This document shows, in pieces, positions 1 through 13,399 of a DNA stretch of 13,399 bases. Positions within the stretch are counted from its first letter, which is position 1. Every line of letters begins with the position of its first letter. The stretch is taken from the UHGV virus genome UHGV-0349718; one strand, 5' to 3'. Both the position numbers and the translations under genes were made by a program. Under the pieces are notes generated by a model, which saw only the letters and a list, made by a program, of their open reading frames with translations, was not told where the DNA came from and did not search any database. This DNA is from a virus.

Positions 1-336
1 GCCACTACCTATTCTGAAACCCAGAATATGACGGTATTTGCTGATCACTTCATAGCTAATAAAGCTCAGAACTTTGAGGCTGTTGCACAATATCAGTTCG
101 ATTTTGGGCTGCGTCCGTCCGTTGCTTACCTGCAATCTAAAGGTAAGGATCTCGGAGTATGGGGCGATCAAGACTTAGTTAAATATGTTGATGTAGGCGC
201 AACCTATTACTTCAACAAAAATATGTCTACTTTCGTTGATTACAAAATCAACCTGCTTGACAAAAATGATTTCACCAGAGGTCTTGGTATAAACACCGAC
301 GATATTGTTGCTGTTGGTATGGTTTACCAGTTCTAA
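1..336 (+). CDS. Outer membrane general porin, C-terminal fragment (OmpC/OmpF/NmpC family); 5' end lies outside the window
   Basis: Frame 1 is open from position 1; translation ends ...[12 protein letters not shown], the aromatic C-terminal beta-strand typical of enterobacterial general porins. Sits convergent to Q, as the nmpC-type porin moron does in DLP12-like prophages. Confidence 0.8.
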
Positions 337-476
337 TCTTTTTATTAAAAAAGATATGTTGTGAGGAGATATTTATCTCCTCATAACATGTGGGTGACGC
401 CCTTACGTCACTGCATTAAGAAAGACATTTTTGTCTTTTCTTTTTAACCTTCTGTTATTTATTACCCTAAATTTCT

Positions 477-501
477 GGGGCGTTTTTACGCCCCCTTTTT
501 T
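477..501 (+). terminator. Rho-independent terminator downstream of the porin gene
   Basis: GGGGCG-ttttta-CGCCCC hairpin (477-494) followed directly by a T-run (496-501) on the plus strand. Confidence 0.7.
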
Positions 502-526
502 ATTCGGTTTTGTTTGCTAGCGTTAG

Positions 527-910
527 TCAATTACACCTGCCAACTTCAGGATCCATCTCAAGACGCACTCCCAATGCCATCAACATCCCCTCGACTATTC
601 CTTCGGCCTTCTGAAGTCTTTTGCCTATATATCCATCAGAACAATAATGCTTACGGGCCAGTGCCATAAACGTCATTCCTCTTACGTAATAATCCACCAG
701 CAAATCATGCAAATCACTGTCGTTCTTTTTCAGGCGAGCCATACACCCACAAATAACCATTGCATCATCATCACTACATTGCGGACGTGATTTAACCTTT
801 GGTGGAATAAGCCCCTTGAATCCGGCGGCAATAGATGGCCAGGTAACATCCTCGTGGTTATTTGCCACCCATGCCCCCCAACGCTCAAGAACCATCTGAA
901 TATCACGCAT
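527..910 (-). CDS. Late-gene antitermination protein Q (phage 82 / QuuD-like family)
   Basis: 127-aa ORF starting [14 protein letters not shown]... with Cys-rich core ([16 protein letters not shown]) typical of Q antiterminators; ATG at 910 overlaps the stop of the upstream gene by 1 nt. Confidence 0.8.
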
Positions 911-1167
911 CAGCGCAGTACCTCCTGCACCAGCTTTTCAAACCTTCCAACTTTGGTTTCCAGCTCTGCCACACAATCCACCAGCTCATCCACTGCTTTT
1001 TGTGCGCGGTGTTTCGCCTGCATCAGTTCCCTGAGCGCCGGCACCATATCCCGACGAATGGCATCTTTTGTTACACCCGTCTTTTCCAGTTGTTCAGCAT
1101 GACGCAACATTTCCTGTGCCTGTTTACGTAATTGTTCAGGGGTAAAAGGTATTGTCTGGTTGTTCAA
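910..1167 (-). CDS. Hypothetical phage protein (85 aa, predicted coiled-coil); apparent TTG start
   Basis: ORF between helicase and Q; first codon is TTG overlapping the helicase TGA (TTGA), with GGAG 8 nt upstream. No recognisable domain. Confidence 0.5.
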
Positions 1168-2555
1168 AAGAAACGCTCCATCTTACTGCTGTCAGTTCGT
1201 TTGTTGCTGTATCTGCGCGGCTGGGATGGCCGCATTGGGGTGGAAAGAACCTGTGCGCTTTCCTGGTCTACGGGCAGAAAATGTCCATTATAAAAACGCC
1301 GGTAAATCGTCCCCAGAGAACCGTTACGTTGTTTCGTGATATTGATTTCCGCGATACCCCTGGCCTGCGTATCCGGGTTGTATACTTCATCCCTGTAAAG
1401 CATCAGAATGATGTCCGCATCCGCCTCTATTTCTCCGGAATTTTTCAGATCTGAGTTCATGGGACGTTTATTAGGTCTGGATTCCACACCGCGGGAGAGC
1501 TGGCTCAGCGCAATTAACGGAAAACCACCTGATTTTGCCAGGCCTTTAAGCCCTTTTGATATTTCACCCACGGCAAGGTCATGACGACCTGTGGTTCGGG
1601 TTTTTATCAGTCCGAGATAATCAACCACCACCAGCGCCGTTTCCGGATGTTTAATCAGGTGGTGTTTCGTTGTTGCACATATCTCATCAATGGTCAGGTT
1701 CGCCTGGTCCACCATCCAGATATTGCGCCCGGTCATCCGCCCCACTCCTTGTGAGAAACGTGCCCAGTCTTCGTCTTCAAAGTGAGTGACAGATTTCAGG
1801 CGTGATACCGGCATTCCTCCAGCCGCAGATACCATGCGTTCACCAATCTGGATGTTCGCCATTTCCATTGTGAACAGAAGAACATCATGCCCCTGCTCAG
1901 TCACCTTGTCGATGATATCCAGCGCCAGTTCGGTTTTGCCCATTGACGGACGAGCCGCAATGAACACCAGGTCGCCGGGTTCCATGCCGCCTGTTTTTGC
2001 GTCCAGTTCATCAATACCGGTCATCAACGCCCTGGATTTCTCCAGCCCCTGATTCCGGCATTCAACACGCTCAACCACCTCCGGAAGCACATCATCAATA
2101 TGTATCGGCTGAATAATGCCCTTTTCCGTCGACAATGAAGCCATCATGTTCTGCGCATCCTTCAGGGCATCTTCAGCTGCTTCACAGGTATGCGCATCAC
2201 GTAATTTCTGCAGCGCCTCATTCAGTGTTTTTTCTGCATCACGCAATGCAGCATTGCGCCGTAACGCTGCAACATAGTGCTCCAGTGAAGACTTCACCCA
2301 GGTTTTACGTCCGGTGTCGGTAATCACCGGGGCTAGTTCCGGCATCTCATTGCACAGCAGCACAGGATCAATCACACCTGAAACACGGGCCTGTCTGCAG
2401 ATGCCTGTGTAGATATCCCGATACGCTCGTACAGAAAAAACGTCCGCCGGTAGTGTGGCCAAAATATCCATCACTTCATGATCTGTCCCTCGCAGAAAGA
2501 ACGCGCCAATGACAGCACCTTCCAGGTCATCGTTACGCCAGACTGGTGTTGTCAT
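1164..2555 (-). CDS. Replicative DNA helicase, DnaB-like
   Basis: Walker A in ...FIAARPSMGKTELALD... plus DnaB-type C-terminal RecA-like domain motifs. ATG at 2555 preceded by GAGGTG 7 nt upstream and overlapping the upstream stop (ATGA). The ORF-track N-terminal extension to 2663 is discounted. Confidence 0.9.
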   Translation of the reverse strand: MTTPVWRNDDLEGAVIGAFFLRGTDHEVMDILATLPADVFSVRAYRDIYTGICRQARVSGVIDPVLLCNEMPELAPVITDTGRKTWVKSSLEHYVAALRRNAALRDAEKTLNEALQKLRDAHTCEAAEDALKDAQNMMASLSTEKGIIQPIHIDDVLPEVVERVECRNQGLEKSRALMTGIDELDAKTGGMEPGDLVFIAARPSMGKTELALDIIDKVTEQGHDVLLFTMEMANIQIGERMVSAAGGMPVSRLKSVTHFEDEDWARFSQGVGRMTGRNIWMVDQANLTIDEICATTKHHLIKHPETALVVVDYLGLIKTRTTGRHDLAVGEISKGLKGLAKSGGFPLIALSQLSRGVESRPNKRPMNSDLKNSGEIEADADIILMLYRDEVYNPDTQARGIAEINITKQRNGSLGTIYRRFYNGHFLPVDQESAQVLSTPMRPSQPRRYSNKRTDSSKMERFF

Positions 2556-3430
2556 GCAGCCACACCTCTGATACGAGAACGGTAGCTGGGCCAGTTGAAC
2601 GACAACCAGTTGCGCCCCCCGTCTGTGATCCTGTCGGCAATGCGGGGGCTGATGAACGCCCACAACTCTTCCGGTGAAAGGTTGCTGATCAGGATGGTGG
2701 GCAGGATACTTTCGTACCGGGCATTGATAATTTCCTGCAAAATAGCCATTTCAGCCGCGCTGCCAAACTGAACACCAACTTCGTCGATGATCAGCAAATC
2801 CATTGACGCATAATGCTCAATAACTTCATCCGCTGTTTTTTCGCTGTCATTCCGCCAGCAGTTTTTCACAGCACGGGTAAGACGCATCACGTCGGTGATC
2901 TCCACACTGGCCAGATAGTTACGGATGATGTGTTTTGCCATTGATACCGCCAGATGATTTTTCCCGGTTCCGCAACTACCGGTCATAACAAGACTGGTAC
3001 CGTTCTCCAGCATATCTGGCCAGTTCTCCGCATAGCGGCGACAGGCTGCAAGATTTCTGGCCGCGTCAGGATTAACCTCCAGATAATTATCAAACTCGCA
3101 GTCCCGAAAACGCAGGGCAATTCCGGCGTTATCAGTCAGCTCTTCCGCCTTGAGGGACGACAACTCCATGGTCAAATCGTTGGCCTCAGCGATCAAGCAG
3201 TCAGGGCAGCATGAAATTTTTTCTCTGTCCTCGCCATTACGATCGCTCCACACCAGTATATGCGTACTGTATTTACCGTGTTTTTCGCAATATCCGCGAC
3301 CTTCGCGCATCAGGCAGGAACGATAAGGCCATGGCTTTTCGCCCTTCTGAGCAAATGCAATCTCTGCCCGTAACTCATCCATTTGCGCCTGTAGTCTTTT
3401 TTGTTGTTCACACAGGTTAAACGTCATCAT
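2552..3430 (-). CDS. DnaC/IstB-like AAA+ ATPase (putative helicase loader) with Cys-rich N-terminal region
   Basis: Walker A GSCGTGKNHLA and Walker B LLIIDEVG; N-terminal CxxxxC...CCPDC cluster. ATG at 3430 with GAGGTG 7 nt upstream; the ORF-track start at 3439 is a GTG. Confidence 0.8.
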   Translation of the reverse strand: MMTFNLCEQQKRLQAQMDELRAEIAFAQKGEKPWPYRSCLMREGRGYCEKHGKYSTHILVWSDRNGEDREKISCCPDCLIAEANDLTMELSSLKAEELTDNAGIALRFRDCEFDNYLEVNPDAARNLAACRRYAENWPDMLENGTSLVMTGSCGTGKNHLAVSMAKHIIRNYLASVEITDVMRLTRAVKNCWRNDSEKTADEVIEHYASMDLLIIDEVGVQFGSAAEMAILQEIINARYESILPTILISNLSPEELWAFISPRIADRITDGGRNWLSFNWPSYRSRIRGVAA

Positions 3431-3440
3431 CGCTGCCACC

Positions 3441-4265
3441 TCAGAATGTCAGTTTGTCACTGGATTTACCGAATTTGTCAGACATGGCTCCCAGGCCAGC
3501 CAGGACATCGACCTGTCGCTGTCGCCCACCTCCGGGAGCGGCTGGCTGTTGCCAGAAGTCTTCGAAGTGACGATCGGGTCCAAAGAACGTCGCTGCCTGC
3601 TTCACGAACTGTGTGCCGGTATTTCCTGTAGCACGTACCCAAGCGGCATAACGTCTCACACCATCAAGCATGGTCTCCGGTTTTATTCCCTCCCTGAGAC
3701 GGGCTTTCCAGGCTTTGAAGGCTGCCGACTTGGAATTACCACCAGCACGTTTGGGATATTCCTGCCAGGCCTGTTCAAATTCTGGTGAATATTCCTGTCG
3801 GGCAGAGCGCGCTGGTGCAGACGCGTCAGCGGATGCGCCAATTGTTGGTTCATTGACTGGTTCTTTGACTGGTTCAAAAGAGTGACTGGTTCTGGGTGAA
3901 TCTCCTGCACTACCCCCTAGTGCAACTCCTGCACTACCTAGTGAATCTGCTGCACTAGGTAGTGAATTATTTGCACTACCCCCTGGTGAATCTTTTACAC
4001 CATCAAGGCGAAGGAGATAAATATTGCTCGAATTCCCTTTTTCACCTTTCCGGGAAACTTTTTTTACCAGCCCGGACTCGCAAAGCGCTGCGATATGATT
4101 CATCACAGAACGTTTACTGATTTCGCACTGATCAGCGATATGCTGGTAACTTGGCCAGCACTCCCCCTGATCGCTGGCATTATCCGCCAGCTTAACCAGA
4201 ACAAGTTTTCGCAATGGATTCCCCACACGAATTTTCATCGCTTTAACCATCAGCTCCATGCTCAT
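3441..4265 (-). CDS. Phage replication initiation protein (O-like; N-terminal winged-HTH replication domain, low-complexity linker, conserved C-terminal domain)
   Basis: N-terminus NPLRKLVLVKLADNASDQGECWPSYQHIADQCEISKRSVMNHIAALCESGLV resembles HTH replication-initiator domains; sits immediately upstream of the loader and helicase; iteron-like repeats lie inside the linker-coding part. GGAGGT 5 nt upstream of the ATG. Confidence 0.7.
   Translation of the reverse strand: MSMELMVKAMKIRVGNPLRKLVLVKLADNASDQGECWPSYQHIADQCEISKRSVMNHIAALCESGLVKKVSRKGEKGNSSNIYLLRLDGVKDSPGGSANNSLPSAADSLGSAGVALGGSAGDSPRTSHSFEPVKEPVNEPTIGASADASAPARSARQEYSPEFEQAWQEYPKRAGGNSKSAAFKAWKARLREGIKPETMLDGVRRYAAWVRATGNTGTQFVKQAATFFGPDRHFEDFWQQPAAPGGGRQRQVDVLAGLGAMSDKFGKSSDKLTF
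3853..3994. repeat. Iteron-like direct and inverted repeats inside the initiator gene (candidate phage origin of replication)
   Basis: TGACTGGTTC three times (3854, 3866, 3883); TGCACTA(C/G) four times (3906, 3930, 3951, 3973); GTGAAT four times; perfect 12-bp inverted repeat CACTACCTAGTG (3932-3943) / CACTAGGTAGTG (3953-3964); moderately AT-rich stretch at 4011-4070. Confidence 0.6.
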
Positions 4266-4486
4266 AGAGCACCTCCCAGGCGTTTAAACATTTTTCCGGA
4301 CTGAAACGCCATCAACGGATAGCTAATGGTGTAGTTACGCCCCAGTAATTCACACACAACTTTCTGGCTTTCGGTACTGACCAGGCAAACCCGCAGAACG
4401 TGACCGTTGCTGGTGGCAAACCACTGCCCCACACGGGGGCAACGGTTGTATCGGTGATACAGAGAATTCACAACGCGACGAATCAT
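4262..4486 (-). CDS. Hypothetical phage protein (74 aa)
   Basis: ORF with GGAGGT 5 nt upstream of the ATG; ATGA overlaps with both neighbours. No recognisable domain. Confidence 0.5.
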   Translation of the reverse strand: MIRRVVNSLYHRYNRCPRVGQWFATSNGHVLRVCLVSTESQKVVCELLGRNYTISYPLMAFQSGKMFKRLGGAL

Positions 4487-4677
4487 GGGCGCACCTCCGC
4501 CGTAGTGATGTATTTAACCGGACTGCCTTTCATTGCGATGGTTTCACACATCTCCGCTGCTTTACGTTCCGCTGTTTTCCTAGATTTATAGCGGCGGTGC
4601 CAGACAGACGTATCCGTGCGAACTGATACATCGTTTCTGTATTCAGTTGTGGAAATAATAATTTCGTAACTAATCAT
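4483..4677 (-). CDS. Hypothetical phage protein (64 aa)
   Basis: ATG at 4677 overlaps the stop of the 220-aa gene (ATGA), with GGAGGT 6 nt upstream; the track ORF begins 5 codons earlier at 4692. Confidence 0.5.
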   Translation of the reverse strand: MISYEIIISTTEYRNDVSVRTDTSVWHRRYKSRKTAERKAAEMCETIAMKGSPVKYITTAEVRP

Positions 4678-5336
4678 GGACGCACCTCCCATTGATTACG
4701 GCGGAAAGCGGTGTGATTCAGGTTAGTTTCTGCCTCATGGAATGCTTCAATACAGCTCTCGTAGTACCGCATTGTGCGGAGACTTAACCCAAGCTGAAGC
4801 ATCATCAAACCATCAAGGGTGATGTAATAACCATGCAGAGAATCACCATAGATGTGATAAGTACCCGGTATGAAATTGCAGGTAAAAAATTCGCGCGAGC
4901 AGTTCAGATACTCGATTTTGTCGACGATGTTCTGGTGCATGCGCTTGAAATGACAGGCAACATGCAGAGAGAAAATAACGGCCTTGCCGTTGACGACTTC
5001 GATTTTGAGAAATGGGGAAGTTGGGACAGTAGCCATGATGGCAGCCTCCTTGAGCAGTGAAAAACTTCCACCACCGGAGGTTCCAAGCTCGCTGGTGGCG
5101 GACTGAACAGGGTTGGAACTACCGGCGCTCAAGGAAACCGGCGAGCCTTTCGGCTCCCCTGCCCAGCCCACCATAATTCTGGCGTGCGCGAGCATGGACG
5201 ATAAAAAAGACGCTGGCGCGTCGTATATCGCCTCGAGCAATTCCGGGGTTCCAATCCCGGCACCCGCTTTATAAGGTGCGGAGACAGTGTAACGTCCCGA
5301 AATTGCAGAATCAATATTTAGGCTTGAAACATTCAT
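4674..5336 (-). CDS. Hypothetical phage protein (220 aa) with a Ser/Gly-rich low-complexity linker
   Basis: Long ORF heading the overlapping chain; weak SD; central stretch SAGSSNPVQSATSELGTSGGGS. No recognisable domain. Confidence 0.5.
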   Translation of the reverse strand: MNVSSLNIDSAISGRYTVSAPYKAGAGIGTPELLEAIYDAPASFLSSMLAHARIMVGWAGEPKGSPVSLSAGSSNPVQSATSELGTSGGGSFSLLKEAAIMATVPTSPFLKIEVVNGKAVIFSLHVACHFKRMHQNIVDKIEYLNCSREFFTCNFIPGTYHIYGDSLHGYYITLDGLMMLQLGLSLRTMRYYESCIEAFHEAETNLNHTAFRRNQWEVRP

Positions 5337-5425
5337 ATGCTTACTGGTATTTTTACTAACGCAAATGTTCTTGGATGTTACTGGCTTACTTCTTTTGTGA
5401 AGTTGCCTTTACTAACGTTGAGCGA

Positions 5426-5450
5426 GCCGGGCCACTGCCCGGCTTTTTTT
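5426..5450 (+). terminator. GC-rich hairpin with plus-strand T-tail (intrinsic terminator oriented against the surrounding operon)
   Basis: GCCGGGC-cact-GCCCGGC (5426-5443) followed by TTTTTTT (5444-5450) on the plus strand; abuts the stop codon of the minus-strand Rha-like gene. Confidence 0.5.
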
Positions 5451-6163
5451 CACCGCTGCCAACCAATAACCTGAAATAACCCCATTTTCGGGTGATACCA
5501 GCGAGTCCCTCGCGGTTCTGCTTCCTCCATAACCCGATAAAAAGCAGCCATAAACGGTTCCACAGCAACAATTGCGCGACGTGATAACAATCCATCCGGT
5601 GTCATAAACTCGTGAGTATCGGTAGGAATTTGATAAGCGTTCACCAGATTGCGGCATTTATCATCTGACAAACCGGTTTTCGCTTTCAGTTGGCGATATC
5701 CGGCATAGCCCTCACGAACGGTGCCCTTTTTAATTTGCTCGACTGTTTCGGCAACATGGCTGACTTTTTCTTCCACCTGAGTGATCCGTTTCTGTTGGCG
5801 AACGGCTTCAAGAGCCATCGCGGCAACCATTTCGATTTCGCTCATTGGCTTACGGATCTGTTCTTCCAGTTCGCGCCAGCGATCTACCAGGCGGGCTGTG
5901 AATTCGGGACAAAGCCGTGCGACGACAATGATGCTGTCGCGTTTGCCTCGTTCACCTTCGAAAAGATAATGCTTACTTTTTTGAGTTAAACCTAACCCAT
6001 TGATATTTTCAGAAATCCCCATTGGGGGAAGCTGAATAATCCTTCGTTCAGCAAGGCGCTCAATGGATTGTTTCACTTTGTCATGGCGGCTGCCCACCAG
6101 CTCTGCGATTTCAACGCTGGTCATGGATGCTTTGCCGTTAAAAATTGCGGTGTTCACTGCCAT
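5450..6163 (-). CDS. Phage regulatory protein, Rha-like (putative)
   Basis: N-terminal ...SMTSVEIAELVGSRHDKVKQSIERL... resembles the Rha family motif. Start uncertain: ATG at 6163 sits directly after AAGGAG; the ORF-track start is 6199. Confidence 0.5.
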   Translation of the reverse strand: MAVNTAIFNGKASMTSVEIAELVGSRHDKVKQSIERLAERRIIQLPPMGISENINGLGLTQKSKHYLFEGERGKRDSIIVVARLCPEFTARLVDRWRELEEQIRKPMSEIEMVAAMALEAVRQQKRITQVEEKVSHVAETVEQIKKGTVREGYAGYRQLKAKTGLSDDKCRNLVNAYQIPTDTHEFMTPDGLLSRRAIVAVEPFMAAFYRVMEEAEPRGTRWYHPKMGLFQVIGWQR

Positions 6164-6276
6164 CTCCTTACGGATAAATTCTTTTAAGATTCCGCACATT
6201 CGTACTTGTTGGTGCCGAACCTTCCTTCAGTTATCTTTTTGATCCCTATAAACAAAAGAACCAAAGGAGGTTCGAC

Positions 6277-6357
6277 ATGTCACAAAAAAAAACGATATTC
6301 CTGTTTTTCCTATTACAGCCTGGCAGGCTGGACCATTGCCCGGTTATGGTGCGCTAG
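6277..6357 (+). CDS. Small ORF (26 aa, MSQKKTIFLFFLLQPGRLDHCPVMVR) with a near-perfect Shine-Dalgarno, antisense to the leftward operon
   Basis: AAAGGAGGT at 6262-6270, 6 nt before the ATG at 6277; hydrophobic core; too short for the ORF track. Confidence 0.35.
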   Translation: MSQKKTIFLFFLLQPGRLDHCPVMVR

Positions 6358-6560
6358 CATTAAAATTCCAGTACCTGACTTCCCCTATGCAACCACTGGA
6401 TTCAGCACAAGAAACTCAGTTCTTCGCGCTTACTCCCGAAATGACTGAGACTTTGATCTCCGATCTGCGCCGACATATTGAGACGCTGAAAAAATCCGGT
6501 ATTCACAGCCCACAAGAAAACAGGCATTAATCGAAAAAACGGTTGCCGCATAATTTCTTG

Positions 6561-6590
6561 AAAAGCGTCGCGCACTGGCGCTTTTCATTT
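6561..6590. terminator. Candidate bidirectional intrinsic terminator (tR1-like downstream of cro, and end of a plus-strand unit)
   Basis: Hairpin GCGTCG-cgcac-TGGCGC (6565-6581) flanked by AAAA upstream and TTTT downstream, giving a U-tail on either strand. Confidence 0.45.
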
Positions 6591-6614
6591 CTCTACGATC
6601 AACAAGCATGCACC

Positions 6615-6857
6615 TCACTCCTCCCCCGTGTGCGCTAAGCTTGGGTGTGGGAAAAGCTCTGGTAGATCTGGACGAAATTCATACGATTGGATCTTTCCGT
6701 CGACAGCTGCAACCAATAACGGCACAAATTCGGGTGAAATCTTGTTCTTGCAGTTAAGCCAATCACAGACTGTTGATTGAGCCTTTCCGCATCGCTTGGC
6801 TAAGGCTTGTTGGCTCCCAAGAATCTCAATGGCTTTTTCTATAGCTTTATGTTTCAT
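6615..6857 (-). CDS. cro: Cro-like HTH transcriptional regulator (80 aa)
   Basis: HTH motif ...GSQQALAKRCGKAQSTVCDWLN...; divergent from the CI-like repressor; ATG at 6857 with AGGAG 8 nt upstream (track ORF starts further upstream at 6929). Confidence 0.7.
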   Translation of the reverse strand: MKHKAIEKAIEILGSQQALAKRCGKAQSTVCDWLNCKNKISPEFVPLLVAAVDGKIQSYEFRPDLPELFPHPSLAHTGEE

Positions 6858-6976
6858 AATCGCATCTCCTATTGACGACATATTATCAATAGGTAAATCG
6901 ATATTCAACGTTAAACCTAGAAGTTTCATCGGAAAGCCGATAAACTGCCCAACATAGAGAGGAGAGGAAGATCACA
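6858..6976. promoter_or_regulatory. Divergent cI-cro control region (OR-like): operator palindrome and PR-like promoter
   Basis: Palindrome CCTATTGA-N10-TCAATAGG (6868-6893). On the minus strand, -35 TTGAAT (6908-6903), 17-nt spacer, -10 TAATAT (6885-6880), overlapping the palindrome. Strong SD GGAGAGGAAG precedes the cI ATG at 6977. Confidence 0.6.
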
Positions 6977-7669
6977 ATGACATTTTCAGAACGACTTGAT
7001 TTAGCTATGCGCAACGCCAAATTTACGCAAGGCAGGCTGGCCAAAGAAGTAGGTATGGCCCAGTCAAGCGTCAATCAATTACTTAACAAAGCCAACGGTT
7101 CCAGGAAAACAGTTGAAATAGCAAAAGTTTTGGGCGTTAACCCGGAATGGCTCGCATCTGGTGTCGGTCCAATGGAAATCGAGACCTCTGCAGACTCACA
7201 CCAAATACGTAACATTTCAGAAGACAGGATTACTGATTCGTATGTCGTGGATGTTTTAGACATCAGATACAGTTGCGGGCCTGGTAGTTATAACTCTGAT
7301 TTTCCAGACATTGTCAGATCTATAGCGATAGAACCAGGATACGCATCAAGAGTTTTTGGCGGCAGACCAGCATCAGCAATCAAAGCAATAAACGCCCACG
7401 GCGACAGCATGAAAGGCACAATAAACCCTGAGGACTTGGTGTTTGTTGACGTATCAGTTCGCTCATTTAATGGCGATGGTATATACGCTTTTACATACTC
7501 TGGAACATCGCACATCAAAAGGCTTCAAAAAATCAAAGACACCCTAACAGTGATCTCAGACAATCCAGCTTACAAAGATTGGGCTATCGAACAAGATGAC
7601 TTCGAGCAACTTCACATTGACGGAAAAGTAATCGTAAGTTGGCCTATGACGCTACACCGTTTCGCATAA
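6977..7669 (+). CDS. cI: CI-type prophage repressor (N-terminal HTH, C-terminal LexA-like S24 autopeptidase domain)
   Basis: N-terminal HTH (...FTQGRLAKEVGMAQSSVNQLL...); C-terminal Ser in AHGDSMKG and Lys in SHIKRL, the S24 catalytic dyad pattern; divergent to cro. Confidence 0.9.
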   Translation: MTFSERLDLAMRNAKFTQGRLAKEVGMAQSSVNQLLNKANGSRKTVEIAKVLGVNPEWLASGVGPMEIETSADSHQIRNISEDRITDSYVVDVLDIRYSCGPGSYNSDFPDIVRSIAIEPGYASRVFGGRPASAIKAINAHGDSMKGTINPEDLVFVDVSVRSFNGDGIYAFTYSGTSHIKRLQKIKDTLTVISDNPAYKDWAIEQDDFEQLHIDGKVIVSWPMTLHRFA

Positions 7670-7692
7670 GCGATAATTATTTAACATCCCCG

Positions 7693-7717
7693 CCCACTCC
7701 ACGAGTGGGTTTTTTTT
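7693..7717 (+). terminator. Rho-independent terminator after cI
   Basis: CCCACTC-cac-GAGTGGG hairpin (7693-7709) followed by T8 (7710-7717). Confidence 0.75.
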
Positions 7718-7736
7718 GAAAAAATCGACAAACCGA

Positions 7737-7765
7737 TTGACAACACAAATAGGTAAACCTATTAT
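7737..7765 (+). promoter_or_regulatory. Near-consensus sigma70 promoter (PL-like) with operator-like palindrome in the spacer
   Basis: -35 TTGACA (7737-7742), 17-nt spacer, -10 TATTAT (7760-7765); spacer contains AATAGG-taaa-CCTATT (7748-7763), sharing AATAGGTAAA with the cI-cro operator region. Confidence 0.65.
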
Positions 7766-7805
7766 CATGACATAAGTATCGAACTCACCAAAACAATTAT
7801 AGAGG

Positions 7806-8225
7806 ATGAGGAAAATGTCATCGTATATGGGGTTACCAACAAATCAACACGATGCTCTTGAGAATATTCAACTCTTAGTAGGGGCTGGAGCACTACTATA
7901 TAGCAGCAATAACCCTGAGTTAATTGAACTTGCCAGCTCCATCCTGGCTGTAACTCAAAAATATAGCCTCACCGCGTCGCGTTCATGCAAACAAAATTTA
8001 GCCATTAATTCACAGAATCGGATTCGCACCCAACGCGAAGCCTGCGGCTTAACAACCGCCGAACTCGCCAGGCTGCTCGATCTCGATGAAGAAATCATCA
8101 TCCAGTGGGAAAGCGGAGAGTATGAACCAACTATCAGTATGCTTATCCCACTGGCAAATGTTCTTGGTTGCGACCCGATGTGGCTGTTAACCGGTAAACC
8201 AACAGCTGGAGATACTTGCGCATGA
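7806..8225 (+). CDS. HTH-XRE family DNA-binding protein (139 aa; C-terminal HTH, N-terminal region unrecognised)
   Basis: C-terminal ...IRTQREACGLTTAELARLLDLDEEIIIQWESGEYEPTISMLIPLANVLGCDPMWLLTG is a classic XRE-type HTH. First gene after the PL-like promoter; alternative start at ATG 7815. Confidence 0.65.
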   Translation: MRKMSSYMGLPTNQHDALENIQLLVGAGALLYSSNNPELIELASSILAVTQKYSLTASRSCKQNLAINSQNRIRTQREACGLTTAELARLLDLDEEIIIQWESGEYEPTISMLIPLANVLGCDPMWLLTGKPTAGDTCA

Positions 8226-8587
8226 AAAAGTTCGAAAACATAACTGTTCTCCATGTTGATAACTTTGATTATACAAACCAGGAATTTCTCCCGGAGGTTG
8301 TAAAGGCAATAGATGTAGCCGATATAGTGATTAGAGGAAAGAGAATTGTCAAAAACAGGCTCGCATGCACTTCAGGAGCAATGACAGAAACAACCCCACA
8401 GCAAGATGATTATGAAGGCATTTGTCTGGAACCGGACTCATTTGCGGTAAATGTTTATCATTTATTGCATGCAACACAGGTATTACATATGTCCAGTAAT
8501 AACGAAATAAAAACACTCGGCAGCGAAATTCTGAATTTTGCATGTGAATATGCAAAAGCTGCTGCCGAAAAAGTACTAGCGCAATAA
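8222..8587 (+). CDS. Hypothetical protein (121 aa), translationally coupled to the HTH-XRE gene
   Basis: ATG at 8222 overlaps the upstream TGA (ATGA); the track ORF begins 2 codons earlier at a TTG. No recognisable domain. Confidence 0.55.
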   Translation: MKKFENITVLHVDNFDYTNQEFLPEVVKAIDVADIVIRGKRIVKNRLACTSGAMTETTPQQDDYEGICLEPDSFAVNVYHLLHATQVLHMSSNNEIKTLGSEILNFACEYAKAAAEKVLAQ

Positions 8588-8785
8588 CAACAAACATGCT
8601 CTGAACGTTTATTACGGTTTTATCGCCGGGGATTGTTACAACCTTTATTCATAGAGGGAACTCAGTTATGACTTTCCTGAAAAATAAGGCATCGTATAAA
8701 ACTGCCTGCCTCATTGCACAACATGGAGATTCTTATCTTCATATAGCCAACCTGTATTTGCGCAAGGCTTATGGGAGATAAAATA

Positions 8786-9004
8786 ATGGAGACATCAGCA
8801 CGAAATAAAATGCAGAATGAGCCTGAGCAGGGGGGGGTAATACACGAAAAAGTAAGAGTGTTGCTAACCATTGAAAATGGGAAAGTAATTTACTCAAAAC
8901 ATCTGTTGGATAATGAATTCGTTGGCTGCATGGATACATTTCTGTGGATGGCAAAAAGAGCTGGCTACACGATTATTCCACCAGCAAAGGAGCAAACATT
9001 ATGA
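8786..9004 (+). CDS. Hypothetical protein (72 aa)
   Basis: ATG at 8786 with GGGAGA 7 nt upstream (alternative ATG at 8771); its stop overlaps the next start (ATGA). Confidence 0.45.
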   Translation: METSARNKMQNEPEQGGVIHEKVRVLLTIENGKVIYSKHLLDNEFVGCMDTFLWMAKRAGYTIIPPAKEQTL

Positions 9005-9582
9005 ATCATTCAGAGTTCCGACCAGAAGTTACGCCACATGGCATAAAAATTGGCAATACAACCATTAATTTTGTTGATGCCGTACAGCGACTTAATGATG
9101 GTGAATACGACAATCCATACTGGCACGGCTTAAGAATCATGCAATGTATTGCTGAAGCCGATGATGCCGGATTCCTGGGAAGATTTTCAGTCGATATGAA
9201 GGTTGCTCAATGGCGCTGGCTGTATGTGGCAACGTTTATCAGTGAAGAGGAAAACAAGAACGGCACCATTGATATCCCTAACGATAACGGAACCACAGAT
9301 CACGCAGTTATTTATAAGGGAAAGCATGGTTGTATAAGTATATACCCGGGGCCACTTCGCATTGCCCTGCAAAACCATGTCGAATGGGGATTTATTGAAA
9401 AATATGGCGAAACTGAAGGCATGGGGCGAGTTCTGTTTCTCTATCAAAAAATGCTCATCGCAGATCCTGATAATGGTTTCATTCTCTCTGCTATGGGGCG
9501 CGAAGGGCTTGAACTCCTTCTGGATGAAATAATTAACGACCTGAATACTCATGGTATGCCAGAAGCGCCAGTGACACATTAA
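9001..9582 (+). CDS. Hypothetical protein (193 aa)
   Basis: ATG at 9001 with AAGGAG 8 nt upstream, overlapping the upstream stop; the track ORF start at 8944 is discounted. No recognisable domain. Confidence 0.6.
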   Translation: MNHSEFRPEVTPHGIKIGNTTINFVDAVQRLNDGEYDNPYWHGLRIMQCIAEADDAGFLGRFSVDMKVAQWRWLYVATFISEEENKNGTIDIPNDNGTTDHAVIYKGKHGCISIYPGPLRIALQNHVEWGFIEKYGETEGMGRVLFLYQKMLIADPDNGFILSAMGREGLELLLDEIINDLNTHGMPEAPVTH

Positions 9583-9589
9583 ATATTAA

Positions 9590-9614
9590 GAAGAAAATAA
9601 TTCTTCCGTTTTTT
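9590..9614 (+). terminator. Weak AT-rich hairpin plus T-run (possible terminator)
   Basis: GAAGAA-aataa-TTCTTC (9590-9606) followed by cg-TTTTTT (9609-9614); low-GC stem. Confidence 0.35.
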
Positions 9615-9627
9615 ACTAACCGTTTAT

Positions 9628-9735
9628 ATGAAAAGCAACCGTGAATTAAACAGAGTAAAACTGATTTTAATCCTTGCCGCAGTGCTGACACTAACTGAAA
9701 TCATTATTATCTTTATTGCGCTGTCAGTCGGTTAA
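9628..9735 (+). CDS. Small hydrophobic single-pass membrane peptide (35 aa), candidate
   Basis: ATG...TAA ORF MKSNRELNRVKLILILAAVLTLTEIIIIFIALSVG; no clear SD; below the ORF-track length cutoff. Confidence 0.3.
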   Translation: MKSNRELNRVKLILILAAVLTLTEIIIIFIALSVG

Positions 9736-9758
9736 AAATATCGGGATACCACAGACCA

Positions 9759-9947
9759 ATGAGACTGTATTTCACAATAGTAATTTTACTGGCAATTATC
9801 GCATGCATTTACGGATTACTCGTTCCGTTCCTTATATCCATGAAGGATACGATAGCAGTTATTTCTGGCTTTGCACTGGCGTTTCTGACCCCGCCCTGCA
9901 TTTATGCCATTTACAAGGGTCTTTCTTTCACTAAGGATAAAAGATGA
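9759..9947 (+). CDS. Small inner-membrane protein (62 aa, two predicted TM helices)
   Basis: Two hydrophobic segments (YFTIVILLAIIACIYGLLVPFLI and IAVISGFALAFLTPPCIYAIY); its stop overlaps the ATG of the SPFH gene (ATGA). Confidence 0.55.
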   Translation: MRLYFTIVILLAIIACIYGLLVPFLISMKDTIAVISGFALAFLTPPCIYAIYKGLSFTKDKR

Positions 9948-10771
9948 AAAAAATTATTTTTGCTTTAGCCATTATTCTGCCGACCATTAGCCTTGTCGGG
10001 TGCGATCGCGTTGAACCAGGTAATGTTGGCATCAAGGTAAATAAACTGGGCAACGACAAAGGCGTCGGTGAGGTGGTCGGTGTTGGTCGCTACTGGACTG
10101 GCTGGAATACTGAGGTTTACATCTTCCCTACCTTCAAGCAAATGAAGACCTACGATGAACCATTCAGTTTCCAGATGAGTGACGGTACAACCATCGGCTA
10201 TCACATCGGCGTGGCCTACAAAGTTGATCCATCCAAAGTTACCACGGTGTTTCAGACTTACCGCAAAGGCGTGGATGACATTACCGACACCGACCTGCGC
10301 CAGAAGATCGCCGACGCACTCAACCGACTGGCCAGCAAAATGACCACCGACAAATTTATCGACGGCGGCAAGTCTGAACTGCTGGATGCTGCTCTTAAAG
10401 ACATTCAGGCAGAAATGACACCCATCGGTATTCAGGTAATGAGCCTCTCATATGTAGGTAAACCGGAGTACCCACCAACCGTTATCGACAGCATTAATGC
10501 CAAAGTCACGGCAAACCAGAAAACCCTGCAACGCGAGCAGGAAGTAAAACAGCGCGAAGCGGAAGCCAACATGCTGCGCGCGGAAGCTGCCGGACAGGCT
10601 GATGCGATTCGCACAAAAGCCCAGGCCGAAGCCGATGCTATTCGTTTACGCGGTGAAGCTCTGCGCCAGAACCCTGGAGTTATGGAACTGGAAGCCATCA
10701 ATAAATGGAACGGCACACTGCCGCAATACATGACCAGCGGCGCCAATACGCCATTTATCCAGGTTAAATAA
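9944..10771 (+). CDS. SPFH/band-7 (HflK/C-, flotillin-like) domain lipoprotein
   Basis: Signal peptide with lipobox LVGC (Cys20); SPFH-like core (NVGIKVN...GRYWTGWNTEVYIFPTFKQ...); Ala/Glu/Gln-rich coiled-coil tail (QREQEVKQREAEANMLRAEAAGQADAIRTKAQAEADAIRLRGEALRQ). Confidence 0.75.
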   Translation: MKKIIFALAIILPTISLVGCDRVEPGNVGIKVNKLGNDKGVGEVVGVGRYWTGWNTEVYIFPTFKQMKTYDEPFSFQMSDGTTIGYHIGVAYKVDPSKVTTVFQTYRKGVDDITDTDLRQKIADALNRLASKMTTDKFIDGGKSELLDAALKDIQAEMTPIGIQVMSLSYVGKPEYPPTVIDSINAKVTANQKTLQREQEVKQREAEANMLRAEAAGQADAIRTKAQAEADAIRLRGEALRQNPGVMELEAINKWNGTLPQYMTSGANTPFIQVK

Positions 10772-10811
10772 CTTATATGCCCGGCAGACCGCCGGGCTAA
10801 GGGAAAAGCAG

Positions 10812-11183
10812 ATGAACACCCATAATACCCAACCGCAAATAATGAACTATGACCCGAATCTGACGTCATGCGGACGCATGGCAAAACAAACCGTTCGATT
10901 AACTTTCGGACTATGGGAATACCGCGAAACATTCGAAGTTACTGTCGGCGGCAATCTGACCGGACTGGATGTTATCAGTTGCGCTATTGAAAGCCTGTAC
11001 GCAACGCTGCCTTATGAAGAAGTCGAGGATGAGCGCACAGGGGAAACAGATATCATGGCCACCATTAATATTGGCGAACTGATATGTCAGGATGAAGACC
11101 TGTCCGGAGAACTCTGGCTTGCCGGGATGCTTATCTCAGCAGAAATTATCAGTATTGAACCCGCTACAAACATACGGCTCTGA
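10812..11183 (+). CDS. Hypothetical protein (123 aa), acidic
   Basis: ORF with AAGGG upstream; follows a GC-rich hairpin (10779-10797). No recognisable domain. Confidence 0.55.
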   Translation: MNTHNTQPQIMNYDPNLTSCGRMAKQTVRLTFGLWEYRETFEVTVGGNLTGLDVISCAIESLYATLPYEEVEDERTGETDIMATINIGELICQDEDLSGELWLAGMLISAEIISIEPATNIRL

Positions 11184-11214
11184 AGTTCTCACTATTCAGA
11201 GAGCAGGAGAAAAA

Positions 11215-11457
11215 ATGTTTGCTTTGATTAATCAGGGACAACTGTATACCGACAGTGCCGGTTACCCGGTAAAAATTATTCGCTGCATAAATAACACCGT
11301 GTTGTACAGAAGAATGGATGGGCGAACACAATCGGTAAAAATGAACGATTTTAATGAATCGTTTGAACGGATCGATCACCAGGAATACCGACAAATTCTG
11401 GCAGAAACAGAGCAGGAAGCTCATCTGAAAAAATTACGAGCCATGAAAAGGAAGTAG
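11215..11457 (+). CDS. Hypothetical protein (80 aa)
   Basis: ATG at 11215 with AGGAGA 4 nt upstream; the track ORF start at 11092 overlaps the previous gene and is discounted. Confidence 0.5.
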   Translation: MFALINQGQLYTDSAGYPVKIIRCINNTVLYRRMDGRTQSVKMNDFNESFERIDHQEYRQILAETEQEAHLKKLRAMKRK

Positions 11458-11460
11458 CGA

Positions 11461-11607
11461 ATGAATAAAGCGTTTGAGCTATGGGTACGCCAGCGTTACG
11501 GCAATCGTTATGACCTGACGCGAGATGTTGACGGTTTCTACTGCCGTGAAGTTGTGAAACGAATGTTTGAGGTGTGGTGCCACTGCCGTGGGCTGAGTGT
11601 TGTGTGA
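11461..11607 (+). CDS. Small hypothetical protein (48 aa, MNKAFELWVRQRYGNRYDLTRDVDGFYCREVVKRMFEVWCHCRGLSVV)
   Basis: ATG at 11461 with AGGAAG 6 nt upstream, 3 nt after the previous stop; ends 8 nt before the xis-like start. Confidence 0.35.
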   Translation: MNKAFELWVRQRYGNRYDLTRDVDGFYCREVVKRMFEVWCHCRGLSVV

Positions 11608-11615
11608 GGTAATGC

Positions 11616-11852
11616 ATGGGCAATGTGATTCAACTGGCTCCCAATGAATGGGTTTGTGAAAGCGTTCTTATCGCAATTACCGGGCTCAAACCAGGCACAA
11701 TTCTCCGGGCCCGGAAAGAATGCTGGATGGTAGGAAGAGAGTATATTCACGTATCGCCTGACGGTAATCCAAAACCTTCCAGCGAATGTATGTATAACAG
11801 AAAAGCAATCGATGCCTGGGTCGCTTCAATGAAAAACAAACAACCTGGGTGA
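11616..11852 (+). CDS. Excisionase / AlpA-like small DNA-binding protein (putative Xis)
   Basis: 78 aa, directly upstream of the integrase; C-terminal ...RKAIDAWVASM resembles the AlpA/Xis-family ending; GAGGT 5 nt upstream. Confidence 0.55.
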   Translation: MGNVIQLAPNEWVCESVLIAITGLKPGTILRARKECWMVGREYIHVSPDGNPKPSSECMYNRKAIDAWVASMKNKQPG

Positions 11853-11907
11853 TTTAATACCATGAAATATGTAAGCTCATATCGCTCTTGGGCGTCTGGA
11901 GGTATCG

Positions 11908-13221
11908 ATGGATAAAGTCAAATATCCAACAGGCGTCGAAAACCACGGTGGCACATTACGCATCTGGTTTAATTTTAAAGGTAAACGTGTCAGGGAAAAT
12001 CTTGGTGTCCCTGACACTGCCAAGAACAGGAAGATCGCCGGAGAGCTGCGGACATCTGTATGTTTTGCCATTCGTACAGGAAACTTTGATTACGCTGCGC
12101 AGTTCCCTGACTCTCCTAACCTCAAGGCTTTTGGGGTAAATAAAAAAGAAATTACGGTGAAAGAACTTGAAGAAAAGTGGCTGGATCTGAAACGCATGGA
12201 AATCTCTGCAAATGCATTCAATCGCTATGAGTCCGTTGCAAGAACAATGATTCCGAAAATTGGAGGTAGCAGACTGGTGTCAACGGTGACCAAAGAGGAA
12301 TTACTGTATATCAGGAAAGATTTGCTGACCGGATATCAGAATTCAACGAAAGACAAAGCACCAGCAAGAGGACGGAGCGTCGTTACTGTAAATTATTATA
12401 TGACGACAATCGCTGGAATGTTTCAGTTTGCTGCAGATCACGGTTACTTAGAAGCAAATCCCTTCGAGGGAATTAAGCCTCTTAAAAAAGCCAGGGCAGA
12501 GCCAGATCCGCTAACTCGTGACGAATTTATTCGCCTGATAGATGCTTGCCGGCATCAGCAGACAAAAAACCTGTGGTCATTGGCTGTGTACACAGGAATG
12601 CGTCATGGTGAGCTGGTCTCCCTGGCCTGGGAAGATATCGATCTGAAAGCAGGAACAATTACTATCAGGCGCAATTATACGAAACTCGGTGAGTTCACTC
12701 TACCTAAAACTGAAGCAAGTACAAACAGGGTTGTGCATCTTATCCAGCCCGCTATCAGTGTCCTGAAAAATCAGGCTGAAATGACAAGACTGGGTAAGCA
12801 GCACCACATCAAGGTTCAACTACGTGAATATGGACGTTCAGTGAATCATGAATGTACTTTCGTATTTAACCCCCAGGTGGTTAGAAAAAGCAAACAGGTA
12901 GGTTTTATCTACAAGGTAGATTCCATTGGCGACTCATGGGAAACAGCCATTAAGCGTGCAGGCATCAGGCATCGAAAGGCATACCAGTCACGACACACTT
13001 ATGCGTGCTGGTCATTATCTGCCGGAGCAAATCCAAGCTTCATTGCCAGCCAGATGGGCCATGCAAGTGCCCAGATGGTGTTCAATGTATACGGAGCATG
13101 GATGACTGACAGCAATGCAGAACAGATCGCCATGCTGAATCAGAAGCTGGCAGATTATGTCCCAATGATGTCCCATAGTCACCAAAGTGACACAAGAGGC
13201 CCATTAAAATCAGTAAGTTAG
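11908..13221 (+). CDS. int: Tyrosine site-specific integrase (P4-like family with N-terminal arm-binding domain)
   Basis: 437 aa; catalytic motifs GMRHGEL (Arg), SRHTYACW (His-x-x-Arg), VFNVYGAW (Tyr); GGAGG 6 nt upstream; 3' end abuts host sequence. Confidence 0.9.
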   Translation: MDKVKYPTGVENHGGTLRIWFNFKGKRVRENLGVPDTAKNRKIAGELRTSVCFAIRTGNFDYAAQFPDSPNLKAFGVNKKEITVKELEEKWLDLKRMEISANAFNRYESVARTMIPKIGGSRLVSTVTKEELLYIRKDLLTGYQNSTKDKAPARGRSVVTVNYYMTTIAGMFQFAADHGYLEANPFEGIKPLKKARAEPDPLTRDEFIRLIDACRHQQTKNLWSLAVYTGMRHGELVSLAWEDIDLKAGTITIRRNYTKLGEFTLPKTEASTNRVVHLIQPAISVLKNQAEMTRLGKQHHIKVQLREYGRSVNHECTFVFNPQVVRKSKQVGFIYKVDSIGDSWETAIKRAGIRHRKAYQSRHTYACWSLSAGANPSFIASQMGHASAQMVFNVYGAWMTDSNAEQIAMLNQKLADYVPMMSHSHQSDTRGPLKSVS

Positions 13222-13242
13222 TCTTTAATACCCGCCATGTTA

Positions 13243-13399
13243 ACTGCGTGGAGGGCAACACCACGCTTTACGCCCTGCCGAAACCCGAGGTTGTCCTGCG
13301 CTGGCGTGAGCAGACCACAGATGACTTCCGCTTCTGTTTTAAGTTTCCGGCGACCATTTCGCATCAGGCAGCATTACGGCATTGCGATGATTTAGTGAC
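13243..13399 (+). pseudogene. Host DUF72 (YecE-like) gene fragment lacking its 5' end, at the prophage attL junction; continues past the window edge
   Basis: Open frame from the int stop to the window end, translating ...NCVEGNTTLYALPKPEVVLRWREQTTDDFRFCFKFPATISHQAALRHCDDLV (DUF72-like N-terminal region); no in-frame ATG and no RBS. Confidence 0.5.

Follow-up and report, generated by a model that had tools for sequence, protein, structure and literature searches.

A candidate replication origin inside the gene of an HTH_36-family initiator in a lambda-like Escherichia coli prophage

Positions 3847-4002 of the 13,399-nucleotide stretch of viral genome UHGV-0349718 that we analysed (the window) are likely to be where a lambda-like E. 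coli prophage starts its vegetative replication, at an origin in the linker-coding part of its own initiator gene. By analogy, this candidate origin would very probably work like oriλ or the P22 ori, with an initiator that belongs to a different, uncharacterised family. The lambda arrangement is known; here it comes with an initiator family other than lambda O and with an unusually conserved DNA block beside the repeats. An earlier note had already proposed a candidate origin inside this gene, and the proposal has gained comparative support from the palindromy of the repeats, their covariation with the protein, module swaps, the Stenotrophomonas phage BUCT708 and repeat conservation. The window covers the entire early-right region, from cI to Q, with the following genes:

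3441-4265, minus strand: replication initiator gene, 274 aa (ORF, with Pfam HTH_36, phrog_270 and AlphaFold2 layout)
2552-3439, minus strand: DnaC/IstB-like AAA+ helicase loader (Pfam IstB_IS21 4e-15, phrog_50, NCBIfam DnaC 6e-38)
1164-2555, minus strand: DnaB-like replicative helicase (Pfam DnaB_C 9e-73, TIGR00665 1e-92)
6615-7669: immunity region, with a cI-like repressor at 6977-7669 (plus strand) and a cro/YdaS-like gene at 6615-6929 (minus strand) (Pfam Peptidase_S24/HTH, YdaS_toxin)

The three replication genes (initiator, DnaC-like, DnaB-like) lie side by side, the loader gene being directly downstream of the initiator, and the helicase likely starts at the ATG at 2555, which overlaps the loader stop codon as ATGA. 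The rightward-operon transcript, which should cross the candidate origin, would start in the immunity region.

The initiator scored above the Pfam cut-off for HTH_36 (PF13730; E = 5e-11), and its match to phrog_270, 'replication initiation protein', had an E of 5e-89; current annotation calls these proteins just 'helix-turn-helix domain-containing protein'. In the AlphaFold2 model a winged-helix N-domain (aa 1-88) is joined through a linker predicted to be disordered (aa ~89-159) to a helical C-domain (aa 160-234), behind which comes a disordered tail. The N-domain was modelled as a confident winged helix (pLDDT 76-90, helix 51-64, wing 67-85), and the pLDDT below 50 at residues 91-159, predicted to be disordered, fits a linker. 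The region of iterons and block corresponds to residues 88-137 of the ORF, the iterons alone encoding residues 88-124, which agrees with the earlier placement of the repeats in the linker-coding part. The motif KLADNAxDxGECWPS is present in the translation and invariant in the homologue alignment. Membership of the Phage_rep_O family was rejected, as HTH_36 was the only family matched: PF04492 gave no match to the initiator (lambda O matches it at E = 6e-36 and P22 gp18 at E = 7e-38), hhalign against lambda O returned a probability of 3.6%, and BLASTP found no similarity to lambda O or to P22 gp18. The analogy with both therefore rests on architecture, as the protein shares no detectable homology with either lambda O or the N-domain of P22 gp18. 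An iteron-plasmid Rep protein (Rep_3, double winged helix) was also rejected, given the absence of a Rep_3 match, the single winged helix of the model and the palindromic units, as was a DnaD-like primosomal protein, since DnaD_N (PF21984) reached 23.4 bits where the Pfam cut-off is 27. In Foldseek, DnaD-N 2v79 was a weak fold match only (E = 0.028), and the model gave generic winged-helix matches only, with E of at least 0.012. A PDB sequence search returned noise only, to the low-complexity linker, and the C-terminal 133 aa had no Pfam match even at E 10 and no NCBIfam family.

Within 3894-4002 we found five 19-bp dyad-symmetric repeats with the pattern KRGTG-N9-CACYM, against 0.12 expected; none of 200 shuffles reached five, and the same pattern search found no further copies elsewhere in the 13.4-kb window. 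On the gene strand the iteron reads T(A/G)GTGCA-N5-ATTCAC(T/C)A.

3984-4002, minus strand: iteron 1, TGGTGTAAAAGATTCACCA on the gene strand (dyad pattern search and gene-strand reading)
3960-3978, minus strand: iteron 2, TAGTGCAAATAATTCACTA (dyad pattern search)
3939-3957, minus strand: iteron 3, TAGTGCAGCAGATTCACTA (dyad pattern search)
3918-3936, minus strand: iteron 4, TAGTGCAGGAGTTGCACTA, with 7-bp perfect arms (dyad pattern search)
3894-3912, minus strand: iteron 5, TAGTGCAGGAGATTCACCC, adjoining the conserved block (dyad pattern search and gene-strand reading)
3932-3964: perfect 12-bp inverted repeat, CACTACCTAGTG at 3932-3943 paired with CACTAGGTAGTG at 3953-3964

The iterons are spaced 24, 21, 21 and 24 bp apart (range 21-24), and all five share the same codon phase. 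The sole strong tandem arrays that Tandem Repeats Finder reported in the window have periods of 21 (3896-3967, score 82) and 12 (3846-3876, score 55). The separate motifs of the earlier note, namely TGCACTA(C/G) four times (3906, 3930, 3951 and 3972), GTGAAT four times (3896, 3941, 3962 and 3986) and the perfect 12-bp inverted repeat, were all recovered and merge into this one 19-bp dyad unit; the inverted repeat consists of the facing arms of iterons 4, 3 and 2 together with their CC/GG spacers. Repeat conservation was checked among relatives, and all close homologues were found to carry the repeats, their number running from 5 to about 9 in steps of 21 bp (whole 7 aa). More widely, in 11 phages and 80 bacterial genomes the same place behind the N-domain is taken by 2-7 dyad repeats.

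Repeats that lie in frame as 7-aa units, encode a linker predicted to be disordered and differ in copy number among close homologues by whole 7-aa units could be a mere coding tandem repeat, in which a Gly/Ser/Ala/Pro linker has grown by replication slippage with no role in cis. We consider this very improbable. The units are DNA palindromes, and the Ser codon is AGT on the left arm and TCA on the right arm; this split and the internal palindromy indicate that the repeat is set by the DNA, since peptide selection does not demand a palindrome. The slippage explanation also has to face the behaviour of the half-site, which tracks the recognition helix of the protein even though the linker stays Gly/Ser/Pro-rich, the unrelated repeats that accompany unrelated N-domains in the same place, and the frozen synonymous sites of the adjoining block, all described below.

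The dyad repeats might also act as mRNA hairpins that control translation, stability or transcription termination, a proposal that we find scarcely credible. Each unit can fold into a stem of 5-7 bp with a loop of 5-9 nt, and neighbouring units are mutually complementary; however, neither promoter-like nor terminator-like sites turned up when 3400-4400 was scanned, no Rfam family matched there, and on these grounds RNA and promoter readings were set aside. In addition, arm positions 2 and 18 vary independently, with no compensating pairs, and the covariation partner of the repeats is the recognition helix of a protein. Compensatory arm changes had been apparent when SfV was compared with the window, but with more sequences positions 2 and 18 proved to be independent (A/G and T/C), so compensatory change was dropped as evidence.

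Among about 90 homologues from many Gammaproteobacteria, each recognition-helix 8-mer went with one iteron class, the classes being assigned by simple patterns and the covariation being partly confounded by shared ancestry:

helix xRSV(M/I/Q)(N/S/T)H: iteron RGTG(C/A)A
helix RSTVK(S/V/L)H: iteron GGGGCRG
helix RSTVR(K/R)H: iteron TGTAGGC
helix KSAV(R/K)xH: iteron TRTGCC

Four backgrounds that, judged outside the helix, are most closely related to members of the RGTGCA class combine Arg at helix position 7 with GTGAC/GTGTC, a convergent pattern. The E. coli prophages that match only 3441-3846 of the window, i.e. the C-terminal half, have other N-domains with other repeats in the same place. Phage BUCT708 combines this N-domain, the iterons and the block with a P22 gp18-like C-domain (E = 3e-17), and this fusion shows that the origin-recognition modules of P22 and of the HTH_36 family are interchangeable. 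These comparisons show that iterons and N-domain are exchanged together as one specificity module. In the family the C-terminal modules diverge right past the block; in E. coli, the modules meet at about 3846-3853.

The block itself adjoins the last iteron:

3847-3893, minus strand: conserved block, AGAACCAGTCACTCTTTTGAACCAGTCAAAGAACCAGTCAATGAACCA on the gene strand (synonymous sites frozen across 90 homologues)

It carries three copies of GAACCAGTCA, which correspond to TGACTGGTTC at 3883, 3866 and 3854, exactly the three occurrences listed earlier, each containing a CTG, plus a partial copy; elsewhere in the window TGACTGGTTC has a single near-match, with one mismatch, at 10157. The encoded peptide, RTSHSFEPV (RTSHSFEPVxEP), is conserved within the disordered region, and EPVKEPVNEP, pointed out before as a peptide repeat, was seen in the translation. 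When codon identity was compared at conserved residues, the mean pairwise value was 0.90 in the block vs 0.40 in the N-domain (p = 1.3e-5). Indeed, across homologues the block uses AGA for Arg in 85/85, AGT for Ser in 85/86 and GTC for Val in 81/84 cases. The GC3 of the block is 0.29, while the N-domain spans 0.28-0.91 among homologues, and AGA, AGT, TCT and GTC are kept as invariant rare codons in Pseudomonas loci in which the N-domain GC3 exceeds 0.65. The block is under purifying selection at the DNA level. Its 28-nt core, AGAACCAGTCACTCTTTTGAACCAGTCA, is found exactly at 3866-3893, directly after the last dyad repeat, and 89 of 92 homologues have it with no more than 4 mismatches; the viral-contig matches to this core (120/120) all fall in the HTH_36 initiator gene family.

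In the homologues the block always touches the last iteron, on its promoter-distal side, and in 41 of 88 no other 40-bp window of the gene is less stable. Here it is not the least stable, 15% of the gene's 40-bp windows being at least as unstable, with the minimum near 4025. The GC content of 3840-3893 is 38.9%, vs 51% for the gene and 46.7% for the whole window, and neither a DnaA-box nor an IHF consensus was found near the origin region. In composition the block differs from the classical, AT-rich kind of unwinding element; its sequence and position suggest that it would be an unwinding or helicase-loading site. The AT-rich stretch that the earlier note had placed next to the repeats, at 4003-4070, does exist, although at 39.7% GC it is weak, and as a part of the origin it did not hold up, having no synonymous-site constraint. 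As a better unwinding candidate it was rejected, for it encodes the wing and, at synonymous sites, varies as much as the rest of the N-domain. Lambda's AT-rich tract would instead have its counterpart in the TGACTGGTTC block, promoter-distal to the iterons.

The position of the block, just before the point where the C-terminal modules of the family diverge and at the E. coli junction, would also suit a recombination joint for the shuffling of N- and C-modules, and its conserved peptide in a disordered region resembles short linear motifs, so that the DNA might simply encode a peptide, RTSHSFEPVxEP, that binds a conserved host protein. For the block we judge this pair of explanations rather unlikely. 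A peptide leaves unexplained the invariant rare codons in the GC3-rich Pseudomonas loci, a joint that serves evolvability only is a weak selective reason for identity from Vibrio to Pseudomonas, and neither sits well with the fixed contact with the last iteron or with a block that is often the least stable segment of its gene. A different objection concerns the iterons, which could be initiator sites for control (autoregulation, a transcriptional roadblock, titration or handcuffing), with opening elsewhere in the prophage. It is generally known that plasmid iterons serve copy-number control too (PMC4980987), and the block in this window is not strongly AT-rich, its unwinding role being conjectural. 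However, no other iteron or similar repeat cluster was found in the 13.4 kb from cI to Q, the architecture is that of two lambdoid origins annotated within initiator genes, and a low-stability block conserved as DNA always touches the last iteron. We therefore regard control without origin function as quite improbable.

We thus return to the origin reading. Dimers of the winged-helix N-domain would each bind one of the five 19-bp palindromic iterons, and the spacing of 21-24 bp, about two helical turns, would place the iterons on roughly one face of the DNA. The iteron-bound initiators would together form an O-some-like complex, whose stress would open the adjoining 47-bp block (three GAACCAGTCA repeats, 39% GC), and the initiator C-domain would recruit the phage DnaC-like loader and DnaB-like helicase encoded directly downstream. 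Initiator binding, block unwinding, helicase recruitment and origin activity are what we infer from the sequence. Phage-sized circular 'plasmid' records also contain the initiator gene; these may be excised prophages, so the support that they lend to autonomous replication is slight.

Beyond the origin itself, we tentatively put forward a joint reading that we lean against but take seriously, in which the block (CCAGAACCAGTCACTCTTTTGAACCAGTCAAnGAACC) would be an undescribed sequence-specific element for origin opening or for helicase/primase entry, combined with an iteron/recognition-helix code. The block is common base for base to prophages from Vibrio and Shewanella to Pseudomonas and Enterobacteria. 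In this joint reading it would be recognised in single-stranded form, either through a surface that the initiator family has conserved or by a replication protein conserved in the hosts, and would be the phage counterpart of DnaA-trios or plasmid 13-mers. The helix-iteron code, for its part, would be simple and re-programmable, with Asn->Arg at helix position 7 switching GTGCA to GTGAC.

The initiator gene was matched in 1229 of 5426 complete E. coli genomes, and 5505 database proteins matched the initiator at E <=1e-10. In the searchable literature we found no experiment on any member of the HTH_36 initiator family; papers on SfV, ST64B, iterons, HTH_36 and replication modules did not describe the origin, and a search for the DNA and peptide motifs gave primer noise only. 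We likewise found no description of a sequence-specific opening or loading site in lambdoid phages, such sites being known from chromosomes and plasmids. The family includes Stx-converting Eru phages, whose replication level influences Shiga-toxin output, and locating a candidate origin gives these phages a concrete, testable cis-element together with its presumed protein partner. For a winged-helix initiator, the pairs of helix and iteron listed above amount to a specificity series provided by nature, and the frozen block may be a site in a phage origin at which opening or loading is sequence-specific. As for annotation, HTH_36 proteins could be named initiators and the origin marked inside the gene.

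Among known systems, the non-lambdoid replication regions of the Eru5, 6, 8, 11 and 13 Shiga-toxin phages share with the window both the HTH_36 protein family and the Rha/Ash genes that separate the HTH_36 gene from cI. In the Eru6 reference phage Stx2a_WGPS2, the match to the initiator gene has 85% nucleotide identity (PMC8951638). The Eru papers are concerned with gene classification only, call the replication proteins unknown and mention no iterons or origin (PMC8951638).

The lambda-like arrangement proposed earlier, with iterons inside the initiator gene, stood; the protein itself, in which PF04492 and hhalign found no lambda O homology, is not a homologue of lambda O. As in oriλ and the Stx phages 933W and P27, there are several inverted-repeat iterons of 18-19 bp about 20-24 bp apart. 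As in oriλ, the iterons occupy the centre of the initiator gene, with the part for the DNA-binding N-domain on one side and that for the C-domain, the helicase recruiter of lambda, on the other; promoter-distally, the last iteron adjoins a tract that melts easily in lambda and may do so here. Related phages differ in iteron number, lambda having 4 and Stx phages 6, extra iterons lengthening the linker (PMC7466680). In contrast to oriλ, the N-domain here is HTH_36 and not Phage_rep_O, the iteron sequence is unrelated, the 40-bp A-rich tract of lambda is replaced by a sequence-conserved block of 39-43% GC with GAACCAGTCA, and the partners are phage DnaC- and DnaB-like proteins instead of lambda P and host DnaB.

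The P22 ori is annotated as a rep_origin inside gene 18, at the corresponding position, with four repeats followed by a tract with short direct repeats, and P22 also encodes a DnaB-like helicase (gp12). It differs in that the gp18 N-domain is Phage_rep_O and dissimilar to the initiator here, the repeats are ATCGGTAAAAC-like and not of the dyad type, and P22 has no DnaC-like loader. A resemblance involving P22 GAATCAGTCAAAC and GAACCAGTCAAAG, whose simplest source is P22's own degenerate fourth repeat, was not used as evidence.

The iteron plasmids also have winged-helix initiators on arrays of ~20-bp iterons, namely RK2 TrfA, F RepE and pPS10 RepA (reviewed in PMC4980987). Plasmid iterons are direct repeats, and the monomers that bind them have two winged-helix domains each, whereas the palindromic units described here imply dimers of a single winged helix; moreover, our system has no Rep_3 protein and no DnaA boxes, and its candidate origin is inside a gene. 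Beside the plasmid arrays lies an unwinding element with short conserved repeats (sequence-specific 13-mers), a place that the block would fill here. Wegrzyn et al., in 2014, are said to have found that the RK2 and F Rep proteins read the 13-mer repeats as single strands. By analogy, the iteron plasmids would be the best precedent for an opening region that is conserved in sequence and bears repeats.

The window corresponds to the early part of an E. coli prophage of lambda-like type; the best protein match, at 98% identity, comes from E. coli.

Genes of the window
6977-7669 (+), cI-like repressor
6615-6929 (-), cro/YdaS-like gene
downstream of these two (-), Rha/Ant-like and Ash/Rha-like genes, then two small ORFs
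3441-4265 (-), initiator, 274 aa, HTH_36, PHROG 270
2552-3439 (-), DnaC/IstB-like loader
1164-2555 (-), DnaB-like helicase
527-910 (-), antiterminator Q

An ATGA overlap at 2552-2555 joins the DnaC-like stop codon to the likely DnaB-like start codon, suggesting translational coupling of the two genes; the mechanical ORF list opens the helicase at GTG 2663, 108 nt too early. Two Rfam matches exceed the gathering score, C4 antisense RNA (5091-5178, -, 84 bits) and the Hfq-binding sRNA isrK (5203-5279, -, 63 bits), and both lie within the 220-aa Ash/Rha-like ORF (4674-5336, -). They suggest either that an RNA-controlled antirepressor switch of P1/Gifsy type lies upstream of the replication genes or that the start of this ORF is over-called. 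The lowest GC near the replication genes (27-32% in 40-bp windows) occurs at 4620-4680, where the small ORF 4483-4692 meets the Ash/Rha ORF; no repeats were detected there.

In Pfam the initiator matched HTH_36 (E 5e-11), and in PHROG it matched family 270, 'replication initiation protein' (E 5e-89); its family carries only the database label 'helix-turn-helix domain-containing protein'. The Pfam search gave no match to PF04492, the lambda O family, and no homology to lambda O was detectable. AlphaFold2, run on a 25-sequence alignment, predicted a confident winged helix at residues 1-88 (recognition helix 51-64, wing 67-85), pLDDT below 50 over residues 91-159 and a helical C-domain at 160-234. 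Residues 88-137 are encoded by the iterons and block described below, which are therefore located in the linker. At the other end of the protein (C-terminal ~35 aa, window 3441-3550, columns 301-338 of protein alignment A2), the last 25-35 residues of proteins otherwise 75-95% identical take at least three forms that are unrelated to one another, and megablast identity with SfV-type phages ends at query position 112. This tail is probably partner-specific and matched to the next gene downstream: here that is a DnaC-like loader, which SfV does not have.

An earlier note had placed a candidate origin within the initiator gene. Every motif it listed was found where it had been reported, and together they resolve into two elements: TGCACTA and GTGAAT are the two arms of a 19-bp unit, the 12-bp inverted repeat consists of facing arms of neighbouring units, and the TGACTGGTTC repeats are the three GAACCAGTCA copies of a 47-bp block.

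Elements of the candidate origin
3847-3893, block, 47 bp, three GAACCAGTCA copies, adjoining the last iteron
3894-3912, iteron, KRGTG-N9-CACYM
3918-3936, iteron, same pattern
3939-3957, iteron, same pattern
3960-3978, iteron, same pattern
3984-4002, iteron, same pattern

A pattern search of the window found these five palindromic 19-bp units where 0.12 would be expected; five were not reached in any of 200 shuffles, and there were no copies outside 3894-4002 in the 13.4 kb. Nor did Tandem Repeats Finder detect any strong array in the window besides those of the candidate origin. The gene-strand sequence of the unit is T(A/G)GTGCA-N5-ATTCAC(T/C)A, with spacings of 24, 21, 21 and 24 bp and a single codon phase for all five. 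Serine is encoded by AGT in the left arm and by TCA in the right, indicating that palindromy is imposed on the code. That the repeats are purely coding is highly improbable, being contradicted by this palindromy as well as by the covariation and synonymous constraint reported below; palindromic units might also act as RNA hairpins, which we consider unlikely. The iterons are predicted to be initiator-binding sites, on strong but indirect support.

Megablast relatives fell into two classes. Many phages, among them SfV, mEp460, cdtI and Stx2 phages, have the gene's N-terminal 87% in common with the window. In other E. coli prophages the similarity is confined to window 3441 to about 3846, the C-terminal part, and these carry another N-domain and another repeat set in exactly the same place. 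Two E. coli prophage loci (L002 1904-2083, L003 1911-2085) that combine the same C-domain with other N-domains show the same succession of two repeat sets: short repeats of 12-24 bp period stand beside the C-domain junction (GGTTCATGTTTTRAA in two copies, TAMTCTCTG in four), and longer dyad-containing units lie farther in. The layout of iterons plus short repeats is therefore general.

Diverged N-domain relatives (50-75% identity) came from 11 phages and 80 bacterial species, including Pseudomonas, Shewanella, Marinomonas, Xenorhabdus, Photorhabdus and Aeromonas. In every one of them, 2-7 dyad repeats stand directly after the winged helix. Their half-site varies by lineage and tracks the recognition helix across homologues.

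Recognition helix and iteron half-site
xRSV(M/I/Q)(N/S/T)H: RGTG(C/A)A
RSTVK(S/V/L)H: GGGGCRG
RSTVR(K/R)H: TGTAGGC
KSAV(R/K)xH: TRTGCC
Arg at helix position 7: GTGAC or GTGTC

The association of Arg with GTGAC was found in four backgrounds (loci L130/L138, L088, L095 and L096), whose nearest relatives outside the helix all belong to the RGTGCA class; the helix of L130 and L138 differs from that of the window by a single Asn-to-Arg change. Repeat number, which the earlier note had raised for comparison among relatives, ranges from 5 to about 9 units in close homologues, in 21-bp steps. Differences appear in A2 (P0022, P0024, P0026, P0031, P0034, P0073, P0084, P0102) and locus L079, with gains of +1, +3 and +4 units in exact 7-aa/21-bp steps; the number of EPVK/GAACCAGTCA units also differs (P0020, P0066, L079).

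Iterons, C-domains and helicase partners all vary among homologues; unexpectedly, the block hardly does: behind the last iteron, 89 of 92 homologues keep CCAGAACCAGTCACTCTTTTGAACCAGTCAAnGAACC with little change (no more than 4 mismatches in the 28-nt core). Mean pairwise codon identity at conserved residues is 0.90 in the block versus 0.40 in the N-domain (51 columns, maximum 0.70; Mann-Whitney p 1.3e-5), with Arg AGA in 85/85, Ser AGT in 85/86, Ser TCT in 80/82, Val GTC in 81/84 and Glu GAA in 87/87. Third-position GC is near 0.29 in the block and 0.28 to 0.91 in the N-domain. All 120 exact core matches in viral contigs fall within this initiator gene family. Block GC is about 41% irrespective of host composition, and in 41 of 88 homologues no other 40-bp stretch of the gene is as unstable as the block; that of this window is less extreme (38.9% GC, 15% of 40-bp windows being at least as unstable). 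The stretch 4003-4070, to which the earlier note had pointed, is moderately AT-rich; it lacks synonymous constraint and encodes the wing of the winged helix. From its position, which matches lambda's AT-rich tract, its low stability and selection at the DNA level, we infer that the block may be the site opened during initiation. It is possible that it is instead a recombination joint or a peptide motif, although the peptide version leaves the frozen rare codons in GC-rich hosts unexplained.

Module exchange, covariation and synonymous constraint support the reading of an origin inside the initiator gene. In the model with the best support, winged-helix dimers would bind the five iterons, roughly on one helix face; the resulting complex would open the adjoining block, and the C-domain would recruit the phage DnaC-like loader and DnaB-like helicase. 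An array of binding sites serving control only is improbable, as no second candidate repeat cluster lies between cI and Q. Searches of the candidate origin region turned up neither DnaA boxes nor IHF sites, promoters, terminators or Rfam families.

The searchable literature yielded no description of this origin or block. The Stx-phage Eru papers place HTH_36 proteins in Eru5, 6, 8, 11 and 13, describe the replication proteins as unknown and contain nothing on iterons or an origin; the Eru6 reference phage was among the megablast matches. This N-domain also occurs in 32 'plasmid' records, mostly phage-sized circles of 38-48 kb, ten of them from Arsenophonus nasoniae. The E. coli example (L298, NZ_CP148393.1), an SfV/CPS-53-like phage circle, has an integrase, and no replication gene other than this initiator is recognisable in it. 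The prophage family is very common, and its new, testable details are the clean helix-iteron code and the frozen block.

Lambda and P22 are textbook cases of an origin placed within the initiator gene, and finding one here is what a phage biologist would expect. Sequence-specific opening regions have precedents in DnaA-trios and in the 13-mers that TrfA and RepE read in plasmids. A review on the subject is PMC4980987. In lambda the iterons occupy the linker of O, the same placement as here, and the variation in iteron number between lambda (4) and Stx phages (6), which share the origin-in-initiator arrangement (PMC7466680), parallels that among the close homologues. However, the HTH_36 initiator, without PF04492, falls outside the protein family that defines the lambda/P22 class. 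In P22, the annotated origin in gene 18 lies at the place corresponding to iterons plus block. In several family members a CCCCC-TTA-CCCCC...GGGGG element stands immediately behind the block, and a similar one is found inside the annotated P22 rep_origin (L085 4960-4990). Stenotrophomonas phage BUCT708 (L094 1201-2184) carries this N-domain, iterons and block on a P22 gp18-like C-domain (E 3e-17), and a DnaB-like helicase gene follows its fusion initiator; loci L163-L166, L167, L175 and L138 were noted beside it, some family members having a P22 gp18-like C-domain. By analogy, these comparisons support the view that the element would work like oriλ or P22 ori.

Follow-up and report, generated by a model that had tools for sequence, protein, structure and literature searches.

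A bssS-family gene with a homopolymer frameshift, probably a young pseudogene, in the cro-Rha interval of a phiP27-like Escherichia coli prophage

What does a lambdoid prophage carry downstream of cro, the place of cII (PF05269) in lambda, when no cII is recognized there? The question was raised by the virus genome UHGV-0349718, of which a stretch of 13,399 nt (hereafter the window) was analysed. The early region is phiP27-like, and 73% of the window aligns with phage phiP27 at 95% identity. Between two minus-strand genes, one of Rha type and one cro-like, lies an interval of about 450 nt. The preliminary description, made from the letters alone, saw in it a strongly initiated 26-aa hydrophobic ORF on the plus strand, a further open frame and a bidirectional terminator, and suggested that the circuit establishing lysogeny may be unconventional. 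The features on which our own reading is based are as follows.

5450-6163, minus strand: Rha-family regulator to the left of the interval, the gene that follows in the rightward early operon (PF09669; RefSeq annotation of near-identical copies)
6165-6614: interval of about 450 nt between the two minus-strand genes
6165-6279: conserved upstream module, made of the Rha 5' leader (minus strand) and the moron leader, Shine-Dalgarno (SD) sequence and ATG (plus strand)
6263-6271, plus strand: SD sequence AAAGGAGGT, read from the sequence
6277-6279, plus strand: ATG, true start codon of the bssS-family gene; copies with seven A are annotated from the same ATG (WP_001422786, WP_063102809)
6277-6357, plus strand: out-of-frame product of the A9 allele, 26 codons (5 native and 21 missense residues, then a stop)
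6284-6292, plus strand: run of nine A (A9), the frameshift site, codons 3-6
6291-6530, plus strand: remaining part of the bssS-family gene, read in the -1 frame as NDIPVFPITAWQ...ENRH, with the stop TAA at 6528-6530
6559-6597, plus strand: intrinsic terminator of the bssS-family gene (12-bp stem, 5-nt loop, tail ATTTCTCTACG)
6615-6857, minus strand: Cro-like regulator (YdaS-type HTH) to the right of the interval, facing the bssS-family gene in convergent orientation (PF15943, E=7e-15; phrog_35, transcriptional repressor)
6977-7669, plus strand: cI repressor, S24/LexA-type

What had been seen in the interval was, but for one detail of the hairpin, indeed there. The SD sequence precedes ATG 6277 by 5 nt (6 nt if counted after GGAGG), and this is a genuine strong start. 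The SD sequence is enclosed by a small palindrome, GAACC-AAAGGA-GGTTC (6258-6273), which the terminator scan scored on the minus strand as weakly terminator-like; its folding energy was about -7 kcal/mol, and shuffled sequences did equally well. The ORF at 6277-6357 encodes MSQKKTIFLFFLLQPGRLDHCPVMVR (26 aa), and the open frame to 6530 is present as well. The absence of a credible minus-strand gene also stood: between 6165 and 6620 stops occur in all three minus frames, and no minus frame stays open across the relatives of the plus-strand gene. The longest ORFs that could be drawn mechanically on that strand were of 57 and 62 aa, both with GTG starts and both antisense to the bssS-family gene, and no minus-strand ORF with CII similarity was found in the gap. 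An RNA family search of 6000-7000 returned no match at E<=1.

The reading of the 26-aa ORF and the downstream frame as separate features did not survive. The two frames are one register apart and meet at the A9 run. Only a run of seven A (A7) brings them into one frame, or in principle A4 or A10. When the run was set to A7, translation from ATG 6277 read through an 83-aa protein, MSQKNDIPVFPITAWQ...ENRH, which matched the Pfam family BssS (PF13991) with 56.1 bits (gathering cutoff 27; E=4e-15) over profile positions 1-70 of 72 and aligned end to end with phrog_10846 (positions 1-83 of 83, E=4e-51). In the window itself an intact single ORF of about 83-84 aa is absent; from the ATG only 26 codons are read before a stop, and it is the -1 frame that carries the domain. 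A comparison of the interval across related prophages had been proposed with the preliminary description, and in it the near-identical A7 copies read one continuous 83-aa bssS-family gene. Since the stub and the downstream frame are two halves of one gene broken by A9, the interval does not hold a new small protein, nor is it evidence of an unusual lysogeny circuit.

The gene belongs to a well-populated family. All 16 full-length database homologues are of 83 aa and read in a single frame. Among the related loci in IMG/VR, 41 of 42 read a complete ORF of 82-83 aa from the homologous start (ATG; GTG in one) behind an SD sequence, and the sole exception was an A8 allele of the same E. coli lineage as the window. 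A search of genome contigs for related loci gave pattern matches and no confirmed relative; the relatives came from the viral collection. The median pairwise dN/dS was 0.11 (69 pairs among 16 distinct gene sequences) and the third codon positions varied most in the alignment (60/44/80 for the three positions), which shows purifying selection in the family. When the interval was searched by megablast against complete E. coli genomes, 13 carried the whole of it at 98-99.8% identity, each with the annotation 'bssS family protein'. The RefSeq proteins WP_063102809 and WP_001422786 (83 aa; prophages of porcine and bovine E. coli strains ETEC1734, ETEC1738 and cq9) are the same gene in the same place. 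Their 450-nt interval is 98-99.8% identical to that of the window, with the same SD sequence, ATG, stop and terminator, but with A7 they are in frame, whereas A9 puts the window's copy out of frame. The gene is thus already annotated in RefSeq. Further away, the relatives in phrog_10846 include gp37 of Salmonella phage F1055 (the window protein is 71% identical to F1055_0037). Like the window gene, these are small genes of the early or immunity region transcribed against their neighbours; unlike it, they often adjoin cI in convergent orientation instead of lying between cro and Rha, and none has a long A-run.

The relation to BssS of E. coli K-12 is a remote one. The two proteins share the Pfam family PF13991 and a similar size (84 aa in K-12, 83 aa here), and K-12 bssS has an A7 run too, in codons 2-4. 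K-12 bssS is chromosomal and adjoins dinI, whereas the window gene lies in a prophage immunity region. The A7-corrected protein scored only 23.7 bits against the NCBIfam equivalog NF008958, which represents the K-12 BssS orthologue and has a cutoff of 125, and BLASTP gave no alignment with K-12 BssS. Because of this weak equivalog score and the missing alignment, the window gene is a distant paralogue within the BssS family and not the orthologue of K-12 BssS.

Is the run of nine A an accident of this copy? The tract lengths were taken directly from the DNA of near-identical phiP27-like prophages of E. coli. When the interval was aligned, the A-run was the only length difference within the gene: the window has A9, ETEC1732 and UMNF18 have A8, and cq9 has A7. 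The sources of the tract lengths read from DNA were as follows.

A6, one source: GCA_043238265.1
A7, eight sources: cq9, ETEC1734, ETEC1738, four IMG/VR prophages and one metagenome contig
A8, nine sources: ETEC1732, UMNF18, ETEC1749, ETEC4085, rl0044, E94, one IMG/VR prophage and two metagenome contigs
A9, the window and two sources: GCA_011803545.1 and GCA_026547945.1

In GCA_026547945.1 (L064) the 451-nt gap is 100% identical to the window, A9 included. As a control, a T8 run 1.4 kb away (7710-7717) was scored in the same assemblies; all seven scorable loci, from six assemblies whose A-runs measure 6, 8 or 9, had exactly 8 nt. Since T8 stayed constant where the A-run differed, the length variation belongs to this tract in particular and does not reflect a general noisiness of homopolymers.

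The frequency of the alleles was estimated by exact-sequence look-ups of their protein products in a collection of 15 billion sequences, which count sequences and carry no phylogeny. A sister allele (LASP/MAETL) was found with A7 on more than 300 contigs, and look-ups of its frameshift products in that collection returned none. The window's allele (LTSP/MTETL) was found with A8 on about 580 contigs, as gene calls of 93, 105 and 56 aa (268, 143 and 170, respectively), with A7 on 15, with A9 on 4 and with A6 on 1. The in-frame alleles A10 and A4 were never seen in these look-ups. No contig encoded the expected A9 products of 80, 78, 64 and 47 aa when these were looked up exactly; the A9 assemblies were located through a PGAP-style product of 77 aa (P0028), which is carried on four contigs. 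The database entries of 105, 96 and 93 aa named 'bssS family protein' owe their lengths to start codons misassigned in the A8 allele; the gene truly begins at ATG 6277. Thus polymorphism of tract length among close relatives (A6 to A9) was observed, but recurrent ON/OFF switching across lineages was not seen in the exact-sequence look-ups, where A7 is nearly universal in one lineage and A8 by far predominates in the other. Relatives from outside this E. coli lineage have interrupted runs (CAA AAA GAC, AAG AAA GAC or AAA CAA GAC). The A7 run arose by a single G to A change that turned GAC into AAC (Asp5 to Asn), and the long run is limited to this lineage; it is therefore not a conserved recoding signal.

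The surroundings of the gene are those of a passenger. The related phages of phiP27 type each carry some antisense cargo gene in this slot. A further 74 E. coli genomes share with the window only the 115 nt of positions 6165-6279, which run from the start of Rha to the ATG, at 98-99% identity. In the one of these that was inspected (L004), an unrelated 97-aa ORF of phrog_4753 starts from the same ATG behind the same SD sequence. In phiP27, the slot between cro and Rha/Ant is occupied by L13 (223 aa), also in antisense orientation. Both L13 and the phrog_4753 ORF, which is found in SE11-type prophages, therefore share the slot and the orientation of the window gene, but the proteins are unrelated. 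The phrog_4753 ORF also shares the 115-nt upstream module and ATG of the window cassette, whereas the region upstream of L13 showed no homology to that cassette beyond the Rha start. Three unrelated cargo genes thus occupy the cro-Rha slot of related prophages, independently of the flanking phage genes, and the bssS-family gene has a plus-strand terminator hairpin of its own (6559-6587). On this comparison of sequences, it behaves as a moron, that is, as an exchangeable passenger gene set against the direction of the early operon.

The hairpin lies midway between the convergent stops of the bssS-family gene (6530) and cro (6615). On the plus strand its folding energy was -15.3 kcal/mol (z -4.0; matched by none of 200 shuffles), it is followed by the tail AUUUCUCU and it passed the terminator scan. 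On the minus strand the energy was -10.6 kcal/mol (z -2.2), the tail AAGAAAUUAU is not U-rich and the scan reported nothing. The hairpin that had been described with U-runs on both strands is therefore real, but what had been taken for two U-runs is the set of four A-U pairs that form the base of the stem, and the hairpin is a good terminator for the plus strand only, not convincingly bidirectional. Partial termination on the minus strand is possible. Such a hairpin would terminate the passenger gene yet let PR transcripts run on to Rha and the replication genes, which is what the phage would need if, as it appears, it has no N-type antiterminator here. No consensus sigma-70 promoter was found upstream of 6277 by a scan that is insensitive, as it also misses PR and PRM; a looser scan gave the weak candidates TTGGTG-17-TATCTT (6209-6237) and TATAAA (6247). 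Autonomous transcription of the gene, with expression from its own promoter in the lysogen, is therefore an assumption on our part.

Taken together, the interval is in our opinion most probably an antisense bssS-family moron cassette that was disrupted by slippage and is now a young pseudogene. A passenger cassette of the lysogenic-conversion type would have entered a phiP27-like lambdoid prophage of E. coli, in antisense orientation in the space separating cro from the Rha gene, bringing the strong SD sequence and ATG (6263-6279), the 83-codon BssS-family gene and its own plus-strand terminator (6559-6597). The change of GAC to AAC would have produced the A7 run by accident, a single A7-to-A8 frameshift would have become fixed in a heavily sampled lineage of porcine and bovine E. 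coli, and rare secondary slips, A9 among them, would have followed. This order of mutations is suggested by the exact-sequence counts. Under normal decoding, the A9 allele would yield a 26-aa junk peptide and leave the BssS domain in the -1 frame, and the A8 and A9 alleles are probably without function. In every A8 and A9 copy the remainder of the ORF is undamaged, as is expected for a very young pseudogene; the same fact also fits a gene that is still in use.

Several other explanations of the run were weighed against this one. It may be a contingency locus, in which slipped-strand changes of the A-run are selected and switch the prophage bssS paralogue in ETEC populations of porcine and bovine E. 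coli, with A7 as ON, A6, A8 and A9 as OFF, and A9 leaky through a -1 slip on A_AAA_AAA near the strong SD sequence, giving an 84-aa product. In classical phase-variable genes the repeat stands at the 5' end right after the start. The run here has the same position, immediately behind the strong start; four tract lengths occur in intervals that are otherwise 99.3-100% identical, the T8 run keeps its length in those assemblies, and the rest of the ORF is intact in every allele. Furthermore, ETEC1732 (A8) and ETEC1734 (A7) differ in the run despite near-identical genomes, a difference that could reflect either fast switching or an assembly error. Against a switch, the sister lineage keeps A7 on its more than 300 contigs and its expected frameshift products are absent from the collection, the dominance of A8 (about 580 against 15, 4 and 1) looks like one inherited mutation with rare slips, the in-frame lengths A10 and A4 do not occur, and the run is absent from all other members of the family. 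Switching at phase-variation rates is also not known for tracts of 7-9 A in mismatch-repair-proficient E. coli. We judge the polymorphism to be the decay of a dead gene and a switch to be improbable; if real, it would be a rare example in E. coli of a prophage cargo gene under simple-sequence phase variation, but the population data do not favour it. Only slightly less credit can be given to an error of sequencing or assembly, with A9 as a miscall for a true A7 (and an intact gene) or a true A8. Homopolymers are the classic sites of indel errors and no complete E. coli genome in the collection matches the window exactly, but A9 recurs on the four P0028 contigs, which belong to NCBI assemblies and of which two were read (GCA_026547945.1 and GCA_011803545.1), the other runs (T8, T7 and A7) are invariant among the assemblies, and a true A8 would still leave the gene out of frame.

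Far less probable than either is programmed recoding, in which a frameshift, by -1 ribosomal or by transcriptional slippage, would be the normal mode of expression and yield both a short peptide and the BssS-like protein. The A_AAA_AAA heptamer (6285-6291; codons CAA AAA AAA) formally agrees with X_XXY_YYZ in the zero frame. The related C_AAA_AAA near a start codon gave 25-60% of -1 ribosomal frameshifting in over-expressing E. coli (PMC1851650), and nine A or T is the run length where slippage begins to matter and where selection against runs appears in many bacterial genomes (PMC1088944). However, neither the shift site nor the two-frame arrangement is conserved among the homologues, 41 of the 42 viral loci and all 16 full-length proteins being read in one frame. 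A_AAA_AAA is far less shift-prone in E. coli than A_AAA_AAG (PMC5009743), and E. coli RNA polymerase slips weakly on A runs and undetectably below A8 (PMC6260861). No stimulatory structure was found by folding just 3' of the run, and A8, the commonest allele, would require the opposite (+1) shift. Because the A-run is not conserved in the family, the sequence comparison makes programmed recoding very unlikely. Least credible of all is the proposal with which the question began, that a free-standing 26-aa hydrophobic peptide and a following ORF replace cII in an unconventional lysogeny circuit. The strong SD sequence with its ATG and the gap without a minus-strand gene are in its favour, as is the lack of any Pfam Phage_CII match among the nine window proteins scanned (the genes between positions 3441 and 8225). 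But the 26-aa peptide exists only in the frameshift alleles A6 and A9, in the intact A7 copies, which contradict the model, the ATG leads without a break into the downstream frame, a BssS-family domain, and the slot holds unrelated cargo in sister phages. Nor is the window devoid of CII-like annotation: although Phage_CII itself was not matched, an HTH protein at 7806-8225 (plus strand), just downstream of cI, matches phrog_4836 (E=8e-51), labelled 'CII-like regulator' in PHROGs. In Pfam this protein shows only HTH_3-type domains, and the label is an annotation of putative function; the match nonetheless weakens the claim that nothing CII-like is encoded in the window.

Even as a pseudogene, the A9 allele need not be null, because C_AAA_AAA is shifted so efficiently in E. 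coli (PMC1851650). By analogy, low-level protein at most may be made, either by a -1 ribosomal slip on A_AAA_AAA or by RNA polymerase adding an A to the mRNA; either slip would yield MSQKKNDIPV..., a protein of 84 aa. A product in the BssS frame would be marked by the junction peptide of MSQKKNDIPVFPITAWQAGPLPGYGALALK. Slippage-rescued homopolymer alleles (C_AAA_AAA in pDEST17, A9 in Thermus dnaX, and Citrobacter tssM) likewise have the A-run near the 5' end and a -1 frame that restores the protein. The present run differs from them in that it is not conserved and that its commonest allele needs the opposite shift.

As to what the intact protein may do, K-12 BssS (YceP) is known by phenotypes only, namely biofilm formation, AI-2 and indole signalling and mouse colonisation resistance (PMC3646849). 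These phenotypes are not transferable because the window protein is too distant, and a role in biofilm or signalling would be an extension of the family name. A PDB sequence search found no related solved structure. The AlphaFold2 model (mean pLDDT 78) shows three strands and one long helix at the C terminus; Foldseek of this model against PDB returned nothing significant, the best hits being COMM-domain proteins (E 0.15-0.5), a predicted resemblance that is a weak lead. A role in anti-phage defence was also considered; PADLOC gave no match for the BssS-like protein, the alternative 97-aa cargo or phiP27 L13.

The main value of these results is that of a correction: behind an apparent orphan micro-ORF and a 'missing cII' stands a passenger gene, known and annotated before, that a homopolymer has put out of frame. 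For the phiP27-like prophages as a group, the interval between cro and Rha is a recurrent slot for antisense cargo genes.

The reading frame of the bssS-like gene, a plus-strand passenger gene of the BssS family that starts at ATG 6277 between the cro-like gene and the Rha gene, depends on the length of an early A-run (window 6284-6292), where A7 is the in-frame allele and A8 and A9 are frameshift alleles. This bears on several public protein records:

L001 (ETEC1732) 7048-7365: the 105-aa record WP_235718092 and its equivalents

The 'bssS family protein' records of 105 aa (WP_235718092), 96 aa and 93 aa are artefacts that stem from the A8 allele. Their annotated ORFs were stretched upstream to start codons (GTG, TTG or others) that lack a Shine-Dalgarno (SD) sequence. 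Gene callers that retained the true ATG gave a 56-aa out-of-frame product (170 contigs). The run is A8 in ETEC1732 and A7 in ETEC1734 (L005), two genomes of one Belgian study whose total lengths are 13 bp apart and whose prophage coordinates are equal within 1 bp; the A-run either slipped very recently or was assembled differently in the two. The chromosomal bssS of E. coli K-12 also begins with an A7 run, in codons 2-4 (ATG GAA AAA AAT; L066, 8956-8940, minus strand). It shares this early run with the prophage gene, yet the two proteins are too far apart for BLASTP alignment.

The SD of the bssS-like gene lies inside an inverted repeat:

6258-6273, both strands: palindrome GAACC-AAAGGA-GGTTC

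On the minus strand the palindrome is followed by UUUUGUUUAU, and a terminator scan scored it as terminator-like on this strand, about 95 nt ahead of the Rha start. The hairpin was weak by folding (-6.9 kcal/mol, z -0.55).

Two elements were recognized between cro and cI, the operator-like repeat overlapping the promoter, and a further gene was found directly 3' of cI, where the first gene of a PL operon would sit:

6868-6893: operator-like inverted repeat CCTATTGA-N10-TCAATAGG
6880-6908, minus strand: PR-like promoter (-35 TTGAAT, 17 nt, extended -10 TG-n-TAATAT)
7806-8225, plus strand: gene of an HTH protein

The product of the latter matched the PHROGs profile phrog_4836, labelled 'CII-like regulator' (E=8e-51), and its Pfam matches were HTH_3, HTH_19 and HTH_31 only. 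Further along, the alignment with L001, the closest copy in a complete genome, covers both flanks of a 51-nt stretch (8787-8837) but leaves the stretch itself unaligned; this stretch terminates in a G8 run (8830-8837). The left end of the window was assigned to a porin from its alignment to L001 (porin annotated at 180-1277) and from L063 (Porin_1):

1-336, plus strand: OmpC-type porin gene, 3' end
527-910, minus strand: Q antiterminator gene, adjoining the porin gene in opposite orientation

The cro-Rha slot itself holds other antisense cargo in related phages, and its upstream part is widely shared:

L012 (phage phiP27) 7104-7775, antisense: L13, a 223-aa gene of unknown function in the same slot
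6165-6279: module of 115 nt that takes in the Rha leader, the SD and the ATG, common to 87 E. coli genomes

L13 had no PADLOC match. The match was restricted to the module in 74 of the 87 genomes, and in the one of these whose cargo was read, the SE11-type prophage (L004, 2501-2906), a 97-aa ORF of phrog_4753 (function unknown), unrelated to the bssS-like gene, begins at the same ATG. This shared ATG and the module-only matches therefore place a mosaic junction exactly at the start codon.

Follow-up and report, generated by a model that had tools for sequence, protein, structure and literature searches.

Predicted 16-bp CI-type operators at both early promoters of an Escherichia coli lambdoid prophage

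The DNA analysed here (the window, 13,399 nucleotides of the virus genome UHGV-0349718) very probably carries ordinary 16-bp CI-type operators at OR and OL, flanking cI in a textbook layout, and not a new operator design. From the sequence, the hexamers AATAGG and CCTATT are best read as half-sites of a predicted 16-bp palindromic operator of 6-4-6 form, WATMGS-N4-SCKATW. The half-sites in the window are AATAGG or AATCGG followed by CCTATT or CCGATT, and copies were counted at four places in OR (6858, 6888 and 6927, plus a weak one at 6906) and at two in OL (7723 and 7748). With its 16-bp unit and the cross-lineage consensus AATCGCTTAAGCGATT, the motif does not belong with the 17-bp lambda, the 14-bp 434 or the 18-bp P22 operators. 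A description of this operator was not found in a literature search.

The immunity region and its surroundings

The window is the early region of a lambda-like (lambdoid) prophage of E. coli. Between 6500 and 8300 it is 99.7% identical to a chromosomal prophage of the porcine E. coli strain UMNF18 and of several ETEC strains, and the UMNF18 annotation agrees with the ORF and domain scans of the window on the gene layout (Table 1). The two are near-identical around the immunity region, with a coordinate offset of about 276 bp across the replication genes (window 2663-6500), and the ORF at 3441-4265 is 825 nt long in the window while the matching UMNF18 CDS has 978 nt. This makes the window a mosaic relative of the UMNF18 prophage and not that prophage itself.

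As in lambdoid switches, the repressor gene and a small Cro-like HTH gene are divergent with a short regulatory gap between them: the 119 bp of 6858-6976 are exactly the interval from the cro-like start codon (6855-6857, minus strand) to the cI ATG (6977). The repressor likewise has, at the level of its sequence, the HTH and S24 domains, the Ser/Lys dyad and the Cys-Gly site of such switches. Self-cleavage is predicted from Cys100-Gly101, GDSM with Ser144, and Lys181. The recognition helix, QSSVNQLL, comprises residues 29-36, and the closest solved DNA-binding domain by sequence is that of the 434 repressor, to which the similarity is weak (E=3.7e-4). Beyond cI, the start codon of the first gene of the PL operon was taken from the UMNF18 annotation; small genes on the same strand follow it, and the operon ends with xis and int.

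Table 1. Features of the immunity region. The score columns give bits under a matrix trained on the metagenome contigs L011 and L012, and under a matrix built without the window's lineage.
Feature	Position	Strand	Description	Bits (L011/L012)	Bits (without lineage)
Q, replication genes, Ash, Rha	left of cro-like gene	-
cro-like gene	6615-6857	-	ORF, 80 aa, YdaS-family HTH; Pfam YdaS_toxin E=6.8e-15; PHROG 35 transcriptional repressor
Operator-like site A0	6858-6873		AATCGCATCTCCTATT; spans about +1 to +16 of the PR transcript, plus the cro Shine-Dalgarno	14.5	14.8
PR-like -10	6880-6885	-	TAATAT (TATTAT in majority variant), reverse complement of window letters
Predicted operator A1	6888-6903		AATAGGTAAATCGATA; fills PR spacer	14.2	13.6
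PR-like -35	6903-6908	-	TTGAAT; 17 nt from -10; invariant in 10 variants
Weak operator-like site A2	6906-6921		CAACGTTAAACCTAGA; one good half-site; 5.0 bits
Putative PRM-like promoter of cI	6918-6946	+	-35 TAGAAG 6918-6923, 17-nt spacer, -10 TAAACT 6941-6946
Predicted operator A3	6927-6942		CATCGGAAAGCCGATA; inside PRM spacer	13.9	11.8
CI/LexA-type repressor gene (cI)	6977-7669	+	230 aa; N-terminal HTH, C-terminal S24 peptidase; Pfam Peptidase_S24 E=2e-17 plus HTH families; PHROG 4 E=5e-54
Intrinsic terminator 3' of cI	7692-7718	+	8-pair stem, then T run
Predicted operator B2 (OL2-like)	7723-7738		AATCGACAAACCGATT; last 2 nt are first 2 nt of -35	14.1	16.6
PL-like promoter	7737-7765	+	TTGACA-17-TATTAT; 11/12 consensus matches
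Predicted operator B1 (OL1-like)	7748-7763		AATAGGTAAACCTATT; in PL spacer, overlaps -10 by 4 nt	15.8 (top match in window)	12.4
PL operon gene 1	7815-8225	+	136 aa; N-terminal domain of about 55 aa, C-terminal HTH_3; Pfam HTH_3 E=8.6e-12; PHROG 4836 'CII-like regulator'

Several other features of the window were observed alongside the immunity region. Inside the ORF at 3441-4265 (minus strand), positions 3896-4007 hold an iteron-like array, TGCACTAC(CCC)CTAGTG, of four or five copies about 21-23 bp apart, some of them inverted (12-bp arms, 3932-3964), with an A+T-rich stretch near 4018-4036. As this ORF precedes DnaC- and DnaB-type genes, the array probably represents the origin of phage replication, situated within the initiator gene as in lambda O. 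Between Rha and cro, a bssS-family ORF (about 6213-6530, plus strand) occupies the strand opposite to theirs, with a strong terminator (6559-6587) after it. It looks like a moron-like insertion in the PR operon, and is also found beside the different immunity region of a relative, L002. Perfect 6-4-6 and longer palindromes occur within 230-500 (at 236, 338, 362-383, 422 and 478), to the left and hence downstream of a Q-like ORF (527-910, minus strand), and may be late-promoter or terminator structures.

Sites and promoters in the window

At OR, predicted operators of one type are set closely over divergent promoters, which is the arrangement of a lambdoid switch. The PR-like promoter has 8/12 consensus matches and falls below the threshold of a generic promoter scan, which listed only the promoter at 7737. 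A good -10 is kept at its position in both variant types found among close relatives, and its -35 position reads TTGACA in Klebsiella-type lineages. The spacer of PR is filled by A1 in the window and by an equivalent site in L011, L012 and a Klebsiella phage, and A1 matches the OL site B1 at 13/16 positions. A2 would be an operator by virtue of its position, which is that of the best palindrome of other lineages (AATCGCCTATGCGATT, 22.3 bits). The promoter proposed for cI is placed by a TAnnnT hexamer that begins at the last two bases of A3 in all lineages inspected (TAGACT, TAAAAT, TAGAAT and TAGGAT elsewhere).

The promoter at 7737 follows cI on the same strand and stands at the head of the operon that leads to xis and int. 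As this is the position of PL in lambda, the OL-like label given to it in the initial annotation is correct as to position. OL begins 54 bp past the cI stop codon, after the terminator, and here the hexamers AATAGG (7748-7753) and CCTATT (7758-7763) face each other across 4 nt, in the spacer and the first 4 nt of the -10, as had been described. In most of the same-immunity relatives B1 reads AATCGG(T/C)AAACCTATT. Predicted operators of the same type thus stand at a second early promoter past cI, on the int arm, again as expected of a lambdoid switch.

Whole-window counts of hexamers and octamers showed no overall enrichment (AATAGG occurs 7 times against 5.3 expected), so the case rests on the clustering of the motif and on the comparison with relatives. 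Perfect inverted repeats with 8-bp arms and a gap of at most 20 numbered 18 in the window and 5.25 in shuffles, and perfect 6-4-6 palindromes 7 and 3.9, respectively; judged by chance, neither of the palindromes pointed out in the initial annotation is remarkable alone, and the signal lies in the motif that the two regions share. The pattern AATNG-N6-CNATT is perfect at only three places in the 13.4 kb (6858, 7723 and 7748). The two regulatory regions held half-sites of the form WATMGS, a pattern picked after the data were seen, at about 9 times the density of the remaining window (7 against 0.75 expected, Poisson P = 1.3e-5). The matrix trained on L011 and L012 gave six window matches of at least 12 bits, compared with 0.39 in shuffles, and the top five were at 7748, 6858, 6888, 7723 and 6927; its training sites were chosen by eye after the window motif was known, which makes this test less than fully blind. 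Relatives showed a forward half-site with a reverse half-site at +10, making up a 16-bp unit, in 16 cases, and the outward-facing arrangement in 4.

Two further matches were considered and set aside. The match at 7660-7675 (TTTCGCATAAGCGATA, 13.4 bits), which spans the cI stop codon, was rejected as an OL3 and probably arose by chance: L003, L004 and L008 do not conserve it, the conserved RFA codons of the C-terminus dictate half of it, and the terminator stands between it and PL. The second match (6529-6544, 9.9 bits) follows the bssS-like ORF; since L002, with its different immunity, has it too, it is unrelated to this repressor.

What is mildly unusual in the window is the conserved fourth site over the cro ribosome-binding site, together with the 30-bp phasing of the leftmost sites. 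An operator-like AATGGCTTTTTCTATA, made up of the cro codons for IEKAI, occupies 6828-6843. From it to the 6858 site, and from there to the 6888 site, the spacing is exactly 30 bp, and the same three-site phasing is seen in L012 (1346, 1376 and 1406). Many lineages read AATCGCTTTTTCTAC at the equivalent of 6828-6843, where the motif is inseparable from coding constraint. It seems unlikely, though worth stating, that OR in this repressor family is a phased array of four or five sites instead of the classical three, which, with OL at a distance of only about 860 bp, could point to a higher-order repressor assembly or a short OR-OL loop unlike the lambda octamer.

Conservation and co-variation with the repressor

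The sites are conserved under the same repressor. In a set of 10 same-immunity sequences from E. coli genomes and metagenomes (91-100% identity), 11/96 columns were variable in the six sites compared with 29/105 in the non-site intergenic DNA (Fisher P = 0.0046, OR and OL pooled); the difference was significant in OR and in the pooled data but not in OL alone (P = 0.57). Only 1/16 columns varied in each of A2 and A3, and also in A0, where the cro ribosome-binding site is a partial confounder. By comparison, the 5 nt that separate the PL -35 from B1 had 7 versions among the 10 variants. At half-site position 4, A and C interchange under an identical DNA-binding domain, which in L008 and L009 is the same over all 66 residues. 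One sequence, L018 (E. coli WAT), combines a majority-type OR (AACAGGAAAAGCGATA) with a window-type OL (AATAGGTAAACCTATT, CGACAAACC), which indicates recombination between operator variants inside one immunity group.

More distant relatives were sought as well. A scan of genome contigs with the single CI protein gave an unrelated Pseudomonas locus as its sole match, and a metagenome scan yielded 6 loci, two of them (L011 and L012) informative. The CI proteins of these two are 67% identical to that of the window and share its recognition helix, and sites of the AATCGGAAAACCGATT type occupy matching positions in an OR that has otherwise diverged; one of the two also has such sites at a TTGACA promoter after cI. 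In the Klebsiella phage ST13-OXA48phi12.5, AATCGC-N4-GCGATT is found at both OR and OL, with one site ending in the -35 and one in the -10, as in the window. Scanning IMG/VR for the recognition helix gave 80 loci, representing 23 lineages whose CI proteins are less than 90% identical to one another.

De novo Gibbs sampling of the OR regions of these 23 lineages, run blind and without a prior, settled on ATCGC-ATAG-GCGAT. With the matrix that excludes the window's lineage, there were 24.5 matches/kb in OR, 3.9/kb in the 400 bp after cI and 0.03-0.44/kb elsewhere, and in the window's lineage it recovered the sites at 6858, 6888, 6927, 7723 and 7748. Sites of at least 10 bits were located 45-53 nt 5' of the cI start (63 in L099), the position of A3, in 23/23 lineages, and about 115-128 nt 5' of it (144 in L099), the position of A0, in 15/23. 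An OL pair was detected in 15/23 lineages and was not found within 400 bp of cI in the other 8; in 13 of the 15 the 25-bp start-to-start spacing and the same overlap with the -35 and -10 are kept. The composite ...CGATTGAC recurs in the 15 OL-pair lineages, four of which read TTGAT, TTGAA or TTTAC for TTGAC, and thirteen lineages show the composite as ...CGATTGAC / ...CTATTAT.

When the repressor changes, the motif changes with it. In L002 the DNA-binding domain of the repressor is unrelated (34% identity over 64 aa), and OR and OL there have another motif in common, CCAAAGTATCAA. L002 and L005 share the chromosomal context of the window, have unrelated repressors, and carry different repeated motifs that are again shared between OR and OL. 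CI proteins of the 4A7/BTP1 type (helix QPTIWRL) are accompanied by 16-mers of the AATAGCAAnnCGTATT type. Operator sequence therefore follows the immunity module: it differs between immunity types along with the DNA-binding domain of the repressor, while lineages with the same helix keep the same motif. What these observations establish is the sites themselves, where they lie with respect to the promoter hexamers, how far they are conserved and how they change together with the repressor.

The initial annotation had proposed that one repressor controls both divergent early promoters. The shared motif and the PL position of the second promoter speak for this, and the OR-like and OL-like idea is borne out by the presence of the same 16-bp motif at OR and at the 7737 promoter, in the window and in many repressor lineages; binding itself is a prediction, and the long-gap operator unit described along with the proposal did not hold up. 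That unit was CCTATTGA (6868-6875) and TCAATAGG (6886-6893) with a 10-nt gap, a 26-bp palindrome that does bracket the PR-like -10 (TAATAT, the reverse complement of 6880-6885), and the shared AATAGGTAAA is indeed present at both 6888-6897 and 7748-7757. Its perfect 8-bp arms centred on the PR -10, and the recurrence of a CCTATT-N14-AATMGG arrangement in L011 and L012, could suggest that the 26-mer is bound as one unit by a repressor that tolerates outward long-gap half-sites at OR and inward N4 half-sites at OL. We consider this very improbable. An inverted repeat with 8-bp arms somewhere in 119 bp has a chance of about 0.05 and is only weakly unexpected, and the palindrome is perfect in 2/10 same-immunity sequences, those of the window and L021. 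In the others the right arm is ACAACAGG (the majority form, CCTATTGA...ACAACAGG) or ACAATAGG, and in some the left arm is CCTATTAA; the arms change even where the DNA-binding domain of the repressor is identical (L008, L009), so that arms and 10-nt gap are not conserved under the same repressor. The gap between the 6858 and 6888 sites is 19 nt and not 14 in Klebsiella-type lineages, and conserved flanks complete each arm to a 16-bp site, AATCGCATCT on the left and TAAATCGATA on the right. By its sequence, the 26-mer appears to be the right half of the 6858 site plus the left half of the 6888 site, on either side of the PR -10, and the odd spacing that had been proposed is an artefact of reading across two adjacent sites. 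The 16-bp, 6-4-6 unit lies in length between the operators of 434 and lambda.

The remaining alternatives accept the 16-bp sites and assign them to other proteins. The 7748-7763 site lies in the promoter of the HTH-XRE gene (7815-8225), the HTH_3 domain of this protein is confidently identified, and autoregulation is frequent among such proteins; the site could be its autoregulatory operator, as had also been suggested, with the likeness to OR being incidental. There is little to recommend this reading, as a double dissociation separates the site from the gene. In L012 the OL operators are kept next to a downstream protein whose HTH domain is different (27% identity overall, most of the similarity being N-terminal), while in L002 the HTH domain is kept (89% aa identity) with a different repressor and no such sites at OL. 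Only 2/15 OL-pair lineages have a first downstream ORF with a window-like HTH domain at high identity, most lineages have an unrelated gene right after OL, and across relatives the site and the HTH-XRE DNA-binding domain do not co-occur. The OL sites follow the repressor type and not the HTH-XRE gene, which disfavours autoregulation. The first PL gene was itself seen to be a two-domain mosaic (7815-8225 in the window, 2351-2812 in L012 and 2697-3227 in L002): the N-terminal 55 aa or so travel with the immunity module, being similar in L012, L043 and L100, and the HTH domain is exchanged independently.

A different possibility is that the sites are chiefly operators of the YdaS-like Cro, with CI recognising something else or a subset of them. 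The Cro-like protein of the window is 60-70% identical to those of L012 and the Klebsiella phage, as it is among operator-sharing lineages generally, and it co-varies with the sites as well as CI does; as this holds in every lineage, the sites cannot be assigned to either protein from the sequence alone. Sites reserved mainly for Cro would nevertheless be a most unlikely arrangement. In characterised lambdoid switches CI and Cro use the same operators, no other repeated motif that could serve CI was seen in OR or OL, and the IMG/VR loci, which were selected on the CI helix, carry the motif. We favour 16-bp operators that CI, and probably also the Cro-like protein, would use.

Comparison with known switches and implications

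At the level of its sequence, the region has every feature of a switch of the lambda, 434, P22 or 933W type, with binding predicted. In a lysogen, repressor dimers on A0 and A1, and perhaps A2, would shut PR, which drives cro on the minus strand, with A1 lying in the spacer, A0 at the transcription start and the cro ribosome-binding site, and A2 on the -35; A2 would also abut the -35 of the cI promoter. Dimers on B2 and B1 would shut PL, which drives the operon to xis and int. At high repressor levels A3 would be occupied and the transcription of cI limited (negative autoregulation), and during the SOS response RecA-stimulated self-cleavage of the S24 domain would lift repression. Repressor binding, the assignment of proteins to individual sites, cooperativity and the activation of PRM are all expectations of this model.

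The resemblance to lambda is in the layout: divergent cI and cro, an HTH and S24 self-cleaving repressor, close-set and partly symmetric operators over PR and PRM, and a second operator set downstream of cI on the same strand, heading the xis/int operon. In lambda, too, the promoter-proximal OR and OL sites are the most alike, as A1 and B1 are here. Unlike lambda, the operators of the window are 16 bp long (6-4-6) and unrelated in sequence. OR has four operator-like sites, of which one covers the cro ribosome-binding site, and OL has just two clear ones. About 860 bp separate OR from OL; a terminator is all that lies between cI and PL, where genes of the rexAB type are absent, and the cI transcript would have a leader of about 24 nt with a Shine-Dalgarno sequence. 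The first PL gene encodes an HTH protein and not N, and Cro is of the YdaS family.

The 434 operator, ACAA-N6-TTGT, is likewise short and symmetric, its outer bases conserved and its centre variable, but it has 14 bp and the recognition helix of its repressor differs from that of the window. In the E. coli lambdoid prophage 933W, as in the window, OL is without a third site, although the repressor and operator sequences differ; 933W CI binds both OR and OL, and its binding was reported to be non-cooperative (PMC3317979). The general OR and OL principle in lambdoid phages is covered by the same source (PMC3317979).

A close comparison is also offered by Klebsiella phages (Mulock, ST13-OXA48phi12.5), whose CI is 51% identical overall and 77% in the DNA-binding domain, with the helix QSSVNKLL and the same PL composite as the window. 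They differ in having C at half-site position 6, where the window type has G, and in a longer gap between A0 and A1. The 4A7/BTP1/ST104 group also has 16-bp sites (CI 47% identical in 4A7/BTP1), but with a different helix and half-sites. Experimental characterisation of the operators of the Klebsiella phages or of the 4A7/BTP1/ST104 group was not found in a literature search.

To summarise, the analysis provides a concrete operator definition and a promoter map for an uncharacterised immunity type, one that is found in porcine and bovine E. coli prophages, including those of ETEC and STEC strains, and, in a form that differs by one base of the half-site, in Klebsiella phages. The understanding of lambdoid switches is unchanged by it; its use is in the annotation of prophages, the prediction of immunity groups and the design of reporters.

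Follow-up and report, generated by a model that had tools for sequence, protein, structure and literature searches.

An XRE-type regulator gene and a partner built of shared N-terminal modules probably heading the early-left operon of a phiP27-like lambdoid prophage

In the SinR/SinI pair of Bacillus subtilis, the heterocomplex formed by the small protein blocks oligomerisation and DNA binding (PMC3163267), and a heterocomplex with the small partner has the same effect in the AimC/AimX pair of Bacillus phages (bioRxiv 10.1101/2025.11.23.689978). A different arrangement is found in CP-933P, where a bona fide ParE toxin and an antitoxin are encoded by paaR2-paaA2-parE2 and co-transcribed with the repressor (PMC8630535). 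The cassette described here, a helix-turn-helix (HTH) regulator gene (P1) followed by the gene of a 121-aa partner (P2), has direct homologues at the same position in the Stx2e phage phiP27 (L10 and L08) and also in Stx1a, Stx2a and Stx2d phages. The phiP27 and Stx-phage homologues are annotated only as 'transcriptional regulator' or 'hypothetical', the database labels are 'helix-turn-helix domain-containing protein' and 'hypothetical protein', and no characterisation of these genes was found in the literature searched.

The window, i.e. the whole stretch of 13,399 nucleotides analysed (virus genome UHGV-0349718), is that of a lambdoid E. coli prophage, with its plus strand corresponding to lambda's leftward direction. 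A prophage of porcine ETEC strains displays 99.6% identity to it across the query region, and the early-left region is common to the window and phiP27. The genes on the near side of the cassette are as follows:

28-336: 3' end of a porin gene
527-910, minus strand: Q antiterminator
1164-4265, minus strand: DnaB, a DnaC-like gene and an O-like gene
4674-5336, minus strand: ash-family ORF
5450-6199, minus strand: Rha
6615-6857, minus strand: Cro-like (YdaS-family) gene (Pfam YdaS_toxin, E 1.4e-14; 80-aa call by PGAP)
6977-7669, plus strand: cI-type prophage repressor (Pfam Peptidase_S24, E 2e-17, and HTH_19/HTH_3)

The cro gene is likely to start from the ATG at 6857, ahead of which an AGGAG Shine-Dalgarno sequence is located. 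The cI-type repressor carries its HTH at the N-terminus and a LexA-like S24 self-cleavage domain at the C-terminus, and is labelled 'LexA family transcriptional regulator' by PGAP in the 99.6%-identical genome. Rightward of cro, the window holds Rha and the ash-family gene, with no cII or ydaT gene. The P1/P2 pair is followed by small ORFs, a membrane protein and an SPFH lipoprotein, DUF5406, DUF4222, xis and int (11908-13221). The best explanation of the cassette is that it opens the leftward early (pL-type) operon of a lambdoid prophage resembling phiP27. Its placement in the position of lambda N, proposed in the first-pass annotation, is borne out, the cassette being first in the leftward early operon with a strong operator-bearing promoter upstream. 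The control elements on either side of cI are:

6858-6942: OR region with three predicted operators, all exact matches to ATMG-N6-CKAT
6858-6873: predicted OR operator AATCGCATCTCCTATT
6888-6903: predicted OR operator AATAGGTAAATCGATA, the middle site, in the spacer of the cro promoter
6927-6942: predicted OR operator CATCGGAAAGCCGATA
7692-7717, plus strand: intrinsic terminator of the cI transcript (stem 7692-7710, then a T-run)
7723-7738: predicted operator OL2, AATCGACAAACCGATT, abutting the -35 hexamer
7737-7765, plus strand: pL-equivalent promoter, TTGACA (7737-7742), 17-nt spacer and TATTAT (7760-7765)
7748-7763: predicted operator OL1, AATAGGTAAACCTATT, in the promoter spacer and overlapping the -10 hexamer

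The near-consensus sigma70 promoter reported straight after the cI terminator (GC-rich 8-bp stem, 3-nt loop and T-run) is present as described, with 11 of 12 hexamer positions matching, and the palindrome noted in its spacer is found exactly at 7748-7763. When the 13.4-kb window was scanned for TTGACA-N17-TATAAT with at most one mismatch, this promoter was the sole site; 0.07 such sites are expected by chance, and at least one was recorded in 13 of 200 shuffles. The window contains exactly five matches to the relaxed motif ATMG-N6-CKAT, three between cro and cI (at 6859, 6889 and 6928) and two at the pL-type promoter (at 7724 and 7749). Five sites were reached in none of 200 shuffles, a statistic that is indicative only since the motif was derived from these same sites, so that the weight is carried by the clustering. 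As all five lie either in the cro/cI intergenic region or at the pL-type promoter, they are predicted to be the immunity operators OR1-3 and OL1-2. Both divergent early promoters, that of cro (TTGAAT-17-TAATAT, leftward on the minus strand, as read from the sequence) and that of the cassette, hold one such site in the spacer, which is the classical OR/OL layout.

The OL2 site is kept in other cI-1-type phages with changes that stay within the consensus, and the survey of relatives found all operator changes within the window's cI type to be of this kind. Phages of other cI types, phiP27 among them, carry different repeats upstream of the homologous HTH gene, and these recur at their own OR; promoter and operator sequence is specific to each cI type among the relatives. 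An alignment across phages of differing immunity revealed the HTH of P1 to be nearly invariant, and a regulator whose HTH hardly changes while the operators vary with cI type is not expected to be the reader of those operators. From this we infer cI and Cro, rather than P1, to be the most likely binders of the five sites. The same discrepancy led us to reject the palindrome as an autoregulatory operator of P1. Its earlier interpretation as a private operator of the HTH protein had to be given up, the motif being shared by three sites between cro and cI and two at the cassette promoter. A search for P1 binding sites as short inverted repeats, downstream of cI and in conserved non-coding DNA, gave no convincing candidate, and none was found upstream of cI or int. 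Its position behind cI operators suggests that the cassette should be silent, and the pL-type promoter off, in a lysogen.

The two genes and their domains, all on the plus strand, are:

7815-8225, plus strand: P1, early XRE-type regulator, 136 aa (139 aa if the start is 7806; phrog_4836, E 7.8e-51)
7824-7976, plus strand: X domain of P1, a two-helix hairpin of a type specific to the immunity (cI) type
8022-8186, plus strand: HTH_3 DNA-binding domain of P1 (Pfam HTH_3, E 8e-12)
8222-8225, plus strand: ATGA stop/start overlap of P1 and P2 (TGA 8223-8225, ATG 8222-8224)
8222-8587, plus strand: P2, partner with no DNA-binding domain, 121 aa, composed of a Y domain, a disordered linker and an X domain (phrog_5451, E 6e-80)
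8222-8362, plus strand: Y domain of P2, a small beta-alpha-alpha-beta-beta module in the AF2 model (first 47 residues)
8411-8584, plus strand: X domain of P2, a helical hairpin (phrog_4587, E 6.6e-28)

The earlier description of P1 as a 139-aa protein with a C-terminal XRE HTH holds for the plus-strand ORF (7806-8225) and for the HTH_3 domain, but the ATG at 7815 is the more likely start, giving 136 aa, because GAGGA (7802-7806) lies 8 nt upstream of it and the same start is called by PGAP in the 99.6%-identical genome. The Pfam scan placed HTH_3 at residues 73-127 of P1 and returned nothing N-terminal to it. The PDB sequence search with P0102 matched only the generic HTH domains of the 434 and P22 repressors, and a profile search of genome contigs with the regulator alignment gave only two irrelevant MAG matches. 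The full-length PHROG profile matches are significant for P1 (phrog_4836) as well as P2 (phrog_5451 and phrog_4587). Close homologues of P1 are mostly double-HTH proteins of 213-244 aa, of which the window's P1 represents the single-HTH form; it equals the double-HTH form minus 240 bp in frame, joined at a repeated GCDP motif, with a 3' end identical to the HTH2 tail. The double-HTH form keeps the ATGA junction to P2.

The joining of the HTH gene to a 121-aa gene through ATGA was confirmed (ORF 8222-8587), and the overlap implies that P1 and P2 would be translationally coupled; this junction is not universal, being one of several P1/P2 arrangements. In the 99.6%-identical genome, PGAP calls P2 as a protein of only 68 aa from an internal Met, and codon-position variation in the N-terminal half of P2 (26/21/26 among 46 close variants) displays no third-position excess. 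The 121-aa frame is nevertheless judged to be real, in view of full-length homologues that have diverged, and of fusions in which the N-terminal 50 residues are kept. Neither P2 nor the stand-alone X proteins matched Pfam, NCBIfam or PADLOC, no fold match was found for P2, and its profile returned nothing in the PDB sequence search.

The N-terminal half of P1, which had been considered unplaceable, is homologous to the C-terminal half of P2, as judged by sequence and profile comparison. BLASTP aligns residues 20-60 of P1 with residues 77-117 of P2 (E 6e-4), and the 66-aa family phrog_4587 is matched by both P1 (residues 3-59) and P2 (residues 58-121). An HMM built from three partner-type sequences only recovered four types of regulator by their N-termini (1e-5 to 1e-12), the X domain of P1 itself at E 1e-5. 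When a profile of eleven regulator N-termini was compared by hhalign with one of ten stand-alone or partner sequences, a probability of 99.6% (E 3e-24) was obtained. The AF2 models of P1 and P2, which are of moderate confidence (pLDDT 68-69, shallow alignments), contain a hairpin that is alike in both, in which a 19-residue helix is joined to a long one by a 4-residue loop, SSNN. The helices are at residues 11-29 and 34-77 of P1, and at 71-89 and 94-120 in the X domain of P2 (pLDDT about 85-88), where the Y domain is followed by the disordered linker. No X-like segment was detected in cI or Cro by the X-domain HMM.

When 1.84 billion representative proteins were scanned exhaustively with HMMER, only 47 relatives were obtained, in which the same modules are found in several combinations: Y + HTH + HTH (P0164, P0169 and P0171), X + HTH + HTH (P0175 and P0180), X + HTH + partial Y-like motif + HTH + HTH (P0179), X + single HTH (P0182 and P0191), and X alone as stand-alone proteins of 60-72 aa. 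As Y and X are each fused N-terminally to double-HTH regulators elsewhere, P2 is best read as a "headless" combination of the regulators' own N-terminal modules, devoid of a DNA-binding domain.

Co-occurrence of the pair, suggested earlier as a check, is conserved. An X-domain gene lies at most 1.2 kb downstream of the regulator in 79 of the 80 viral loci fetched with the regulator, the one exception being a contig that ends too early to tell. When loci were fetched with P2, the regulator was upstream of the partner in 78 of 80; one of the two exceptions is a contig that is too short, and the other contains a larger insertion. The partner exists in three forms, namely the 121-aa Y+X protein, a 66-aa X-only protein (Stx2a phage Stx2_14744) and a 63-aa X-only protein, and stand-alone hairpin proteins of 63-68 aa take the place of P2 in many phages. 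The spacing between P1 and P2 varies from -4 (window) through +1, +5, 128, 182 and 203-221 to about 575 bp, suggesting that tight coupling is not essential. Distant metagenomic relatives preserve the order cro, cI-S24, regulator and adjacent partner, and in one distant pair it is the Y domain, not X, that is common to regulator and partner.

Across about 100 distinct sequences or loci, the N-domain type of the regulator is perfectly linked to the cI type (cI-1 with A; the phiP27 cI with D; cI-3 with C, C' and C''; cI-4 with B; cI-5 with E), whereas the C-terminal tail of the regulator and the partner type assort independently of it. This pattern suggests that the conserved HTH serves as a recombination joint, the immunity block reaching about 60 codons into the P1 gene. 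Either adjacency alone or a functional relation may lie behind the linkage of N-domain type to cI. The N-type of the regulator and the X-type of the partner were not seen to co-vary: X1 is found with each of A, B, C and D, and A is also combined with X3, unlike what is predicted for a strictly specific heterodimer. The cassette is a clean example of module boundaries, in which a conserved HTH forms the joint of the immunity block.

The anatomy, operator set, domain homology, conserved synteny and modular linkage are much firmer than the mechanism, in which cI repression, X dimerisation, P1-P2 contact and the direction of the effect are what we infer. In a lysogen, cI bound to OL1, which overlaps the -10 hexamer, and to OL2, which abuts the -35 hexamer, would keep the cassette silent. 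Upon induction or infection the strong promoter would fire, and P1 and P2 would be made together and translationally coupled. P1 would then bind a type-independent DNA target, probably as an oligomer held by X, self-association being the most likely function of its hairpin. P2 would dock on P1 via the common hairpin, or compete for the ligand of that hairpin, and may thereby tune or turn off DNA binding by P1 in the way that SinI acts on SinR or AimX on AimC. Taken as a whole, this scheme of a cI-repressed early regulator modulated by a SinI/AimX-like partner is possible, at slightly less than an even chance. Among the roles offered in the first-pass annotation, that of an alternative early regulator or antirepressor-type module fits the evidence.

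In a rival reading P1 and P2 make no contact with each other, and X and Y would be adaptors by which both bind one third partner, e.g. the cognate cI or Cro, RNA polymerase or another host factor. P1 would bring this molecule to DNA, and P2 would either compete for it in free form or act as an effector in its own right. The perfect link of N-domain to cI type in about 100 distinct loci, the free assortment of the X type of P2 and the portability of X and Y across several architectures are consistent with this reading, but the link can be explained by adjacency alone with recombination confined to the conserved HTH, the X-domain HMM detects no relative of the hairpin in any cI or Cro, and no candidate for the third partner was found; this reading is unlikely, though it carries some weight. 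A role for P1 as the functional equivalent of lambda CII, an early activator of the synthesis of repressor and integrase, with a CIII-like P2 setting its activity or stability, is rather improbable. The PHROG label 'CII-like regulator' and the 'putative CII repressor' of phage ASU11 point to it, but both are guesses made in annotation and have no experimental basis. Rha and an ash-family gene, instead of cII or ydaT, are found rightward of cro, and non-homologous CII equivalents such as YdaT exist (PMC9986795); P1 has no Pfam Phage_CII match, however, TTGC-N6-TTGC sites number zero in the window, and the regions upstream of cI and int hold no recognisable P1 site. Still less probable is that the X hairpin is an immunity-specific recognition module, recognising either like hairpins or the cI or Cro that belongs with it, and that the freely assorting headless partners are decoys acting on the regulators of co-resident heteroimmune prophages. 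If so, the cassette would be a device of cross-talk and competition among the lambdoid and Stx prophages of one E. coli cell, with an influence on which prophage induces and on the amount of toxin made.

The proposal of a type II toxin-antitoxin or abortive-infection module, with P1 as antitoxin and P2 as toxin, is now very unlikely. The layout of an XRE HTH gene and a small ORF joined by ATGA is superficially of this type, weak similarity to the HipB, MqsA and RmrA profiles is confined to the HTH, and toxin-antitoxin systems are known from immunity regions, e.g. paaR2-paaA2-parE2 (PMC8630535). For P2, however, neither a toxin nor a defence family was matched in Pfam, NCBIfam or PADLOC, and no fold match was found; the protein is built of regulators' N-terminal modules, which are covalently fused to regulators in other phages, an odd property for a toxin. 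The silence predicted for the lysogen, behind cI operators, and the substitution of P2 by stand-alone 63-68-aa hairpins in many phages also argue against such a module. An antitermination device in N's stead is barely credible. Position is what favours it, but no arginine-rich motif and no Rfam or nut-like element was detected, P1 is an ordinary XRE HTH protein, and no plus-strand terminator was found from 7710 to int, making an N-like antiterminator unnecessary.

Among 5,426 complete E. coli genomes, 311 to 356 (about 6%) contain parts of the cassette. It comes first in the early-left operon in phiP27 and in many Stx1a, Stx2a and Stx2d phages, and is reasonably common in pathogenic E. coli prophages. 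If P2 does modulate P1 as in the preferred scheme, the cassette would constitute a previously unrecognised control point of lysis and lysogeny in toxin-carrying prophages.

The direct homologues in phiP27 allow the closest comparison. L08 displays 93% protein and 95% DNA identity to P2, and the HTH of L10 is 88% identical to that of P1. L10 differs in its N-terminal domain, which is of type D and matched to a different cI, and a 575-bp insert lies between L10 and L08, starting with another small ORF at the same ATGA. Like paaR2-paaA2-parE2 of CP-933P (PMC8630535), the cassette adds genes beside a cI-like repressor, opposite a YdaS-type Cro; unlike that system, it is placed behind a terminator and its own promoter, which is predicted to be repressed, and it has no toxin homology. 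The resemblance to lambda pL/OL is in position and control, as the cassette lies directly after the cI unit, faces away from cro, heads an operon ending in xis-int, and has a strong sigma-70 promoter with overlapping operators that are found again at OR. It differs in having two OL sites found as against three in lambda, in its first genes, which encode a DNA-binding regulator and a partner instead of the RNA-binding antiterminator N, and in that neither downstream terminators nor nut sites were found.

As in SinR/SinI and AimC/AimX, the gene of an XRE-type HTH regulator lies next to that of a small helical protein devoid of HTH, and the small protein is homologous to the non-DNA-binding helical domain of the regulator. 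There is no sequence relationship to either pair, the SinI Pfam domain being absent at E up to 0.1, and the shared domain is N-terminal to the HTH in P1 and C-terminal in SinR. P2, unlike SinI and AimX, carries a second module, Y, and most members of the P1 family have two tandem HTH. The absence of a SinI domain and the reversed domain order indicate that the likeness would be one of working logic rather than of family membership. If P2 modulates P1, the cassette would be a Gram-negative, lambdoid counterpart of the antirepressor logic of SinI and AimX. While promoter and operators belong to ordinary lambdoid biology, the regulator and its headless partner form an uncharacterised variant of this known regulatory logic.

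The window regulator is of the single-HTH form, as evident from the comparison of window 8100-8225 with 2786-3151 of the related locus L104, and it matches the common double-HTH form except that 240 bp are absent, with the join at a repeated ...GCDP motif. Since each of the two forms is widespread, the GCDP repeat seems to mediate a recurrent in-frame deletion or duplication. As the arrangement in a distant relative shows, the cassette of regulator and partner can be iterated:

L167, 1983-3687: two tandem regulators after cI, then the partner

The first of these regulators (191 aa) has a helical N-terminus and a single HTH, the second (205 aa) is built as Y-HTH-HTH, Y being the N-terminal module of the window's partner protein, and the 116-aa partner located 3' of both consists of Y and a helical part. 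In phiP27 (L002 4694-5280), as in many relatives, an insert of 575 bp separates the regulator from the 121-aa gene. The phiP27 insert starts at the same ATGAAAAA junction and has an unannotated 80-aa first ORF (MKNCDAYHICLIGELL...); L09, annotated within it, lies on the opposite strand, and no match to the insert was obtained in Pfam.

At window 6855-6929, the mechanically called cro ORF (104 aa from 6929, minus strand) would span all three OR sites. Translation almost certainly begins instead with the ATG at 6857 (MKHKAIEKAIE...), preceded by AGGAG, which leaves a 119-bp control region between cro and cI.

Two further loci lie in the early-right region and the early-left operon, respectively:

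6213-6587, plus strand: bssS-family gene (PGAP annotation in a near-identical genome)
9759-10771, plus strand: 62-aa membrane protein (phrog_1130) and 275-aa SPFH/Band-7 lipoprotein

The bssS-family gene, located between Rha and cro on the strand opposite to them and possessing its own terminator (6559-6587), looks like a moron. The membrane protein and lipoprotein genes overlap by 4 bp and form a conserved pair, a possible module for exclusion or membrane remodelling; the phiP27 annotation of the latter product reads 'lipoprotein', that in Stx2 phages 'serine protease'.

At 28-910, an OmpC/NmpC-like porin gene, present as its 3' end, and the Q antiterminator gene are arranged tail-to-tail. 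Lambdoid prophages carry their porin morons (nmpC / lc) in this same layout. Rfam revealed two small RNAs:

5091-5178, minus strand: C4 antisense RNA (84 bits)
5203-5279, minus strand: isrK Hfq-binding sRNA (63 bits)

Both fall within the 5' part of the 'ash family protein' ORF (4674-5336), directly downstream of Rha, and this long ORF is probably called too long at its 5' end. The C4/isrK region (5091-5279) resembles the antirepressor control modules isrK-anrP of Gifsy-1 and c4-ant of P1/P7.

Follow-up and report, generated by a model that had tools for sequence, protein, structure and literature searches.

A three-gene cassette in the early-left region of a phiP27-like prophage resembles a short form of a modular gene array of enterobacterial prophages

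Results

Gene content of the immunity and early-left region

The DNA analysed here (the window, 13.4 kb in its whole length) comprises the immunity and early region of a phiP27-like lambdoid prophage. Between positions 8601 and 9800 it shares 93.7% DNA identity with the Stx2e phage phiP27. The prophage that carries the genes described below is a phiP27-like prophage of E. coli integrated at yecE; related prophages adjoin yecE, yecN and cmoA. Most of the segment is present in about 80 of 5426 complete E. coli genomes, in every case on the chromosome. The arm contains the following features:

6977-7669, + strand: CI-like repressor, 230 aa
7692-7710: terminator-like hairpin with T8, 3' of cI, where the cI transcript would end
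7737-7765, + strand: probable PL-type promoter TTGACA-17-TATTAT, 11/12 consensus match, -10 hexamer at 7760-7765
7806-8225, + strand: HTH protein ('CII-like'), 139 aa
8216-8587, + strand: 123-aa protein
8668-8781, + strand: gene m, 37 aa, basic (MTFLKNKASYKTACLIAQHGDSYLHIANLYLRKAYGR, pI 9.8), Shine-Dalgarno GAGGGA at 8654-8659 with 8-nt spacing
8786-9004, + strand: gene A, 72 aa, PHROG 340, ATG 8786-8788, stop TGA 9002-9004
8987-9004, + strand: A/B junction, Shine-Dalgarno AAGGAG at 8987-8992 (8-nt spacing), then ATGA at 9001-9004 with the start of B over the stop of A
9001-9582, + strand: gene B, 193 aa, PHROG 1515, ATG 9001-9003, stop TAA 9580-9582
9590-9614, + strand: weak hairpin GAAGAA-AAUAA-UUCUUC followed by CG and U6, stem 9590-9595/9601-9606, U6 at 9609-9614

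3' of these genes, the + strand continues with a 62-aa membrane protein, an SPFH lipoprotein, DUF5406, DUF4222, excisionase and integrase, in this order; the Cro/YdaS-like gene and the early-right genes lie on the - strand. At related loci, the homologous CI-like repressors carry a Peptidase_S24 domain. The GC content of m, A and B (0.39-0.45) is the same as that of the neighbouring genes, without any shift, and Rfam and tRNA scans of 8588-9760 found nothing.

PHROG 4587 is matched both by the N-terminal ~60 residues of the 139-aa HTH protein (7806-8010) and by the C-terminal ~65 residues of the 123-aa protein (8390-8587). These two regions align weakly to each other (hhalign P 7e-4) and have an 'SSNN-E...L-S-IL' motif in common, so that the two ATGA-coupled neighbours may contain a duplicated domain. 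Elsewhere, the window holds several Rha/Bro/ASH-type genes together with a C4/isrK antisense RNA system. Rfam matches above the gathering score to the C4 antisense RNA (84 bits) and the isrK Hfq-binding RNA (63 bits) lie at 5091-5178 (-) and 5203-5279 (-), with a weaker match to the c4-a1b1 target at 5240-5292. The C4/isrK matches fall inside a mechanically called 220-aa ORF (4674-5336), and the region is probably a c4-ant antisense control of the P1/P7 type, located 5' of anti-repressor genes.

A conserved cassette of three coupled genes

The original prediction placed an overlapping pair of 72-aa and 193-aa genes, coupled by ATGA, at 8786-9582. The coordinates proved correct, and each gene has its own Shine-Dalgarno sequence, that of A being GGGAG at 8773-7 (spacing 8 nt). 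The identical pair with the identical overlap has been annotated by RefSeq/PGAP in an E. coli chromosome of 94.5% identity. The junction AAGGAGCAAACATTATGAA is kept in 52 related loci and replaced by a 5-nt gap in 30 divergent ones. When 72 distinct related sequences were aligned, the variable columns were distributed over the three codon positions as 37/29/48 in A and 94/58/153 in B, and the flanking non-coding DNA was flat. With dN/dS values of 0.32 for A and 0.16-0.20 for B, both are real and conserved genes under purifying selection. An opposite-strand ORF at 9187-9579, considered less credible from the beginning, was rejected as a gene: stop codons break it in seven close relatives and in every divergent one, and it is not conserved.

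Orthologues of A and B are known from phage phiP27 as L07 and L06 (P27p07/P27p06), with copies in Stx1 and Stx2 E. coli prophages, all of them described as 'hypothetical protein'. Their location is the same too, with the immunity region on one side and xis/int on the other, at the yecE attachment site. The phiP27 record differs in its gene starts, as L06 begins at an upstream GTG (212 aa) and L07 at an upstream ATG, which results in a 61-nt overlap; m is not annotated. The corresponding GTG at 8944 is ruled out as start of B because the close homologues are all 190-193 aa long with an aligned Met1. Likewise, the ATG at 8771 is not kept as start of A: a divergent group reads TAC GGG (ACG) there, and 8786 is for this reason taken as the conserved start. 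Conservation thus supports the ATGA-coupled versions (72-aa or 62-aa plus 193-aa) over the starts in the phiP27 record, which are wrong and can be corrected.

The ~200-nt 'gap' 5' of A contains a further gene, m. Its stop codon lies 4 nt 5' of the ATG of A, and its last codons contain the Shine-Dalgarno sequence of A. All 72 distinct aligned relatives have m intact, with variable columns of 15/7/24 by codon position. Its dN is 0.17 with saturated dS, and the changes between the window and a group of 74% identity are mostly synonymous. Using tblastn, we found m in nearly all of ~175 related loci, always as the first gene of the array described below. It is also present on thousands of enterobacterial contigs, where some pipelines call it, only as 'hypothetical protein'; it is uncalled in the PGAP/RefSeq records, the phiP27 record and most of the metagenomic gene calls examined. 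The annotation is therefore corrected by a 37-aa gene that these records leave out. The protein has no Pfam or PHROG match and no hydrophobic segment, and a relation to A, B or C (a family introduced below) was rejected by hhalign comparison. While the coupling of A and B stands, the pair as the whole unit does not, since a conserved m precedes A and since A and B also occur independently. The unit is a cassette of three genes, m-A-B, in one direction with junctions of 4 nt and -4 nt.

Putative promoter and operator, and the downstream hairpin

Within the arm, only the PL-type site at 7737-7765 is strongly promoter-like. Both the spacer and the -10 region of this site overlap with the palindrome AATAGGTAAACCTATT at 7748-7763, of which a 13/16 copy is found in the cro-cI intergenic region (6888-6903; 0.17 matches expected by chance); the assignment as an operator is based on these two sites only. 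The - strand of 6872-6907 reads, by eye, TTGAAT-17-TAATAT with the same half-site and is likely PR. A heteroimmune relative (L006) has the same layout with different repeats. The genes 3' of the promoter either overlap by ATGA or are only a few nucleotides apart. No sigma-70-like site was found in 8588-8667, and the 80-nt spacer before m is poorly conserved. The nearest promoter-like site, a 9/12 match at 8381-8410, is internal to the upstream gene, and the number of sites is that expected from shuffled sequences; weak internal promoters of the operon are possible. Probably, the operon with m-A-B is driven from 7737-7765. We read this layout as the signature of a CI-repressed early-left operon and not of a moron, in which case expression of m-A-B in the repressed lysogen would be unlikely.

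The hairpin and T-run that had been described after B are present. The stem of 6 bp contains two G-C pairs (-4.3 kcal/mol, z = -1.0 against shuffles) and was not called in a terminator scan. It is not strictly maintained and is absent where another gene directly follows the stop codon of B. At most, the hairpin is a leaky terminator; it lies at a mosaic boundary and belongs to the next module. Neither an own terminator nor a distinct base composition, both hallmarks of a moron, was found for m-A-B, as the hairpin is uncalled and the GC content is that of the neighbours.

Protein A corresponds to the C-terminal module of Bro/Rha-type proteins

Protein A aligns to PHROG 340 with residues 6-71 on profile positions 9-74 of 85 (E 1.8e-24), and all 34 tested family members match as well. 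In total, 228 homologues are detectable across the Enterobacteriaceae, mostly of about 70 aa. A is soluble (pI 6.7) and consists of a variable, disordered N-terminus of ~20 residues and a core ββα domain (residues ~25-64); no RHH, PHD, AbrB or HTH fold was found. Of the 34 family members, 30 additionally hit PHROG 4792, labelled 'anti-repressor', in its C-terminal region (best E 6.8e-6). In this Bro/Rha-type C-terminal domain (also PHROG 2379 and 25059), the A core 25-64 aligns to positions ~200-239 of 268. In contrast to the Bro/Rha-type proteins, A is the domain alone, without a Bro-N, Rha or KilA-N N-terminal part. Based on these matches, we regard A as a stand-alone version of a ~45-residue ββα module that is also found at the C-terminal end of Bro/Rha-type proteins. 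The 'anti-repressor' label of PHROG 4792 is an annotation and not a tested function of its C-terminal domain. An A-like domain was found neither in the window's own Rha/Bro/ASH proteins nor in the Citrobacter Bro-N genes next to B.

Protein B is a conserved α/β protein without an informative relative

Residues 1-193 of B align to positions 12-203 of the 203 in PHROG 1515 (E 9.2e-92). The family is of modest size: clustering at 50% identity yields 128 clusters out of 1.84 billion proteins, and almost all members are stand-alone proteins of 190-220 aa. B is acidic (pI 4.9, net charge -13), cytoplasmic and soluble, and its structure is predicted with good scores (pLDDT 88.2, pTM 0.83) as a two-lobed α/β protein. 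The stretch from residue 122 to 184 shares homology with family C, in the C-terminal half of the latter (hhalign probability 82%, P 1.1e-5). The tail G-M-P-E-x-P-V-x-H is conserved throughout the family (G-[MIL]-P-x-x-P-V-x-H), its terminal His to at least 90%, and is modelled as disordered with low pLDDT. Such a combination of conservation and predicted disorder is typical of a docking motif. Besides, the conserved polar residues D37, R72, W73, R120, E128, Y148 and H193 could form an active site. Since the fold has no informative relative, it is possible that B is an unrecognised enzyme.

A profile search of the PDB returned no informative relative of B, and Pfam gave no match for 51 diverse homologues and a Klebsiella-type homologue. 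PF17345, flagged for two B homologues in a precomputed table, could not be recovered even when E values of up to 10 were allowed. Longer B-like proteins (P0103, P0191, P0139, P0135) were considered as domain fusions; they contain no Pfam domains and look like read-through or chimeric calls. Comparison of B with the 123-aa protein or the N-terminus of the HTH protein of the window gave hhalign P ≥ 0.3, and a relation was discarded. In six Klebsiella phage records (MF695815, MK416014, MN166823, MK422455, MK433579, MK416019), homologues of about 48% identity are labelled '2-polyprenylphenol hydrolase/hydroxylase related flavodoxin oxidoreductase'. We rejected this flavodoxin oxidoreductase or '2-polyprenylphenol hydroxylase' identity, as B has no FAD- or NAD-binding or other Pfam domain, and the label is probably a propagated misannotation. 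A weak resemblance to the toxin-binding domain of Xre/MbcA/ParS-type antitoxins (DUF2384; PDB 8qnl_A, 6fkg_D, 8gug_C) scores below the level of homology. In contrast to this domain, B has no Pfam match, HTH domain or RES/ART toxin neighbour, and it is twice as large.

Searches for known functions

Searches of A, B and their neighbours against Pfam, NCBIfam and PADLOC gave no meaningful match for A or B. Together with the PDB profile search, the Pfam and NCBIfam results bear out the first impression that no recognisable catalytic or DNA-binding domain is present. In PADLOC-DB v2, B had no match and A only chance-level ones (E 0.018-0.023). Among the neighbours, the 123-aa, 62-aa, SPFH and DUF5406 proteins had none, and the 139-aa protein matched a generic HTH only. 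Neither a transmembrane segment nor a nuclease or NTPase feature was found in m, A or B. The same holds true for the Pfam ParE, RelE and RES domains, and the ParE-like protein P of the longer arrays (see below) is absent from the window. Homology to ordinary early-left functions, which would have spoken against the original prediction, was not found either: when profiles of m, A and B were compared by hmmsearch with a set of 12 proteins from the early-left region of lambda (kil, cIII, ral, gam, ea10, ea8.5, ea22, orf28, orf60a, orf61, orf63, lambdap35), no score exceeded 3.4 bits. A literature search on locus tags, accession numbers and PHROG ids found no paper, and nothing relevant on the phiP27 early-left genes.

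m-A-B within a modular array

Prophages of Citrobacter, Klebsiella and Salmonella contain a longer array, m-C-A-P-X-B, which is always colinear and in which any slot may be empty. Here, C denotes a family of 115-120 aa, P a 72-aa ParE-like protein (PF24732, E 8e-19) and X a protein of 140-146 aa. In these prophages, P starts with GTG and overlaps A by ~29 nt; X often comes next and is ATGA-coupled to the B homologue. The architectures were counted in ~175 related loci, a sample biased by the way in which the loci were fetched:

m-A-B: 86
m-C-A-P: 42
m-C-A-P-X-B: 14
m-C-A-P-X: 11
m-C-P-X-B: 5
m-C-P-X: 5
minor variants: the rest

Among 80 loci with the C family, 53 have A without B and seven B without A; P occurs without A in 11 loci. 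A and B are hence not an obligate pair, and their independent occurrence argues against any fixed-pair model. The E. coli form m-A-B looks like the long array minus C, P and X. The right edge of the unit is exactly the stop codon of B (9582/9583), where three unrelated downstream contexts start: the hairpin with the membrane/SPFH module, a gene starting MSNQNKINVFQ..., and a gene starting MTVIEYIQENPDCSRED..., whose product has, judged by eye, a winged-helix look. The left edge is placed near 8610 because the upstream gene differs between the groups.

Discussion

Besides the delimitation of the cassette, our data allow a proposal on how its products might act. Small host-modulating and anti-defence binding proteins are carried by lambdoid early-left operons (lambda Gam, Kil, CIII and Ral; P22 Abc). 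The m-A-B cassette occupies the same niche as the accessory proteins of the lambdoid PL operon (lambda Gam, Kil, CIII, Ral, Ea8.5/Ea10/Ea22; P22 Abc and Ea proteins), namely between immunity and xis/int in the direction of cI. It resembles them in its putatively operator-controlled promoter, in the tight translational coupling of its genes, in the small size and solubility of the products and in being gained and lost in a mosaic manner. The sequences are not similar to those of the lambda early-left proteins, so that the likeness concerns a possible mode of action and not family membership; exo, bet and gam genes are absent from this phage arm.

Our favoured explanation, to which we give somewhat less than an even chance, is that m, A and B are accessory proteins of the early lytic phase whose action consists in binding to proteins of the host or the phage. 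Transcription would start at the operator-bearing promoter 7737-7765 of a CI-repressed early-left operon, from which we infer that the proteins would be made after induction or infection and not in the repressed lysogen. Action by binding to other proteins appears most likely because all three are small and soluble and have no catalytic signatures; the term 'binding protein' is thus an argument from the absence of catalytic motifs. B would be the likely effector, which would dock on a host (or phage) protein to modulate it. This would be the same class of action as that of lambda Gam, Kil, CIII and Ral, with homology to none of them. A would probably serve as a binding or adaptor module, and m would be the 37-aa basic peptide that always heads the array.

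A and B belong to catalogued families of unknown function and are already known as hypothetical proteins from many genomes, and the cassette is a better-delimited case of the mosaic accessory genes of lambdoid early-left operons. New are the 37-aa head gene, the colinear array of six slots, the links of A to the C-terminus of PHROG 4792 and of the B C-terminus to family C, as well as a confidently modelled B without a relative in the PDB. What appeared as a pair is the short form of a modular array common to prophages of Escherichia, Citrobacter, Klebsiella and Salmonella, including Stx1 and Stx2 phages, and represents a well delimited piece of phage dark matter. The confident model without a PDB relative makes B a reasonable candidate for anti-defence or host-takeover screens. 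In a bolder version, which we consider rather unlikely, B founds a structurally new family of phage early effectors whose tail docks on a protein of the host, such as a factor in defence or housekeeping. In that case, m-C-A-P-X-B would be a hitherto overlooked island for counter-defence or host takeover in the early-left operon of enterobacterial lambdoid phages, with m as the common head component. If B indeed inhibits a host defence or essential function, Shiga-toxin phages would carry a new effector family.

Among the other explanations, the best surviving one, with perhaps one chance in five in its favour, is that A, possibly with m and B, regulates the phage itself. These proteins would adjust the choice between lysis and lysogeny, or would behave like anti-repressors or co-regulators towards phage repressors, and would not act on host targets. 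The match of 30 out of 34 A-family members to the C-terminal region of PHROG 4792 is in line with this idea, as are the position of the cassette after two regulator-like genes (the HTH 'CII-like' protein and the 123-aa protein) and the several Rha/Bro/ASH-type genes and C4/isrK system in the window. However, the name of PHROG 4792 is, for that C-terminal domain, an annotation only, and A, B and m have no DNA-binding domain. Moreover, the Peptidase_S24 domain in the homologous repressors of related loci means that induction need not depend on an anti-repressor.

The original prediction favoured a cargo for defence or exclusion, that is, genes expressed in the lysogen that protect the host from other phages. 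The position between immunity and xis/int often holds accessory cargo of prophages, the cassette moves among prophages in a mosaic fashion, B is followed by a weak hairpin and T-run, and the downstream membrane proteins and higher-GC SPFH lipoprotein look like morons. Nevertheless, the search results do not fit this picture: no PADLOC model matches, effector-type domains, membrane segments and features of nucleases or NTPases are missing, no own promoter was found, and the GC content is unshifted. The genes are instead translationally coupled into an operon with an operator-overlapped promoter, with only the weak hairpin after B, and A and B are found apart from each other, whereas defence systems consist of fixed gene sets. 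Taken together, we consider such a role improbable, clearly behind phage-internal regulation.

Least probable of all, with odds that we rate as slim, is a toxin-antitoxin-like or addiction module with A as the small antitoxin-type protein and B (or the ParE-like P in longer arrays) as the toxic partner. In its favour, the gene next to A in arrays other than the E. coli m-A-B form is nearly always the overlapping 72-aa ParE-like one (PF24732), the ATGA overlap of A and B is typical of such pairs, and B weakly resembles DUF2384. Against it, the window lacks a toxin domain, the fold of A is not of the RHH, PHD, AbrB or HTH type, and the partners are not obligate: 11 loci have P but no A, seven have B but no A, and over 50 have A but no B.

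The SPFH/Band-7 lipoprotein gene 3' of m-A-B (9944-10771) has a GC content of 0.50-0.54, compared to 0.39-0.47 in the rest of the arm. Together with two small upstream membrane ORFs it appears a better candidate for a moron or an exclusion function than m-A-B. One of these, an unannotated ORF of 35 aa (MKSNRELNRVKLILILAAVLTLTEIIIIFIALSVG; 9628-9735, + strand), lies between the hairpin and the gene of the 62-aa membrane protein and encodes one strongly hydrophobic segment. It has no clear Shine-Dalgarno sequence and is open in 55 of 56 distinct relatives with the same downstream module, with conservative substitutions and a codon-position variation of 10/4/10. Possibly, it is a small membrane protein that works together with the products of the 62-aa and SPFH genes.

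Follow-up and report, generated by a model that had tools for sequence, protein, structure and literature searches.

A lambdoid prophage gene pair encoding a small membrane hairpin protein and an SPFH lipoprotein: a possible HflK/C-like cage of the inner membrane

Organisation and transcriptional context of the locus

The window analysed here, a stretch of 13,399 nucleotides of the virus genome UHGV-0349718, carries Q, DnaB, Rha, cI-like, xis and int genes, a gene content assigned through family searches which identifies the setting as lambdoid and bears out the initial annotation of the locus as prophage-encoded. Two adjacent genes are placed on the plus strand among swappable accessory genes, with the immunity region on one side and the xis/int genes on the other. 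The first, orf62 (9759-9947), codes for a two-helix membrane hairpin protein of 62 aa, the partner of the SPFH/Band 7 lipoprotein of 275 aa encoded by the second (9944-10771). The stop codon of orf62 and the ATG of the SPFH gene overlap as ATGA, as had been described. No lysis genes adjoin orf62 within the window, and no RNA family in Rfam is found in 9583-10771.

The initial annotation described a membrane module of three genes, the first encoding a hydrophobic peptide of 35 aa. The 35-codon frame concerned (orf35) is open at 9628-9735 on the plus strand, but it lacks an upstream Shine-Dalgarno sequence and has no family match in Pfam, NCBIfam or PHROGs. Among 37 related sequences its variable sites are distributed over the codon positions as 10/4/10, its synonymous to non-synonymous ratio is 8:19, as compared to 7:20 and 4:23 in the other frames, and its variability equals that of the flanking intergenic DNA. 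Furthermore, the 181-bp segment containing it (9587-9767) is swapped in relatives for an unrelated 92-aa or 130-aa ORF, while orf62 and the SPFH gene are kept in place. With a ratio like that of the out-of-frame readings, no ribosome-binding site and a segment that is exchanged among relatives, orf35 is a doubtful gene outside the conserved unit. The module consists of two genes, not three, and what stands of the original description is that orf62 and the SPFH gene are genuine and form one unit. Two candidate roles for orf35 were also discarded, namely a type I toxin-like peptide, for which there is neither a coding nor an RNA signal, and a small hydrophobic toxin or leader peptide, for which evidence of translation or purifying selection is lacking and no Rfam family occurs in 9583-9758.

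Hairpins had been noted on both sides of the genes. The weak AT-rich hairpin upstream, which with its U6 run spans 9590-9614 on the plus strand just past the stop of the upstream gene, folds at chance level (9590-9606; -4.3 kcal/mol, z -0.74), with 40 of 200 shuffles folding equally well or better, yet the U6 run does follow it, and it may at best represent a leaky terminator. The GC-rich hairpin downstream of the SPFH gene, ahead of the DUF5406 gene (10779-10797, plus strand), is borne out by its folding energy (-17.1 kcal/mol, z -3.0), but lacks a U tract; it is not called by the terminator scan, and the Shine-Dalgarno sequence of the DUF5406 gene is located directly 3' of it.

No promoter above chance is present immediately upstream of orf62 and the SPFH gene. 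An intrinsic terminator and a strong promoter on the plus strand (7692-7765) likely mark the start of the operon holding them. The terminator (7692-7710; -12.6 kcal/mol, z -3.25) comes after the cI-like gene and is followed at 7737-7765 by a TTGACA-17-TATTAT promoter (11/12 match), the -10 element of which is overlapped by the operator-like palindrome AATAGGTAAACCTATT (7748-7763). A 20-mer of the promoter region matches the cro/cI intergenic region (6888-6907) at 16 of 20 positions; this shared 20-mer, the sole basis for repressor control, could be a chance resemblance. The pair is thus probably located in a repressor-controlled, pL-type early-left operon, and the terminator and strong promoter with its operator-like palindrome suggest that both genes are probably silent in the lysogen.

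The hairpin protein and the SPFH lipoprotein

The description of the 62-aa protein as one with two transmembrane segments is confirmed by two hydrophobic segments in its sequence and two helices in the AlphaFold model (residues 2-26 and 31-61). It matches phrog_1130 'membrane protein' (E 2.5e-23), a family placed by PHROGs in the category 'moron, auxiliary metabolic gene and host takeover', and its frame shows a synonymous to non-synonymous ratio of 32:23 among relatives, the two alternative frames giving 10:44 and 4:49. No Pfam match at E <= 0.01 and no NCBIfam family were found, holin and NfeD families included, so that the kinship with NfeD partners that the initial annotation proposed to look for is not borne out. 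A word-indexed homologue search reached enterobacterial relatives only, all of which are labelled hypothetical. An N-in/C-in topology is predicted; the positive-inside rule relates charge distribution to membrane topology, and the net charge at the C-terminus (KGLSFTKDKR) is consistent with this orientation. The most conserved part of the protein is the predicted periplasmic loop, with the invariant residues of the motif Y-G-L-x-V-P-x-L-I-S-M-K-D-T.

The identity of the second protein as an SPFH/band-7 lipoprotein is supported by profile searches and by its N-terminus. The whole Pfam Band_7 model (PF01145) is matched over residues 22-208, well above the cutoff (E 1.4e-30; 107.1 bits versus 23.6), and phrog_200 'lipoprotein' is matched at profile positions 81-359 of 379 (E 4.1e-113). 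A signal peptide (aa 1-19) is followed by the SPFH domain (approximately aa 20-175) and a long helix (aa 178-242). The N-terminus, MKKIIFALAIILPTISLVG-C20, includes the lipobox LVGC, which conforms to the pattern [LVI][ASTVI][GAS]C, with Cys20 encoded at 10001-10003 and an Asp at position +2. The lipobox is conserved among homologues of the protein, and Asp occurs at +2 in all 95 of the 95 close homologues that have a recognisable lipobox. In E. coli an Asp at this position is a Lol-avoidance signal that retains lipoproteins in the inner membrane, and the phage lipoprotein is predicted to face the periplasm from this membrane. At the opposite end the motif K-W-N-G-x-L-P...P-F is conserved, and W-x-G-x-[LMVI]-P is present in 107 of the 150 best representatives at 50% identity.

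Structure prediction likewise places the protein in the SPFH superfold that had been proposed for it. The AlphaFold monomer (pLDDT 74.9, falling below 50 over residues 255-275) has strands within residues 20-94, helices within 96-161, a further strand at 163-175 and a 65-residue helix at 178-242. Foldseek aligns it over approximately 280 columns, with probability 1.00, with HflK/HflC, erlin1/2, prohibitin 1/2, stomatin, flotillin and QmcA; the best matches are HflK/HflC, erlin, prohibitin and stomatin (E 1e-13 to 1e-10), and a structure of stomatin with bound aquaporin 1 is also among the matches. In profile searches of the PDB, HflK ranks first (E 8.6e-7) and QmcA second. As the fold matches to erlin, prohibitin and stomatin are equally good, the fold does not by itself point to a client of the HflK/C kind.

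Pairing, fusion and distribution of the two genes

Across 80 diverse metagenomic loci, an orf62-type partner is adjacent to the SPFH gene in 62, fused to it in three and nearby in two, while five loci end at a contig edge and eight have no partner. Excluding those at a contig edge, the partner is therefore present in 67 of 75 assessable loci. These loci contain no third conserved neighbour gene; apart from the partner, the search picked up nothing but spurious antisense ORFs. The partner is located directly upstream of the SPFH gene in SSU5-like and P1-like phage-plasmids, Serratia Spe5P4, Burkholderia phiBt-TXDOH and several IMG/VR clades, and one gene away in the lytic Seunavirus SPLA5a, so that the pair is found in temperate phages, virulent phages and phage-plasmids; Stx2-converting phages also carry it. 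The SPFH gene occurs alone in Kayvirus, T4-like, N4-like and jumbo phages and in haloviruses (cf. PMC1524935). The SPFH family as a whole is represented in 806 phage records and approximately 13% of complete E. coli genomes, and is enriched in large virulent phages.

Three in-frame orf62-SPFH fusions were observed at the DNA level among the 80 loci. Among the 150 best representatives at 50% identity, approximately 21 (~14%) have an N-terminal extension of at least 55 residues; the partner alignment used 20 of these. In the fused proteins the extension consists of an orf62 homologue, followed by an internal segment with a signal peptide and lipobox; orf62 is thus homologous to the N-terminal domain of these proteins. 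The internal lipobox might let signal peptidase II yield the same two parts from a fused precursor. Such fusions are compatible with a single hairpin for each SPFH subunit and with a cytoplasmic C-terminus of the hairpin; from them we infer a 1:1 stoichiometry of orf62 and SPFH protein. The ten fused proteins that were looked up are singletons from Logan automated assemblies, and a scan with one of the fused proteins, P0142, gave one partial match.

A putative split cage and competing explanations

Several known systems share elements of this arrangement. HflK/HflC of the E. coli HflK/HflC-FtsH complex (PDB 7VHP, 7VHQ, 7WI3, 9CZ2) are SPFH proteins with an inner-membrane anchor that face the periplasm, as is likewise predicted for the phage protein, and common to both are an SPFH domain, a long wall helix after it and a C-terminal cap segment. 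However, the phage protein is only about 17% identical to HflK/HflC, carries a lipid anchor instead of an N-terminal helix, and is the product of a single SPFH gene with a separate two-helix partner rather than of an HflK/HflC pair. An orthologous relationship is ruled out by scores far below both equivalog cutoffs (24.9 bits versus 134.4 for hflC, TIGR01932; 22.7 versus 159.4 for hflK, TIGR01933), and on its sequence the phage protein is a separate SPFH subfamily. Arg191 of HflK is reported to contact FtsH residues 62-64 (PMC12048511). The region around this residue aligns with the phage protein (LRQ...AL[RN]), although at 17% identity the equivalent residue is not confidently assignable. SPFH-NfeD operons (E. 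coli QmcA-YbbJ, PDB 8Z5G; Pyrococcus stomatin PH1511 with the NfeD protease PH1510) likewise consist of two genes, one for an SPFH scaffold and the other for a small membrane protein as its partner. With 62 aa and two helices only, orf62 lacks the NfeD OB-fold domain of the partners in those operons. Fusions of partner and SPFH protein exist in the SPFH-NfeD systems too, and QmcA faces the cytoplasm, unlike the phage SPFH domain with its predicted periplasmic location. Prohibitin and erlin cages also point away from the cytoplasm and have links to proteolysis (m-AAA proteases, ERAD). The cages of prohibitin 1/2 and erlin 1/2 give comparable Foldseek scores over the full length, and the C-terminal helix of the phage protein matches prohibitin-2 in sequence, but these hetero-oligomers belong to eukaryotic organelles, are anchored by N-terminal transmembrane segments and have neither a hairpin partner nor a lipid anchor.

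The explanation we favour, with a probability somewhat under one half (about 0.45), is that orf62 and the SPFH protein together build a periplasmic cage of the HflK/C kind, split over two proteins, and that this cage organises the inner membrane in the course of infection. Both proteins would be inserted into the inner membrane at an early stage of the lytic cycle, where the SPFH protein would be lipidated at Cys20 and held at the periplasmic face by the Asp at +2. Oligomerisation through the long helix and the C-terminal motif may then give rise to a ring or cage like those of HflK/C, prohibitin and erlin, while orf62, with one copy per SPFH subunit, could supply a membrane-spanning palisade beyond what the lipid anchor alone gives, its conserved periplasmic loop contacting the SPFH domain. 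Such an assembly would fence off a patch of inner membrane and control a membrane client, to the benefit of general phage growth and not of a lysis-lysogeny switch. Topology, cage formation and early expression are features that we infer here; FtsH as the client is a guess. HflK/C cages enclose the periplasmic domains of FtsH (PMC12048511), and by family precedent this quality-control protease would be the most likely client, with altered turnover of membrane or phage proteins as the outcome. SPFH relatives also occur in haloarchaeal viruses. The hosts of these viruses, to our knowledge, have no FtsH, a point in favour of a broader function at the membrane. It is rather unlikely that many phage lineages carry a self-contained, split mimic of the HflK/C cage that captures or walls off a host inner-membrane machine, FtsH being the first candidate, and reprograms membrane-protein quality control; if true, this would represent a widespread, previously undescribed host-takeover mechanism.

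The initial annotation linked the SPFH lipoprotein with FtsH in a narrower sense, as an HflK/C mimic which tunes the protease to set the lysis-lysogeny decision in the manner of the lambda CII/CIII circuit. Mutations in hflK/hflC alter lambda lysogenisation through FtsH, which speaks for this idea, as do the predicted periplasmic orientation and the fact that HflK is the best relative in sequence and fold among solved structures. The same FtsH/lysogeny speculation has been printed for the Burkholderia phage CSP3 (PMC10269572). The absence of a recognisable cII or cIII, also stated at that time, is correct insofar as no CIII-like gene was found and the protein encoded by the HTH gene at 7806-8225 has no BLASTP similarity to lambda CII (the CII query being an approximate sequence), but this protein does match the PHROG family 'CII-like regulator' (E 8e-51), a point in favour of such a circuit. 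Besides the failure to reach the HflK and HflC cutoffs, the pair is also carried by strictly virulent phages, for which there is no choice between lysis and lysogeny (cf. PMC1524935), and this carriage together with the early-operon position makes a dedicated lambda-type role very unlikely. The other function initially put forward, superinfection exclusion or abortive infection, whereby the pair would block incoming DNA at the inner membrane or collapse the membrane upon attack and so shield the lysogen or a cell that is already infected, is improbable. Classical exclusion factors serve as precedents, some of them lipoproteins of phages (T5 Llp, phi80 Cor, TP-J34 Ltp) and others small proteins of the inner membrane (T4 Imm, P22 SieA, HK97 gp15), and exclusion genes are also carried by virulent phages. 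The PHROGs category of the orf62 family and the location within the exchangeable accessory genes that separate the immunity region from xis/int agree with such a function, and one paper conjectures that adsorption or DNA entry is involved (PMC13239085). However, a scan of nine proteins of the region against PADLOC-DB 2.0 gave no match for orf35, orf62 or the SPFH protein at E <= 0.01, and no experimental report of exclusion was found in the literature searched on phage SPFH proteins. A prophage defence gene needs to be expressed in the lysogen, so that transcription from a probably repressor-controlled early promoter, with probable silence in the lysogen, weakens the proposal further. Conservation across phages of enterobacteria and Burkholderia and environmental phages, with their widely differing hosts and receptors, fits a general membrane function better than a block specific to a receptor or injection system.

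A role in lysis timing, with orf62 as a holin- or channel-like protein and the SPFH ring either restraining it or the phage holins or stabilising the energised membrane until progeny are complete, is similarly unlikely. SPFH proteins gate channels in animals, a similar case to which the stomatin-aquaporin 1 match can be added, and orf62 displays generic class II holin features (~60-70 aa, two helices, N-in/C-in, charged C-terminus). The enrichment of the SPFH family in large virulent phages and the Kayvirus gene mbpS, located between the endolysin and transglycosylase genes and beside the gene for the holin-like MbpV (PMC7150955), point in the same direction. As here, a small membrane-protein gene directly precedes the phage SPFH gene in Kayvirus; MbpS, however, is only about 27% identical to the SPFH protein, while MbpV, with one helix and a charged tail, is not detectably related to orf62, and the MbpV/MbpS pair lies inside the lysis region (PMC7150955). 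In this prophage and most loci examined, by contrast, the pair is not beside lysis genes, orf62 has no holin family match in Pfam or PHROGs, and the covalent fusion to SPFH in many relatives is hard to square with a free pore-former. Least probable, and barely tenable, is a lysogenic-conversion factor in which the SPFH protein, as a surface or vesicle lipoprotein, stimulates TLR1/2 and adds to bacterial virulence. The precedent is PM0222, an HflK/C-like SPFH protein of a lambda-like prophage of Pasteurella multocida, which is reported to be released in outer-membrane vesicles, to activate TLR1/2 signalling and to add to virulence in mice (PMC9872710); it resembles the phage protein by description and has been studied only as an inflammatory or virulence factor. 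Carriage by Stx2-converting phages could be added in support. Any bacterial lipoprotein is a TLR2 ligand, though, and the property thus leaves the conservation in environmental, plant-pathogen, virulent and archaeal viruses unexplained; Asp at +2 predicts retention in the inner membrane rather than surface exposure, and the conserved hairpin partner has no place in such a scheme.

The literature searched on phage and prophage SPFH, prohibitin and band 7 proteins contains annotations and speculation only, with no experimental function, and phages are not mentioned in two surveys of SPFH proteins. Structures of SPFH cages (HflK/C, prohibitin, stomatin, flotillin, erlin) are being solved serially, while debate continues over what they are for and which clients they serve. 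A compact phage version with a defined and often fused minimal partner would provide a simple model for the anchoring and contents of such cages. Action on FtsH or on membrane integrity would constitute a new host-takeover route, and exclusion of other phages a defence family missing from current catalogues. As the SPFH family is found in Stx2-converting phages, phage-plasmids and virulent phages of the therapeutic type, its function is relevant to phage annotation and engineering; some phage records name the SPFH homologue a 'prohibitin family protein'.

The lipoprotein gene and its two-helix partner

The initial annotation placed three consecutive membrane-targeted genes on the plus strand between 9583 and 10771, and while three open reading frames are indeed present, only two of these are counted here as genes. 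The larger is the 275-codon ORF at 9944-10771. As had been noted, its ATG and the stop codon of the preceding 62-codon ORF (orf62) share the sequence ATGA; the coordinates of this overlap are 9944-9947. Identification of the 275-codon product as an SPFH/band-7 lipoprotein was borne out by matches to Pfam Band_7/SPFH (E 1.4e-30, 107 bits) and to the PHROG 200 'lipoprotein' family (E 4e-113), and by an N-terminal signal peptide that closes with the lipobox LVGC, in which Cys20 is followed by Asp. The +2 residue is Asp in each of the 95 close homologues whose lipobox could be recognised. As Asp at +2 retains lipoproteins in the inner membrane of E. coli, the SPFH protein is predicted to be anchored there, facing the periplasm. 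The AlphaFold model (pLDDT 74.9) comprises an alpha/beta domain (residues 20-175), a single long helix (178-242) and a low-confidence tail, and Foldseek aligned nearly the full chain with the cage subunits HflK, HflC, erlin, prohibitin, stomatin, flotillin and QmcA (E 1e-13 to 1e-8). Against the equivalog models for HflK and HflC the protein falls short by over 100 bits, and its family profile reaches HflK only at E 8.6e-7 and QmcA at E 7.6e-6; by these comparisons it is a separate SPFH subfamily. In a G+C profile around 9850-10900, the gene (0.50-0.54) stands above its neighbours (0.36-0.45), which may reflect the Ala/Glu/Arg-rich helix or a different origin. A minus-strand ORF of 166 aa (10432-10932) lies opposite the Ala/Glu-rich helix region; similar antisense ORFs recur in approximately 30 metagenomic loci, and it is most likely a by-product of coiled-coil codon composition rather than a gene.

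The product of orf62 (9759-9947, plus strand) was correctly described as a two-TM protein, with two hydrophobic helices and a match to the PHROG 1130 'membrane protein' family. Its coding signature among relatives is clear: synonymous and non-synonymous codon changes number 32 and 23, compared with 10:44 and 4:49 when the other frames are read. Conservation peaks in the loop between the helices. Pfam detected no NfeD domain in orf62, so that of the two families proposed for an HMM check only Band_7 was recovered, and the pair differs in this respect from SPFH-NfeD operons.

The third frame, a 35-codon ORF (9628-9735, plus strand), is a doubtful gene. Neither a ribosome-binding site nor a family match was found for it, and across 37 related sequences the variable sites in it fall 10/4/10 by codon position, with a synonymous to non-synonymous ratio of 8:19 that is indistinguishable from out-of-frame readings. 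It lies in a replaceable 181 bp cassette (9587-9767) just upstream of orf62, the corresponding slot spanning 2541-2819 and 2363-2755 in the related loci L025 and L053, respectively; some relatives carry a 92-aa basic soluble ORF here, ATGA-coupled to orf62, and others a 130-aa ORF, before matching the window again from 9768. The ORF was excluded because coding and family signals are lacking and the segment is replaceable. Two hairpins had been proposed to flank the module; of these, the GC hairpin downstream holds up (z -3.0) but has no U tract, and the upstream one is at chance level (z -0.74).

Pairing, fusion and distribution

The SPFH gene is immediately preceded by a short ORF encoding two helices and the loop motif P-x-L-[IV]-S-x-x-[ST] in SSU5-like and P1-like phage-plasmids, Serratia phage Spe5P4, Burkholderia phage phiBt-TXDOH and several IMG/VR clades; in Salmonella Seunavirus SPLA5a, which is virulent, this ORF lies one gene away. 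Among 1.84 billion representatives, an exhaustive search returned 3040 SPFH-protein relatives, and approximately 21 of the best 150 bear an N-terminal extension of at least 55 residues that can be aligned to orf62 and precedes an internal segment comprising a signal peptide and lipobox. On these alignments, such proteins are natural fusions. The lipobox cysteine is retained in the fused proteins (P0124-P0267; L265, L273 and L303), so that cleavage of the precursor by signal peptidase II could separate a mature lipoprotein from a fragment of three helices. When metagenome contigs were scanned with an alignment of the fused proteins and 80 diverse loci assessed, the partner ORF was adjacent in 62, fused in frame at the DNA level in three and nearby in two, with five loci cut by a contig end; an HMM detected no partner in the remaining eight, one of which has it approximately 950 nt upstream. 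No conserved third gene was found beside the pair in these loci, and the comparisons indicate that orf62 and the SPFH gene form a conserved unit.

Relatives of the SPFH protein are encoded in 806 of 50,697 phage records, including the strictly virulent Staphylococcus Kayvirus, Seunavirus, Enterococcus myoviruses and jumbo phages, as well as haloarchaeal viruses. Pfam SPFH hits were listed for the T4-like phages 44RR, Aeh1 and RB43 in 2006 (PMC1524935). Of 5426 complete E. coli genomes, 682 contain a match to the module, either chromosomal or on non-mobilisable plasmids of about 95-112 kb, and Stx2a- and Stx2d-converting phages carry it as well. The gene family itself is present in existing catalogues; within the literature searched, the fusions and the obligate hairpin partner seem not to have been reported before.

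Prophage setting and expression

The window represents the immunity-to-integrase arm of a lambdoid prophage, with genes for Q, a DnaB-like helicase, Rha and Ash proteins and a cro-like gene preceding a cI-like LexA-family repressor gene (6977-7669), and plus-strand genes beyond it up to the excisionase and integrase. The SPFH protein is 98.5% identical to that of the Stx2e phage phiP27, and in E. coli SE11 the same gene block adjoins a DUF72 gene. A strong intrinsic terminator (7692-7710) downstream of the cI-like gene is followed by a sigma-70 promoter (7737-7765, 11/12 match), whose -10 element overlaps the palindrome AATAGGTAAACCTATT. In this promoter region, 16 positions of a 20-mer are common to the cro/cI intergenic region, a repeat that could be due to chance. 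Operator-like repeats CCTATTGA...TCAATAGG were also observed in that intergenic region, the repeat regions being 6868-6907 and 7737-7767. The order mirrors that of lambda, where cI is followed by tImm and then pL/oL, suggesting that 7737-7765 is a pL equivalent and, by analogy, that the operon containing the module is held under repression in the lysogen and switched on early once the prophage is induced. Immediately before the module, promoter-like sites are no more frequent than expected by chance.

The first gene after the putative pL, a position occupied by N in lambda, codes for an HTH protein (7806-8225) matching PHROG 4836, labelled 'CII-like regulator' (E 8e-51), with no BLASTP similarity to lambda CII. 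The 212-aa ORF at 8944-9582, a member of phrog_1515, a family of unknown function, is listed with a GTG start; the ATG at 9001, which overlaps (ATGA) the stop of a 77-aa gene (8771-9004) and yields the 193-aa product of the E. coli SE11 annotation, is the more likely start. Downstream of the module, DUF5406 (10812-11183) and DUF4222 (within 11092-11457) genes, through xis and int, stay linked to it where the upstream genes of relatives differ. On the minus strand, a C4 antisense RNA (5091-5178; Rfam RF01695, 84 bits) and an isrK Hfq-binding RNA (5203-5279; RF01394, 63 bits) both lie inside the 5' part of an Ash/Rha-domain ORF (4674-5336), and the region 5091-5279 resembles a c4/ant antirepressor control module of the P1/P7 type within a lambdoid prophage. 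The gene in the cro position (6615-6857, minus strand) matches Pfam YdaS_toxin (E 6.8e-15) and HTH models; its ORF is listed from 6929, probably too far upstream, as a Shine-Dalgarno sequence accompanies the ATG at 6857.

Candidate functions

The best-supported reading is structural and takes the pair as the two parts of an HflK/C-like assembly that would sit on the inner membrane and face the periplasm. Of the two, the lipoprotein would build a ring or cage, and the hairpins, one per SPFH subunit given that fusions exist, would provide a membrane-spanning fence. Positive charge at the C-terminus of the hairpin would place this end in the cytoplasm. In the fused forms the next segment is a signal peptide, whose n-region has to begin on that same side, which makes the predicted topology self-consistent. 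Family precedent, namely the association of HflK/C with FtsH and of prohibitin with m-AAA proteases, makes FtsH the foremost candidate client of such an assembly, with a probability of about one in four.

A modulation of FtsH that steers the lysis-lysogeny decision, as the initial annotation envisaged, is unproven and in this specific form unlikely, since virulent phages also carry the pair and it is probably part of an early lytic operon. An FtsH-mediated push to lysogeny has been speculated for Burkholderia phage CSP3 (PMC10269572). The same two observations make a defence gene of the lysogen less likely, and a general function during infection is favoured over both. Exclusion, also raised initially, is a rival to the structural reading; neither orf62 nor the SPFH protein matches a PADLOC defence model. 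A role in lysis timing or membrane integrity is a further rival. For Kayvirus, an aid to lytic-enzyme secretion was speculated (PMC7150955). Adsorption or DNA entry has been suggested elsewhere, in a study that calls the reason why phage genomes carry the gene unclear (PMC13239085). No experimentally established function was found in the literature searched, where papers annotate the gene or speculate. The lipoprotein may alternatively be host-directed, and an HflK/C-like protein from a Pasteurella prophage has been investigated for TLR1/2 agonism and for its part in virulence (PMC9872710).
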